Positions 1 to 45,074 of a stretch of DNA of 45,074 nucleotides are shown one piece after another (within the stretch, counting starts at the first letter, position 1; each line of letters opens with the position of its first letter). The notes below the pieces were generated by a model. It saw nothing but the letters and a program-made list of their open reading frames with translations, was not told the DNA's origin and searched no databases. A program made the translations under genes and the position numbers. The DNA comes from a virus (taxonomy: Duplodnaviria > Heunggongvirae > Uroviricota > Caudoviricetes). The stretch is from the IMG/VR virus record IMGVR_UViG_2908567220_000008, positions 1 through 45,074 of that record. The stretch is one strand, 5' to 3'.

Positions 1-1260
1 TCATATTCCTATCGCCATGCCATGGGGCATGGATGGGGCAAAGTCCGATAATTTCTGGTTCAACATAGCAATCTGATCGCTGCTGCTGTCGGCCATCCAG
101 GCGCCGTAAACATTGAAAACCATCTGGGCGCTGGCGTGTCCCATCTGGCTGGCAATGAAACTCGGGTTGGCCCCGGCAGACAGCGACCAGCAGGCGTAAG
201 TGTGTCTCGACTGATACGCCTTGCGGTGCCTTAAACCTGACCGTTTAAGCGCCGCATCCCATGAGTCACCAACTGAATCGGCTTTGTACAGGTAACCTAC
301 GCTGCCACTGTTTTTAACCAACTGAGGATTGAACACAAATGTACAGTCGTGAATGACCGTTCGGCCATACTCCCGCAGTTGTACCTCAACCTGATACTGC
401 CTGCCTAACCTGGTCATTTCCGCCTGGTTCCTCAAAGCGTCAATGGCTGGCTTGATCAGGTGAACGACCCTGTCGGTACCGGCTTCGGTTTTTGGTAGAG
501 TGAAATCACCGAGTTTCGTATAATTCCGGCGTATGGTCATCGTTCCAGTTTTCAGATCTATGTCTTCCCATGCGAGGGATACCAGCTCGCCGTGACGTAA
601 TCCTGTGTATACCGCAATTGACCACAGGTTTTTCGTTTGCTGATGCTTGCAGGCATCTATGAAGCGAACGAATTCATCACGTGTGAGCGGATCTGGTTCT
701 ATCCTGGCCCTCTTTAGCGGCTTGATGCCGTTAAACGGGTTTTCACTCACATAGCCATTATCAACAGCAAACTGAAACATACCCGCGATCGTGGTCATGT
801 AGTAGTTTACCGTCACCACACTCAACCCTTTATCCCCCGCCAGCATATCCTTCCTGATATAGAGAAGCTCTTCTCTTGTCACAGACGAAACCAGCTTATT
901 CGCGCCAACCCTCGGCAGCATGCTTCTCACTACCGATTCGTACCTGTTTATGGCATTAGCGCAGATCTCCATCCGTTTAAGCTCAAGCCATTTTTCAGAC
1001 AGATCTTTTACGGTGATATCTTTCGTCCCGATGCCGAAAGTTTTCAGATTTGGCGAGTTGGGGAATTGGGCCGCATAGTCAAAGGTCCCCATGCGGATAG
1101 CGAAACAAACTGACGTTCTCAGCTCCCCGGCCACCTTCCTGTTTTTAGCGGTGTCAGGGACACCGAGGTTTTCCCTGACACGCTTACCTTTAAAAATGAA
1201 CCATATGCGGAGTGACTTTCCGTGGTTCTCAACGCCCGTTGGGTATGATTCTTTACTCAT
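1..1260 (-). CDS. int: Tyrosine-type phage integrase (complete; stop codon at 1-3)
   Basis: 419 aa ORF with ATG at 1260; C-terminal region has the R..H..R..Y catalytic layout of tyrosine recombinases (HTYACWSL, final Y in VYGAW). Sits at the prophage edge next to an excisionase-like gene. Confidence 0.9.
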   Translation of the reverse strand: MSKESYPTGVENHGKSLRIWFIFKGKRVRENLGVPDTAKNRKVAGELRTSVCFAIRMGTFDYAAQFPNSPNLKTFGIGTKDITVKDLSEKWLELKRMEICANAINRYESVVRSMLPRVGANKLVSSVTREELLYIRKDMLAGDKGLSVVTVNYYMTTIAGMFQFAVDNGYVSENPFNGIKPLKRARIEPDPLTRDEFVRFIDACKHQQTKNLWSIAVYTGLRHGELVSLAWEDIDLKTGTMTIRRNYTKLGDFTLPKTEAGTDRVVHLIKPAIDALRNQAEMTRLGRQYQVEVQLREYGRTVIHDCTFVFNPQLVKNSGSVGYLYKADSVGDSWDAALKRSGLRHRKAYQSRHTYACWSLSAGANPSFIASQMGHASAQMVFNVYGAWMADSSSDQIAMLNQKLSDFAPSMPHGMAIGI

Positions 1261-1302
1261 TTATCCCTCCCGACGTCCAGGAGCGTTGCAAGTTTACCTG
1301 TT

Positions 1303-1548
1303 TCATACCGCCCGATCACCCAATGGTTGCTTTTGAGCCTGAATCCATGCGTCTACCGCTTTGCGGTTGTACATGCATTCGCTGGTTGGCTTAGGCTCTC
1401 CTTCAGGGGAAACGTGCTTATACTCCCGGCCAAGCAGCCAAGATGATTTACGAGCCCGTGTAATAGTGCCGCGCTTCATACCAGTGACTGCCATCAGCAA
1501 GTCCTCTGAAACCCATTCGTTTGGCTCGATCTGGATAATTGTCTGCAT
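1303..1548 (-). CDS. xis: Excisionase-like DNA-binding protein
   Basis: 81 aa, directly upstream of int on the same strand; sequence resembles the DUF1233-type putative excisionase family (recalled, not searched). Confidence 0.65.
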   Translation of the reverse strand: MQTIIQIEPNEWVSEDLLMAVTGMKRGTITRARKSSWLLGREYKHVSPEGEPKPTSECMYNRKAVDAWIQAQKQPLGDRAV

Positions 1549-1551
1549 TTA

Positions 1552-1767
1552 TCACCTCCGATGCTTACCGCGTAATTCCTCTTCTTCTTGGCAATCAGCG
1601 CAGCGCTGGCATCCTGCCACCAGTTCCCGGCGCCGTTCGGGTATCTCTTCCCCGCAGTCGCGGCAGTGAGTAGCTGAAACCGCCGCATGATTGATGCGCA
1701 TGTTCTGGATGGTCATTTCCAGCCGGCGCTCTGCCAGCTCGTTGGCCTGATCAATGATTTCTGGCAT
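1552..1767 (-). CDS. TraR/DksA-family C4 zinc-finger protein
   Basis: 71 aa with CRDCGEEIP...CQRCADC four-cysteine finger typical of phage TraR/DksA-like proteins. Confidence 0.75.
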   Translation of the reverse strand: MPEIIDQANELAERRLEMTIQNMRINHAAVSATHCRDCGEEIPERRRELVAGCQRCADCQEEEELRGKHRR

Positions 1768-1768
1768 G

Positions 1769-1987
1769 TCAGCGCTCCTTTATATATCCGTTCAAAATAC
1801 CTATCTCCACATAGAGATGGCTTGGCGTTAACCCAAGCTGCTTTATCAGCGGCATGCATCCGTTGAGGATCGGTCGTGATATCTCGTCACAACTCAAAGC
1901 GGGGGATGAACGACGCTTTGCCTTAACCTCATCGTTAGCCCTGCGCGCGATGCTTCTGAGCGCATTTTTCTTTTCTTCTGGCGTCAT
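1769..1987 (-). CDS. Hypothetical protein
   Basis: 72 aa ORF tightly packed in the operon; its ATG overlaps the stop of the upstream gene (ATGA). Confidence 0.5.
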   Translation of the reverse strand: MTPEEKKNALRSIARRANDEVKAKRRSSPALSCDEISRPILNGCMPLIKQLGLTPSHLYVEIGILNGYIKER

Positions 1988-2829
1988 ACGCCCCCCATAT
2001 AAGCGCGAATGAAAGCCGCAGCTGCCTTGGCGTTTATAGCGTTACCGTACCCTTTCAGGCGGCCGACGCGGTTGCTGCTTGCCACTCTTGCCACCCCGGG
2101 CTCGACTCGTCCCATGCGTGCGGCAGCCCCATCAACCAGCGGGAATGTGCCGGGTTCAACTGGACGCCATTTTCCATCTCGACAAAAGAGCCAGTCCGCA
2201 TCTCGCCAAAAACCGTTAACCTCAAGGGCCCGATAATCCCCGCGAAGTCCTGCAGGCGCTGTTGAGTCTTGCTCCCGCCCTGGCGCCCGGACGTTCCCGC
2301 GCCGGTCACTGATGACGCTGTAGGCGTTGGCCACCCAGTAGGCCCGCTCTCTGATGTGCGGCGCACCGATGCCCGCTGACGTAAACGGCACAAGCCCGAA
2401 GGCGTATCCCAGTCCTTCCAGGTCTGCTTGTACAAGGTCGAACCAAGCATTTGCGTTACCGCTTGCAACCTGTTCGCCAAAGACATGCTGAGGTCTGCGC
2501 TCGCTGATGAGATGGAAGAAGTGGGGCCAAAGGTGCCGCTCGTCAGCAAACCCATCTCCTTTGCCTGCCGCGCTGAAAGGCTGGCACGGGCAGGAGCCAG
2601 TCCAGACCGGGCGATCGTCAGGCCATCCGGCGAGGCGGAGGGAATGGGACCAGACGCCGATACCGGCGAAAAAGTGGCACTGGGTAAATCCTCTGAGGTC
2701 GTCAGGTGTGACATCTTCAATACTCCGTTCGTCAACTTCGCCAGGGGCGATATGCCCGGCGGCTATGAGGTTACGCAGCCACTGCGCCGCGAATGGGTCA
2801 ATCTCGTTGTAGTAAGCCGCCGCGCTCAT
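1984..2829 (-). CDS. DNA (cytosine-5)-methyltransferase, orphan
   Basis: FAGIG (motif I) and PCQPFSAAGK (catalytic PCQ motif IV). Start taken at the ATG at 2829, which overlaps the stop of the upstream methyltransferase; the ORF track extends to 2862. No restriction endonuclease partner seen. Confidence 0.85.
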   Translation of the reverse strand: MSAAAYYNEIDPFAAQWLRNLIAAGHIAPGEVDERSIEDVTPDDLRGFTQCHFFAGIGVWSHSLRLAGWPDDRPVWTGSCPCQPFSAAGKGDGFADERHLWPHFFHLISERRPQHVFGEQVASGNANAWFDLVQADLEGLGYAFGLVPFTSAGIGAPHIRERAYWVANAYSVISDRRGNVRAPGREQDSTAPAGLRGDYRALEVNGFWRDADWLFCRDGKWRPVEPGTFPLVDGAAARMGRVEPGVARVASSNRVGRLKGYGNAINAKAAAAFIRAYMGGV

Positions 2830-3482
2830 GCTGCCTCCGTCTTCACAACATCGATGGCGCATCCAGGTATCAGCTCAACTGAAGCGGTGGCGCACTGGTT
2901 ACCCCAGTGACTCCAGCCTGGCGCTGCGCTGCGGCTGAATAACTCAATCCGCGGCACGTCGCCGTAGAGCAGTTCCAGGCGGTGCCGAACTTCCCACGGT
3001 TTCTCGCTGTGCGCGCCGAGCGGGCTGTAGACCACCTGCTTAATTCCAGCGTGCTTGCGTTCCAGCCCGGCGCCGCGGGTGGCGATCAGCACGTCTTCGG
3101 TATTGGCGCGGGTATGGTTGCCACCGTTCATGCGCGTCTCGGCATTCAGCTGGTCGAGGAAGTCGTAAAAGTTGGTCACATTTCCCTCTGCCAGAGCCTT
3201 GGTAATGCGCAGCTCGGCTAGCTGATTCAACTTCACCCAGGTGAAACCCTTCATCGTGCGAACCGTAAAGCCCCAGGCTTCAGCCAGCTCGATCGCCTCC
3301 TGGTTGTGGGTGCCGGTGTACCACATCGCCAGCACAGCGTTATCCGCGGCGAGCTCCCACACCGGGAGCCGCTTCATATCGAGCAAGCTCATGGTGGGAT
3401 AGTGATCGACGGCGGCACCGTTGCTGATCGTGTTCCCGTAAGACCAGGCCGGGTCAGCATAGATAAGTGAGTAGCGGTTCAT
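2826..3482 (-). CDS. MT-A70-family N6-adenine DNA methyltransferase, orphan
   Basis: 218 aa with N-terminal IYADPAWSY (DPPW-type catalytic motif). RBS agagg upstream of the ATG at 3482. Confidence 0.8.
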   Translation of the reverse strand: MNRYSLIYADPAWSYGNTISNGAAVDHYPTMSLLDMKRLPVWELAADNAVLAMWYTGTHNQEAIELAEAWGFTVRTMKGFTWVKLNQLAELRITKALAEGNVTNFYDFLDQLNAETRMNGGNHTRANTEDVLIATRGAGLERKHAGIKQVVYSPLGAHSEKPWEVRHRLELLYGDVPRIELFSRSAAPGWSHWGNQCATASVELIPGCAIDVVKTEAA

Positions 3483-3637
3483 TGCGCACCTCTTTTCGTG
3501 TCCAGCTCTTCAGCCAGCCGCTGAGCCTTTAACGGGTTTCTTACCACTTCACCAGATGGCATTAGCCAGCCACGATGGAGGACGGAGTACATGCACTTCA
3601 CTTTTCCTACGGTTATGGCGTCGCGGTAATGTTTCAT
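3479..3637 (-). CDS. Small hypothetical protein (52 aa), not in the ORF track
   Basis: Hand-translated [52 protein letters not shown]. Its ATG overlaps the exonuclease stop and its TGA overlaps the methyltransferase ATG. Confidence 0.4.
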
Positions 3638-4314
3638 TTCCACTGCTCCCCGAAGGTGAAACCGATCTCCGACAGCGATTCGTCCATCTTCTCGATGAAC
3701 TCCGGCACCATTTCGTTGAAGTCGGACATGTATTTGTCGTCGCGCTCAACAACCACGTGATGAATGCCTTCTCGCTTCATGCGAGGGTCATAATTCGCGA
3801 AATACCAGGCGTCCTTCCTGGTTACCCACATGCTGAATTGCACCTGGGCCATGTAGGCGGATTTGATAGCCTCGAAGCCGCCAAGCCGGAACTTCATGAA
3901 GTCGCGAGAGGTGAAAGGGCATTTCAGCTCAAGGCCGCGGCCATCACTGCACAGGCCGTCTGGTGAGCAGGCGGTGCGCATACTTTCGTCACGGAAAAGG
4001 ATCGGTGACTCCGTTACCTTCACGTCGGTGGTGAACTCAAACAGGGTTCGAGCGTCGGCCTCATACTGTTTTCCCCAGGCCAGCGCCTTGGCGTTAACTT
4101 CCGGCGCCGCGCCGGTGCATACCTCTGCGAGCAGCGTGTGGAAATAAGACATTTTCATGTCAGTCCACTTGGTGCCTGATCTCGGCTTCGAAATGACGTT
4201 ATGGACTTCCGAGGCGGTGATCACGCCCAGGCGTAAGCGGTGCCAGGATTCATCTCCCTGTTCAACGCGGGTAACGTCAATGCCAGTTCGTTCGAGGATA
4301 ATTTCTGGTGTCAT
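3634..4314 (-). CDS. YqaJ-like (lambda Exo-type) recombination exonuclease
   Basis: 226 aa; paired with and overlapping a RecT gene; sequence resembles YqaJ viral recombinase-family exonucleases (recalled). Confidence 0.8.
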
Positions 4315-5156
4315 GCTGCCACCTGCGCTTTTTTCTGGAGGAAGCTAAAGCCTTTCTGCGCTTCTTCTTCGGTGAGTTGTGATGCCTGGAAAATGTCACG
4401 CTTGAAGATGTTGCTGCACAGAGGCAGGAAGTCCTGCTCCCAGTCCTTATTCAGGGACGTCAGGAGGTCGGTAATTGCCTGCAACGTTTCCTCACTGGCC
4501 ACCAGGGGGAGCGCCTCTGTCGTGGTTCGCGGCGTTACGTCACGCGCATCAACTTCCAGTGTTTTACCTTCCATCTCTTCGGCAGTGGGCTGCTGGCCAA
4601 TTTCAGGCCACGCCTTACGCAGAGCCTGAGCCTCGGCACACTTCGCCAGCTGGCCATAGGGGCGCTTTTTCCACATTGCGTTTGGCGCGGTAGTGTCGCG
4701 GCCGGCGGTTGCGTAGTTCTCAACCCAGTATTCTTTCGCGCTGAATTCGACGATCTCCCCGCTGGGCATGCGCTTGCTGACCGTGTACTTGCACCATTGA
4801 GGCACGGTCACTTCAATACCGGTAAGCGTCAGAGTGACGTCCGGGCCGAACTCTGGTTCTTTTGCGCCAGCGTAAGAACCGGAGCGATCGGCCTGAATCC
4901 GATAAAGCCCGATGCCAGGCATAACCACATCGCGCCACTCGCTTTTTCCCGACTTCGAGTCCTTAACGCTCATTGGCACCAGATGAACGGGCTTAAGAAG
5001 CGGATCAAGGTTTCTGGCCCGGCAGTAGTCCAGTGCCATCATCACCGACTCATCCTTGGCGCCAGGGTAAATACTGTTTTTGAGGGCGCTCCAGGTAGCG
5101 CCGTCAATACCTCTCTCAGCAAGAGAGCCGGCTGTAATCACAAGTTCGTTAGCCAT
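4311..5156 (-). CDS. recT: RecT-family single-strand annealing recombinase
   Basis: 281 aa with RecT/Bet-like sequence, immediately upstream of the exonuclease. Confidence 0.85.
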
Positions 5157-5171
5157 TGTTATTCCCCAAAG

Positions 5172-5462
5172 TTAAAACGGGCAGCCGGTGCGGTGGTCCC
5201 AGTCATATTCCGCCTGGGCGTAAGCTACTGCCGAGATGAGATCGTTATATGCCTCGCCAGCTGCATCGCTGCGGAGGCCTTCGTATGGGCTTTTGTCCAT
5301 CGGCACAGAGAAGCGGAACAGGCCTGACGGCTCTTTCGGCAGGGCGTCGATAATTTCCTGCGCCCGATCGTCAATCCACTTTTGCTTCTCTTCGGTTAGC
5401 GACTGTTCAGCCCATTTCCTTTCTTCGATAGCGTCGTATGCGCGGTATGCGTTCATAAGCAC
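5172..5462 (-). CDS. Hypothetical protein
   Basis: 96 aa ORF inside the early-left operon. Confidence 0.5.
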   Translation of the reverse strand: MLMNAYRAYDAIEERKWAEQSLTEEKQKWIDDRAQEIIDALPKEPSGLFRFSVPMDKSPYEGLRSDAAGEAYNDLISAVAYAQAEYDWDHRTGCPF

Positions 5463-5463
5463 C

Positions 5464-6435
5464 TCAGTAACTGATACCGGTATGGGGAATGCGGCCGTCT
5501 TTAACCGCTGTAAGCACCTCGATAGCCTGATCCCGAGTAAGGCTGGTATTGGCCAGAAGAGCTTTGACGATTTCAGTGCCTACAGCCTTGCGGTGCTTAA
5601 CGTCGGCTTCGCGGCGAGCCTGCTCATCGGCTTTACGTTTCTCCTCAGCCAGGCGGGCCTGTTCGCGTTGCTCTGCCTCGCGGCGGATGCGATCGGCTTC
5701 TTCCTGAGCTTTGCGGCGCTCCGCTTCGATAGCGGCCTGCTTGTCAGCCTCAGCTTTCTTCTCGGCTGCAATGCGATCTCGCTCTGCCTGCTCAGCTTGT
5801 GCTTTCAACACAGCTTCGCGATGCGCCGCTTCTTCACGTTCACGCTGTGCGCGCTGCTCAACTTCTCGGGCTGCTGCGGCGGCTGCCATTCGCTTAATTT
5901 CTTCTTCATGGGCAATGCGCTGGCGCTCAGCCTCAGCTGCTTTATCTGCCTGCTCTCGGTCGAAAGCGTCATTCATCAGCATGGCCATTTCGTGGTCAGA
6001 CTCAATCCGAGCTGCCAGCTGCCGATCGAACTCTTCATTCATGGCCAGTGCTTCGACGTGAAGGGCGTTCATGGCTTCTTCGGCCTTAATGCGTTCCTGC
6101 TCCGCCTCCCATTCGGTCAACGGGCGACGCACTTCATCTTTCAGTGCATCGAGACGCTCACGGACAACGCGGCGGCTTTCATCAATCTGCTTTGGCAGCG
6201 CCTTCAGCTCAGCGACCAGGGCTTTACCTGCGTTGTCGATGTAGGTTTTAGAGCGCGCGACCTTGTGAGCCATGGATGCGATAGCATCGCGGCCTTTTTT
6301 GGTGGTCACGTCCGGCACCAGACTGCGAGCCTCTTTTTCGATCGCTTCGATAAGCGGATCGAGTTGGTCGTTATTGGTGAAAACCGCCATCGCGTTCTTT
6401 TTCTCGATGACGACTAAATCCATTATTTCGCTCAT
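5464..6435 (-). CDS. Hypothetical coiled-coil protein, Ala/Glu/Arg-rich
   Basis: 323 aa; central about 150 residues are low-complexity charged repeats (AEAERQRIAHEEEIKRMAAAAAARE...). Confidence 0.6.
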   Translation of the reverse strand: MSEIMDLVVIEKKNAMAVFTNNDQLDPLIEAIEKEARSLVPDVTTKKGRDAIASMAHKVARSKTYIDNAGKALVAELKALPKQIDESRRVVRERLDALKDEVRRPLTEWEAEQERIKAEEAMNALHVEALAMNEEFDRQLAARIESDHEMAMLMNDAFDREQADKAAEAERQRIAHEEEIKRMAAAAAAREVEQRAQREREEAAHREAVLKAQAEQAERDRIAAEKKAEADKQAAIEAERRKAQEEADRIRREAEQREQARLAEEKRKADEQARREADVKHRKAVGTEIVKALLANTSLTRDQAIEVLTAVKDGRIPHTGISY

Positions 6436-6522
6436 GGTTTCCCCTGAAATTTGGTTGTAAGAATCCCGGCACCGTATTGGCTGCCTGATAGCTCAGTTAA
6501 ATTCGTGCGCTGATATGCGCGG

Positions 6523-6717
6523 TTAATGCGTCCCGGCTGGAACCAGATTCGGCAGCAGGTCGCGTGCCTCAAATGCTTTGCGAATGTGGCGCAGGTTGCC
6601 CTGTGGCTCGAACCAGAAGGTTTCTTTCAGGTAGTCACGTGAAACCTTCCAGGTGGCGCCAGTTTTAGCGTTACGCATCATCACGGCGCGTCCGCTGTTA
6701 GGAATTGAGTTAGCCAT
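6523..6717 (-). CDS. Hypothetical protein
   Basis: ORF-track frame 6523..6753; start taken at the ATG at 6717 (MANSIPNSG...). Confidence 0.45.
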   Translation of the reverse strand: MANSIPNSGRAVMMRNAKTGATWKVSRDYLKETFWFEPQGNLRHIRKAFEARDLLPNLVPAGTH

Positions 6718-6820
6718 TGAACACCCCCGTAACGTGCAGAATTTTGATAACAACAGCCGACCAGATAACGCCGCAGATCAGCAGGCAGTAAATCAGTGAA
6801 CGAATGCCTTGTTTGCTCAT
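6710..6820 (-). CDS. Small hydrophobic peptide (36 aa), putative membrane protein
   Basis: Hand-translated MSKQGIRSLIYCLLICGVIWSAVVIKILHVTGVFNG; one predicted TM helix. Its ATG overlaps the stop of the upstream small ORF. Confidence 0.4.
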   Translation of the reverse strand: MSKQGIRSLIYCLLICGVIWSAVVIKILHVTGVFNG

Positions 6821-6924
6821 TTGCCACCCCAGCACGGATAGCTAACTGCGAGAACAGCAACCAAAAACGGAACGACCTTTAACCAAAAATTACGCCATGC
6901 AGGCTTGTCTTCTTCGCGGATCAT
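6817..6924 (-). CDS. Small hydrophobic peptide (35 aa), putative membrane protein; first gene of the leftward operon
   Basis: Hand-translated MIREEDKPAWRNFWLKVVPFLVAVLAVSYPCWGGK; strong SD (aaggtgaagag) ahead of the ATG. Confidence 0.4.
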   Translation of the reverse strand: MIREEDKPAWRNFWLKVVPFLVAVLAVSYPCWGGK

Positions 6925-7006
6925 CTCTTCACCTTTGCCTTATCGCGGCTAACGGGACGTTTTGACTTCACCCCGGCGTTGCCGGTGTTGTTTGGATGAG
7001 ATGATA

Positions 7007-7082
7007 ATAGCAATGAGTATTAACCATAGCAATACGTATTGTTATTATTTGATAGCTATTGCTATTAAATCATTGATAGCTA
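7007..7082. promoter_or_regulatory. Operator-like repeat cluster (putative OL-type operator and promoter region)
   Basis: ATAGCAAT at 7007 and 7026; near-palindrome ATAGCAATACGTATTGTTAT at 7026-7045; ATAGCTATTGCTATTA at 7052-7067; TTGATAGCTA at 7073-7082. The same ATTGCTATTA core recurs between cI and cro. Confidence 0.4.
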
Positions 7083-7144
7083 AATGAATTTATTTTTTCC
7101 TATTGTGCTGTTATGCTCAAAAAAACGCCAAAAAGGGTAGCGCC

Positions 7145-7348
7145 ATGTCGAATGAGGATGAGTTTTTCGCAGAGATGCACCCGCAGATTGCGCAGGTCAT
7201 CGGGATAGCGGTTATGCAGCTGCTGGTTGAGAGGCGCGAGCCATCAAGAGAGGCGCTGATAGAGATGATTCAGGTGTTGTGGCAGGGTGACCAGGTAGAT
7301 CTGGCAGTAGAGCTGGCACTGGATGTGCTGATGCTGCGGGAAGAGTAG
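7145..7348 (+). CDS. Hypothetical small protein (67 aa)
   Basis: ATG at 7145 (MSNEDEFFAEMHPQ...), in the same frame as the longer track ORF 7103..7348. Plus-strand gene convergent with the kinase module. Confidence 0.5.
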   Translation: MSNEDEFFAEMHPQIAQVIGIAVMQLLVERREPSREALIEMIQVLWQGDQVDLAVELALDVLMLREE

Positions 7349-7354
7349 GGCAGT

Positions 7355-7377
7355 AAAAACCCGGCGCGGTGGCCGGG
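7355..7377 (-). terminator. Intrinsic terminator for the kinase/DUF3037 transcription unit
   Basis: GC hairpin cccggc-gcggtg-gccggg (7360-7377) followed on the minus strand by a U-run (plus-strand aaaaa, 7355-7359), 17 nt past the stop at 7394. Confidence 0.55.
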
Positions 7378-7393
7378 TGCTGGCAACAGTTTG

Positions 7394-8212
7394 TTAGTTA
7401 AAATTAAGGCTTTTCCCGGCAGCGACTAACATATGATCGTAGTATTTAGACATATCTTCGCTACTTAGCAAGTTGAAGACATTGTCAGCATAACCTCCAA
7501 CCAAGTTAAGTTGCTGAGAGTGCGCTTTTTCCTGAGGTGTATCAGCAGCATAAACCACAAAAGTCTTCACGCAGTTATTCCACTTGGTCTTAGCTGCGTT
7601 TATTGTCACAGCTTTAAACGCTGACTCACCCATTTTTTGGCGATTATTGGAAATCCGTAGATCTAAGGTTTCAGTTAAATGATAAATTCCATTTTTTAGT
7701 AAAAGTTCAGCATAAAGACCTTCAGATTCAGAAAGCGGATACCCCTGAACCACTTTATGCTCGCTAATTTCCTTGAGATTCTTACCCATAACTCCTTCTT
7801 TTTCAAACCTATCCTTAAGCTCGGTAATAATTCTTTTTTGAGAAACTTCAGTTCTTTTCTTCGCTCGCTCAGGTGTTATGAATAATTTATTTAATTCATT
7901 GATTTTTAATTCATATTCACGTTCATTGGCAGCATGAAATGTACCTACGCTTGACAAGGCAAAGCTACCTTGGAAAAAGAGAGAAGCCTGTTCGATGCTT
8001 AAGCCAGAAGTTAAAATAGTCTCCAGTTGCTTCTGGCTATTTTCTAATGCTTCAAGCCCAAAATCATTTGTAATAGCTTTTAGTTTAGTAGGGGTTTCTA
8101 TGACGCGCACATCTGGGCCAGATGGCTTCATGACGACAAGGCCAACGTTGATTGTCTCGGCGCGGACAGGGTTCGGTGTTATTCTGACAATACTGTATTT
8201 ATATGTATTCAT
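7394..8212 (-). CDS. DUF3037-like protein (272 aa), partner of the HipA-like kinase
   Basis: N-terminus YSIVRITPNPVRAETINVGLVVM resembles the DUF3037 family (from memory, needs HMM confirmation). ATG overlaps the kinase stop (ATGA). Visibly AT-rich. Confidence 0.6.
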   Translation of the reverse strand: MNTYKYSIVRITPNPVRAETINVGLVVMKPSGPDVRVIETPTKLKAITNDFGLEALENSQKQLETILTSGLSIEQASLFFQGSFALSSVGTFHAANEREYELKINELNKLFITPERAKKRTEVSQKRIITELKDRFEKEGVMGKNLKEISEHKVVQGYPLSESEGLYAELLLKNGIYHLTETLDLRISNNRQKMGESAFKAVTINAAKTKWNNCVKTFVVYAADTPQEKAHSQQLNLVGGYADNVFNLLSSEDMSKYYDHMLVAAGKSLNFN

Positions 8213-9033
8213 TTCAGCACCTCCCCTCTAACAGTGTCGATTCGTTTCATTCTGCCGTCGCTTGACCACCAGGTTAGCAGAGCATCCCTCTGCAAAGGAT
8301 TGATCCATGCTTCCGGCATGTCTTCAAAAATCCGTTCTATCGTGCTAGAGCTAATTCTGGATAGCTTATCCAATACAGCTTCCGCAGGCGCTTTACACGA
8401 AACATCATTATATGTCAACTGCTTGATCGCTTGCCAGCAGTTTGTGGTGTTGTAGCCCATTGGTATTAGGGCTGCGTCGGTTTTGTTCGGCCAACCCATA
8501 ACCATAGCTGCAAGGCTGAAATCGAAGGCTTGGATAGTCAGGTTTCCATATCGGTTCTTAGTGTACAGATAGTTACCAATATGCCTATCAATATTAAATA
8601 CGAACTGATCGAAGGCGTAAACTGACCATACTTGCTTCCGTAGAATAGAAGGTCCGGACATCAATTCAGCGGCAAAGTTAATTTCTTCTTGTGGCTTACT
8701 CATGGCAGCCAGGTCATATTTTGATCCAAAAAAGTGCTCTCCTGTATCCGGGTCAATCAAAACCCTACAGGCCGGGGTAGGAAGCCCACTAAATTCAGCA
8801 AGTTTAGTACATAGCCATTCTGATGCTGGAATTTGCTTTGGGTGGGGAATCCCTGTCAAAGCGGATGCATCACCATCAGAAACCCCTTTTATTGCATACT
8901 CTAAACCGTCGGAGGCCATAACTGTATGCCTTAGGTGAGCTGTGCCCATTGCTGGCTTATAATCCACAATCTCAAGACTAAACAAGGGTTCTTGAATAGT
9001 AATGTTCTTTTCAGGTTGTGAGTCTTCTTCCAT
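8209..9033 (-). CDS. HipA-like / CtkA-like atypical kinase-fold protein (274 aa)
   Basis: FNIDRHIGNYLY matches the N-x-D-x-H-x-x-N catalytic-loop pattern of HipA-family kinases (E. coli HipA has D-x-H-x-K-N). AT-rich coding sequence. Confidence 0.6.
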   Translation of the reverse strand: MEEDSQPEKNITIQEPLFSLEIVDYKPAMGTAHLRHTVMASDGLEYAIKGVSDGDASALTGIPHPKQIPASEWLCTKLAEFSGLPTPACRVLIDPDTGEHFFGSKYDLAAMSKPQEEINFAAELMSGPSILRKQVWSVYAFDQFVFNIDRHIGNYLYTKNRYGNLTIQAFDFSLAAMVMGWPNKTDAALIPMGYNTTNCWQAIKQLTYNDVSCKAPAEAVLDKLSRISSSTIERIFEDMPEAWINPLQRDALLTWWSSDGRMKRIDTVRGEVLK

Positions 9034-9143
9034 TTTTATTCCACTAATTGATTAGTGATAGATTCCACCGGGTACTTCATTGCTGCTCTGAACTTAAGCT
9101 TTATTGCCCTTCTGGGCGGCGAGGAACCGCGAAGCGCTCTTAT

Positions 9144-9169
9144 CCATGCTTCCTGTACGTCTTCGGCAT
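9144..9169. repeat. Direct repeat copy 1: duplicated 3' end of the cI gene
   Basis: ccatgcttcctgtacgtcttcggcat matches 9347-9372 at 25 of 26 positions; on the minus strand it reads MPKTYRKHG-stop, the same as the CI C-terminus. Confidence 0.7.
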
Positions 9170-9200
9170 TACCAAAAACACATCGAACTACCGGTCTGGC

Positions 9201-9320
9201 TCACTCAAAGTCATCCCGCTCATCCTTCCGCTTGAAGAAAACTTTATCCAGCCTGAGCACTATCCCAACCAGTCCGATAATCAGCAAAGTAATGAGTATT
9301 GGGATAATCAGATCAGACAT
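9201..9320 (-). CDS. Small membrane peptide (39 aa) immediately downstream of cI
   Basis: Hand-translated MSDLIIPILITLLIIGLVGIVLRLDKVFFKRKDERDDFE; SD gaggaag ahead of the ATG; flanked by the 26-bp direct repeats. Confidence 0.45.
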   Translation of the reverse strand: MSDLIIPILITLLIIGLVGIVLRLDKVFFKRKDERDDFE

Positions 9321-9342
9321 GCTTCCTCTGCGTGCTAAGGCT

Positions 9343-10041
9343 TTACCCATGCTTCCTGTACGTCTGCGGCATGCTGCCGATCACCTTGCCGAACACGAAA
9401 ACACGATTCATTTCGTCTTTCTCGATCGGGTCCCAGGCTGCATAGCTCTTGTTATCTGAGATAACCAGCAGCTTGTCCTTCATCTTCTGCAGGCGCTTGA
9501 CGTGAGCAGTGTCGTCGTACAGGAAGGCGTATATCCCGTCGCCGTCGAAGCTCTTAACGCTGATGTCGACGAACAGCAGATCACCCGGCTCAATCGTGCC
9601 GGACATGCTGTCACCCCGGACGTTGATGATCCGGATGTTCTCAGCCTTACGCCCATCGAACATGTGCCGGGCTTCAGCTGGCTCATACTCAACAGAACGG
9701 AGAATCTCGACGAACTCCTGGTTCACGATGCCCGGCCCGGCACTAACCATAAGGTCCAGCACATCAATCCTGAATGCATCAGTATCCTGGCTTTTAACCT
9801 GGGCAGCGCGAGGGAGCTGGCCGTCATCGCGCATCGGTCCATTTCCGGTTGATAACCATTCAGACCTGACGCCCAAAGCATTAGCTATCTCGACAATTTT
9901 TGTTGAACCCCTGGCGTTTCCACTCACCAGGCGCCAAATGGTTGGCTGAGCAATACCTGAGGCCTTCGCAAGCGCCCCTTGTGACATTCCAGCCGAAGCC
10001 ATGGCCTCGTTTAAACGATCTGCAAGAGTTTCTTTTTTCAT
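9343..10041 (-). CDS. cI: CI-type phage repressor (HTH_XRE plus S24 LexA-like autopeptidase)
   Basis: N-terminal HTH (MSQGALAKASGIAQPTIWRLVSG) and C-terminal S24 signature (VRGDSMSGTIEPGDLLFVD ... VKRL). Start taken at the ATG at 10041; the track ORF begins at a TTG at 10104. Confidence 0.85.
   Translation of the reverse strand: MKKETLADRLNEAMASAGMSQGALAKASGIAQPTIWRLVSGNARGSTKIVEIANALGVRSEWLSTGNGPMRDDGQLPRAAQVKSQDTDAFRIDVLDLMVSAGPGIVNQEFVEILRSVEYEPAEARHMFDGRKAENIRIINVRGDSMSGTIEPGDLLFVDISVKSFDGDGIYAFLYDDTAHVKRLQKMKDKLLVISDNKSYAAWDPIEKDEMNRVFVFGKVIGSMPQTYRKHG
9347..9372. repeat. Direct repeat copy 2 (authentic 3' end of cI)
   Basis: ccatgcttcctgtacgtctgcggcat, encoding the last residues of CI (MPQTYRKHG). 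Confidence 0.7.
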
Positions 10042-10152
10042 AATCTCAAATTTATACGCTTGCGTATTACTGGTCAAAACACGTTTTGCTATTGCTAAAA
10101 CCAATACGCATTGCTATTATCATTTTGCACCAATACTTATAGGAATTGGAAC
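10042..10152. promoter_or_regulatory. Divergent cI/cro operator-promoter region (OR-like)
   Basis: Intergenic region between divergent cI and cro containing GCTATTGCTA (10088-10097) and ATTGCTATTA (10110-10119) next to CAATACG. Confidence 0.5.
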
Positions 10153-10380
10153 ATGACGAACAAAACCATCCAGAAGGCAATTGATATCGCTGGCAGTCAG
10201 AAAAAATTGGCCGATCTGTGTGGCGTAGCGCAGCCGACAGTTTGGCGCTGGCTGCATGGCGGCGGAATTGACGCTCGCTATGTAATGAAAATCGTGTCTG
10301 CGACCAACGGCAAGATTAAGGCGGCAGAGATCAGGCCTGACCTTGCTCAGTTGCTGAGCGCGCATTCACCGGCCGCCTAA
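10153..10380 (+). CDS. cro: Cro-like HTH regulator
   Basis: 75 aa from the ATG at 10153; HTH QKKLADLCGVAQPTVWRWLHG; divergent from cI. Confidence 0.75.
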   Translation: MTNKTIQKAIDIAGSQKKLADLCGVAQPTVWRWLHGGGIDARYVMKIVSATNGKIKAAEIRPDLAQLLSAHSPAA

Positions 10381-10420
10381 CCAGCGGCCATTCCAAACAA
10401 CACCAGAGGAAGTATCACAA

Positions 10421-10642
10421 ATGGAGAGTTCAACGACACGCAACAAAGTGGAGGCTCGCAGGATAGAAAGCTGGTTACACAGCCAGATAGCTGAACTGGG
10501 AACCACGAATATCGCCAAAGTGGCCGGAGTGAATAAGTCGACGGTGAGTCGCTGGCGGGAAAGTCTGCTGCCGAACATGTCGCTGCTGCTGGCCATCCTG
10601 ATTTCTAACAGGCCGGGAGAGAAAGGTGATTTTGAAGCATGA
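10421..10642 (+). CDS. cII: CII-like transcriptional activator
   Basis: 73 aa; alignable by eye to lambda CII (RIESWLHSQIAELGTTNIAKVAGVNKSTVSRWRESLLPNMSLLLAIL versus lambda ALRIESALLNKIAMLGTEKTAEAVGVDKSQISRWKRDWIPKFSMLLAVL). Confidence 0.8.
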   Translation: MESSTTRNKVEARRIESWLHSQIAELGTTNIAKVAGVNKSTVSRWRESLLPNMSLLLAILISNRPGEKGDFEA

Positions 10643-10727
10643 GTGGGAACAGAAAGGCGAAAGCCGCAGTGCAGCAACACTAACGGCTTTCTACGCGAAT
10701 TAACTGGATCAATTCACAGGAGTAATT

Positions 10728-11582
10728 ATGGCAAATACTGCCGAGGTAATCAATTTCCCTGTGCCTGTCGTGGCACTACAGGAGCTGCGCGTGGCAGATC
10801 TCGACGATGGGTTTACGCGCATCGCCAATGAGCTCCTTGAAGCTGTCATGCGTGCGGGTCTGTCGCAGCATCAGCTTTTGGTGTTCATGGCTGTCATGCG
10901 CAAAACATACGGCTTCAACAAGAAATCTGACTGGGTCAGTAACGAGCAGCTCTCGGAGCTGACCGGCATTCTCCCGCATAAGTGCTCAGCTGCAAAAAGC
11001 GTCCTGGTTAAGCGGGGGATATTAACTCAAACCGGTCGTGTTATCGGGATTAATAAAACGGTCAGCGAATGGTCATCTTTACCCGTAAAAGGTAAAGAAA
11101 AAAAACCTTACCTGAAAAAGGTAACATTACCCGAATCAGGTAAGAAAAGTTTACCCGAATCAGGTAACGCCTATTACCCGAATCAGGTAAACACAAAAGA
11201 CAAACATACAAAAGACAATAAAGACAATATTAATAACCCCCCTAAATCCCCCCGGGCGGTTTCGTTCGATGCGTTAGCTGTTCAGTTGCCTGACTGGCTT
11301 TCTGCAGAAATCTGGTCGTCATGGGTGGCATATCGTCGCGACCTGAAAAAGCCGATCAAGTCTCAGCAGACGGTCACCCAGGCTATCAACCTGCTGGACC
11401 GCTGCAGACTGAACGGTTACGCGCCCGAAGAAATTATCAACCGCAGCATCGCCAATGGCTGGCAAGGCCTGTTTGAGCCAAATGGTGCCAAGCCTCAACC
11501 AAGTCAACAGGTGCGAGTTGCCGAAAATTTCGCAGGGAAGGATTACGGGCAGACTGAAATCCCATCATGGGCGAGGGACTGA
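10728..11582 (+). CDS. Replication initiator (lambda O-like) with embedded origin
   Basis: 284 aa; N-terminal DNA-binding region; iterons lie inside the coding sequence; followed by a DnaC-like loader. Confidence 0.8.
   Translation: MANTAEVINFPVPVVALQELRVADLDDGFTRIANELLEAVMRAGLSQHQLLVFMAVMRKTYGFNKKSDWVSNEQLSELTGILPHKCSAAKSVLVKRGILTQTGRVIGINKTVSEWSSLPVKGKEKKPYLKKVTLPESGKKSLPESGNAYYPNQVNTKDKHTKDNKDNINNPPKSPRAVSFDALAVQLPDWLSAEIWSSWVAYRRDLKKPIKSQQTVTQAINLLDRCRLNGYAPEEIINRSIANGWQGLFEPNGAKPQPSQQVRVAENFAGKDYGQTEIPSWARD
11088..11240. repeat. Origin iterons plus adjacent A-rich tract (ori-lambda-like)
   Basis: Three exact TTACCCGAATCAGGTAA copies (11127-11143, 11151-11167, 11174-11190) and two degenerate copies upstream, spaced about 20-24 bp, followed by an A-rich tract. 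Confidence 0.65.
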
Positions 11583-11584
11583 TC

Positions 11585-12436
11585 ATGGAACTGGAAGAAA
11601 AAATCACTGCCATTGAGCGGATGCTTGATCAGCTGAGTAAGCCACCGGAAGACATCCCGAATTGCGAGGTGGTTATCGAGCGCGTCTGTTGTGAAAAGCA
11701 TGGCGAGTATGAGCAGCGCAAGCGGATCCTGACCAGCAGCATCATCAATCTGCCATCACCGCCGACACGCTGCCCGGGCTGCCTGGAAGACGAACTGAAT
11801 TTTCTGAAGGATGAAAAGGTTCGCTGGGATAAGCGAGTTCGCCAGCAAACTGCAGAAAGGCTGCTTCGCCAGCTGGATATACCAGAGCGATTCTCCACGT
11901 GCACTCTGAACAGCTACAAGCCTGTTGGGAAGGATTCTGAGCGAGCATTACGGGTCTGCCAGGCCTACGCATCGAAATGGACTGATCGCCTCCAGCAGGG
12001 AGGTGGGTTGGTTATGTGTGGCAAGCCTGGTACCGGTAAAAACCACCTTGCGCTGGCCATTGCCCGCCATGTGATTGAGCACCACCAAAGCTCAGTCATT
12101 TTCACGACGGCGCTCAAGATTGCCCGGGAGTTTAAATCGACCTGGTCAAAAACAGCCACGCGCACTGAGGATGAGGTGATCAGCTACTTCACGAAGCCAG
12201 ACCTTCTGATTGTCGATGAGGTTGGTGTGCAGTTTGGCAGCGAAGCCGAGAAGATGATCATGTTTGAAATCATCAACACCCGCTACGAGCGCCTGAAGCC
12301 GACGATCCTGATCAGCAACCTGCCGAAGGATGAGCTGACGCAGTTTATCGGCGAGCGCGTCATCGACCGCATGAACGACGGCGGAGGCTGCACGATTTCG
12401 TTTACCTGGGACAGCTATCGGGAGAACAGGTCATGA
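11585..12436 (+). CDS. DnaC-like helicase loader (IstB-type AAA+ ATPase)
   Basis: Walker A GKPGTGKNHLALAIA and Walker B LLIVDEVG. Start taken at the ATG at 11585, just after the O stop; the frame opens at 11567. Confidence 0.85.
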   Translation: MELEEKITAIERMLDQLSKPPEDIPNCEVVIERVCCEKHGEYEQRKRILTSSIINLPSPPTRCPGCLEDELNFLKDEKVRWDKRVRQQTAERLLRQLDIPERFSTCTLNSYKPVGKDSERALRVCQAYASKWTDRLQQGGGLVMCGKPGTGKNHLALAIARHVIEHHQSSVIFTTALKIAREFKSTWSKTATRTEDEVISYFTKPDLLIVDEVGVQFGSEAEKMIMFEIINTRYERLKPTILISNLPKDELTQFIGERVIDRMNDGGGCTISFTWDSYRENRS

Positions 12437-12726
12437 CAGGCAAAGACGCAATTCTGAACTACCTGAAAACGCATAAAACCTGTAGCTCTCCAGATGTCGC
12501 CGCGGCTTCCGGGATGACGCATACCTGCATCAACCAGGCTGCAAATATCCTGGCAAAGCAAGGGGTGCTGGTAGCTGAAGCTCGGGTGTGGCGGACGGTT
12601 TACTACCGGCTGGCTACTGAAGAAGAAATTTCAGGCAGGAAGAGCACCAATCAGATTTTCAACGAGTGTCGGCAAAGCCCGGCGATGAAACGGGTACTGG
12701 CTGTTTACGGGAGAACATCAGCATGA
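12433..12726 (+). CDS. Hypothetical protein
   Basis: 97 aa ORF; ATG overlaps the upstream stop. Confidence 0.5.
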   Translation: MTGKDAILNYLKTHKTCSSPDVAAASGMTHTCINQAANILAKQGVLVAEARVWRTVYYRLATEEEISGRKSTNQIFNECRQSPAMKRVLAVYGRTSA

Positions 12727-13163
12727 CTATCACACTACAGGCAGTAAACGAGCTCATCGCCACCCTGGAGAGCGCAGGCGAGCTGTCGATCAGAGAGCAG
12801 AAGTTCCTGAAGCTGGCGAAAGCGTACCAGCAGCTGGCTGCGGAGAATGTGGAGGCAAAAAAAATAATCAGCGAATGCCGGGAGTATTTCATCGCTGGGG
12901 TGATGAACCGTATCAGACCAACGAATGAAGGATACCTGCATATGATTTGCGACACGTTTGCAGACGAAACCCCAGCAACCGATCGCATCGTAGCCGGGAT
13001 TAAGGCTGATGGGGTGGATGAGTTCGTATCCAACGCCGTGCATAAGATTTTTGATGAAAGCGGAGCAGTGTCAGCTTTGGCTTACCTTTCGCTCGCTAAT
13101 TCATACGTGAAGCAACTGCGCGAGGGGGCGACAAATGACCAAGTCAACCATAACCAGAGATGA
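12723..13163 (+). CDS. Hypothetical protein
   Basis: Start at ATG 12723 (MTITLQAVNEL...), within track ORF 12666..13163. Confidence 0.5.
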   Translation: MTITLQAVNELIATLESAGELSIREQKFLKLAKAYQQLAAENVEAKKIISECREYFIAGVMNRIRPTNEGYLHMICDTFADETPATDRIVAGIKADGVDEFVSNAVHKIFDESGAVSALAYLSLANSYVKQLREGATNDQVNHNQR

Positions 13164-13704
13164 GCTTAACGAAGTGATTGCCACATACGGAAAGCACCAC
13201 ATTGCTCATCGAATGGCTAATGTATTGTTGGCCGCAATGGACAGCGAGCCAGATTGCAAGGAAAGAAAACTTTTCTGTTCAACCGATACGACCAGAATGA
13301 GAAAGACAATCTCTGTCTCTGCTGGGACCGAGGATGCGCCGCTATATCGCCACGCGCAGCAGCCGGTAAATAGCGAGCCAGTAGGATACCTTTTCCATAA
13401 CGAATACGGTGTGGTTTTATACTCAATTTCCGATGATGCTACCGAGGGATTCTCGCTAATTGGGCCAATATACTCCGTACCGCAGCCAGCGCCGGTAGTG
13501 CCTGGTAAATGGATTCCGGTAAGCGAGCAGATGCCGGAAGACCGCACGCAGGTAATTCTATGGGATGCTGAAATTGGAGAAGTAACAAGCGGTCACTACA
13601 GCCATAAAACACATACTTTTTATCATTGCGGCGATGCCATCGAAAACGAGATAACCCACTGGATGCCGACGCCAGCAGCTCCGCAGGAGATGAAAGGTGA
13701 ATAA
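13135..13704 (+). CDS. DUF551-like phage protein
   Basis: 189 aa; C-terminal WIPVSEQMPED...HW resembles DUF551 (recalled). Confidence 0.55.
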   Translation: MTKSTITRDELNEVIATYGKHHIAHRMANVLLAAMDSEPDCKERKLFCSTDTTRMRKTISVSAGTEDAPLYRHAQQPVNSEPVGYLFHNEYGVVLYSISDDATEGFSLIGPIYSVPQPAPVVPGKWIPVSEQMPEDRTQVILWDAEIGEVTSGHYSHKTHTFYHCGDAIENEITHWMPTPAAPQEMKGE

Positions 13705-13936
13705 AGCCGAACTATTGCAGAAGATATCAGCGCTCGCTACTGAATGCCACACGCTGGCCTGTGATCTTGATATTGGTGATGAGCGAACCGAAATGTTCGA
13801 AATCTACGGCGTGCTGCACAATCTCGGTCGCCGCGGGTACGCCTGCCAGGTAGGGCGGCGCATGAATCCACTGCTCGCATCCTGCGATGACGACGAGGAT
13901 GAGGAAGATGACGATTGGGATGAGGATGACGACTGA
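13697..13936 (+). CDS. Hypothetical protein with acidic C-terminal tail
   Basis: GTG start at 13697 preceded by ggaga; ends in DDDEDEEDDDWDEDDD. Confidence 0.4.
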   Translation: MNKAELLQKISALATECHTLACDLDIGDERTEMFEIYGVLHNLGRRGYACQVGRRMNPLLASCDDDEDEEDDDWDEDDD

Positions 13937-13992
13937 TGCCTAAATCCCCTGCAGAACGCAAAGCCGCGCAGCTAATCTGTTAGTGATATATA

Positions 13993-14019
13993 ATCCCCTC
14001 CACAGCAGAGGGGATTTTT
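13993..14019 (+). terminator. Putative intrinsic terminator in the nin-like region
   Basis: Hairpin atcccct-ccacagcag-aggggat followed by ttttt, ending right at the next ATG. Confidence 0.4.
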
Positions 14020-14202
14020 ATGACAAACAAAAAAATGACACCTGCCGAAAAGCTCAAAGCATCGCGGAAGCGGTATAAAAAAATCTGGCTTCAAATGGAT
14101 ATCGCTAACGCCAAGCGATTTGGCGAGAAAGAAGTGCTTTCCGTTGACACCTACAGATCGCCCTATGAAACGCGCAAGAAAAGAGGGAGGACAGCAGATT
14201 GA
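14020..14202 (+). CDS. Hypothetical basic protein (60 aa)
   Basis: ORF with ATG at 14020. Confidence 0.4.
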
Positions 14203-14462
14203 CAACATCATCCTGGAACATAGCAGCCAAATCGAAAGACGAGCAGGACAAAGTCAACGTTGACCTCGCCGCGTCCGGCGTCGCTTACAAAGAACGCCTG
14301 AACATGCCGGTTGTCGCCGAAGTGGTGGCCAGACAACAGCCTGAACACCTGCGGGACTACTTCATGGAGCGCGTCCGCTACTACCGCGAGCAGAGCATCC
14401 AGCTTCCCCGCGCATCCGATCCGCGCTATCTGGAAATGGCTGAGCAGAACGCCAAGAAATAG
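14199..14462 (+). CDS. Hypothetical protein
   Basis: TTG start at 14199 preceded by gggagg; 87 aa. Confidence 0.4.
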
Positions 14463-14568
14463 CGATTTTCTCGTATATGCTCATTTTGCTTTTATCCCCG
14501 CGACGGGCGATAATTACTTAGTCAGTCTGGACAACTGACAACTTTACCCCGGCGCCAAGTGGGGACAC

Positions 14569-15165
14569 ATGGCGCAAACACTGCAATTTGAGAAGAGTTA
14601 TCAAAACGTACTGATTCCCGCAGAGCCGGGAACCAGCGAATACCTGCAACTTATCCCCGTAGGGCAGCTGCTTTGCGGTGAGTTCCGCAAGCCCCGGAAT
14701 TACGCATTCCACAAAAAGTTCTTCAAGCTTCTGACTCTCGGGTATCACTACTGGACCCCTTCCGGTGGTCTCATTGAGCCCGCGGAGCGTACCCTCATAT
14801 CCGGGTTTATCGACTTTCTCTCATCCGACCTCGATCAGCGCGCTGCACTCCAGAACGCCGCGGAGATGTATCTCTCCTCGGTCGGTATCTCCCGTTCCCG
14901 CGATATGGCGCTGCTGAAACACTTCGAATCCTTCCGCGAGTGGGCAACCATTCAGGCTGGCTTTTATGACGAATACCAGATGCCTGACGGCAGCCGTCGT
15001 CGTGTCGCAAAGTCGATATCCTTCGCCAGCATGGACGACAGCCAGTTTAACGGCGTCTACAAATCAGTGCTGAATGTGCTCTGGAACTACATTCTGCGTC
15101 GCAAATTCCACTCGCCGGCTGAGGCTGAAAACGCCGCCAGTCAGCTGCTGAGCTTTGCGGGGTGA
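14569..15165 (+). CDS. Phage protein, DUF1367-like (nin region)
   Basis: 198 aa; resembles the DUF1367 family of lambdoid nin regions (recalled, uncertain). Confidence 0.5.
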   Translation: MAQTLQFEKSYQNVLIPAEPGTSEYLQLIPVGQLLCGEFRKPRNYAFHKKFFKLLTLGYHYWTPSGGLIEPAERTLISGFIDFLSSDLDQRAALQNAAEMYLSSVGISRSRDMALLKHFESFREWATIQAGFYDEYQMPDGSRRRVAKSISFASMDDSQFNGVYKSVLNVLWNYILRRKFHSPAEAENAASQLLSFAG

Positions 15166-15371
15166 TGGCGATGAAATACTCATGGTTCCAGCATCCCGAC
15201 TGCACAACCGAGCAGGCCGAACAGTTAGTGTCCAGATATCAGGCGCGAGGCATTGTCACAGAGAAAAGCCTTAACGCGGATTATCTGAGTTGGACGGTCA
15301 GCGCCCGGCTGCCGGTTTGTGTTCGCCCGGAGCATACTCCGCGATCACTTCGTCAACGTATATGGGGGTGA
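15162..15371 (+). CDS. Hypothetical protein
   Basis: 69 aa ORF; start overlaps the upstream stop. Confidence 0.4.
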   Translation: MMAMKYSWFQHPDCTTEQAEQLVSRYQARGIVTEKSLNADYLSWTVSARLPVCVRPEHTPRSLRQRIWG

Positions 15372-15373
15372 GC

Positions 15374-15664
15374 ATGGCCAATCTTCGTAAAGCAGCTCGC
15401 GGTCGTGAATGCCAGGTTCGCATCCCGGGCGTCTGCAACGGCAACCCTGAAACCACGGTATTGGCCCATATCCGCATTGCTGGATTGTGCGGGACGGGGA
15501 TTAAGCCGCCTGATCTGCTCGCCGCTATCGCCTGTTCATCCTGTCACGATGAAATAGACCGCCGCACGCGCCTGGTAGATGCGGAGTATGCGAAGGAGTG
15601 CGCGCTGGAGGGAATGGCCAGAACGCAGGTTATCTGGATGAAAGAGGGGTTGATAAAAGCATGA
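15374..15664 (+). CDS. DUF1364 / YbcO-like putative nuclease
   Basis: [23 protein letters not shown]... with conserved Cys/His; start at ATG 15374 inside track ORF 15290..15664; sits just upstream of rusA as in DLP12-type prophages. Confidence 0.65.
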
Positions 15665-16023
15665 ACCAATATCGCATTTCATTACCCTGGCCGCCAAGCA
15701 ACAACCGCTACTACCGGCACAACCGGGGACGCACACACATCAGCGCGGAAGGGCAGGCATACCGCGACAGCGTCGCCAGAATCATCAAAGACTCGATGCT
15801 TGATATCGGCCTGGCCACGCCATTGAAAATCCGTATTGAGTGTCACATGCCGGATCGCCGGCGCCGTGACCTGGACAATCTGCAAAAGGCAGCATTCGAC
15901 GCCCTGACGAAATCGGGTTTCTGGCTCGATGACCAGCAGGTTGACTACTACAGCGTGAAGAGAATGCCTGTCGTCAAAGGTGGGCGGCTTGAGCTAACCA
16001 TTACCGAAATGGAGTCCGCATGA
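15661..16023 (+). CDS. rusA: RusA-family Holliday junction resolvase
   Basis: 120 aa from ATG 15661; RusA-like sequence with conserved acidic residues (DLDN). Confidence 0.85.
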
Positions 16024-16160
16024 GCCGTGACGTTATCGAACGCATCCGCGACCGCTGGCAAAAGCTTCGCCTCCTGCGTAGCCGCGGCACCGTGCTGGTC
16101 GACTACAAAATATTACGCAATTTCGTCCGTATCTATAAGCGCCTGGGAGAAGCAGCATGA
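16020..16160 (+). CDS. Small protein (46 aa), YlcG-like by position
   Basis: Hand-translated [46 protein letters not shown]; overlaps the rusA stop and the Q start. Confidence 0.45.
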
Positions 16161-16846
16161 CAGCTCAATACTTGGAATTTGTTCGCCAGCAGCTGATAGT
16201 GGCCACCGCCGATCTGAGTGGTGCGACGAAAGGGCAACTGGTAGCTTTTGCAGAGAACGCGCAATTTACCGCTACGGCGCGCAGCCGTGGCCGGAAGAAG
16301 GTGTATAGCGAGGTGAAGCAAAAAATGGTTAACCCGGATGGACCGCCGATGAGCGGCAGCCAGTGCCGCGCTAAGGGTTCCTCAATCGCTCTCGTTCTGC
16401 CCGTTGAATACTCGACAGCCAGCTGGCGCCGCGCCCTCCTGTCGCTGGAAGACCACCAGAAATCCTGGTTGCTGTGGAACTACAGCGACAATATCCGCTT
16501 TGAGTATCAGGTAGCGATAACACAGTGGGCATGGGAAGAATTCCGTGATCAACTCGGCGCTAAGAAAGTGGCCGGCAAGACGATGGAGCGGCTGAAGAAA
16601 CTGATATGGCTGGCGGCACAGGACGTGAAAGCAGAGCTGGCGGGTAAGTATGTATATCAGCACCAGGACCTTGCAGCCCTGTGTGGCGTTAAGCCTGATA
16701 ACTGGTGCCATAACTACGCTGATTACTGGCGGGCTATGTGCGCCATTTTTAAGCGGCTTGATAGCGACTCTCTTCTCTGTGCTGTGAGAACACGATCACA
16801 ACAAAAAGCGACTTTTTCGCAGCAGGGTCTTGCAAAAGTCAATTAA
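16157..16846 (+). CDS. Late-gene antiterminator Q-like protein
   Basis: 229 aa, last gene before the lysis region and followed by a short terminated leader; resembles lambdoid Q-family antiterminators (recalled). Confidence 0.65.
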   Translation: MTAQYLEFVRQQLIVATADLSGATKGQLVAFAENAQFTATARSRGRKKVYSEVKQKMVNPDGPPMSGSQCRAKGSSIALVLPVEYSTASWRRALLSLEDHQKSWLLWNYSDNIRFEYQVAITQWAWEEFRDQLGAKKVAGKTMERLKKLIWLAAQDVKAELAGKYVYQHQDLAALCGVKPDNWCHNYADYWRAMCAIFKRLDSDSLLCAVRTRSQQKATFSQQGLAKVN

Positions 16847-16935
16847 ATACGTCATATTTGAGTCTACTTTGATATGCTGCCTTAACTTTAAGTGGCGGCA
16901 TGAAGATGATAGTCATATACCAGTTTGTAAAATTA

Positions 16936-16962
16936 GCCTCGGCAATCCGCCGGGGCTTTTTT
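16936..16962 (+). terminator. Intrinsic terminator (tR'-like) downstream of Q
   Basis: Stem gcctcggc / gccggggc (one mismatch), loop aatcc, then tttttt. Confidence 0.5.
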
Positions 16963-17407
16963 ATGCCTGCGATCCGGTCAGGGCTCTTGGGTAGAGACGT
17001 GCTGCACGACACGTCAAAGCCCTTCCGCGCAGAGCCCTGAACCAGATTGAAGTTACTCAGCAATAAGAAAACTGCATGTCATCATTTGCTTATATCTTAT
17101 TGACCAGAAAATTAACATGTTGTTAATCTATTCGTGTGGTGAATTCCCCTATGCGGAGGGGCGACCAGTCACTTACAGTGATCTGTAAATGCAGCGCGGG
17201 CCATGTCGACTGGGACATGCTCACTGGGAGGCACCCGGCACCATAATGCAATGCTACATAAGCTATTTGATAGTGGGGTTGCCGTTTCGGCTTCTCCAGC
17301 TATGTTTAAAAGGTAGTAACGGAAAACGAGCGCTCTCCTGGTAAATCGGAAGCTCGGACTATTAGGTGCGCCTCGAACCGTTGAAGAATCAGTATTTCCT
17401 ACCTTCT

Positions 17408-17434
17408 GCCCGCCCCTCTGAGCGGGCTTTTTTT
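17408..17434 (+). terminator. Intrinsic terminator upstream of the tRNA pair
   Basis: Stem gcccgc / gcgggc with an 8-nt loop, followed by ttttttt. Confidence 0.5.
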
Positions 17435-17499
17435 CGCCTAATTCAGGCAAAACCATAAAGCATTAAGGGCTGCGCTATTTCGCGGCCTTTTTCATTTCA

Positions 17500-17574
17500 G
17501 GGTCAGAAGCACAGCGGTTGTGCGTTCGGCTGTTAACCGAATGGTCGAAGGTTCGAATCCTTCCTGTCCCGCCA
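17500..17574 (+). tRNA. tRNA-like gene, anticodon GTT (Asn) by manual folding
   Basis: 75 nt with encoded CCA; T arm gaagg-ttcgaat-ccttc; anticodon loop ctGTTaa; acceptor stem has one T-T mismatch, so it may be atypical or a pseudo-tRNA. Confidence 0.5.
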
Positions 17575-17579
17575 AATTA

Positions 17580-17656
17580 GCGCCATTAGCTCAACCGGAG
17601 AGAGCAATAGCCTTCTAAGCTATCGGTTTCAGGTTCGAGTCCTGAATGGTGCACCA
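17580..17656 (+). tRNA. tRNA-Arg (anticodon TCT)
   Basis: 77 nt cloverleaf folded by hand: acceptor gcgccat/atggtgc, D stem gctc/gagc, anticodon stem atagc/gctat with loop ctTCTaa, T arm tcagg-ttcgagt-cctga, encoded CCA. Confidence 0.75.
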
Positions 17657-17790
17657 GATAATGGCCTGACCTGATAACGGGTTCATACCCCAACTTATCA
17701 GGGGCGTTGCTGCAACAGCGTCACAGGCCGCCAGACCCAGCTAGGGTATTTTCGGTCATCACCGACATTGCTATTACCCTCATGCTTATT

Positions 17791-17814
17791 GCCTGCCTAA
17801 CCGCAGGCTTTTTT
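17791..17814 (+). terminator. Intrinsic terminator after the tRNA pair
   Basis: Stem gcctgc / gcaggc, loop ctaacc, then tttttt. Confidence 0.5.
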
Positions 17815-17925
17815 ATTTTCAGGGTCGCGGGAATCACCCTCGACGCTTTGTTGGTAAATCAGCCCGACGGCCCTGAACCTTTTACTGACTACAGATAGCA
17901 CCCCGAACATTATCGGAGGTGAGAG

Positions 17926-18240
17926 ATGCAACGTATGAACCCAACCGATGGTCACAATCTGCCTTACTGGTGGTCAGCCTTGCTTGGTATCTTTTCCGTC
18001 CTGAGTCTGCAGGATTATGTCTTCATCATTGGCGCCCTGATCTCTGCCTTCTTCACAATCAAGACGTATTACGCAAAGCGCAAGGAAGAGCGAGAGCGAC
18101 TGGATGAAGAGAAAAAACGCACGCAGCTGTTGGCCAGTTATCTGGCTGATGTCTCCGCAAAGCCTGGAGGTGACCGCCCGGCTTCAGCCGAAGTGGTAAC
18201 CGAGGCCTTGAAGCGGATCGCAAGTGATACACAGGGGTGA
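17926..18240 (+). CDS. Holin, two-TM class
   Basis: 104 aa with two hydrophobic helices ([29 protein letters not shown]) and a charged C-tail; strong RBS ggaggtgagag; first gene of the lysis cassette. Confidence 0.7.
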
Positions 18241-18746
18241 GCATGACGCCATCAATGAGGAATAAACTGATTGGCGTGATCGCCGGCGGCGGTGGCGCCA
18301 TAGCCATTGCCTCTGCGCTTATCACTGGCCCAACTGGTAACGATGGTCTTGAAGGTGTGCGCTATGACCCCTATCAGGATGTGGTAGGCGTCTGGACTGT
18401 CTGCTATGGCCATACTGGCAAAGACATCATGCTCGGCAAGAAGTACACCGAGGCTGAATGCCGTGCGCTGCTCAGCAAAGACCTGAACACCGTTGCTCGC
18501 CAGATTAATCCTTACATCCAGAAGCCGATCCCCGAGACAATGCGCGGGGCTCTGTACTCGTTCGCGTATAACGTTGGCGCTGGCAACTTCCAGACCTCCA
18601 CGCTGCTGCGAAAAATCAACCAGGGCGACCAGAAAGGCGCATGTGACCAGTTGCGCCGCTGGACCTACGCCAAGGGCAAACAGTGGAAAGGCCTGGTAAC
18701 TCGCCGCGAGATTGAGCGCGAAGTTTGTCTCTGGAGTCAAAAATGA
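18237..18746 (+). CDS. SAR endolysin (T4-lysozyme-like glycoside hydrolase)
   Basis: N-terminal Gly/Ala-rich signal-anchor-release helix ([21 protein letters not shown]) and catalytic E-x8-D-x5-T motif ([17 protein letters not shown]). Confidence 0.85.
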
Positions 18747-19132
18747 GCCGGTTAACCGCCATTATCAGCGCCATTGCGATCTGCCTGGTTGTTTGCCTTG
18801 GTTGGCTGGCAATGCATTACCGCAACGCTGCTGCTGAGCAGAAAACCAGAGCCGATAGCGCTGAGCAGCAGGTAAACGCAGCACAGGCGATCACCTCCAA
18901 CGTTCTGACCACCATGACCATCTTCAACACCATCGCCGAGGCCAATCAGCATGCAAAAGAGCAGATCGCACTGGACGCATCGGGAGCCTCGGCTGATATC
19001 CGGGTTGCTGTTGCGAATGATGATTGCACTAATCGCCCTGTCCCTGCTGGCGCAGTTAAGCGGCTGCAACAATTCGCGAACGGTCTACGTCAAAGTGCCG
19101 GTAGTCCCGTTACCGGCCAGCCTGACGGCTGA
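18743..19132 (+). CDS. i-spanin (Rz-like)
   Basis: N-terminal TM ([20 protein letters not shown]) then a periplasmic helical domain; ATG overlaps the endolysin stop. Confidence 0.7.
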
Positions 19133-19274
19133 CACCCCGCAACCGGAAATCCCTGACAACCTGACGTGGGGCCAGAGCCTAGATTTAAACGTCAGTCTCC
19201 TATCAGCGCTTGGGCAGTGCAACCGGGATAAGGCAGATATTAGGCAAGCTGTAAAGAAACAAGCGGGCCAATAA
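19017..19274 (+). CDS. o-spanin (Rz1-like lipoprotein), overlapping the i-spanin in another frame
   Basis: Start [17 protein letters not shown] with lipobox LSGC and a Pro-rich mature part; begins inside the Rz-like gene and extends past it. Confidence 0.65.
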   Translation: MMIALIALSLLAQLSGCNNSRTVYVKVPVVPLPASLTADTPQPEIPDNLTWGQSLDLNVSLLSALGQCNRDKADIRQAVKKQAGQ

Positions 19275-19301
19275 GCCCGCACTTATGGAGGATTCAAAAT
19301 G

Positions 19302-19901
19302 TTACAGAACCCACCACCTGATCGAATCTGTGGGTATGGTTGCAGCCTCGACATTCTGGATCATACCCAACTCGGTGGCCCTTCCCGGATCAATGATGGT
19401 TGCAGAAGTGATCAAATTAGCCCAGTCAATTTGCTCATCTGGGGCTACAGCGAGAGCCTCGATATTCATCACCTGCACAAATCTTTGCAAGTCGTCATCC
19501 AGACATGCCGCCCATTCCCTAAGCCTGAGGTGATCTGCTTGTGGGGCGGCAAATCCCCAATGTAAAGGATGTAATAAAAATCGCGAGAGAGGATTAGCAA
19601 ACCGCTCAGATCCAGCCATGAAAATAACATTTGCTATAGATTCCACGTTACTAAGGTTATGTGTCTTCACCTTTACAGGAAGAGACTTAAGAAAGTTGTA
19701 TGCGGTAAAACCTGCAACGGTATCTCCACCTTTACTAGAGATGTAAATCCTGATCTCAGAGGCTGGTTGGTTAGGGCTTGATATCGCTTTGAGGCAAACA
19801 TCCATAAGGCTGGATACAGAAGCAACTGTTACATCTGTCATGAAGTGTACGGTATGGATCATTTCAGTTTCCCAGAGATATGCCGCAATTGGCATTTTCA
19901 T
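19302..19901 (-). CDS. Stand-alone Clp-fold serine protease (ClpP-like, SDH-type) moron
   Basis: Alignable by eye to ClpP: IRIYISSKGGDT (ClpP LYINSPGG), FMAGSERF (ClpP AASMGA, Ser), LLHPLHWG (ClpP IHQPLG, His), Asp in DHLRLRE. Start uncertain (ATGs at 19910/19901/19895; the track TTG is at 20018). AT-rich; opposite strand to neighbours. Confidence 0.7.
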   Translation of the reverse strand: MKMPIAAYLWETEMIHTVHFMTDVTVASVSSLMDVCLKAISSPNQPASEIRIYISSKGGDTVAGFTAYNFLKSLPVKVKTHNLSNVESIANVIFMAGSERFANPLSRFLLHPLHWGFAAPQADHLRLREWAACLDDDLQRFVQVMNIEALAVAPDEQIDWANLITSATIIDPGRATELGMIQNVEAATIPTDSIRWWVL

Positions 19902-20011
19902 AATGCACATAAAGTGAAAGGTTTTCTGCGTAAACCCGGATGAAATAATTTCATGAAGTAAGGCATTACAGAGCCACTTCCAGAGGTGGCTCGATAATGT
20001 TGGAGGAAACC

Positions 20012-20650
20012 ATGTCAACGCTTAAGGATTTATCCCGGCAGCTAAAGCAGCTGCAGAAGCAAATCCCTTTCGCCACGGCGCAAGCCATGACATCGGTAGT
20101 AAGGGATATCGCCGCAGCGCAAAAGGTGGCACTGGGGCGAAAACTGGAATCGCCGACGCCGTTCACCGTCAACTCAGTGGGCTCTGCTGGCGCCAGAAAG
20201 AACAACCTCCGCGCAAAAGTCTTTGTGCGCGATGTCGCCGCTGAATATCTCGAACCCTTTGAATTTGGTGGTGAACATAAACTGAACAGCCAGGCGCTGC
20301 TCAATCCAAAGAACATCAAACTGAACAAATACGGCAACATGCCGCGAAATAAGCTGTCGCAGTTGAAAGCGAAGCCGAATGTGTTCGTAGGTGAGGTCAA
20401 TGGTGTTGATGCTGTCTGGCAGAGGCGTAAACCGAAGAAGGCGAAAAAGAAACGAGCCCGGCGCTCAGCGAATGGTACGCGCAGACCAAAGCGGAAACAG
20501 CGTGCTCCTAAGCTGCTGGTGAGGTTTGGTGATGCTCTACCTGTTACGCCTACGCTTGACTACATGAACCGCTCACGGTCAATGGCAGCCGGCTTAATGC
20601 CCGGCGCGCTGAGTAGGGCGATTGAGGAAGCGATTCGAACAGCAAAATGA
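20012..20650 (+). CDS. Hypothetical basic protein (213 aa)
   Basis: Start at ATG 20012 (MSTLKDL...); contains a Lys/Arg-rich stretch KPKKAKKKRARRSANGTRRPKRKQR; lies just upstream of the cos-like repeats. Confidence 0.5.
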   Translation: MSTLKDLSRQLKQLQKQIPFATAQAMTSVVRDIAAAQKVALGRKLESPTPFTVNSVGSAGARKNNLRAKVFVRDVAAEYLEPFEFGGEHKLNSQALLNPKNIKLNKYGNMPRNKLSQLKAKPNVFVGEVNGVDAVWQRRKPKKAKKKRARRSANGTRRPKRKQRAPKLLVRFGDALPVTPTLDYMNRSRSMAAGLMPGALSRAIEEAIRTAK

Positions 20651-20751
20651 CCTGAATACCTACCCCATAGGGTTTGGGTCCTTCCTGAGACTTTTGTAAG
20701 GCACGGGCATTGCGCGCCGCAGTGTTTTCCTAGCTACAAACTTTTATTTTG

Positions 20752-20898
20752 TGTCCCATGTCCCACCCCAAGGGATCGCCAGCCACGCCAGAGCCAGCAC
20801 GGATTATTCCATTTATTCCAGTGGGACATTCGTGTGGGACATTGAAAAAATGTCCCAGGTAAATGTCCCACCCCAAAAATGTCCCAGGTGATGTCCCA
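20752..20898. promoter_or_regulatory. TGTCCCA repeat array, putative terminase small-subunit binding sites (cosB-like)
   Basis: Eight copies of TGTCCCA or its complement TGGGACA within 147 bp (direct at 20752, 20759, 20851, 20864, 20880, 20892; inverted at 20822, 20835); the last overlaps the terS ATG. Confidence 0.5.
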
Positions 20899-21461
20899 TG
20901 ACCACGATGAACCAGAGTCAGTACGCGCAACATTCAGGCGTCGATCGCAAGACTATTGGCCGATGGATCAAGGCTGGTCGGTTTATCGTCATGGATGGCG
21001 ACCTGATTGATGTTGAGGCGAGCGATGCCGCGCTGAAGAAAAACCGTGATGGAAAAGATCCGCGGGCATCAAACGCGAAGAAGAAAAAAGCCCCAGCACC
21101 CCGGAATGATGGCGACGATGAAATTGATGAAACCGTTCGCCAGATAATGTTTACAGAAGGTGCAGTCCTTTCCAGGGAAGAGGCCGCGCGGATCCGTGAA
21201 AATTACATGGCCCTGCAGGCAAAGCTCCAGTATGAAAAAGACAGCGGCCAGACAATTGAATTGGCCATCGCCGAGGAGGTTCTGTTTAACGCCTTTCGCC
21301 AGCAGCGTGATGCCTGGCTGAACTGGCCTTCACGCGTGGCACCGCTGATAGCCGCCGATCTGAATGTGCCGGCGGACAGGATGACAGAGGTGCTGATTGA
21401 ACATGTCCACAAACATATCTCAGTCCTCGGAGAACCAGAGTTTAACCCAGCGGAAGATTGA
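20898..21461 (+). CDS. Terminase small subunit (lambda Nu1-like)
   Basis: 187 aa; N-terminal winged-HTH (NQSQYAQHSGVDRKTIGRWIKAG); directly upstream of and overlapping the large terminase. Confidence 0.8.
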   Translation: MTTMNQSQYAQHSGVDRKTIGRWIKAGRFIVMDGDLIDVEASDAALKKNRDGKDPRASNAKKKKAPAPRNDGDDEIDETVRQIMFTEGAVLSREEAARIRENYMALQAKLQYEKDSGQTIELAIAEEVLFNAFRQQRDAWLNWPSRVAPLIAADLNVPADRMTEVLIEHVHKHISVLGEPEFNPAED

Positions 21462-23529
21462 GCGTCTTCAACTGAGTGTCCGGAAAGGGTGGACACCGCC
21501 GCCGCGGATCAGCGTCCCGCAATGGGCCGATGACTACCGGAAGCTGGCGAAAGAAGCTGGCAGTACCTCCGGGAACTGGGAAACATCAACGGTTGAAATT
21601 GCCCGCGGTCCTATGCTGGCCGCGACGGAATCGGGCGTCCACATTATCACCGTGATGTGCTGTACCCAGTTAATGAAAACCGCGCTGCTGGAAAACCTGT
21701 TTGGTTATTTTGCGCACCTCGACCCATGTCCGATTTTGCTCCTGCAGCCGAAGGAAGAGGCCGCTGAGCAGTTTTCCAAAGAACGCATCAGCCCGCTGGT
21801 TAGGGTAACGCCAGTTCTGCGTAACATCATAGGTGACTCAAAGCAGAAGAGTTCAAAAGAAACCATTCTGTATAAAGCTTTCACCGGCGGATTTCTGGCG
21901 CTGGCCGGCGCCGGTAGTCCAGATAACCTTGCGCGCCGTCCGATCCGTGTTCTGCTGGCAGATGAGGTGGATAAATATCCGATTACCCGTGAGGGCGATC
22001 CCATCGCTCTGGCGGAAGAGCGAACCGCCACATTTGGCCTTAACTGGCTGTCCGTGCGGGCTTGTTCGCCGACGGTCGAAGATGAAAGCCGGATTGCTGA
22101 CAGTTACGAAGATTCAGATCAGCGGCGGGCCTCTGTAGTTTGCCCCCATTGCGGGCACCGACAGTTCCTTGATTTCTTCAAACATGTTCAATGGCCAAAA
22201 GAAGGTGATAAGCACCTGACCAAAGCGGCCATGATCCATTGTGAATGTTGTGGTGCTGGCTGGTCAGAGGGTGAGCGTCTGCGGGCATTACAGACAATCC
22301 GCTGGCATCAGACCAAACCGTTTGAATGTTGTGGTTCCCGCCATTCACCATTAATGGAATACGACCAGAAATGGCATGAAGGAGACGAGGGCAGTGTTGA
22401 TGCCGTCTGGCGCTGGTCAGAGTCGGAACGGCATGCCGTATACCGGGCGATTTGCCCGGACTGCGGGGCCGAGGCGCTGGATAATCACCACGCCGGGTAC
22501 CAGGCGTCAAAACTCTTCAGTCCCTGGCAAAAAGACAAGCCATCGGACATTGCAAAGAAATACCTCGATGCGAAAGGGGATCCGGATAAGGAACAGGCCT
22601 GGTGGAACACCCAGATGGGGTTGCCGCACCGGCCTAACCACGGGAAACAGCTCCCGGTTGATGTCCTGCTGGCGCGCCGTGAAGTCTTCCCGGCCGTCGT
22701 TCCTGATGGCGTGGCATTGTTAACTGCGGGCGTCGATACCCAGGATGACCGATTCGAAATCACGATCACTGGCTGGGGGCGGGACGAGGAATCGTGGTCA
22801 GTTGCGCATGACGTCATTTATGGCGATCTGGAGACTGAGGAACCCTGGAAGCGCCTCGATGCGTACCTGAAACAGATATGGCGACGCGGCGACGGGCGAG
22901 GGCTGAATATTCTGGCTGCATGTATGGACTCCGGCGGTCACCACACGCAAAAGGTTTATGAGTTCTGCAAAGATCGCCTTGGGCGCCGCGTCTGGGCTAT
23001 CAAGGGCGAATCTGCGCAGGGTGGGAAACGCAACCCCGTCTGGCCAACCAAGCGACCGACATCGAAAAGTAAAGCCAGCTTCAGGCCAATTATACTTGGC
23101 GTGAACTCTGCGAAAGATGTTGTCCGTGGTCGTCTGCATCTTGAACCGCCAGCTTTAGGTACTGCCGGTGCGGGCTATATGCACTTCCCGGATGATCGTG
23201 ACCTCGGATATTTCAACCAGCTGCTGGCCGAGCGACTGGTTTATAAAGTGGTGGCCGGTCAGCGATTCAGTGTCTGGGAGCCTATCCCCGGACGGGCGAA
23301 CGAAGCACTCGACTGCCTCGTTTACAGCTATGCCGCGTTGTGTGGGCTGAAACATATGGGATTAAAACTCAATGTTCGGGCCGCTAACCTTCAGGCCGAT
23401 CCCGATAAGTTCCTGCCGGCGCCAGCCGAGCCAGAAGAAAAAATCAATTACGAATTACCGGGTGCCATCGTGGATGAGGCTATGGCTCCTGTTAAGCGTA
23501 AGAACATTTCTAAACTCCTGCCGCAATAA
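21403..23529 (+). CDS. Terminase large subunit (lambda gpA family)
   Basis: About 708 aa; lambda gpA-like throughout by eye, including the Cys cluster CPHCGHRQF and C-terminal EALDCLVYSYAAL (lambda EALDCFVYALAAL). First ATG at 21403; the track TTG is at 21397. Confidence 0.9.
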   Translation: MSTNISQSSENQSLTQRKIERLQLSVRKGWTPPPRISVPQWADDYRKLAKEAGSTSGNWETSTVEIARGPMLAATESGVHIITVMCCTQLMKTALLENLFGYFAHLDPCPILLLQPKEEAAEQFSKERISPLVRVTPVLRNIIGDSKQKSSKETILYKAFTGGFLALAGAGSPDNLARRPIRVLLADEVDKYPITREGDPIALAEERTATFGLNWLSVRACSPTVEDESRIADSYEDSDQRRASVVCPHCGHRQFLDFFKHVQWPKEGDKHLTKAAMIHCECCGAGWSEGERLRALQTIRWHQTKPFECCGSRHSPLMEYDQKWHEGDEGSVDAVWRWSESERHAVYRAICPDCGAEALDNHHAGYQASKLFSPWQKDKPSDIAKKYLDAKGDPDKEQAWWNTQMGLPHRPNHGKQLPVDVLLARREVFPAVVPDGVALLTAGVDTQDDRFEITITGWGRDEESWSVAHDVIYGDLETEEPWKRLDAYLKQIWRRGDGRGLNILAACMDSGGHHTQKVYEFCKDRLGRRVWAIKGESAQGGKRNPVWPTKRPTSKSKASFRPIILGVNSAKDVVRGRLHLEPPALGTAGAGYMHFPDDRDLGYFNQLLAERLVYKVVAGQRFSVWEPIPGRANEALDCLVYSYAALCGLKHMGLKLNVRAANLQADPDKFLPAPAEPEEKINYELPGAIVDEAMAPVKRKNISKLLPQ

Positions 23530-23537
23530 GGAAAACC

Positions 23538-23801
23538 ATGTTTAACCGAAACACGAGCTTACTTGCTGGTGGGATGACTGATGAGCAGCTCAGAGACGCT
23601 CTGCAGAAAGCGCAGCAGGCTTATATCGACCTGACTACCGGCAGCCGTGGCGTCTCATTCTCCTATACGCAGGGTGATGGGACGCGCTCTGTCTCCTATC
23701 AGCAAAGCTCTCTCGCCGACCTGCTGGCGCTGATTCAGTTGCTGCAGGCGCAACTGGGAATTGTCGCCCGGCCACGGAAGCCAGTGAGGTTCAGATTCTG
23801 A
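23538..23801 (+). CDS. Head-tail joining protein (gpW-like)
   Basis: 87 aa between terminase and portal; gpW-like sequence and position. Confidence 0.7.
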   Translation: MFNRNTSLLAGGMTDEQLRDALQKAQQAYIDLTTGSRGVSFSYTQGDGTRSVSYQQSSLADLLALIQLLQAQLGIVARPRKPVRFRF

Positions 23802-25435
23802 TGAATAAAGTGCAAATCCTTGGTCCTGACGGGAGACCTTATCAGGCACCAAAACCCAGCATGTTGACGGGCGGTAGCCGGGTGCCATATGACGCCGCGG
23901 ATTCCTTCAGCGATCAACTGGCGAACTGGCAGCCCGCACTATGGTCACCGGATAACGAAATTAATATCTACCGTGACCGTATAGTTTCCCGTGCGCGGGA
24001 TCTGGTCCGAAATGATGGATGGGCCAATGGTGCCATAACTCGCCTGCTTGATAATGCGGTCGGCGCCAATTTCCGTCCGATCATGAAGCCTGACTATCGT
24101 GTATTACGGATGATGACAGGTAATAAAAGTTTTGACGCAGTATGGGCGGAAGAGTACGGAAAAGCACTCGCTTCCCACTGGAGAACCTGGGCATACGACA
24201 CAGGCCGTTATTGTGACGTTGAGCGCAAGCTAACCGTTCCACAAATGTTGCGTCTGGCCTTTCGCCACAAGCTGATTGATGGCGATGCCCTGATGGTGCT
24301 TCAGTATCGCACCGATCGCCTTGGACCAGGTAAGGGGCGTTATGCCACGACGGTGCAGGTTGTTGATCCCGACAGACTCAGTAACCCGCAGCAGAATTTT
24401 GATATGCCGAATATCCGCGGCGGCGTTGAAATTGATGCTGACGGCGCACCTGTGGCTTATCACATACGTGAAGCACATATCGGTGACTGGTGGAGTGGCG
24501 CCAAAACAATGACATGGCGACGAATCCCGCGCGAAACCGCATGGGGGCGCCCGCACGTTGTGCACGACTTTGACCATGAGCGTGGAGCTCAGCATCGGGG
24601 GAATGGCATTCTGACTCCAGTAGTGCAACGTCTGAAGATGCTGGTGAAGTACGACCAGAGCGAGCTGGAAGCAGCAATTCTGAATGCTATCTTCGCCGCG
24701 TATATTGAGTCTCCATACGATCCCGAAATGATCCAGTCCGCGCTGGGGGAAAACTTCGAAGAGGGATTGGGAGCATACCAGGATGGTCGTGCAGAGTTTC
24801 ATAATGATCGCCGTTTGACGCTGCAGAATGGCGCCCGTATGCCGATCCTTTATCCAGGGGAGAGAATAACAACGGTCAACGCTGCCCGCCCTTACAGCAA
24901 CTTTGAGGTTTTCGAGTCTGCAGTATTGCGTAATTTCTCATCCGGTACGGGGTTATCTCCTCAGCAGGTTACACAGGACTGGTCTGATGTGAATTACAGC
25001 TCTGCGCGATCTTCCTTGCTGGAAGCATGGAAAACGCTCACCCGCCGACGTGATGATTTTTCCATGGGTACCGCTCAGCCGCTTCTGACGGCCTTTGTGG
25101 AGGAAGTTCACGATAACGAGGATTTACCTCTACCTAATGATGCCCCTGATTTTGTTGATGCCCGGGCTGCGTATTCCCGTGCGCGCTGGATGGGGCCGGG
25201 GCGAGGATGGGTTGATCCGGTGGCAGAGAAAAAAGGCGCCATTCTCGGCCTCGATGCCGGCCTTTCCACTCTCGAAATTGAAGTGGGTGAAAACGTGGGT
25301 GAGGACTGGGAAGAGATACTTGATCAGCGCCAGCGGGAAATTGAGTCCTGCCTGAAGCGCGGACTTCCATTACCTAGCTGGGCGCAGGCGGACCAGTTCG
25401 CCAGCCAGACAATTACCGATCCGGAGGAAAAGTGA
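23801..25435 (+). CDS. Portal protein (lambda gpB family)
   Basis: 544 aa following gpW-like gene; lambda-type portal by size, order and sequence. Confidence 0.85.
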   Translation: MNKVQILGPDGRPYQAPKPSMLTGGSRVPYDAADSFSDQLANWQPALWSPDNEINIYRDRIVSRARDLVRNDGWANGAITRLLDNAVGANFRPIMKPDYRVLRMMTGNKSFDAVWAEEYGKALASHWRTWAYDTGRYCDVERKLTVPQMLRLAFRHKLIDGDALMVLQYRTDRLGPGKGRYATTVQVVDPDRLSNPQQNFDMPNIRGGVEIDADGAPVAYHIREAHIGDWWSGAKTMTWRRIPRETAWGRPHVVHDFDHERGAQHRGNGILTPVVQRLKMLVKYDQSELEAAILNAIFAAYIESPYDPEMIQSALGENFEEGLGAYQDGRAEFHNDRRLTLQNGARMPILYPGERITTVNAARPYSNFEVFESAVLRNFSSGTGLSPQQVTQDWSDVNYSSARSSLLEAWKTLTRRRDDFSMGTAQPLLTAFVEEVHDNEDLPLPNDAPDFVDARAAYSRARWMGPGRGWVDPVAEKKGAILGLDAGLSTLEIEVGENVGEDWEEILDQRQREIESCLKRGLPLPSWAQADQFASQTITDPEEK

Positions 25436-26298
25436 ATCTACCTCATCTGGCCCAGCGCCTTTTTAATACACCGCTGGCGCTGCACCCAAGTAAAGCTGAA
25501 GTCATCATGGCATCCGTTATGGACCGGTTTGGCATCAGTAAAATCGAATCCTCTCTTGCCATGGATGATGACTGGTATGGATACGACGATAACCGGGGGC
25601 GGGAATCCCGTAGCGACCCGGGTTATGACAATGTGTTGGGCGTCGCTGTCATCCCGATATGTGGGACCCTGGTGCAGAAGCTGGGTAGCCTGCGCCCATA
25701 CAGTGGCATGACAGGCTATGACGGCATTCGTCAGGCCTTCCTGACTGCGATGGAAGACCCCGATATTACAGGGATCTGCCTGGATATTGATTCGCCAGGA
25801 GGCGAGGTCGCCGGATGTTTCGATCTGGTCGATGTCATTTATGGCGCCCGCGGGAAAAAGCCCATCCATGCCATTCTGACGGAAAGCGCCTATTCCGCCG
25901 CCTATGCGATTGCCAGTGCGGCGGACCGGATTTCTGTTCCCCGAACCGGTGGTGTGGGTTCAGTTGGTGTGATCACTATGCACCTTGACTGGACCCAGCG
26001 GATAAAAGATGACGGCCTCAAAGTCACCATCATCACCTACGGTTCCCGTAAGGCTGAGGGGTCACCGCTGAGAGAGCTGTCAGATGAAGCGCTGGCGGCT
26101 ATTCAGCAGGACATCAACACCATGGGCGAATTGTTTGTGAATACCGTCGCCAGAAATCGGGGGATTAGCGCAAAGGTTATCAAAAGTACTCAGGCTGCCT
26201 GTTTTATGGCTGCTGATGGTGTGGAACTTGGACTGGCTGATGAGGTGTGTCCTCCTGATGCTGCGTTCAGAAACTTACTTGAAAAAACAGGAGCCTGA
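25432..26298 (+). CDS. Prohead protease (S49 / lambda gpC family)
   Basis: 288 aa S49 (SppA-like) peptidase; GTG start at 25432 preceded by ggagg and overlapping the portal stop. Confidence 0.85.
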   Translation: MNLPHLAQRLFNTPLALHPSKAEVIMASVMDRFGISKIESSLAMDDDWYGYDDNRGRESRSDPGYDNVLGVAVIPICGTLVQKLGSLRPYSGMTGYDGIRQAFLTAMEDPDITGICLDIDSPGGEVAGCFDLVDVIYGARGKKPIHAILTESAYSAAYAIASAADRISVPRTGGVGSVGVITMHLDWTQRIKDDGLKVTIITYGSRKAEGSPLRELSDEALAAIQQDINTMGELFVNTVARNRGISAKVIKSTQAACFMAADGVELGLADEVCPPDAAFRNLLEKTGA

Positions 26299-26299
26299 A

Positions 26300-26890
26300 A
26301 TGGCGAAGAAAAAGACTTTTAGTTTTGCTCATCTTATTGGCCGTGGCGCGACTGCTTCCGAAGAGGAAGAGGACAAAAAGGCCAAAAAAGCGAAAGGCCG
26401 TCGCGCGGAAGAGGATGAGCGCGAAGATGATGCCGGGGACGATGAACGCGAAGATGACGCGGAAAACGACGATCGTGATGATGACGCTGAAGATGACGGT
26501 GACGACCCGGATGCGGCTGAAGACGATGACGATTCCGAAGATGACGGCGACGATGACCGCAAAGAAAGCAAAGCGGTGAAAAATGCCCGCGCCGCCGAGC
26601 GTAAACGTTGCGCCCGTATCTTCGGCAGTAAGCACGCTGCGGCGAATCCGTCACTGGCCGCTTCACTCGCATTCAATACCGGGATGAGCTCTGCCGCCGC
26701 TATCGATGTTCTGGCATCCACGGCGCCAGCCTTGCAACCAAAGGCAACGCGCGGGCGCTCTCTCGATCAGCGCATGCAGGAAAGCCATGATGTCCGTCTG
26801 AATCCGGATGGCGGCAAGAAAGAGAACGGTAAATCGGCACTGGTAAACCAGATGACCGGCCTCTACAACTCCATTAAAGGAGAGAAATAA
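26300..26890 (+). CDS. Putative head scaffolding protein with acidic repeats
   Basis: ATG at 26300 (MAKKKTFSF...); central run of ED/DD repeats; positioned between protease and decoration protein (lambda Nu3 slot). Confidence 0.55.
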   Translation: MAKKKTFSFAHLIGRGATASEEEEDKKAKKAKGRRAEEDEREDDAGDDEREDDAENDDRDDDAEDDGDDPDAAEDDDDSEDDGDDDRKESKAVKNARAAERKRCARIFGSKHAAANPSLAASLAFNTGMSSAAAIDVLASTAPALQPKATRGRSLDQRMQESHDVRLNPDGGKKENGKSALVNQMTGLYNSIKGEK

Positions 26891-27297
26891 TGGATCAATT
26901 TGGTCAGAATGCCTTTGCACCTGGCATGAAGAGTTCAGTGTTTGTGCCGGATCAGTTAATTGCCGGTACGCTGCAACTGGTCACTGACACCGGCACGATC
27001 ACCGGCGGTGTGTATAAGCGTGGCACTGTGCTTGGCATGATCACCGCCAGTGGCAAATATACAGCCAGTGTGAAAACCGCAACGGATGGTAGCGAGACGC
27101 CAGCGGCCATTCTGGTTGATGATGTTGACGCTTCCACCCATGGCGATCAGTCCGGCGGCCTGTACCTGATGGGCGAGTTCAACCAGAATCATATTATTTT
27201 TGACGATTCCTGGACTGCGCCGGAACTGAAAACAGCACTACGTCCGCTGGCCATCTTCCTGAAAGACAGCGCCCAGGCACCTTTAACCACCTCCTGA
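26890..27297 (+). CDS. Head decoration protein (lambda gpD-like)
   Basis: 135 aa immediately upstream of the major capsid gene; gpD-like sequence. Confidence 0.7.
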   Translation: MDQFGQNAFAPGMKSSVFVPDQLIAGTLQLVTDTGTITGGVYKRGTVLGMITASGKYTASVKTATDGSETPAAILVDDVDASTHGDQSGGLYLMGEFNQNHIIFDDSWTAPELKTALRPLAIFLKDSAQAPLTTS

Positions 27298-27395
27298 TTT
27301 ATCCCTCATTTATCCTGGCGAATGCTTTAACCGGCAGGCGCTGACCTATTTAAAATTTATGCCAGCGTCTAGCTGGCATTATCAAGAGACTGAAT

Positions 27396-28445
27396 ATGGA
27401 AAATATTTATGATACCAGTGTGCTGGTGCAGGTCGTTCCTAACCTGAAAACCAGTCAGAACTGGCTGCTTGATCGCTTCTTCCCGAACGTCGTGACTTAT
27501 GAGACCGAAGAAGTAGCGATTGACGTGGATGTCGGCCTACGTCGTATGGCGCCATTCGTCTCCCCGCTGGTGGAAGGTAAGCTGGTCGAGTCCCGTAAAT
27601 ACCAGACCAATACGTTCAAACCGGCGTACATCAAAGACAAGCGGGCGCCGGACCTGCGTAAACCTATTCGCCGCCAGATTGGTGAGCGTATTGGCGGTGA
27701 ATATACCGCCGCAGAACGCGAAATGTTGAACCTGCAGTTTGAGATGACTGATCAGATTGACATGATCAACCGTCGGCTGGAATGGATGGCGGCCAGCGCG
27801 CTGGTGTCCGGTACCGTCACGGTTGCCGGGGAAGGCTATGAAACCAAAGTGGTGGATTTCGGGCGCTCTCCGGATTTGACTATCACTCTGAGTGGTTCAG
27901 ATAAGTGGCCGTTGACGGTTGCCGCGGGTGCCACTAATACCCAGCCCTCTGATGATATTGAAATCTGGCAGACGCTTTTCCTGAAAGAATCCGGTTCCGT
28001 CGCGACAGATCTGGTGTTCACAAGCAAGTCATGGCGTGCTTTCCGACTGGACACCACCATCAAAGATAACGCCATCACGTTCCCGGCGCTGAGCCCGTTT
28101 GGTAACCAGATTAATGCTGGTCCACAGGCGATGAAGGGCGCTATTTATAAAGGTCGCTGGGGTAACTTTGACCTCTGGTTATATAACGACTGGTTTATTG
28201 ACCCACTTGATAATGTCGAGAAGCCGATGATCCCCGACGGCGCCGTTATTATGTCTGGCGCTGATCTGATGGGTACCCGCGCTTTTGGCGTTATCCTGGA
28301 CCCGGCATTTAACTACGGTCCCCTGGCCTATGCGCCAAAATCCTGGGTGAAAGAAGATCCGGCCCAGCGTCTTATCCTGATGCAATCCTCCCCGCTGGTT
28401 ATTCCGAGCCGGGTAAACGCATCCCTCTGCGCGACGGTGGTCTGA
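27396..28445 (+). CDS. Major capsid protein (lambda gpE family)
   Basis: 349 aa; gpE-like sequence (MAPFVSPLVEGKLVESR ... FKPAYIKDKRAP) and position. Confidence 0.85.
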   Translation: MENIYDTSVLVQVVPNLKTSQNWLLDRFFPNVVTYETEEVAIDVDVGLRRMAPFVSPLVEGKLVESRKYQTNTFKPAYIKDKRAPDLRKPIRRQIGERIGGEYTAAEREMLNLQFEMTDQIDMINRRLEWMAASALVSGTVTVAGEGYETKVVDFGRSPDLTITLSGSDKWPLTVAAGATNTQPSDDIEIWQTLFLKESGSVATDLVFTSKSWRAFRLDTTIKDNAITFPALSPFGNQINAGPQAMKGAIYKGRWGNFDLWLYNDWFIDPLDNVEKPMIPDGAVIMSGADLMGTRAFGVILDPAFNYGPLAYAPKSWVKEDPAQRLILMQSSPLVIPSRVNASLCATVV

Positions 28446-28446
28446 T

Positions 28447-28824
28447 ATGGCAAAAATCTCTAAAACCGAGCAGGTCGATGATCTGAATGCTGAAGGCGCC
28501 ACCGAAGACGCCCTGAATATCGACGACCTGAATGCCGGCGGCAGCGTTCAGATGACGCATCAGTATGACGAAAAAGACGGCGATTCATCTGATGATCAGG
28601 ATGACGATGAAGAAGATTTTCAGGAAGTAGCGGAACCTGAGTTTGTGGTCCTGAAAGGGAACTGCATTCGCCATGACGGTGAGGTTTACCGGGAAAACTC
28701 CCTAATTCCGGTCTCCGGTAAGGATGCCGAGCGTCTGCTGGCCGCAGGTGTAATTGCCGATGTCCATGCTCTGCGACAGCGCGCGTTATCTGCTGCGCGT
28801 GGTGTGAAAATAACAACGGAGTGA
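28447..28824 (+). CDS. Hypothetical head-associated protein (lambda FI slot)
   Basis: 125 aa with acidic stretch; function assigned by position only. Confidence 0.4.
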   Translation: MAKISKTEQVDDLNAEGATEDALNIDDLNAGGSVQMTHQYDEKDGDSSDDQDDDEEDFQEVAEPEFVVLKGNCIRHDGEVYRENSLIPVSGKDAERLLAAGVIADVHALRQRALSAARGVKITTE

Positions 28825-28828
28825 GCAT

Positions 28829-29188
28829 ATGGGCGTGGACTGGGATTTACATCTTCTGAGTCCGCTCCATGGCGTGTTTGGCGATGAGCATGAGTACCGT
28901 CCCCGCAACGGTACTCCTTTTACGATTAACGGTATTTTTGACCGTGGCTATGCGCAGGTTGCAGAAAATCTTGATGGTGATTCAGAAATTAACACCTCCA
29001 GCCCAATGCTTGGGGTGCGCGATGCTGAATTTCGTCAGTTGGGTAAACCGCAACCTGCCGTATCTGACCGTGTGTTTATCAAAACGGTCGGAGGTCAGAT
29101 CATCAATCAGTTATTTGTTGTGTCCAACGTCGAACCGGACAGCCATGGCGGCTCACGTCTTGTTCTCAATGTGGCGAAAACCCGATGA
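28829..29188 (+). CDS. Head-tail joining protein (lambda gpFII-like)
   Basis: 119 aa; C-terminal half alignable by eye to lambda FII (SPMLGVRDAEFRQLGK...SNVEPDSHGGSRLVL versus SPSLFVRTDEVRQLRR...DRVSPDDGGSCHLWL). Confidence 0.6.
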   Translation: MGVDWDLHLLSPLHGVFGDEHEYRPRNGTPFTINGIFDRGYAQVAENLDGDSEINTSSPMLGVRDAEFRQLGKPQPAVSDRVFIKTVGGQIINQLFVVSNVEPDSHGGSRLVLNVAKTR

Positions 29189-29730
29189 ATGCTTCCGCAA
29201 TACGACACATGGTCGTGGCAGCGCTGAAAGATAAAACGGCTGCCGCCGATCGTGTGTATTCCCCGCGTGACTGGGCAACTTCGCCGGACCTGTACCCAGC
29301 GTTGCTTGTTCAGACGCCATTTGATCACAAAAAGGCGCAGGGGAGAAATGTCCCGGCCTTTACCTCTTTGACCACCGTTCGCATTACTGGCCGGGTTCAG
29401 GAGTACGACAGTGAAACCACTGATGATGGCGCCATGCGCGCGGAGGTTGCGCTGGAAGAGCTCCGGGAACAGGTAGAAAGGGCGGTGATTAACAGCTACG
29501 AGTTAACCCGGAACATCCAGAAATATGCGGAGGTCCGCTCGACGATTGATGTTGATGCGGATGGTGAAGCGCATATGGGCCAGCTGCTTATCGAAATTGA
29601 TATTGAGCACTATCAGGGACCGGAAGACTTTTATCCGGTCGATACGGTGCCGCTGGCGGGGATCGACATCACCATCGACATGCCGGACGGTACGCCGCAG
29701 CCGGGCGTAAAAATAGACCTTCAGGAGTAA
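29185..29730 (+). CDS. Putative neck / tail-completion protein
   Basis: 181 aa between head-tail joining and sheath genes; function by position only. Confidence 0.4.
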   Translation: MNASAIRHMVVAALKDKTAAADRVYSPRDWATSPDLYPALLVQTPFDHKKAQGRNVPAFTSLTTVRITGRVQEYDSETTDDGAMRAEVALEELREQVERAVINSYELTRNIQKYAEVRSTIDVDADGEAHMGQLLIEIDIEHYQGPEDFYPVDTVPLAGIDITIDMPDGTPQPGVKIDLQE

Positions 29731-29732
29731 TC

Positions 29733-29918
29733 ATGTTTGTAAAACCGAAGGACGGGCTCAGCGTTCGCTGCCCTGTCAGGGGGGAGCCTTTGCCCAAAGA
29801 TGGCGCGGAGGTACCTGATAATACGTTCTGGCGTCGCCGCCTGAAGGATGGCGACGTCAGTCTGGTACCGGAAAAGGGCGTTAAAAACGCCGTAAAAAAA
29901 GAGGGCGTAATTAAATGA
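29733..29918 (+). CDS. Small phage protein (DUF2635-like)
   Basis: 61 aa immediately upstream of the sheath gene, as in Mu-like tail clusters (recalled). Confidence 0.45.
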   Translation: MFVKPKDGLSVRCPVRGEPLPKDGAEVPDNTFWRRRLKDGDVSLVPEKGVKNAVKKEGVIK

Positions 29919-31426
29919 CCGTTCCATTTTCGCGAGTTCCCGGCAATTTACGTGTGCCGCTTTTTTATGTGGAGTTTGATAACTCCATGGCCAACACGGC
30001 GACGGCTACACAACGAACGCTGTTGATTGGTCAGATGCTGGCATCAGGCTCTGCACAGGAAAAAATCCCGGTAAAAGTCTCCTCTCCCAATGCGGTGGGT
30101 GAGCTCACCGGAAAAGGATCAATGCTGCATGGCATGATGACGGCGTATCAAAAAAACGATACTGCTGCGGAGGTCTGGATCCTTCCGCTGGCTGATGATG
30201 CGGATTCGATGGCAGTGGCAACTGGCAGTATCAAGGTTGCCACACAGGCGGCAGAAACCGGCGTTATCTCTCTTTATATTGCTGGCGTTCGCGTACAACT
30301 GACCGTACTGGCGACTGACACTCCGGCTCAGATTGCCACTGCGCTGGTCGCGGCGATTACCCGCAAAACGGAACTGCCGGTGACAGCTGCTGTAAAAGCC
30401 GATGCAACGGATACCGTGACACTGACGGCCAAAAATGCCGGGTTGCTGGGCAATGGTATTGATATCAGGCTGAATTATCTCGGTGTTCAGGGTGGTGAGG
30501 TGACGCCCGCGGGCCTGACACTCACCATCACGGGCATGACCGGCGGCGCCGGCGCGCCGGATTTTGTTGATGCCCTTGGCAACCTGCAGGATAAGACCTT
30601 TGATTTTGTCATCAACCCTTATGATGACACCGCATCACTGGATGCCATCAGAGAATTTCTGAACGATGCAACCGGCCGCTGGGCATGGGATAAACAGCTT
30701 TATGGCCACGCATTCACCACTACCAACGGCACTTACGCCGAGCTTGGCACCAAAGGGGAAACCCGTAATAACCAGCATGAGTCACTGCTTGGTGTGTATC
30801 GCTCACCGTCACCGCGTTATATCTGGGCGGCGGCACTGACAGGGGCCGCCGCACCCAGCCTGCGTAATGACCCCGCACGTCCGCTACAAAGTCTGCCTGT
30901 TTATGGCGTGCTGGCACCGGACCTGGCGGATCGCTTTGAGCTGACAGAGCGCAACAACCTGCTGTACAGCGGCATCTCCACTTACACCGTGGGTGATGAC
31001 GGGACGGTGATGATTGAAAACCTGATTACCACCTACCAGAAAAACAGCTATGGCGACGAAGACGACAGTTACCTTCAGGTGGAAACGCTCTTCAGCCTGA
31101 TGTTTGTCACGCGATATCTCCGCACTGCAGTGACCAGTAAATTTGGTCGCATGAAGCTGGCCGCGGATGGCACGCGTTTTGCGCCGGGGGCAGCGATAGT
31201 GACGCCAAACATCATCAGAGCCGATCAGATCGCGGAATACCAGACGCTGGTCTTTAACGGCTACGCGCAGGACGCTGAGGCCTTCGCCAGAAACATTATC
31301 GTGGAGCAGAACAAAACAAATCCGAACCGTGTCGATGTGTTGTGGCCGGGAACGCTTATGAACCAGTTGCGCATCTTCGCGCTGCTTAACCAGTTCCGCC
31401 TGCAGGCTGAATCAACAGGAGCATAA
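29915..31426 (+). CDS. Tail sheath protein (contractile tail, Mu gpL-like)
   Basis: 503 aa followed by tube, chaperone and tape-measure genes. Confidence 0.85.
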   Translation: MTVPFSRVPGNLRVPLFYVEFDNSMANTATATQRTLLIGQMLASGSAQEKIPVKVSSPNAVGELTGKGSMLHGMMTAYQKNDTAAEVWILPLADDADSMAVATGSIKVATQAAETGVISLYIAGVRVQLTVLATDTPAQIATALVAAITRKTELPVTAAVKADATDTVTLTAKNAGLLGNGIDIRLNYLGVQGGEVTPAGLTLTITGMTGGAGAPDFVDALGNLQDKTFDFVINPYDDTASLDAIREFLNDATGRWAWDKQLYGHAFTTTNGTYAELGTKGETRNNQHESLLGVYRSPSPRYIWAAALTGAAAPSLRNDPARPLQSLPVYGVLAPDLADRFELTERNNLLYSGISTYTVGDDGTVMIENLITTYQKNSYGDEDDSYLQVETLFSLMFVTRYLRTAVTSKFGRMKLAADGTRFAPGAAIVTPNIIRADQIAEYQTLVFNGYAQDAEAFARNIIVEQNKTNPNRVDVLWPGTLMNQLRIFALLNQFRLQAESTGA

Positions 31427-31429
31427 AAC

Positions 31430-31801
31430 ATGGCTGGAGATACCACTAATCGCCTGGCAGGTACCGCTTATGTCACCGTAAACGGGGTGACCGTTATGGT
31501 GGAGGGCTCATTCAAGTATCAGACCTCCACTGTTAACCGTACCACACTGACAGGCATGGACGGTGTGCATGGCTACAAAGAAAAGCCGGTTGCCCCGTAT
31601 ATTTCTGCCCGTCTTCGCGACAGCGGCGGTACCAACGTACTGGGTTTTAACAAACAGACGAACGTCAACGTGATCGCCGAACTGGCGAACGGAAAGACTA
31701 TTACCGGTCGCGCGCTATGGACGGTGAACGTTCAGGAAGTGGAAAGCGAAGATGCAGTGTTTGATGTTCGCTGGGAAGGCCGGGACGTAACGGAGAACTA
31801 A
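31430..31801 (+). CDS. Tail tube protein
   Basis: 123 aa directly after the sheath gene. Confidence 0.8.
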   Translation: MAGDTTNRLAGTAYVTVNGVTVMVEGSFKYQTSTVNRTTLTGMDGVHGYKEKPVAPYISARLRDSGGTNVLGFNKQTNVNVIAELANGKTITGRALWTVNVQEVESEDAVFDVRWEGRDVTEN

Positions 31802-31802
31802 G

Positions 31803-32081
31803 ATGGCAGAACTTGAACGCACCAAAGTCATTCCCCTCATCAAGCCTCTGGTCGATGAGGCGCAAAAAACACGCTATGAGCAACTGGAGCTGAAGGCGCC
31901 GACGCTCAGCCAGGCAGAGCAGTTCTACGAAAAGCAGGCATCGTCCACTTCACTGGCGGCGATGCGCCTGCTGATCTCGCTGGTCACGGATACGCGGGAA
32001 AGTGTGCTTCAGCCGATGGATTTTATCGACTTCCGAAAATGCGAGGAGTTTTTGCTCGGTTTTTTGACCTGGAAGCCCTGA
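31803..32081 (+). CDS. Tail assembly chaperone (short form)
   Basis: 92 aa between tube and tape-measure genes; a -1 frame extension follows. Confidence 0.65.
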   Translation: MAELERTKVIPLIKPLVDEAQKTRYEQLELKAPTLSQAEQFYEKQASSTSLAAMRLLISLVTDTRESVLQPMDFIDFRKCEEFLLGFLTWKP

Positions 32082-32230
32082 CCGCCTGGCAGGAAACGGC
32101 CGCTGACGTCACATTTTATTTCCGCTGGACAGAAGACAGGGCATGGGGCATGACCTATGCCCGTCTGAAGTGGTGGGTATCGCAGGCCTCCCGTATCAAT
32201 AAACTCAGGAATCCCGAACCCGATGAGTAA
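32060..32230 (+). other. Programmed -1 frameshift site and extension of the tail assembly chaperone
   Basis: Slippery heptamer T_TTT_TTG at 32060-32066, nine codons before the zero-frame stop; the -1 frame is open to 32230 (FFDLEALTAWQ...NPEPDE), overlapping the tape-measure start. Confidence 0.55.
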
Positions 32231-34076
32231 TTCTTTCGACTTTGAGCTGGTGGCCAGCGACCAGGCGACGGAAGCCATTGAGCGTATCAATGAGGCTATC
32301 CGTGATCTGGAACCAAAGCTGGATAAAACCAAAGAGGGACTCCAGTTAGGAGGGCAGGAGACCCTCGATGGACTGAACGGCTTTATTTCCCGCTTCGAAA
32401 ATCTGTCCAAAAATGCCCGTGATAATGTTCAGTACATCGGGGACATGGTACCACCGCTGAAGATGGTCGGTGAGCTCTCCGGTAAGCTGGCATCACTGGG
32501 GGTTGTTGGAGCGGCGGGATATGGGCTGAAACAGATTGCCTACGGTTTCCATGAGGCCTCAAGGGAAGCCTATAACCTCGATGTCGCCGCGAAAAATGCG
32601 GGTATGCGAGTGGACGATTTTTCCCGCCTGTCCGGTGCCATGCGGATACTGGGTGCTGATGGCGACAGTGCAAATTCCTCCATCGAGGGGATGGCTAAAA
32701 GCCTGAAGGAGGCCGCCAGTGGTGCCAACAGCCAGGTGCTCGGCGCATTGTCACAGATTGGCGTTCAGATCCAGAAAAACAACGATGGATCCGTTGATAC
32801 GCTGAGAACGCTGGAGTCGATAGCACGCGTTTTCCCGAGTCTGCGACCGGACCAGCAGAAATCAGTTTCCGATGCCCTCGGGTTGACGCCGGAAATGCTG
32901 GCGCTGATGCGTGAAGGCGTACGGATGAAAGCATTGCTGGCTAAATCTGATGAACTTGGCCTGACGGTTGATCCGGAACTTAACCGGCAATTGTCCGAGG
33001 TTAACGGCTCCATGAATGAGCTGGGCGCTGCATGGGATGGGCTGAAAAACCGTTCGAAAAACTCTCTGTTTAAGGGATTGCTTTCCGATGGTTCGGTGAA
33101 AGACGGCCTTGAAGGAGTGACCGACTTGTTCACGAATGGCGATTTCACCGGGCTGTCGCATGCGCTGGGGTTTATCAGTAGCAAGGATGCCGGGAAGCTA
33201 CGCCGCATTCAGGGTGATAAGGCGCTGTATAACACCCTTTCCCGGCGCGAGCGCGGAGCGGTGGATGCCGGCTTTATGACTGATGCCGTCCGTAAACGCT
33301 ACGACGCGCAATATGGCGCCGGGGACAGAGCTGAACAACTCCGAAATGATTTGTCTGTCATCCTGCCAGCAGGTGCAGCAGCTCCACGCAGAGAAGTGAA
33401 TTACAGCCAGCCATCTAACCAGGCACTGGGCCTGAGAAATAATAACCCCGGCAATCTCCGGATAGCGCCTAATGCGACCGGGGTGAATCGTGGTTTCGTC
33501 ACTTATGACAACAGCAGCGACGGGCTGGCGGCAATGGCCCGGCAACTGATGTTATATGGCGATCGTGGGAATAACACGCTGAACAGCATGATCCACACTT
33601 ATGCGCCACGCTCGGAAAATGATACGCAGTCCTATATCAATTCAGTATCGGCCGCGACAGGTATTCAACCCCAGCAGCGGGTGGATCTGCATAACCCGGA
33701 GGTGCTGAAGTCAGTCATGGCGGCCATGATTCAGCATGAGAATGGGGCGCAGCCATATTCTGAAGATGAGATACGGGCGGCAATTCAGACGGCTATCAGT
33801 GATCCGCGCTGGTCTGGTCTTCGTGACAGCCGAGTGCTCAGCCAGCAGAGAGAGAACATCCTCGTACCGCAACCGGACAAGTTTGACAGTTCCTCAATCC
33901 TGACAGCTTCCGGTAATGGGAGAGACACTGTCAGTGAAAACCTGACCCGGTCCATCAAAGAGGCGATGGCCGATCAGAAAATGAAGCTGGAAATCACCCT
34001 GGTCAATGATAAGGGGGAGAAGAAAACCTATAACGTCGAGGATAACGGCAGAATAACAACCGCCATGAATTACTAA
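32223..34076 (+). CDS. Tail tape measure protein
   Basis: 617 aa, helical-looking N-terminal two-thirds, located after the chaperone pair. Confidence 0.85.
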   Translation: MSNSFDFELVASDQATEAIERINEAIRDLEPKLDKTKEGLQLGGQETLDGLNGFISRFENLSKNARDNVQYIGDMVPPLKMVGELSGKLASLGVVGAAGYGLKQIAYGFHEASREAYNLDVAAKNAGMRVDDFSRLSGAMRILGADGDSANSSIEGMAKSLKEAASGANSQVLGALSQIGVQIQKNNDGSVDTLRTLESIARVFPSLRPDQQKSVSDALGLTPEMLALMREGVRMKALLAKSDELGLTVDPELNRQLSEVNGSMNELGAAWDGLKNRSKNSLFKGLLSDGSVKDGLEGVTDLFTNGDFTGLSHALGFISSKDAGKLRRIQGDKALYNTLSRRERGAVDAGFMTDAVRKRYDAQYGAGDRAEQLRNDLSVILPAGAAAPRREVNYSQPSNQALGLRNNNPGNLRIAPNATGVNRGFVTYDNSSDGLAAMARQLMLYGDRGNNTLNSMIHTYAPRSENDTQSYINSVSAATGIQPQQRVDLHNPEVLKSVMAAMIQHENGAQPYSEDEIRAAIQTAISDPRWSGLRDSRVLSQQRENILVPQPDKFDSSSILTASGNGRDTVSENLTRSIKEAMADQKMKLEITLVNDKGEKKTYNVEDNGRITTAMNY

Positions 34077-34085
34077 CCCTATTAA

Positions 34086-34107
34086 ACCGCCACCCTGGCG
34101 GTTTTTT
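34086..34107 (+). terminator. Putative intrinsic terminator after the tape measure gene
   Basis: Hairpin accgcc-accct-ggcggt followed by ttttt. Confidence 0.4.
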
Positions 34108-34122
34108 AATTCAGGAGGCCTG

Positions 34123-35523
34123 ATGGCAATTATCCAGGATGCAATAACTTCTCTGATGGGGGGCGGTGGTAGTGAGGACTGGTTGAGCCAGCTACGTCCC
34201 GGCTCGTTCCGGGGCGTGCCTTTTGCTGTGGTGAATGAGGAAGGCAGTCATGGCCGGCGGCAGGCGGTTCCTGAATATCCATACCGTGATACCGCCTGGA
34301 TTGAGGATATGGGGCGCGGGACACGGCGATTTATTATCCGTGGCTTTATCGTCCAGAACAGTCTGGTATACGGCGGTGGCGACGTTATTTCTCAGCGCCA
34401 GTCATTGATCAATGCGTGTGAAGCTAAGGGGAGTGGTACGCTCATTCACCCCACGCTGGGGGAGATGACCGTTTCCATACCTGAGAATGGTTTAAGGCTT
34501 TCCGGTTCCGCCGACAACGGCCGTTCGTTTGAATTTACCCTTATGGTCATTGAGTCGGGGTTAAAGGTCTTTGCCGTTACCGACAGTGCCGCCGCGGGGG
34601 ATACCGTTGGCACCAACTATCTGAAGCTGGTTAGTACGACGGTTGCCAGTACCCTCGCGAGAATTAAAAGCGAGATCCGCGGTGTGTCGCAGGGGATTCA
34701 GACCATCAGGGGAACCGTGACGTTCTGGACCAATATGGTGGATAACACCATCAGTGAGGTAACAAACGTCAGTAACGTGCTGGATTCTACTTTCGGGAAT
34801 AATCGTTACGGGCGGTACAGCAAGGGGACCGTAGGCGGGAGCTCTTCGGGTATTAACGGCAATCGTGATGCCGATGACTCAGAAGACCATCAGGCATTGT
34901 CTGAACAGGTTACCGCCCGGGCGGTGATGGATCGCCAGGCTGTGCTCGATACAACGGCTGCACTGAATGAATCTGTATCGGTCGAGGAATTTGTTCAGGG
35001 CGTTGCCGATGTGATTAATCGCATTCTGTCCAGCGCCGGTAGCGTGAGTGACAAAATTGCCGCATTTGAAAAACTGGCGGCTTCAACCAGTACCGGATAC
35101 CAGCGTTCCGAAAGCAGCCAGCAACTGGCTGGCACCATGAACACGCTGATCGTAGTGCTATGTACCGGAGCCATGACGGATGCTGCTGCAGATTACAACC
35201 CAACCAGTCGTAATGAGGCCGAAGAAATCACTCAACGCGTGGCCGGGCAACTGGATACCGCGTTACTACTGGCGGGCGACCGTGGCGATGATGATCTTTA
35301 TACGGCATTGATGGACGTGAGAACCGCTTTTCTGAATACCATGGCTCAGACTTCATCCGGACTGAGTGAGTTGATGCAAATCAATACTGCGGTGCCGGTT
35401 CCTGCCCTGGTACTGGCCAACCGCCTGTATCAGGATGCCTCGCGGGCAAATGAACTGATACAGGAGGCCAGCGTACCGCATCCGGCATTTATGCCGACGA
35501 CGATGAAGGTGTTGAGACAATGA
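34123..35523 (+). CDS. DNA circularization protein (Mu gpN-like)
   Basis: 466 aa; N-terminus typical of the Mu N family (recalled); position after tape measure. Confidence 0.75.
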   Translation: MAIIQDAITSLMGGGGSEDWLSQLRPGSFRGVPFAVVNEEGSHGRRQAVPEYPYRDTAWIEDMGRGTRRFIIRGFIVQNSLVYGGGDVISQRQSLINACEAKGSGTLIHPTLGEMTVSIPENGLRLSGSADNGRSFEFTLMVIESGLKVFAVTDSAAAGDTVGTNYLKLVSTTVASTLARIKSEIRGVSQGIQTIRGTVTFWTNMVDNTISEVTNVSNVLDSTFGNNRYGRYSKGTVGGSSSGINGNRDADDSEDHQALSEQVTARAVMDRQAVLDTTAALNESVSVEEFVQGVADVINRILSSAGSVSDKIAAFEKLAASTSTGYQRSESSQQLAGTMNTLIVVLCTGAMTDAAADYNPTSRNEAEEITQRVAGQLDTALLLAGDRGDDDLYTALMDVRTAFLNTMAQTSSGLSELMQINTAVPVPALVLANRLYQDASRANELIQEASVPHPAFMPTTMKVLRQ

Positions 35524-44855: not shown

Positions 44856-45074
44856 ATGCTTCGACAGTCAGACATCACTGCGGCTTTCCGCGAGTCGGTT
44901 TTGCGCAGTTCCAAGGGGTTCCAGTACCTTCACACCAGAGACTTCGTTACCGCGCTGCGCCGGCGCGGCATCCATTTTTCCGAGGTGGAGGCGTATGACC
45001 TCGGGTTTACCAGTACGGCTTATTCCGGCGGCGATGGCGCGGATGGCATCCTGATCCTGGAAGAATTCGCGTGA
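44856..45074 (+). CDS. Small protein (72 aa) under apparent LexA control; C-terminus shares a motif with the Gly-rich fibre
   Basis: RBS ggggga then ATG; ends SGGDGADGILILEEFA, paralleling GKGANGLVYLEEFS at the end of 39465-40250. Stop codon is the last three bases of the window. Confidence 0.5.
   Translation: MLRQSDITAAFRESVLRSSKGFQYLHTRDFVTALRRRGIHFSEVEAYDLGFTSTAYSGGDGADGILILEEFA

Follow-up and report, generated by a model that had tools for sequence, protein, structure and literature searches.

Two adjacent tRNA-like genes between the antiterminator gene Q and the lysis genes of a tailed phage raise the question of whether both are working tRNAs, since one of them has a mismatch in its acceptor stem, and of what the phage carries them for. 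The stretch of DNA analysed, referred to here as the window, comprises the 45,074 nt of IMG/VR record IMGVR_UViG_2908567220_000008. The main value of the answer is a clean negative: the apparently broken tRNA is conserved, almost certainly working, and sits in a textbook position.

Identification of the tRNA Pair

In the 45-kb window, ARAGORN called tRNA-Asn(gtt) and tRNA-Arg(tct) and no other tRNA genes (Table 1), and a search of the 45 kb with the Rfam model RF00005 returned no tRNA matches beyond this pair. Covariance-model scoring, which had been proposed as a check, accepted both genes, with 63.9 bits for tRNA-Asn (E 1.1e-11, whole window) and 67.5 bits for tRNA-Arg (E 1.1e-12, whole window) against a gathering score of 29 bits. 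The coordinates and anticodons of the original prediction were borne out, and both genes lie on the + strand. Both genes are there as described, but their order is the reverse of the one given, with Asn first and Arg second. They are separated by a spacer of 5 nt, and both encode the CCA end.

Table 1. Features of the window from the Q gene to the lysis genes.
Feature	Position	Strand	Evidence and remarks
Q antiterminator gene	16157..16846	+	PF06323 Phage_antiter_Q, 265.9 bits
Candidate PR' (TTGCAA, 17-nt spacer, CATATT), overlapping the Q stop codon	16830..16858	+	Inferred only, from sequence
First terminator-like hairpin and T-run (tR'-like)	16935..16957	+	Leader 16864-16965, fold z = −3.5
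Conserved long hairpin element	16966..17050	+	Fold z = −3.87
STnc100-family sRNA homologue	17107..17301	+	RF02076, 70.6 bits (cut-off 47)
Terminator-like hairpin	17408..17427	+	
Terminator-like hairpin and T-run, ending 9 nt before tRNA-Asn	17465..17490	+	Positional equivalent of phage 21 tR'
tRNA-Asn(GUU), type A	17500..17574	+	ARAGORN, Rfam RF00005; U4·U69, A8, G73, encoded CCA
tRNA-Arg(UCU)	17580..17656	+	ARAGORN, Rfam RF00005; stems all canonical, A20, A73, encoded CCA
Structured downstream block, common to arrays ending in Asn or Arg	17657..17925	+	
Terminator-like hairpin in downstream block	17791-17808	+	
Long hairpin in downstream block	17818-17877	+	
Holin-like ORF, first lysis gene	17926..18240	+	PF16080 weak, below cut-off; RothC homologue annotated holin
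Endolysin	18237..18746	+	PF00959, 158.4 bits
Spanin-like (DUF2570) ORF	18725..19132	+	PF10828 weak, below Pfam cut-off

The tRNA-Arg is as clean as had been claimed, with 7 of 7 acceptor pairs intact and canonical pairing in all stems. In tRNA-Asn, 6 of 7 acceptor pairs are intact, and the exception is the T-T mismatch already noticed: in the acceptor stem GGGTCAG/CTGTCCC, T4 faces T69 (position read from the sequence). This U4·U69 is the single non-standard pair flagged by cmscan in the gene. The minimum free energy fold of this gene, at −26.1 kcal/mol, is a cloverleaf interrupted by a 1x1 internal loop, and repair of the mismatch by U4A brings the computed value to −30.1 kcal/mol, a gain of about 4 kcal/mol. 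A second oddity of the Asn gene is A8 in place of U8, which is near-universal among tRNAs; A8 is also present in the tRNA-Asn genes of T5-like and Felix-O1-like phages. The conserved tertiary nucleotides U8, A14, G18 and G19, the T-loop GTTCGAnTC, U33 and a purine at 37 are all found in Arg, and all but U8 in Asn. The anticodon loops have the usual sequences, CUGUUAA (Asn) and CUUCUAA (Arg), and the variable loop of the window Asn is 5 nt long.

The identity set of E. coli tRNA-Asn for AsnRS consists of G34, U35 and U36 together with the discriminator G73, while ArgRS identity lies in A20, C35, U36 or G36, and A73 or G73. The window Asn has the anticodon GTT and a G at 73. In the window Arg, the D loop AACCGGAGA puts an A at position 20, and the anticodon TCT and discriminator A provide C35, U36 and A73; the Arg discriminator is G in Mulock and ST101-KPC2phi6.1.

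The host E. coli-type tRNA-Asn shares the anticodon, the anticodon-loop sequence, G73 and the encoded CCA with the window Asn, but differs in its acceptor stem (UCCUCUG/CAGAGGA, with a Watson–Crick U4:A69), in U8 and in its anticodon stem. The host argU is presumably like the window Arg in its anticodon, anticodon-loop sequence and encoded CCA. Judged by their sequences, the phage tRNA genes are not recent copies of host genes.

Distribution and Array Architecture

The pair is a documented late-operon tRNA array of lambdoid and P22-like phages, and these genes are already annotated in public records. Of 5426 complete E. coli genomes, 30 carry the exact 157-nt pair under the annotations tRNA-Asn and tRNA-Arg, and several Klebsiella phage records also carry it, some of them with these tRNAs annotated. 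A pattern scan of IMG/VR in which positions 4 and 69 were left free returned at least 119 contigs. Together with six annotated phage loci and the window, the matches listed contain at least 124 Asn copies in 20 distinct variants, which fall into three sub-lineages, A, B and C, differing at about a quarter to a third of positions. Type A is the form of the window, type B occurs in Mulock and ST101-KPC2phi6.1, and type C is identical in phages 21, Sf6, SfI, HK446, mEp506, ST64T, L and BTP1. A further 18 records came from the species-representative genome set, in genera that include Escherichia, Enterobacter, Citrobacter, Serratia, Cedecea, Lelliottia, Atlantibacter, Phytobacter, Apirhabdus and Symbiopectobacterium. 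Two gut MAG bins among the 18 are probably mis-binned.

Among the matches listed, Asn was the first unit in 127 of 127 arrays found via Asn, followed by varied combinations of Thr(tgt), Arg(tct), Gly(tcc), Phe(gaa) and Met/Ile(cat). To remove the bias of a search through Asn, a second search was performed with the window tRNA-Arg. It yielded 83 arrays, 57 of them starting with Asn, most commonly in the Asn-Arg form of the window (43). The others had Ile/Met(cat)-Arg (13), Thr-Arg (9) or Arg alone (4). Since 26 of the 83 Arg-found arrays do not begin with Asn, this tRNA is not obligatory, yet it is first whenever present. Comparison with relatives showed that array units are gained and lost exactly at tRNA boundaries.

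The closest relatives illustrate this modularity. The Q-lysis region of Klebsiella phages 2 LV-2017, Kp4856-1, ST11-VIM1phi8.1, ST101-KPC2phi6.1 and Mulock and of the E. coli Ec1117 prophage is 94-97% identical to that of the window. Where type A copies occur in them, Asn and/or Arg are 100% identical to the window genes, and several of the records annotate both. They differ by whole units, having Asn alone, Asn-Arg, or Asn-Phe-Thr-Arg with a type B Asn. More distant clusters also have rare-codon tRNAs (AUA, AGA) between Q and the late genes, as in Klebsiella phage RothC, with Ile(CAU)-Arg(UCU), and in prophages of E. coli O157. The latter cluster, after Q in Stx and other lambdoid prophages, is of the ileZ-argN-argO type. 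The tRNA-Arg(UCU) of RothC is identical to that of the window, and the O157 prophage Arg(UCU) shares 60 of its 77 positions with it (78%), among them the anticodon loop, A20 and A73. Unlike the window, both clusters have no tRNA-Asn and begin with Ile(CAU), and toxin genes follow in the Stx phages.

Conservation of the Acceptor-Stem Mismatch

The original prediction had allowed that the second tRNA might be a decaying copy. A reading of the Asn gene as a decaying pseudogene draws on the U·U acceptor mismatch combined with A8 for U8, and on one distantly related jumbo-phage copy that is annotated as a pseudo-tRNA. It was weighed against the pattern of variation in the family. The 20 variants were parsed by cloverleaf position; MAFFT placed a gap at the variable-loop/T-stem junction in the wrong register, and its alignment was not used for pair counts. 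Changes on both sides were found at nine pairs (6:67, 7:66, 11:24, 27:43, 28:42, 29:41, 49:65, 50:64 and 51:63), which stay paired in 19 to 20 of the 20 Asn variants among the matches listed. Compensatory changes occur in all four stems and across the three sub-lineages. That these nine pairs covary argues that the cloverleaf is under selection.

At 4:69, the same 20 variants (among the matches listed) have T·T in 18 cases, T·C in one and a Watson–Crick pair in one. This sole Watson–Crick variant among the matches listed is an outlier gene on a 197-kb contig with a quite different tRNA array. The 18 species-representative records have U·U in 17 and, independently, U·C in one. No copy with restored 4:69 pairing in sub-lineages A, B and C was found among the matches listed (more than 140 copies). 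For comparison, 94 distinct viral tRNA-Asn(GTT) genes from outside the family were sampled: 82 have a Watson–Crick pair at 4:69, 8 have U·G, and U·C and U·U occur twice each. Most of the nearest outgroups have U4·G69 (T4-like phages, jumbo phages, FBKp34, one T5-like copy and one close type A relative), and from this distribution U4 facing a non-Watson–Crick partner is an old habit of phage tRNA-Asn. The Felix-O1-like tRNA-Asn has three U·U pairs in succession. In the lambdoid/P22-like array family, U·U is the fixed state.

Conservation of the window genes was compared with that of their surroundings. Against Klebsiella phage 2 LV-2017, Asn and Arg together showed 0 differences in 152 positions, versus 77 in 928 other non-coding columns (p = 9e-6). 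Against E. coli Ec1117, the counts were 0 of 152 and 32 of 788 (p = 0.006). Prophages of Klebsiella, Enterobacter, Serratia and E. coli share one and the same Asn sequence despite their diverging flanks. G73 is kept in every Asn copy recovered, including BLAST finds made without pattern constraint, whereas the GUU anticodon was itself a requirement of the search patterns or of the choice of Asn calls and so does not count as evidence of conservation.

The notion of a decaying copy is therefore rejected: all four stems covary in three sub-lineages, the mismatch is fixed, and the genes are unchanged where their flanks have diverged. A covariance-model score of 63.9 bits, a U·U shared by sub-lineages that are a quarter to a third diverged, and the transcription of family members (PMC7067206) also speak against a pseudogene, which we regard as extremely improbable. 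U4·U69 is best described, from these comparisons, as a tolerated, lineage-fixed trait of this tRNA-Asn family, not as damage, and the Asn gene is conserved and very probably working.

Repair of 4:69 from U·U takes a transversion, and both changes seen at position 69 are transitions; U4·U69 may for this reason have persisted neutrally.

Genomic Context of the Pair

The placement between Q and the lysis genes was confirmed by the Pfam matches of Q and the endolysin, with the tRNAs and the holin-like ORF all on the + strand. The E. coli homologue of the spanin-like ORF is annotated as DUF2570, with an embedded Rz1-like LysC. The pair follows Q, as had been said, but not directly: 654 nt separate the end of Q (16846) from the start of tRNA-Asn, and this gap holds a promoter-like site, the STnc100 homologue and three terminator-like hairpins. 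The candidate PR' agrees with the promoter consensus at 8 of 12 positions, too few to reach the cut-off of the consensus scan. A comparable TTGCAA-17-TATATT element precedes the terminator and tRNA-Asn where other type A genes were examined. The leader at 16864-16965 folds with z = −3.5, and fold z-scores in the downstream block are −2.8 and −4.75.

The gap is a mosaic. Block 16800-17050 is 96% identical to the relative L003, in which the array stands directly after it, and the long hairpin element (16966-17050 in the window) directly abuts tRNA-Asn in type B arrays. The STnc100 module is also found in the Asn-only phage ST11-VIM1phi8.1. From 5' to 3', the window thus has a PR'/tR'/hairpin block as in type B arrays, an STnc100 block as in the Asn-only phage, Asn, Arg and the common downstream block. 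In all type A and type C contexts examined, a GC-rich hairpin with a T-run lies directly 5' of tRNA-Asn, and the sequence of this hairpin varies. Type B genes have a different hairpin in front of them, one that lacks a T-run.

Phage 21 is among the closest known systems. Its curated record gives pR', a Q-binding element, the transcription start, a sigma-dependent pause element and the terminator tR' (PMID 1704887). The order after it is tR', tRNA-Asn (type C with U4·U69, one base after the terminator), tRNA-Thr and the S21 holin. A matching layout has been described for phages L, Sf6 and ST64T (PMC8022706; PMC2629481), and the phage L paper calls the expression route of its tRNAs unknown (PMC8022706). 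The window shares with phage 21, and also with Sf6, SfI, HK446, ST64T, L and BTP1, the slot itself (Q, a PR' that is a candidate in the window, terminator or terminator-like hairpin, tRNAs and holin on the same strand). Also shared are an Asn(GUU) in first position with an identical acceptor stem (GGGUCAG/CUGUCCC, including U4·U69), G73 and CCA, and the hairpin with T-run directly upstream of Asn. It differs from phage 21 in the type A Asn, with A8, a variable loop of 5 nt and other sequences in the D arm, anticodon stem and T stem; in the second tRNA, which is Arg(UCU) in the window and Thr(UGU) in phage 21; in about 540 nt, including the STnc100 homologue, inserted between PR'/tR' and the array; and in its Q, which is of the PF06323 family versus the Q21 type in phage 21.

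This arrangement would also suit a reading in which tRNA-Asn is chiefly an RNase P site after tR', severing the leader and terminator or setting the 5' end or stability of the late mRNA, with decoding as a secondary role. Such punctuation agrees with the first place of Asn whenever it is there (127 arrays among the matches listed, and 57 of 83 in the Arg-based search), and with the hairpin and T-run directly before it in all type A and C contexts examined despite an unconserved hairpin sequence. It also agrees with the start of the phage 21 tRNA one base past an annotated terminator and with the hardly raised demand for Asn codons (see below). However, any tRNA could give an RNase P site, yet G73 is kept in every recovered copy; arrays without Asn exist (Ile-Arg, Thr-Arg and Arg alone); and the hairpin preceding type B genes is different and has no T-run. 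We consider this explanation very unlikely.

Codon Usage

The original prediction ascribed the pair to rare-codon supply, boosting the translation of late genes. Codon usage in 62 window genes, chosen heuristically and comprising 13,228 codons, was compared with that of 45 annotated chromosomal genes of E. coli Ec1117, which carries the identical pair, with the 10-kb host flank of L243 as a further reference; the host side of the comparison is thus E. coli-type sequence only, with no Klebsiella chromosome. AGA occurs 6.4 times per 1000 codons in the phage and 1.0 times in E. coli (odds ratio 6.3, p = 3.5e-14). Enrichments of 1.6- to 2.5-fold were found for ACA (12.5 versus 5.6 per 1000), GGA (10.9 versus 6.9) and ATA (9.2 versus 3.7), whose readers are the Thr-UGU, Gly-UCC and Ile-CAU of sister arrays. 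The two Asn codons together (AAC and AAT) reach 43.9 per 1000 in the phage and 39.1 in E. coli, a 1.13-fold difference (p = 0.048).

The rare-codon idea holds for Arg(UCU) and fails for Asn, whose codons are not rare and are barely enriched. Codon supply fits Arg(UCU) and most array members, but it does not explain Asn as the most constant one, because Asn codons are enriched only 1.13-fold and the host has several asn genes.

The late-gene part of the idea fared worse. Early-right genes contain 8.6 AGA per 1000 codons; late genes, with 5.1, rank lowest of all classes, and the major capsid gene has zero AGA or AGG codons. An AGA enrichment specific to late genes was not found in the window. 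Since AGA is sparsest in late genes and absent from the major capsid gene, the benefit of AGA decoding may fall mainly on early or accessory genes, which are transcribed before any Q-dependent tRNA would appear.

Proposed Function

The explanation that we favour, and hold to be probable, is that the pair are functional elongator tRNAs carried as cargo in the Q-dependent leader of the phage late operon. For this pair, sequence, structure, conservation, covariation, position and codon use were observed, and from these we infer its expression, processing and charging. RNA polymerase would start at PR' just after Q, and only Q-modified polymerase would pass the terminator-like hairpins at 16935, 17408 and 17465. 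As the pair lies, by homology, downstream of terminators that Q is expected to override, it would be made together with the late mRNA for lysis and virion genes. The 5' ends would be cut by RNase P, and trimming of the 5-nt spacer at the 3' side would expose the encoded CCA. Charging by the host AsnRS and ArgRS is suggested by the identity nucleotides there (GUU and G73 in Asn; A20, C35, U36 and A73 in Arg). The tRNA-Arg(UCU) would then help to decode AGA, a codon about six times as frequent in the phage as in the host, and tRNA-Asn(GUU) would enlarge the Asn-decoding pool. Asn would be the constant promoter-proximal member of a modular array in which Thr-UGU, Arg-UCU, Gly-UCC, Phe-GAA and Ile-CAU swap as whole units. 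With three hairpins and an sRNA module intervening before the tRNAs, their transcription may instead start from a promoter other than PR', such as the one of STnc100.

Published data on relatives bear on this scheme. In lysogen cultures of BTP1, five genes exceeded 100 TPM, and the two central tRNA genes were explicitly set apart from that list (PMC7067206). The phage 21 tRNA-Thr(UGU) rescues cells from P2 Old, which is in vivo activity of a family member (PMC12445682).

The same rescue also bears on the most serious rival, namely that the array consists of nuclease-resistant replacements for host tRNAs destroyed by prophage or plasmid tRNA nucleases (P2 Old, HepS or colicin-type tRNases). This counter-defence is compatible with codon supply and would account for the carriage of a non-rare tRNA such as Asn. 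The main target of P2 Old is tRNA-Thr(UGU), and several other tRNAs are cut too: Arg tRNAs are listed among those inactivated or cleaved, and the cleavage kinetics of host tRNA-Asn(GUU), among others, were compared with those of tRNA-ThrU (PMC12445682). The protecting phage 21 tRNA-Thr(UGU) is the neighbour of a U4·U69 tRNA-Asn, although the screen with P2 Old yielded Thr(UGU) tRNAs only (PMC12445682). HepS of Gifsy-1 cleaves Thr, Ile and Ser tRNAs (PMC13043305). In the sister arrays, most Thr(tgt) genes have the missing CNG motif and the 4-bp anticodon stem reported for resistant phage tRNA-Thr, but the window has no Thr gene, and both of its anticodon loops carry the usual sequences.

The paired CNG motif was also followed in Asn. 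Host tRNA-Asn has it at 28-30/40-42; it is absent from type C Asn and shifted by one pair, to 29-31/39-41, in the type A Asn of the window. Type B Asn, however, holds it in the host register, so that there is no consistent escape pattern in Asn, and the picture for escape from P2 Old by CNG loss in this tRNA is inconsistent across sub-lineages A, B and C. No paired CNG motif is present in the window Arg. To our knowledge, no nuclease is defeated by a change at 4:69, which also counts against counter-defence. On balance, we judge replacement of cleaved host tRNAs to be an unlikely role for the array.

With functional elongator tRNAs as the preferred explanation, two puzzles remain. The most constant array member is a tRNA for a common amino acid whose codons are barely enriched in the phage, and sub-lineages A, B and C have all kept U4·U69, a mismatch present in phages of 10 or more enterobacterial genera, with 21, Sf6 and L among these phages. 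It seems distinctly doubtful that U4·U69 and the place of Asn first after a Q-overridden terminator are selected features with a job beyond plain decoding. If they are selected, tRNA-Asn could be a replacement tRNA escaping a host or prophage nuclease that acts on tRNA-Asn. Alternatively, it could be a 5'-end maturation signal of the late transcript, its weak acceptor stem tuning RNase P, CCA-end or synthetase handling. As a tRNA-Thr from phage arrays of this kind has recently been shown to defeat P2 Old (PMC12445682), it is reasonable to consider Asn next for a role in counter-defence or processing, and the pair is small and easy to test experimentally.

Integration Context

In a 2026 preprint, tRNA matches near prophage sRNAs are read as integration-site remnants. 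For this pair such a reading is contradicted, since the genes are complete with CCA, lie 16 kb from the integrase at the prophage edge and are oriented with the late operon, and the host junction is beside yecE. Another candidate, a further tRNA remnant at 17815-17880 prompted by the repeated junction TTTTCAGGGTC, gave no match to the tRNA model even at E up to 5; this region folds as a long hairpin instead.

The window starts with the integrase gene, no recognisable host genes were noticed in it, and it belongs to a group of temperate phages of Klebsiella, Enterobacter and E. coli. Prophages sharing this integrase adjoin yecE-cmoAB-torYZ-argS. The integrase of the window is also borne by CP024978.1.

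tRNA-Asn and the Thr(tgt) genes of related arrays

The tRNA-Asn of the window carries A at position 8 (window 17507), where U8 is nearly universal, and U at position 21. A T5-like Aeromonas phage and a Felix-O1-like phage have tRNA-Asn genes with the identical 5' segment, AAGCAC, and this sharing marks the gene as part of an old phage lineage of tRNA-Asn. In Enterobacter phage phi63_307, the acceptor stem of the annotated tRNA-Asn contains three consecutive U·U oppositions, at 4:69, 5:68 and 6:67. The same three-U·U stem was also seen in Erwinia Ea214-like phages.

In the sister arrays (related late-operon tRNA arrays), the unit usually following tRNA-Asn is a Thr(tgt) gene with the anticodon stem GTCGC/GCGAA. 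This stem has no paired CNG motif, and G27 lies opposite A43, leaving 4 bp. Both characteristics, the missing paired CNG and the 4-bp anticodon stem, match the resistance features reported for phage tRNA-Thr resistant to the P2 Old nuclease.

Non-coding elements between Q and the holin gene

On the + strand, the Q–holin gap contains three strongly structured non-coding elements according to fold z-scores (see table). The first directly adjoins tRNA-Asn in type B arrays. The third is located after a terminator-like hairpin and starts with TTTTCAGGGTC, the same junction as found 5' of tRNA-Asn, while no tRNA-model match was found in this element.

Between Q and the candidate promoter PR' on one side and the tRNAs on the other, the window encodes a homologue of STnc100, an sRNA known from prophages. 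PasD sRNAs of pathogenic E. coli have been linked to STnc100 (2026 preprint). The module at 17121-17499 is also present in a Klebsiella phage whose array consists of Asn alone, whereas type B arrays lack it.

Features located in the window and in compared loci
Feature	Position	Strand	Details
Low-GC gene pair	window 7394-9033	-	42% GC; between repressor region and early-left operon
Structured element 1	window 16966-17050	+	fold z = -3.9
STnc100 homologue	window 17107-17301	+	Rfam RF02076, 70.6 bits (cut-off 47)
Structured element 2	window 17657-17800	+	fold z = -2.8
Structured element 3	window 17818-17877	+	fold z = -4.75
Acyltransferase gene	window 40229-41320	-	PF01757
IS element	window 43022-44193		rve-type transposase
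tRNA-Asn(gtt), phi63_307	L129 301-376		acceptor stem GGGTTTG/CTTTCCC
Thr(tgt), sister array	L003 1914-1989
Thr(tgt), sister array	L007 6609-6684
Thr(tgt), phage 21	L331 981-1056

Possible accessory regions

The low-GC gene pair could represent a moron, or else a cassette for defence; in integrase-sharing contigs, genes of equal length give weak HipA_2 and DUF3037 Pfam matches. The right end of the window (39000-44200) is also low in GC (40-46%) and contains the acyltransferase gene and the IS element. It looks like accessory or serotype-conversion cargo, with the IS element interrupting or following it.

Follow-up and report, generated by a model that had tools for sequence, protein, structure and literature searches.

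A ClpP-like gene between the lysis and packaging genes

We analysed a ClpP-like gene on the minus strand of a viral DNA sequence of 45,074 nucleotides (Caudoviricetes), the whole of which is referred to here as the window. The gene is flanked by the Rz1 (o-spanin) gene, which ends at 19274, and by a divergent gene with its start at 20012; beyond the latter lie the small terminase gene (20898-21461) and then the large terminase gene. The original prediction, made from the sequence alone, was of a stand-alone, extra ClpP-like serine protease that is encoded on the opposite strand between the lysis cassette and the packaging genes, is divergent from the next gene, and belongs to a phage with a separate S49 prohead protease in the head module. 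The gene order agrees with this description, and the S49 protease is found at 25432-26298 (Peptidase_S49, 9e-28). The gene and the elements that surround it are as follows.

19302-19862, minus strand: coding sequence of a truncated ClpP paralogue (186 aa, starting MIHTVHF), based on the open reading frame, HMM matches, homologues, an in-frame TAA, dN/dS and an AF2 model
19253-19280, minus strand: intrinsic terminator of the cassette, a hairpin GCGGGC-TTAT-TGGCCCGC and then TTGTTTCTTT, from a terminator scan (fold energy -14.4 kcal/mol)
19863-19970, minus strand: conserved 5′ region of the cassette (108 bp), nearly identical in loci L013-L019 and L033 despite differing upstream neighbours
19971-19992, no strand assigned: hairpin (GAGCCAC-N8-GTGGCTC) that marks the upstream edge of the cassette, found at this location in every close relative

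In the list of open reading frames, the stop-codon end of the minus-strand frame is at 19302. The start was less obvious, as the original prediction had placed it at 19910, which gives the protein an N-terminal extension, and the RefSeq version of 199 aa (WP_223717460.1) begins at 19901. Two observations speak against both of these starts. First, the homologues (n = 90) are mostly 178-187 aa long, and their N-termini match MIHTVHF, which corresponds to the ATG at 19862. Second, in two loci that encode a 186-aa protein identical to that of the window (L014 and L015), an in-frame TAA is located immediately 5′ of the MIHTVHF ATG. Judged from these sequences, ATG 19862 is most likely the real start codon, rather than 19910, and the N-terminal extension is consequently an artefact of ORF calling. 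A signal peptide or transmembrane segment in the extension was also rejected, as this part contains no hydrophobic segment (the maximum Kyte-Doolittle mean over 19 residues is 1.3) and is untranslated in some relatives. The dN/dS ratio of the gene is approximately 0.08 (range 0.07-0.09), which shows that it is under purifying selection. The locus on the minus strand is a real gene for a ClpP-fold protein.

Structure of the cassette

The gene is contained in a counter-oriented cassette of approximately 0.74 kb. The GC content is 0.45 for the cassette and 0.46 for the coding sequence compared to 0.55 in the flank on each side, which bears out the earlier description of the gene as AT-rich. On the minus strand, the terminator hairpin and its T-tract immediately follow the stop codon. 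At the opposite end, an SD-like GGGAA is present 8-12 nt 5′ of ATG 19862. A scan for sigma-70 consensus promoters upstream of the gene returned no site, and a relaxed scan returned weak candidates with 7 of 12 matches at most. The relaxed scan and manual reading together gave a weak candidate promoter, in which a putative extended -10 element (TGAAATTAT) lies within a palindrome (TGAAAT-T-ATTTCA, 19941-19953). L014, L015 and L033 have a variant of the upstream-edge hairpin, GAAGCCC...GGGCTTC, in which the pairing is preserved; folding gave -12.4 and -12.6 kcal/mol. An insulator or operator function is possible for this hairpin.

The boundaries of the cassette are conserved among relatives while the neighbours vary. 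Two Klebsiella phages have flanks that match those of the window: phage Mulock has no gene in the cassette slot, and phage ST405-OXA48phi1.2 has a GrlR-like gene in it. We take the slot at the junction of the lysis and packaging genes, and the orientation of the gene in it, to be those of lambda bor. The dedicated terminator, the low GC content, the conserved edges with differing neighbours, the variable slot in the Klebsiella phages, the accessory slots in which the gene is found elsewhere (see below) and the low dN/dS ratio strongly support the original view that the ClpP-like cassette is a moron, a unit of cargo with putatively independent transcription.

Family assignment and fold

To assign the protein to a family, we compared it with profile and structure libraries. 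The Pfam CLP_protease model matched above its threshold (46.4 bits versus a cut-off of 20.2, E = 5e-12), although only profile positions 43-124 of 182 were covered; this match and the fold described below uphold the assignment as a ClpP-like protease. The top match in NCBIfam was Clp_rel_HeadMat (NF045542), with a score of 48 versus a cut-off of 120, and the cut-offs of the ClpP equivalog and subfamily models were not reached (TIGR00493, 25.9 versus 308.6; PRK00277, 35.3 versus 249; PRK12553, 42.9 versus 228). The best PHROG match was phrog_94, “head maturation protease” (1e-22), over residues 14-142 only. In RefSeq, the protein carries the name “ATP-dependent Clp protease proteolytic subunit”.

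A more specific relationship was found in the PDB. The first match of profile A2 was 9UXT (E = 6e-57, 195.6 bits), and canonical ClpPs came next (approximately 1e-13, 53 bits or less). The 9UXT entry is the 183-aa PpClpP1 of Pseudomonas plecoglossicida (PLoS Pathog 2026, PMC12900304). In pairwise alignment, the window protein is 34% identical to PpClpP1 over 184 residues, which is the full length (E = 3e-39). The AF2 model of the window protein, which is a monomer prediction from an input alignment without E. coli ClpP, has a pLDDT of 94.3. Its best Foldseek match in the PDB was 9uxt_A (TM 0.91/0.93, rmsd 1.5 Å), compared to a TM of about 0.75-0.8 for canonical ClpPs. The BFVD library of viral structures yielded no close family member, and every match in it was 25% identical or less. 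In alignment A1, the N-terminus of the window protein aligns at ERVIFL of E. coli ClpP, approximately 40 residues into the precursor, which is the start of β1 of ClpP; the axial loop/αA region is missing. These results place the window protein, in family membership as in fold, among the N-terminally truncated ClpP paralogues typified by PpClpP1. Its molecular kind is already known, and the role, which the original prediction had left as unknown, is narrowed by membership in a family for which biochemistry and a structure were published in 2026.

A predicted active site without the canonical aspartate

The codons of three positions that correspond to the catalytic triad of ClpP were located by alignment.

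19638-19640, minus strand: codon of the catalytic Ser75 (VES motif), which aligns with the active-site Ser of E. coli ClpP; read from the sequence
19569-19571, minus strand: codon of the catalytic His98 (LLHP motif), which aligns with the active-site His of ClpP; read from the sequence
19401-19403, minus strand: codon of Ala154, where canonical ClpP has its Asp and PpClpP1 has Pro151; from alignments

Ser75 is kept in 205 of 208 family members and is invariant in alignment A2, and His98 is kept in 206. The canonical Asp was absent upon alignment with E. coli ClpP and with the 208 family members: Ala154 takes its place in the window protein, and the composition of this column across the family is A91/G32/S30/P15. 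Thus, of the Ser, His and Asp that had been reported as kept by eye, the first two stand and the third does not. Two acidic residues in the handle helix, E116 and D124, are conserved in the family. The active site is predicted to be a Ser75-His98 pair that lacks the canonical Asp. In PpClpP1, which has a Ser-His-Pro site, replacement of either the Ser or the His by Ala abolished activity, while approximately 60% was left in the P151A/D variants (PMC12900304).

Relatives in prophages and on chromosomes

Relatives of the gene are encoded on 126 IMG/VR contigs, and a census of genomic positions was taken over 79 viral loci. In 40 of these loci the ClpP-like gene occupies the distal end of the mnt operon (immI module), where it is translationally coupled to the Mnt-type RHH repressor and faces arc-ant. 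We take this site, downstream of mnt and by the ejection-protein genes, to be the position of sieA in P22. The gene follows the lysis cassette in 19 loci and is located beside tail-fibre assembly genes in 6. Further slots are the early-left region of a Proteus lambdoid phage, the end of a prophage with a Mu-like tail and the lysis/tail junction in Chromobacterium. In 56/79 loci, the closest gene of at least 100 aa in each direction is encoded on the opposite strand. The mnt/ClpP-like/arc/ant block is also found as a unit in lambda-like tails, between genes L and K. Overall, at least five phage types carry homologues in accessory slots; the prophages represented are P22-like, lambda-like, P2-like and Mu-tail, in Klebsiella, E. 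coli, Pectobacterium, Proteus and Enterobacter, among other bacteria. In relatives, the neighbouring cargo genes encode, among others, an AbiTii protein, a protein of 182 aa that contains an RNKRSH (Rx4H) motif, and an NsnC-like protein. No Mnt partner accompanies the window copy.

The family is also present on bacterial chromosomes. Many Massilia species have the gene in synteny, and in the one Pseudomonas locus that was inspected it lies beside a CdiA-like toxin gene, outside any prophage. PpClpP1 itself is encoded at a second, chromosomal clpP locus, and its description makes no mention of phage (PMC12900304). The chromosomal members indicate that the family does not intrinsically serve a phage function. 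A full-text search of the literature yielded no paper that ties the PpClpP1-type family to phage biology, only the PpClpP1 paper and an unrelated remark on a Staphylococcus prophage clpP, and the prophage association of the family appears to be undescribed so far. The defence models of PADLOC-DB v2 gave no match for the window protein or for three other family members (P0022, P0050 and P0069).

Proposed role of the window protein

The published work on PpClpP1 provides a framework for interpretation. PpClpP1 is an N-terminally truncated ClpP that forms a homotetradecamer with an open pore of 42.7 Å; it does not bind ClpX, and its activity alone is low (PMC12900304). With the canonical ClpP2 it forms a heterotetradecamer that binds ClpX and is more active, so that PpClpP1 is activated in the hybrid (PMC12900304). 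Similarly, in the ClpP1-ClpP2 of P. aeruginosa, the ClpP1/2 of Listeria and the ClpP1P2 of M. tuberculosis, a less active second isoform gains function in mixed tetradecamers, and the second isoforms of such heteromeric systems often lack unfoldase-docking elements (PMC12900304).

The best explanation of our results, and one that we consider somewhat probable, is that the window encodes a subunit of the PpClpP1 type that modulates Clp proteolysis from the prophage. We infer the oligomeric state, the pairing with host ClpP, the timing of expression and the biological role as follows. By homology with PpClpP1, the protein would form a tetradecamer whose pore is wide and ungated and whose own peptidase activity is weak. 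It would be unable to bind an unfoldase by itself. The axial N-terminal loops, which serve for pore gating and for the docking of ClpX/ClpA, are absent from it. Most likely, it would co-assemble with the housekeeping ClpP of the host into hybrids that still use host ClpX/ClpA and that might have an altered activity, as in the PpClpP1P2 hybrid, where it is higher. This pairing with an enterobacterial ClpP is extrapolated from a single Pseudomonas pair at 34% identity. As for timing, Q-dependent late transcription would have to traverse the ClpP-like gene antisense. This arrangement, together with the distal place in a lysogen-expressed mnt operon in 40/79 loci, suggests that the gene is expressed mainly from the prophage; because the window copy has no Mnt partner, the argument from immI holds for the relatives and not directly for the window. 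The result might be a retuned Clp-dependent proteolysis in the lysogen that would benefit the prophage or the host, for example through stability of lysogeny or resistance to other phages.

A broader version of this proposal is that temperate phages of Enterobacterales spread a conversion gene that rewires proteostasis. A truncated ClpP would insert itself in the ClpP barrel of the host, borrow ClpX/ClpA and alter what the lysogen degrades and how fast, which would stabilise the prophage, destroy proteins of competitor phages, or both; the gene would commonly be wired into the mnt (immI) operon. We put this forward tentatively, as a possibility with the balance of probability against it.

Alternative explanations

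Instead of acting through host ClpP, the protein could be a stand-alone superinfection-exclusion or anti-phage protease. An ungated tetradecamer, with neither host ClpP nor an unfoldase, would degrade unfolded or disordered proteins of an incoming phage, such as ejection or early proteins. The 42.7 Å open pore of PpClpP1 is consistent with this, as are the AbiTii, RNKRSH and NsnC-like cargo neighbours and the slots themselves, which classically hold prophage-expressed exclusion or conversion genes (sieA-like in the relatives and bor-like in the window). However, the defence models matched none of the four family members, PpClpP1 is weakly active until it enters the hybrid, and the vertically inherited chromosomal members in Massilia favour a biochemical role of the housekeeping type. 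We consider this explanation unlikely.

The coupling to a Mnt-type repressor opposite arc-ant in 40/79 viral loci, and the movement of the mnt/ClpP-like/arc/ant block as one into lambda-like tails, would fit a regulator of the lysis-lysogeny switch. Here, a protease expressed from the prophage, alone or with host Clp, would remove a regulator of the phage, for example leaky antirepressor (Ant), or else a protein of replication or of the late phase, which would stabilise lysogeny. However, the window copy and approximately half of the loci have no immI module nearby, and the site downstream of mnt takes cargo in general; P22 has sieA in it. This role is somewhat less likely still.

The Pfam match and the RefSeq name would suit a canonical ClpP subunit (MEROPS S14), one that is ATP-dependent, binds to ClpX/ClpA directly and increases ClpP capacity. 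The scores far under the NCBIfam ClpP cut-offs, the missing axial-loop region and catalytic Asp, and the failure of the solved homologue to bind ClpX have largely refuted this reading, and we regard it as very improbable. A second head-maturation protease, suggested by the phrog_94 and Clp_rel_HeadMat matches and by the annotation of homologues in some phage records, such as that of phage phiv205-1, is likewise largely refuted and has the least chance of being correct, given the score well under the family cut-off, the lack of a portal, scaffold or capsid neighbour in any locus examined, the S49 protease already present in the head module, the orientation counter to the late operon, a nearest solved structure that is a tetradecameric ClpP paralogue of the cellular type, and the low identity to viral structures in BFVD; a decaying fossil of such a protease is ruled out by the dN/dS ratio and the genomic context.

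The PpClpP1-type reading bears on more than a single phage. The family has so far been an oddity from one fish pathogen, a “Ser-His-Pro” ClpP that activates a canonical ClpP without a biological rationale. The window and its relatives show the family as frequent, selectively maintained cargo of many unrelated prophages, and they offer a testable setting for it, namely prophage-host or phage-phage conflict by way of the host Clp machinery. For this family, the database names “ATP-dependent Clp protease proteolytic subunit” and “head maturation protease” are misleading. If the hybrid with host ClpP is real, phages would have a simple route to retuning a central host protease. If the reading as a conversion gene is also correct, this would be lysogenic conversion by subunit exchange in a host protease.

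Comparison with known systems

The head-maturation proteases (NF045542, phrog_94) share with the window protein a ClpP fold and the absence of N-terminal axial loops, and they are its best phage HMM matches. The window protein differs from them in that it scores below the family cut-off and is encoded outside the head module, with no scaffold or capsid protein as fusion or neighbour.

In genomic position, the window gene resembles lambda bor, a single counter-oriented gene just past Rz/Rz1 and ahead of the packaging genes, and the gene of the relatives downstream of mnt resembles P22 sieA, which adjoins the ejection-protein genes. The likeness is confined to position. Bor is a lipoprotein and SieA a protein of the inner membrane, whereas the window protein has no kinship with either in sequence or fold and is predicted to be a soluble ClpP-fold peptidase without transmembrane segments.

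The concept of a second ClpP isoform, as in the heteromeric ClpP1/ClpP2 systems, would match the window protein. Structures of heteromeric ClpPs (4RYF, 7M1L/7M1M and 9IF4) were among its Foldseek matches, at approximately 19-22% identity. Unlike the window protein, these paralogues retain Asp or Asn as the third residue of the site (Ser-His-Asp or Ser-His-Asn), and they are encoded on the chromosome.

The closest known system is PpClpP1. The two proteins differ at the third position of the triad (Ala154 in the window protein, Pro151 in PpClpP1) and at the C-terminus, where the WW motif of the family is W-S in PpClpP1. They also differ in setting, as the window gene is located on a prophage cassette (Klebsiella/E. 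coli) and its product is known from sequence and model, whereas PpClpP1 is chromosomal. However, they are similar in length (186 versus 183 aa), have the same N-terminal truncation and are 34% identical over the full length. Both keep the Ser and His with a non-acidic residue at the canonical Asp position, and the motifs GG..GF..Y, VES, HP.HW and DH.R and the acidic pair E116/D124 are common to the two proteins.

Extent of the reading frame

The ClpP-like gene was called on the minus strand of the window with its stop ending at 19302, and its start had been placed at 19910 in the original prediction and at 19901 in RefSeq. Homologues (n = 90) are mostly 178-187 aa long and begin with MIHTVHF or MLHTVHF, an N-terminus that equals the window ATG at 19862, upstream of which lies an SD-like GGGAA. 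Two IMG/VR relatives (L014 and L015), with 100% protein identity across the 186 residues, have an in-frame TAA immediately before this ATG, and the upstream "extension" therefore cannot be protein in those two relatives. On the basis of the homologue lengths and N-termini, this TAA and the SD-like motif, the product is predicted to comprise 186 aa from ATG 19862, and we regard the N-terminal extension implied by a start at 19910 as an artefact. A signal peptide or transmembrane segment, for which a check of that extension had been suggested, was not found in the ClpP-like protein, because no 19-residue Kyte-Doolittle mean exceeds 1.3. The reading frame is under strong purifying selection, with dN/dS of 0.07-0.09 against homologues of 78-89% amino-acid identity.

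Fold class and active site

The Pfam CLP_protease profile matched the protein at 46.4 bits (cut-off 20.2), in agreement with the ClpP-like assignment first made by eye, and the match covers profile positions 43-124 only. The top PHROG match was phrog_94, "head maturation protease" (1e-22); every NCBIfam model for ClpP and for ClpP-related head proteases scored far under its own cut-off, and a PADLOC scan of the protein gave no match. A head protease and a canonical ClpP are both effectively excluded, the features that mark membership of either class having failed.

Alignment with E. coli ClpP showed that the protein begins at strand β1, with the axial-loop region wholly missing, and that Ser75 and His98 correspond to the nucleophile and the base. 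Both residues are invariant across 41 diverse family members and are kept in 205 and 206, respectively, of the 208 sequences of a wider set. Thus, Ser and His of the originally proposed Ser, His and Asp stand, and the Asp does not, because the canonical Asp column holds Ala154 in the window protein and Ala, Gly, Ser or Pro family-wide (A91/G32/S30/P15). Conserved features specific to the family are E74, W102, D110-H-x-R113, E116, D124 and a C-terminal WW.

When the family profile was compared with the PDB, the best match was PpClpP1, the truncated ClpP of Pseudomonas plecoglossicida (9UXT, E 6e-57), with canonical ClpPs next at ~1e-13. The window protein shares 34% pairwise identity with PpClpP1 across 184 residues, and its AF2 model (pLDDT 94.3, pTM 0.90) superposes on 9uxt_A with TM 0.91/0.93 and an rmsd of 1.5 Å, as against TM ~0.75-0.8 for canonical ClpPs. 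A library-wide HMM search (clusters at 50% identity, E<=1e-30) returned 118 cluster representatives, nearly all of 180-195 aa. The window gene encodes a truncated ClpP of the PpClpP1 family with an intact Ser-His pair.

Anatomy of the cassette

The window comprises the whole genome of a temperate phage of the Klebsiella/E. coli type.

Gene order of the window and features of the cassette
1-1260: integrase, at the start of the genome, followed by lambda-like recombination genes
9343-10104: cI-type S24 repressor, followed by replication genes, Q antiterminator and tRNAs
17926-18240: holin, lysis cassette
18237-18746: lysozyme, lysis cassette
ending at 19274: i-/o-spanin, last of the lysis cassette, followed by the ClpP-like gene
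19263-19280, minus strand: terminator hairpin directly 3' of the stop, -14.4 kcal/mol, then TTGTTTCTTT
19971-19992: hairpin GAGCCAC-N8-GTGGCTC, marking the upstream end of the cassette
20012-20650, plus strand: phrog_1924 "minor tail protein" gene (5e-59), first past the cassette
20898-21461: small terminase, followed by large terminase, gpW and portal
25432-26298: S49 prohead protease, followed by decoration and capsid proteins and a Mu-type contractile tail

The gene recurs, 99.8% identical and in the same prophage, in 7 complete E. coli genomes, where RefSeq names the product "ATP-dependent Clp protease proteolytic subunit" (WP_223717460.1); its cluster of identical proteins bears the label Klebsiella pneumoniae complex.

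The GC content is 0.46 for the coding sequence and 0.45 for the cassette, versus 0.55 in both the lysis and the packaging genes, confirming the AT-richness noted earlier. No T-tract follows the terminator hairpin on the plus strand. Upstream of the gene, ~135 bp are near-identical in 8 close relatives (L013-L019, L033) up to the hairpin at 19971-19992, past which the sequences and the divergent neighbour genes differ. This hairpin keeps its pairing as GAAGCCC...GGGCTTC in L014, L015 and L033; it lacks a T-tract on both strands and is therefore not a standard terminator, and may serve as an operator or insulator or mark a recombination edge. Judged by the downstream terminator and the conserved upstream block ending at the hairpin, the cassette spans about 19253-19998.

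Related Klebsiella phages match the flanks and not the cassette: in phage Mulock the o-spanin gene is directly followed by the next gene, and ST405-OXA48phi1.2 and several other Klebsiella phages carry a GrlR-like "negative regulator" in this slot. Together with the gene's own terminator and low GC, this supports the moron originally proposed, and the gene stands alone as cargo that is maintained by selection. A consensus scan found no promoter upstream of it; a candidate extended -10 (TGAAATTAT), read by eye within the palindrome 19941-19953, is a putative promoter. Given the gene order, Q-dependent late transcription must run antisense through the cassette before it reaches the terminase genes, which suggests that conditions late in the lytic cycle do not favour this gene.

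Several other regions of the window deserve mention. The phrog_1924 match upstream of the small terminase is oddly placed for a tail protein and contains an extremely basic stretch (KPKKAKKKRARRSANGTRRPKRKQRAPK). Beside the cI-type repressor lies an AT-rich minus-strand pair (7394-9033, GC 0.38-0.46), comprising a HipA-like kinase (8209-9033; HipA_2, 1e-6) and a DUF3037 protein (7394-8212; weak PADLOC match to PDC-M66B), which appears to be another cargo module, or a candidate for defence, adjoining the immunity region. An Acyl_transf_3 acyltransferase (40229-41320, minus strand), a candidate surface-polysaccharide modifier, lies in an AT-rich region past the tail genes, and an IS3-family transposase (rve; 43327-44193, plus strand) near the window end.

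Distribution of the family

Relatives are encoded on 126 IMG/VR contigs and in only 6 isolated-phage records, labelled "hypothetical" or "head maturation protease". For a neighbour census, ORFs were called around 79 viral loci, neighbours were clustered and cluster representatives were annotated. At 40 of the 79 loci, the ClpP-like gene lies directly downstream, with an ATGA overlap, of a gene for an 82-97-aa Arc/Mnt-type RHH repressor, itself divergent from arc and a KilA-N/P22_AR_C antirepressor (the immI module). Within these 40, it adjoins the gp16-type ejection gene of P22-like phages at 22, and at 11 the entire module is inserted beside tail gene L of lambda-like tails, e.g. in PhiR12_1. 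An immI-type block was seen between tail genes L and K in phiv205-1 (L093), PhiR12_1 (L094) and 11 IMG/VR loci; in these lambda-like siphoviruses it is complete (antirepressor and arc, followed by mnt and the ClpP-like gene) and therefore travels as one block beyond the P22-like phages.

At 19 of the 79 loci the gene and the lysis cassette converge, the arrangement seen in the window; at 6 the gene lies beside tail-fibre assembly genes of P2-like elements. A Proteus lambdoid prophage also has it, counter-oriented, with N on one side and the ERF/SSB recombination genes on the other; in Mu-tail prophages it adjoins the invertase at the prophage end, and in Chromobacterium it lies between lysis and tail-fibre genes. 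The nearest genes of at least 100 aa on both sides sit on the opposite strand at 56 of the 79 loci. The family occurs across unrelated temperate phages, in accessory slots that are mostly counter-oriented or mnt-linked.

The family is not exclusively phage-borne, and about 20 Massilia/Telluria species have a syntenic chromosomal member. In Pseudomonas sp. NPDC090755 (L120, 4-8543), the genes for a CdiA-like filamentous haemagglutinin (DUF637) and a DUF2247 protein are immediately followed by a family member; the locus is one of contact-dependent inhibition and not a prophage. In a homologue group at 78% identity (IMG/VR loci L020-L026), the gene for a 182-aa phrog_5483 protein (about 7374-7922 in L020) lies directly upstream on the same strand; this protein has an RNKRSH (Rx4H, HEPN-like) motif and no Pfam or PADLOC match, and the two genes may form a cargo unit. 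The Proteus prophage with a homologue (L131-L133, 6421-8051) carries a further accessory module in its immunity region, an ImmA/IrrE-type Peptidase_M78 and DUF4411 pair that lies between N and its S24 repressor.

Proposed function and comparison with known systems

The homotetradecamer of the N-terminally truncated PpClpP1 has an axial pore of 42.7 Å (PMC12900304). Its active site is Ser73-His96-Pro151; replacing Ser or His by Ala abolished activity, P151A/D left ~60%, and activity is ~13-fold below that of its canonical partner PpClpP2 (PMC12900304). PpClpP1 does not bind ClpX, and with PpClpP2 it forms a stable heterotetradecamer that does and that is more active than either homomer; phage is nowhere mentioned in that paper (PMC12900304).

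The window protein probably assembles into an open-pore tetradecamer and is probably unable to dock ClpX or ClpA itself; it may work via hybrids with host ClpP. We lean towards expression in the lysogen. The pay-off may be a more stable prophage, the exclusion of other phages, or both. The proposed mechanism is specific enough to be tested at little cost, and the biological role is inferred.

The molecular kind is already known, as the family has been solved and characterised and carries the RefSeq name ClpP. Its place as widespread prophage cargo coupled to mnt appears undescribed, and our literature search found no description of either the cargo or the coupling. In P22, sieA occupies the slot beside the gp16-type ejection gene, and the window cassette shares its slot and orientation with lambda bor.

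Follow-up and report, generated by a model that had tools for sequence, protein, structure and literature searches.

A paired-heptamer repeat array abutting the small terminase gene as the probable cosB of a widespread enterobacterial prophage group

The DNA analyzed here, called the window throughout (the whole stretch of 45,074 bp), is an enterobacterial prophage. It carries an integrase at 1-1260, an O/P-type replication module that includes iterons, and a complete complement of ORFs for replication, lysis, head, and tail. Over 1.1 kb around the array described below (20400-21500), the window shares 99.8% identity with a prophage remnant of E. coli HS, and related sequence was found in 60 of 5,426 complete E. 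coli genomes. A megablast search of the region against cultured phages returned no match. By protein, the nearest cultured relatives are Serratia phage vB_SspM_BZS1 (BZS1) and Citrobacter phage phiNP, whose TerL proteins are 46-49% identical (49% for BZS1) and whose TerS proteins are 30-33% identical to those of the window. In the E. coli HS copy (NC_009800; locus L001, 2131-3251), a truncated integrase pseudogene abuts the truncated ORF upstream of cos, which indicates that the early region has been deleted there. The remnant adjoins a tRNA-Ser gene.

The small terminase gene, terS (20898-21461, plus strand), encodes a protein of 187 residues that matches PHROG 57, 'terminase small subunit', with an E-value of 2.6e-34. 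The same start was called by RefSeq in the E. coli HS copy. The gene overlaps terL (21397-23529, plus strand), whose 710-residue product belongs to the gpA family with its ATPase and endonuclease (PF05876, E = 9e-66; PF20454, E = 3e-81), and a gpW gene and a lambda-family portal gene follow. As in a lambda-type cos, terS thus stands directly upstream of the gene for a gpA-family TerL, the enzyme expected to nick cosN. Residues 1-50 of TerS are predicted to form a winged helix-turn-helix (HTH), with residues 17-26 (RKTIGRWIKA) as the putative recognition helix, and the C-terminal ~65 residues are common to relatives of another specificity class, described below. The predicted N-terminal domain appears to match the DNA-binding domain of lambda TerS, at Foldseek E-values that are not significant. 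Searches with the TerS sequence gave no Pfam family at E ≤ 0.01, Phage_Nu1 included, with weak generic HTH matches at E ≤ 10, and no match in the PDB. In public records, the TerS of such prophages is listed as 'hypothetical protein'.

The lysis genes lie upstream of cos, as do a minus-strand ClpP-like ORF and an ORF of PHROG 1924 that ends at 20650. The ClpP-like ORF (19302-20018, minus strand, TTG start) resembles ClpP and head-maturation proteases; flanked by the lysis genes on one side and cos on the other, it is separate from the cluster of head genes that follows the portal. The PHROG 1924 ORF (19997-20650, plus strand) is located directly upstream of cos and far from the tail genes, a placement also found in BZS1 (p72) and phiNP (029). 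Its annotation as a 'minor tail protein' looks doubtful.

An earlier note on this DNA had described eight copies of a 7-bp core, in both orientations, within 147 bp, with the last copy overlapping the terS ATG. An exact-motif search of the window confirmed this description. Between 20752 and 20898, TGTCCCA occurs six times on the plus strand (20752, 20759, 20851, 20864, 20880, and 20892) and twice on the minus strand (20822 and 20835), and the final A of the copy at 20892-20898 is shared with the ATG at 20898. When bp 1 is set at 20707, the predicted left end discussed below, the copies begin at bp 46 and 53 (plus), 116 and 129 (minus), 145 and 158 (plus), and 174 and 186 (plus), and they form four pairs. 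Pair 1 (20752-20765, plus strand; bp 46-59) consists of two abutting cores, 7 bp apart, with the sequence TGTCCCATGTCCCA. Pair 2 (20822-20841; bp 116-135) is inverted, with its two cores 13 bp apart on the minus strand, whereas pair 3 (20851-20870; bp 145-164) has the same 13-bp spacing on the plus strand. In pair 4 (20880-20898, plus strand; bp 174-192), the cores are 12 bp apart, and an AGGTGA Shine-Dalgarno sequence sits between them. The spacing is therefore 12-13 bp within the three downstream pairs and 29 bp between them. The core extends into an A-rich 5' flank, roughly aaTGTCCCA, and A-tracts stand before several copies.

Outside the array, the 45,074-bp window contains only three copies of TGTCCCA (137, 12407, and 17211), so that 8 of all 11 copies lie in the array. 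No additional copies with one mismatch were found in 20651-21000. Against a background of 5.18 copies per window, obtained from dinucleotide shuffles, the Poisson probability of at least eight copies in 147 bp is 1.6e-19. Eight copies were reached in none of 100 first-order Markov simulations, and the array is the densest cluster among all 7-mers of the window. A different 7-mer cluster, of CGTCATC and CATCTTC, at 26423-26460 within the ORF 26216-26890, probably reflects repeated codons for an acidic stretch of a head protein. Conservation was calculated per column in 60 distinct close relatives of class A (the classes are defined below). It amounts to 96% in the eight cores and 63% in the spacers between them, to 88% in the block of cosQ, cosN, and I2-like spacer, and to about 30% upstream of cosQ.

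The window has a second repeat array at 11081-11190, with five iteron-like units of the form TTACC(C/T)G(N5)GGTAA, three of which are exactly TTACCCGAATCAGGTAA. The five units are contained in the Phage_rep_O gene (10728-11582) and represent a lambda-style origin within the O gene; the next gene encodes an IstB/DnaC-like loader. Because the window has this iteron array of its own, a role of the TGTCCCA array as replication origin was rejected.

The nicking site, which was missing from the earlier note, is probably located at 20707-20718 (plus strand). The 12-mer GCATTGCGCGCC at this position is identical to the 12-nt 5' overhang of BZS1, which was determined with PhageTerm and checked with PCR products sequenced across the cos of the prophage (PMC7556043). 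We therefore place the predicted cosN here, with the top strand probably nicked before 20707 and the bottom strand after 20718. The BZS1 record opens with an annotated 12-nt cosL at positions 1-12, and its joined ends read GGGTCCTTCCCTGCACTTTTGTAAAGCACGG, GCATTGCGCGCC, and GCG in succession; the corresponding sequence of the window is GGGTCCTTCCTGAGACTTTTGTAAGGCACGG, GCATTGCGCGCC, and GCA. The 12-mer has a single occurrence in the window, is invariant in 60 relatives, and ends 33 bp upstream of the first TGTCCCA. The assignment is probable, and it rests on BZS1, whose TerS is only 30% identical to that of the window. Feiss et al. defined 'lambda-like phages' by a 12-base 5' extension similar to GGGCGGCGACCT (PMC4669245). 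By this definition, the prophage falls outside the group, as GCATTGCGCGCC matches the lambda cohesive end at only 5 of 12 positions.

A cosQ-like element, GGGTCCT(TCC), is found at 20676-20685 (plus strand), and its heptamer (20676-20682) begins 31 nt before the predicted top-strand nick. In the lambda sequence, GGGTCCTTTCC starts 30 nt before the right end, the position of cosQ. The lambda sequence has the heptamer at that position, and we take lambda cosQ to be exactly GGGTCCT. The candidate element of the window therefore stands at practically the lambda distance. cosQ is described as a highly conserved 7-bp element (PMC4669245). The cosQ-like block is at least 95% conserved in the 60 class A relatives and is also present in BZS1 and phiNP, and similarity among the mosaic E. 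coli relatives starts at this block. In one locus (L007, E. coli MIN9), an insertion of ~600 bp lies exactly upstream of it and contains a 507-nt minus-strand ORF (1782-2288) recorded as a hypothetical protein. Its position directly upstream of the block marks cosQ as a mosaic boundary.

Between cosN and pair 1 lies a conserved A/T-rich spacer (20719-20751, plus strand), which by position is the equivalent of lambda I2 and is common to all TerS specificity classes. In lambda, I2 separates cosN from cosB, and termination requires it (PMC4669245). The spacer of the window is 67% A+T and contains a weak IHF-like match with two mismatches at bp 31-43. Its first half is G+C-rich; together with the weak IHF match, we counted this against the reading of the array as cosB. 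A scan with the IHF consensus WATCAANNNNTTR gave only two-mismatch matches in the region, whereas lambda I1 has one mismatch in the same scan. One of these weak matches (20805-20817, minus strand; bp 99-111) is placed between pairs 1 and 2, a location like that of I1 in lambda, and is moderately conserved. As an I1-equivalent bending site, this candidate is suggestive only. It overlaps a tandem repeat of TTATTCCA (20804-20811 and 20813-20820; 9-bp period) just upstream of the inverted pair 2. The tandem repeat is moderately conserved in the class A relatives and may be a site for a second factor.

The order and orientation of these elements closely resemble those of lambda. In lambda cosB (R3-I1-R2-R1, bound by gpNu1), R3 occupies bp 50-65 (plus), R2 bp 109-124 (minus), and R1 bp 151-166 (plus), with the Nu1 ATG at bp 191. 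R2 has been reported to run in the opposite orientation to R3 and R1, and the spacing between cosN and cosB to be critical (PMC9026076). In the window, pairs 1, 2, and 3 would be the equivalents of R3, R2, and R1, respectively. The candidate TerS sites likewise lie between cosN and terS, the first of them ~50 bp from the left end, the middle one is inverted and followed by direct sites, and the terS ATG is at bp 192. The GGGTCCT heptamer ~30 nt upstream of the nick, the gpA-type TerL, and a TerS with a predicted N-terminal winged HTH are further similarities. Conversely, lambda has three 16-bp R sequences, while the window has eight copies of a 7-bp core in four pairs, including one extra downstream pair that overlaps the start codon. 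The cohesive end is also different, the candidate IHF site is weak, and TerS falls outside Pfam Phage_Nu1.

The significance of the repeats was further examined in relatives, which were reached through E. coli genomes, tblastn, and an exact scan for an 18-mer of cosN. Scanning public viral and genome contigs for the exact 18-mer ACGGGCATTGCGCGCCGC gave 240 loci. Together with the earlier E. coli and phage loci and the window, 134 loci have a terS homologue just downstream, and these represent 88 distinct cosN-to-ATG sequences. Loci with the 18-mer and no terS or terL nearby, mostly from G+C-rich unrelated taxa, were excluded as chance matches. The terS loci were assigned to classes by the N-terminal helix of TerS. 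Class A (45 loci; helix (D/N)RKT(I/V)xRW) has 3-8 copies of TGTCCCA and no GGTAACA, and class B (36 loci; helix SRKTVTxWKxRGW) has 2-8 copies of GGTAACA and no TGTCCCA. Class C (4 loci; helix SR(R/Q)xxYxWE) has TTCACAC in its SRR variants or TTGACAC in its SRQ variants, and class D (3 loci) has a short leader without repeats. The repeat sequence thus tracks the TerS HTH class in all 88 distinct loci sharing cosN, with no exception.

The TerL lineage does not follow this division. Class A is combined with a TerL at least 75% identical to that of the window in 31 loci and with a BZS1-type TerL, less than 55% identical, in 8, and the corresponding numbers for class B are 7 and 21. All four combinations exist; therefore, the repeat follows the class of the DNA-binding domain and not the TerL lineage. 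Such a match of site to TerS helix, independent of TerL lineage, is what packaging specificity would predict. The point is illustrated by the locus L056, which carries GGTAACA repeats. Its TerL is 99% identical to that of the window, its cosN block is 90% identical, and the last ~65 TerS residues are nearly identical. In contrast, no recognizable DNA similarity remains across 20753-21252, that is, the array and the first ~118 terS codons (20-56% identity per 50-bp bin). The window and L056 differ by a replaced cassette.

The layout of the array is retained when the core changes. Class B occurs in a long form of about 195 bp with 6-8 copies and in a short form of 74-78 bp with 3 copies and the ATG at ~bp 75. 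The long forms keep the >><<>>>> arrangement, with cores at bp 47, 54, 122, 134, 151, 164, 177, and 188, which indicates that all copies have changed in concert while their positions were kept. The last repeat adjoins the ATG in the GGTAACA class as well. In classes A, B, and C, 89 of 90 distinct loci have their first core beginning at bp 46-49. Among the loci compared, the TGTCCCA class did not include a short form. The class B short forms are consistent with unequal crossing-over between repeats. Classes D and E share the same cosN and have short leaders with no obvious repeats, and the array is therefore not obligatory for this terminase family. As the array adjoins the region that encodes the HTH, simple linkage could account for some of the co-variation. 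What nevertheless argues for function is that all copies were rewritten in concert in a fixed layout.

Within class C, a change of one base in the repeat goes with a change in the helix: TTCACAC occurs with SRR(S/A)FYNWE (L141 and L048), and TTGACAC occurs with SRQALY(T/N)WE (L185 and L191). This pair of changes is a candidate for a fine-scale contact between base and residue.

Taken together, we consider it very likely that the array is the cosB of a lambda-type cos, with cosQ at 20676-20682, cosN at 20707-20718, and cosB at 20752-20898. The suggestion of the earlier note that the repeats are cosB-type terminase binding sites is supported by their location between terS and a predicted cosN identical to that of BZS1, by the lambda-like order of elements, and by the co-variation with the TerS HTH. 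Its comparison with the Nu1 sites of lambda also holds, since pair 1 is at the position of R3 and the orientations match those of R3, the inverted R2, and R1. Four points are inferred: that TerS binds the repeats, that the DNA bends, where the nicks fall in this phage, and what each of the pairs does.

We propose that the winged HTH domains of TerS would read the TGTCCCA cores. Pair 1, at bp 46-59, would anchor the terminase at a fixed distance from cosN, and in this register the gpA-type TerL would introduce nicks staggered by 12 bp, leaving the 5' overhangs GCATTGCGCGCC. The inverted pair 2, ~56 bp further on, may be brought to pair 1 by a bend, due either to host IHF or to intrinsic curvature, as has been proposed for R3-I1-R2 in lambda. 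The direct pairs 3 and 4 may stabilize the post-cleavage complex on the left end, as R1 does in lambda, and cosQ would serve termination at the downstream cos.

It is conceivable, though unlikely, that the repeats are operators for another DNA-binding protein, such as a regulator of late genes, or that they act as a roadblock or in the autoregulation of terS expression. The last copies do flank the Shine-Dalgarno sequence and overlap the ATG. Moreover, L056 also differs from the window upstream of cos, and from these two loci alone an unlinked regulator would be conceivable. However, the replaced cassette contains no genes besides the 5' part of terS, and the repeats are kept in class A despite a variable set of upstream genes. 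The correspondence between repeat class and TerS HTH in 88 of 88 loci points to TerS itself, and a first pair locked at bp 46-49 from cosN would be needless for a transcriptional operator. A scan of 20500-21000 found no sigma-70-like promoter or terminator, which is weak negative evidence. An Rfam search of the region found nothing, again weak negative evidence, in this case against an RNA element.

We regard as very unlikely the possibility that the array is a headful pac site, or that the prophage is defective and the site a relic. Many copies of a very short motif can indeed constitute a terminase recognition signal, as in the pac site of phage P1, where clusters of a hexamer flank the cut. 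P1 packages by headful, its motifs are under Dam methylation control, and its terminase is unrelated. For the present phage, the virion ends are a prediction, and the copy in E. coli HS is part of a truncated prophage remnant. Against these readings, TerL belongs to the gpA family, the cohesive ends of the nearest cultured relative are fixed and their mapped 12-nt sequence is present unchanged in the window, and the cosQ-like element stands at the lambda distance. Array and cosN also show visible constraint in 60 distinct relatives, and the set of replication, lysis, head, and tail ORFs in the window is complete.

It is equally improbable that the repeats are mainly structural DNA, through intrinsic curvature or as a site for a host nucleoid protein, and that TerS recognizes something else. 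The regular spacing within and between the downstream pairs and the A-tracts before several copies would fit such a role, but if the element acted by curvature or through a host factor, its core would not change together with the TerS helix of the phage under an unchanged layout. A chance or low-complexity cluster, for which nothing speaks except the short length of the core, is refuted by the statistics given above and by the conservation of the core positions across the 60 relatives.

As cosB, the array joins a type of element that is already well known from lambda, 21, phi80, N15, and Gifsy-1. This new member has a predicted cohesive end of its own, a cosB of paired heptamers, and a TerS family that lacks annotation. 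A literature search with the heptamer and 'terminase', and with the 12-mer, yielded the BZS1 paper as the only relevant one and no description of this cos. The cos region of BZS1 and phiNP has an identical cosN, a near-identical cosQ-like block and I2-like spacer, the same gene order, and a homologous ORF upstream of cos. It differs from that of the window in having three GGTAACA copies in 74 bp. The BZS1 paper gives the ends without mention of a cosB (PMC7556043).

The use of the same cosQ and cosN with different R sites and a different TerS recognition helix is the pattern described by Feiss and co-workers (PMC4669245). As with the specificities of lambda and phage 21, a shared cosQ and cosN are here combined with alternative cores that are tied to the TerS helices. 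In contrast to lambda and 21, the specificities in the present group are deduced from co-variation only, there are at least three or four classes, and one class of DNA-binding domain is joined to two TerL lineages that are less than 55% identical to each other. The long and short forms of the GGTAACA class resemble the complex and simple cosB of Monarch and N15, respectively. In N15, the terS ATG is at bp 89, and the simple cosB has been proposed to arise from a complex one by unequal crossing-over (PMC4669245). The window itself has the long, complex form.

For enterobacterial prophages of a widespread group that lacks annotation, these results provide a concrete cos map, which comprises cosQ, cosN, the I2-like spacer, and the four pairs of repeats. 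They also provide a natural swap series, in which the same cosN occurs with TGTCCCA, GGTAACA, or TTSACAC cores and in long and short forms, and the same TerL occurs with different TerS DNA-binding domains. Possible uses include studies of the evolution of packaging specificity, the prediction of cross-packaging among prophages and satellites, and the annotation of genome ends. The result leaves the current picture of cos packaging unchanged and is in line with what specialists would expect; those who work on packaging may find the comparative series useful.

A more speculative reading, to which we give only limited credence, is that the array and the TerS DNA-binding domain constitute interchangeable specificity cassettes on a constant cosQ-cosN chassis. 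The >><<>>>> layout would then exist in at least two 7-bp codes, with complex and simple forms for one of them. The binding mode of the paired heptamers might be unlike that of the 16-bp R sites of lambda, for example, with two winged HTH domains per site or with the eight sites matching the stoichiometry of TerS. The conserved overlap of the last site with the Shine-Dalgarno sequence and ATG might, in addition, couple assembly of the packaging complex to the shut-off of terS.

The 18-mer scan gave two further observations. Among loci L131-L250, about two-thirds of the genome-contig matches to ACGGGCATTGCGCGCCGC are in G+C-rich genomes, such as those of Nocardia, Gemmatimonadota, and Sphingomonas, and have no terminase gene close by. 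Such chance matches call for caution in exact-pattern scans of very large collections. Five other loci, from Pseudoduganella, Aquitalea, and viral contigs (L020, L052, L088, L149, and L193), have the cosN 18-mer together with a cosQ-like GGGTCCCTCC. In these loci, a different TerS (MVDLQSPMTQ...) begins only ~53 nt from the predicted end, without visible repeats, and TerL shares only ~27% identity with that of the window. Conservation of the predicted cosQ-cosN module reaches far beyond that of the terminase sequence.
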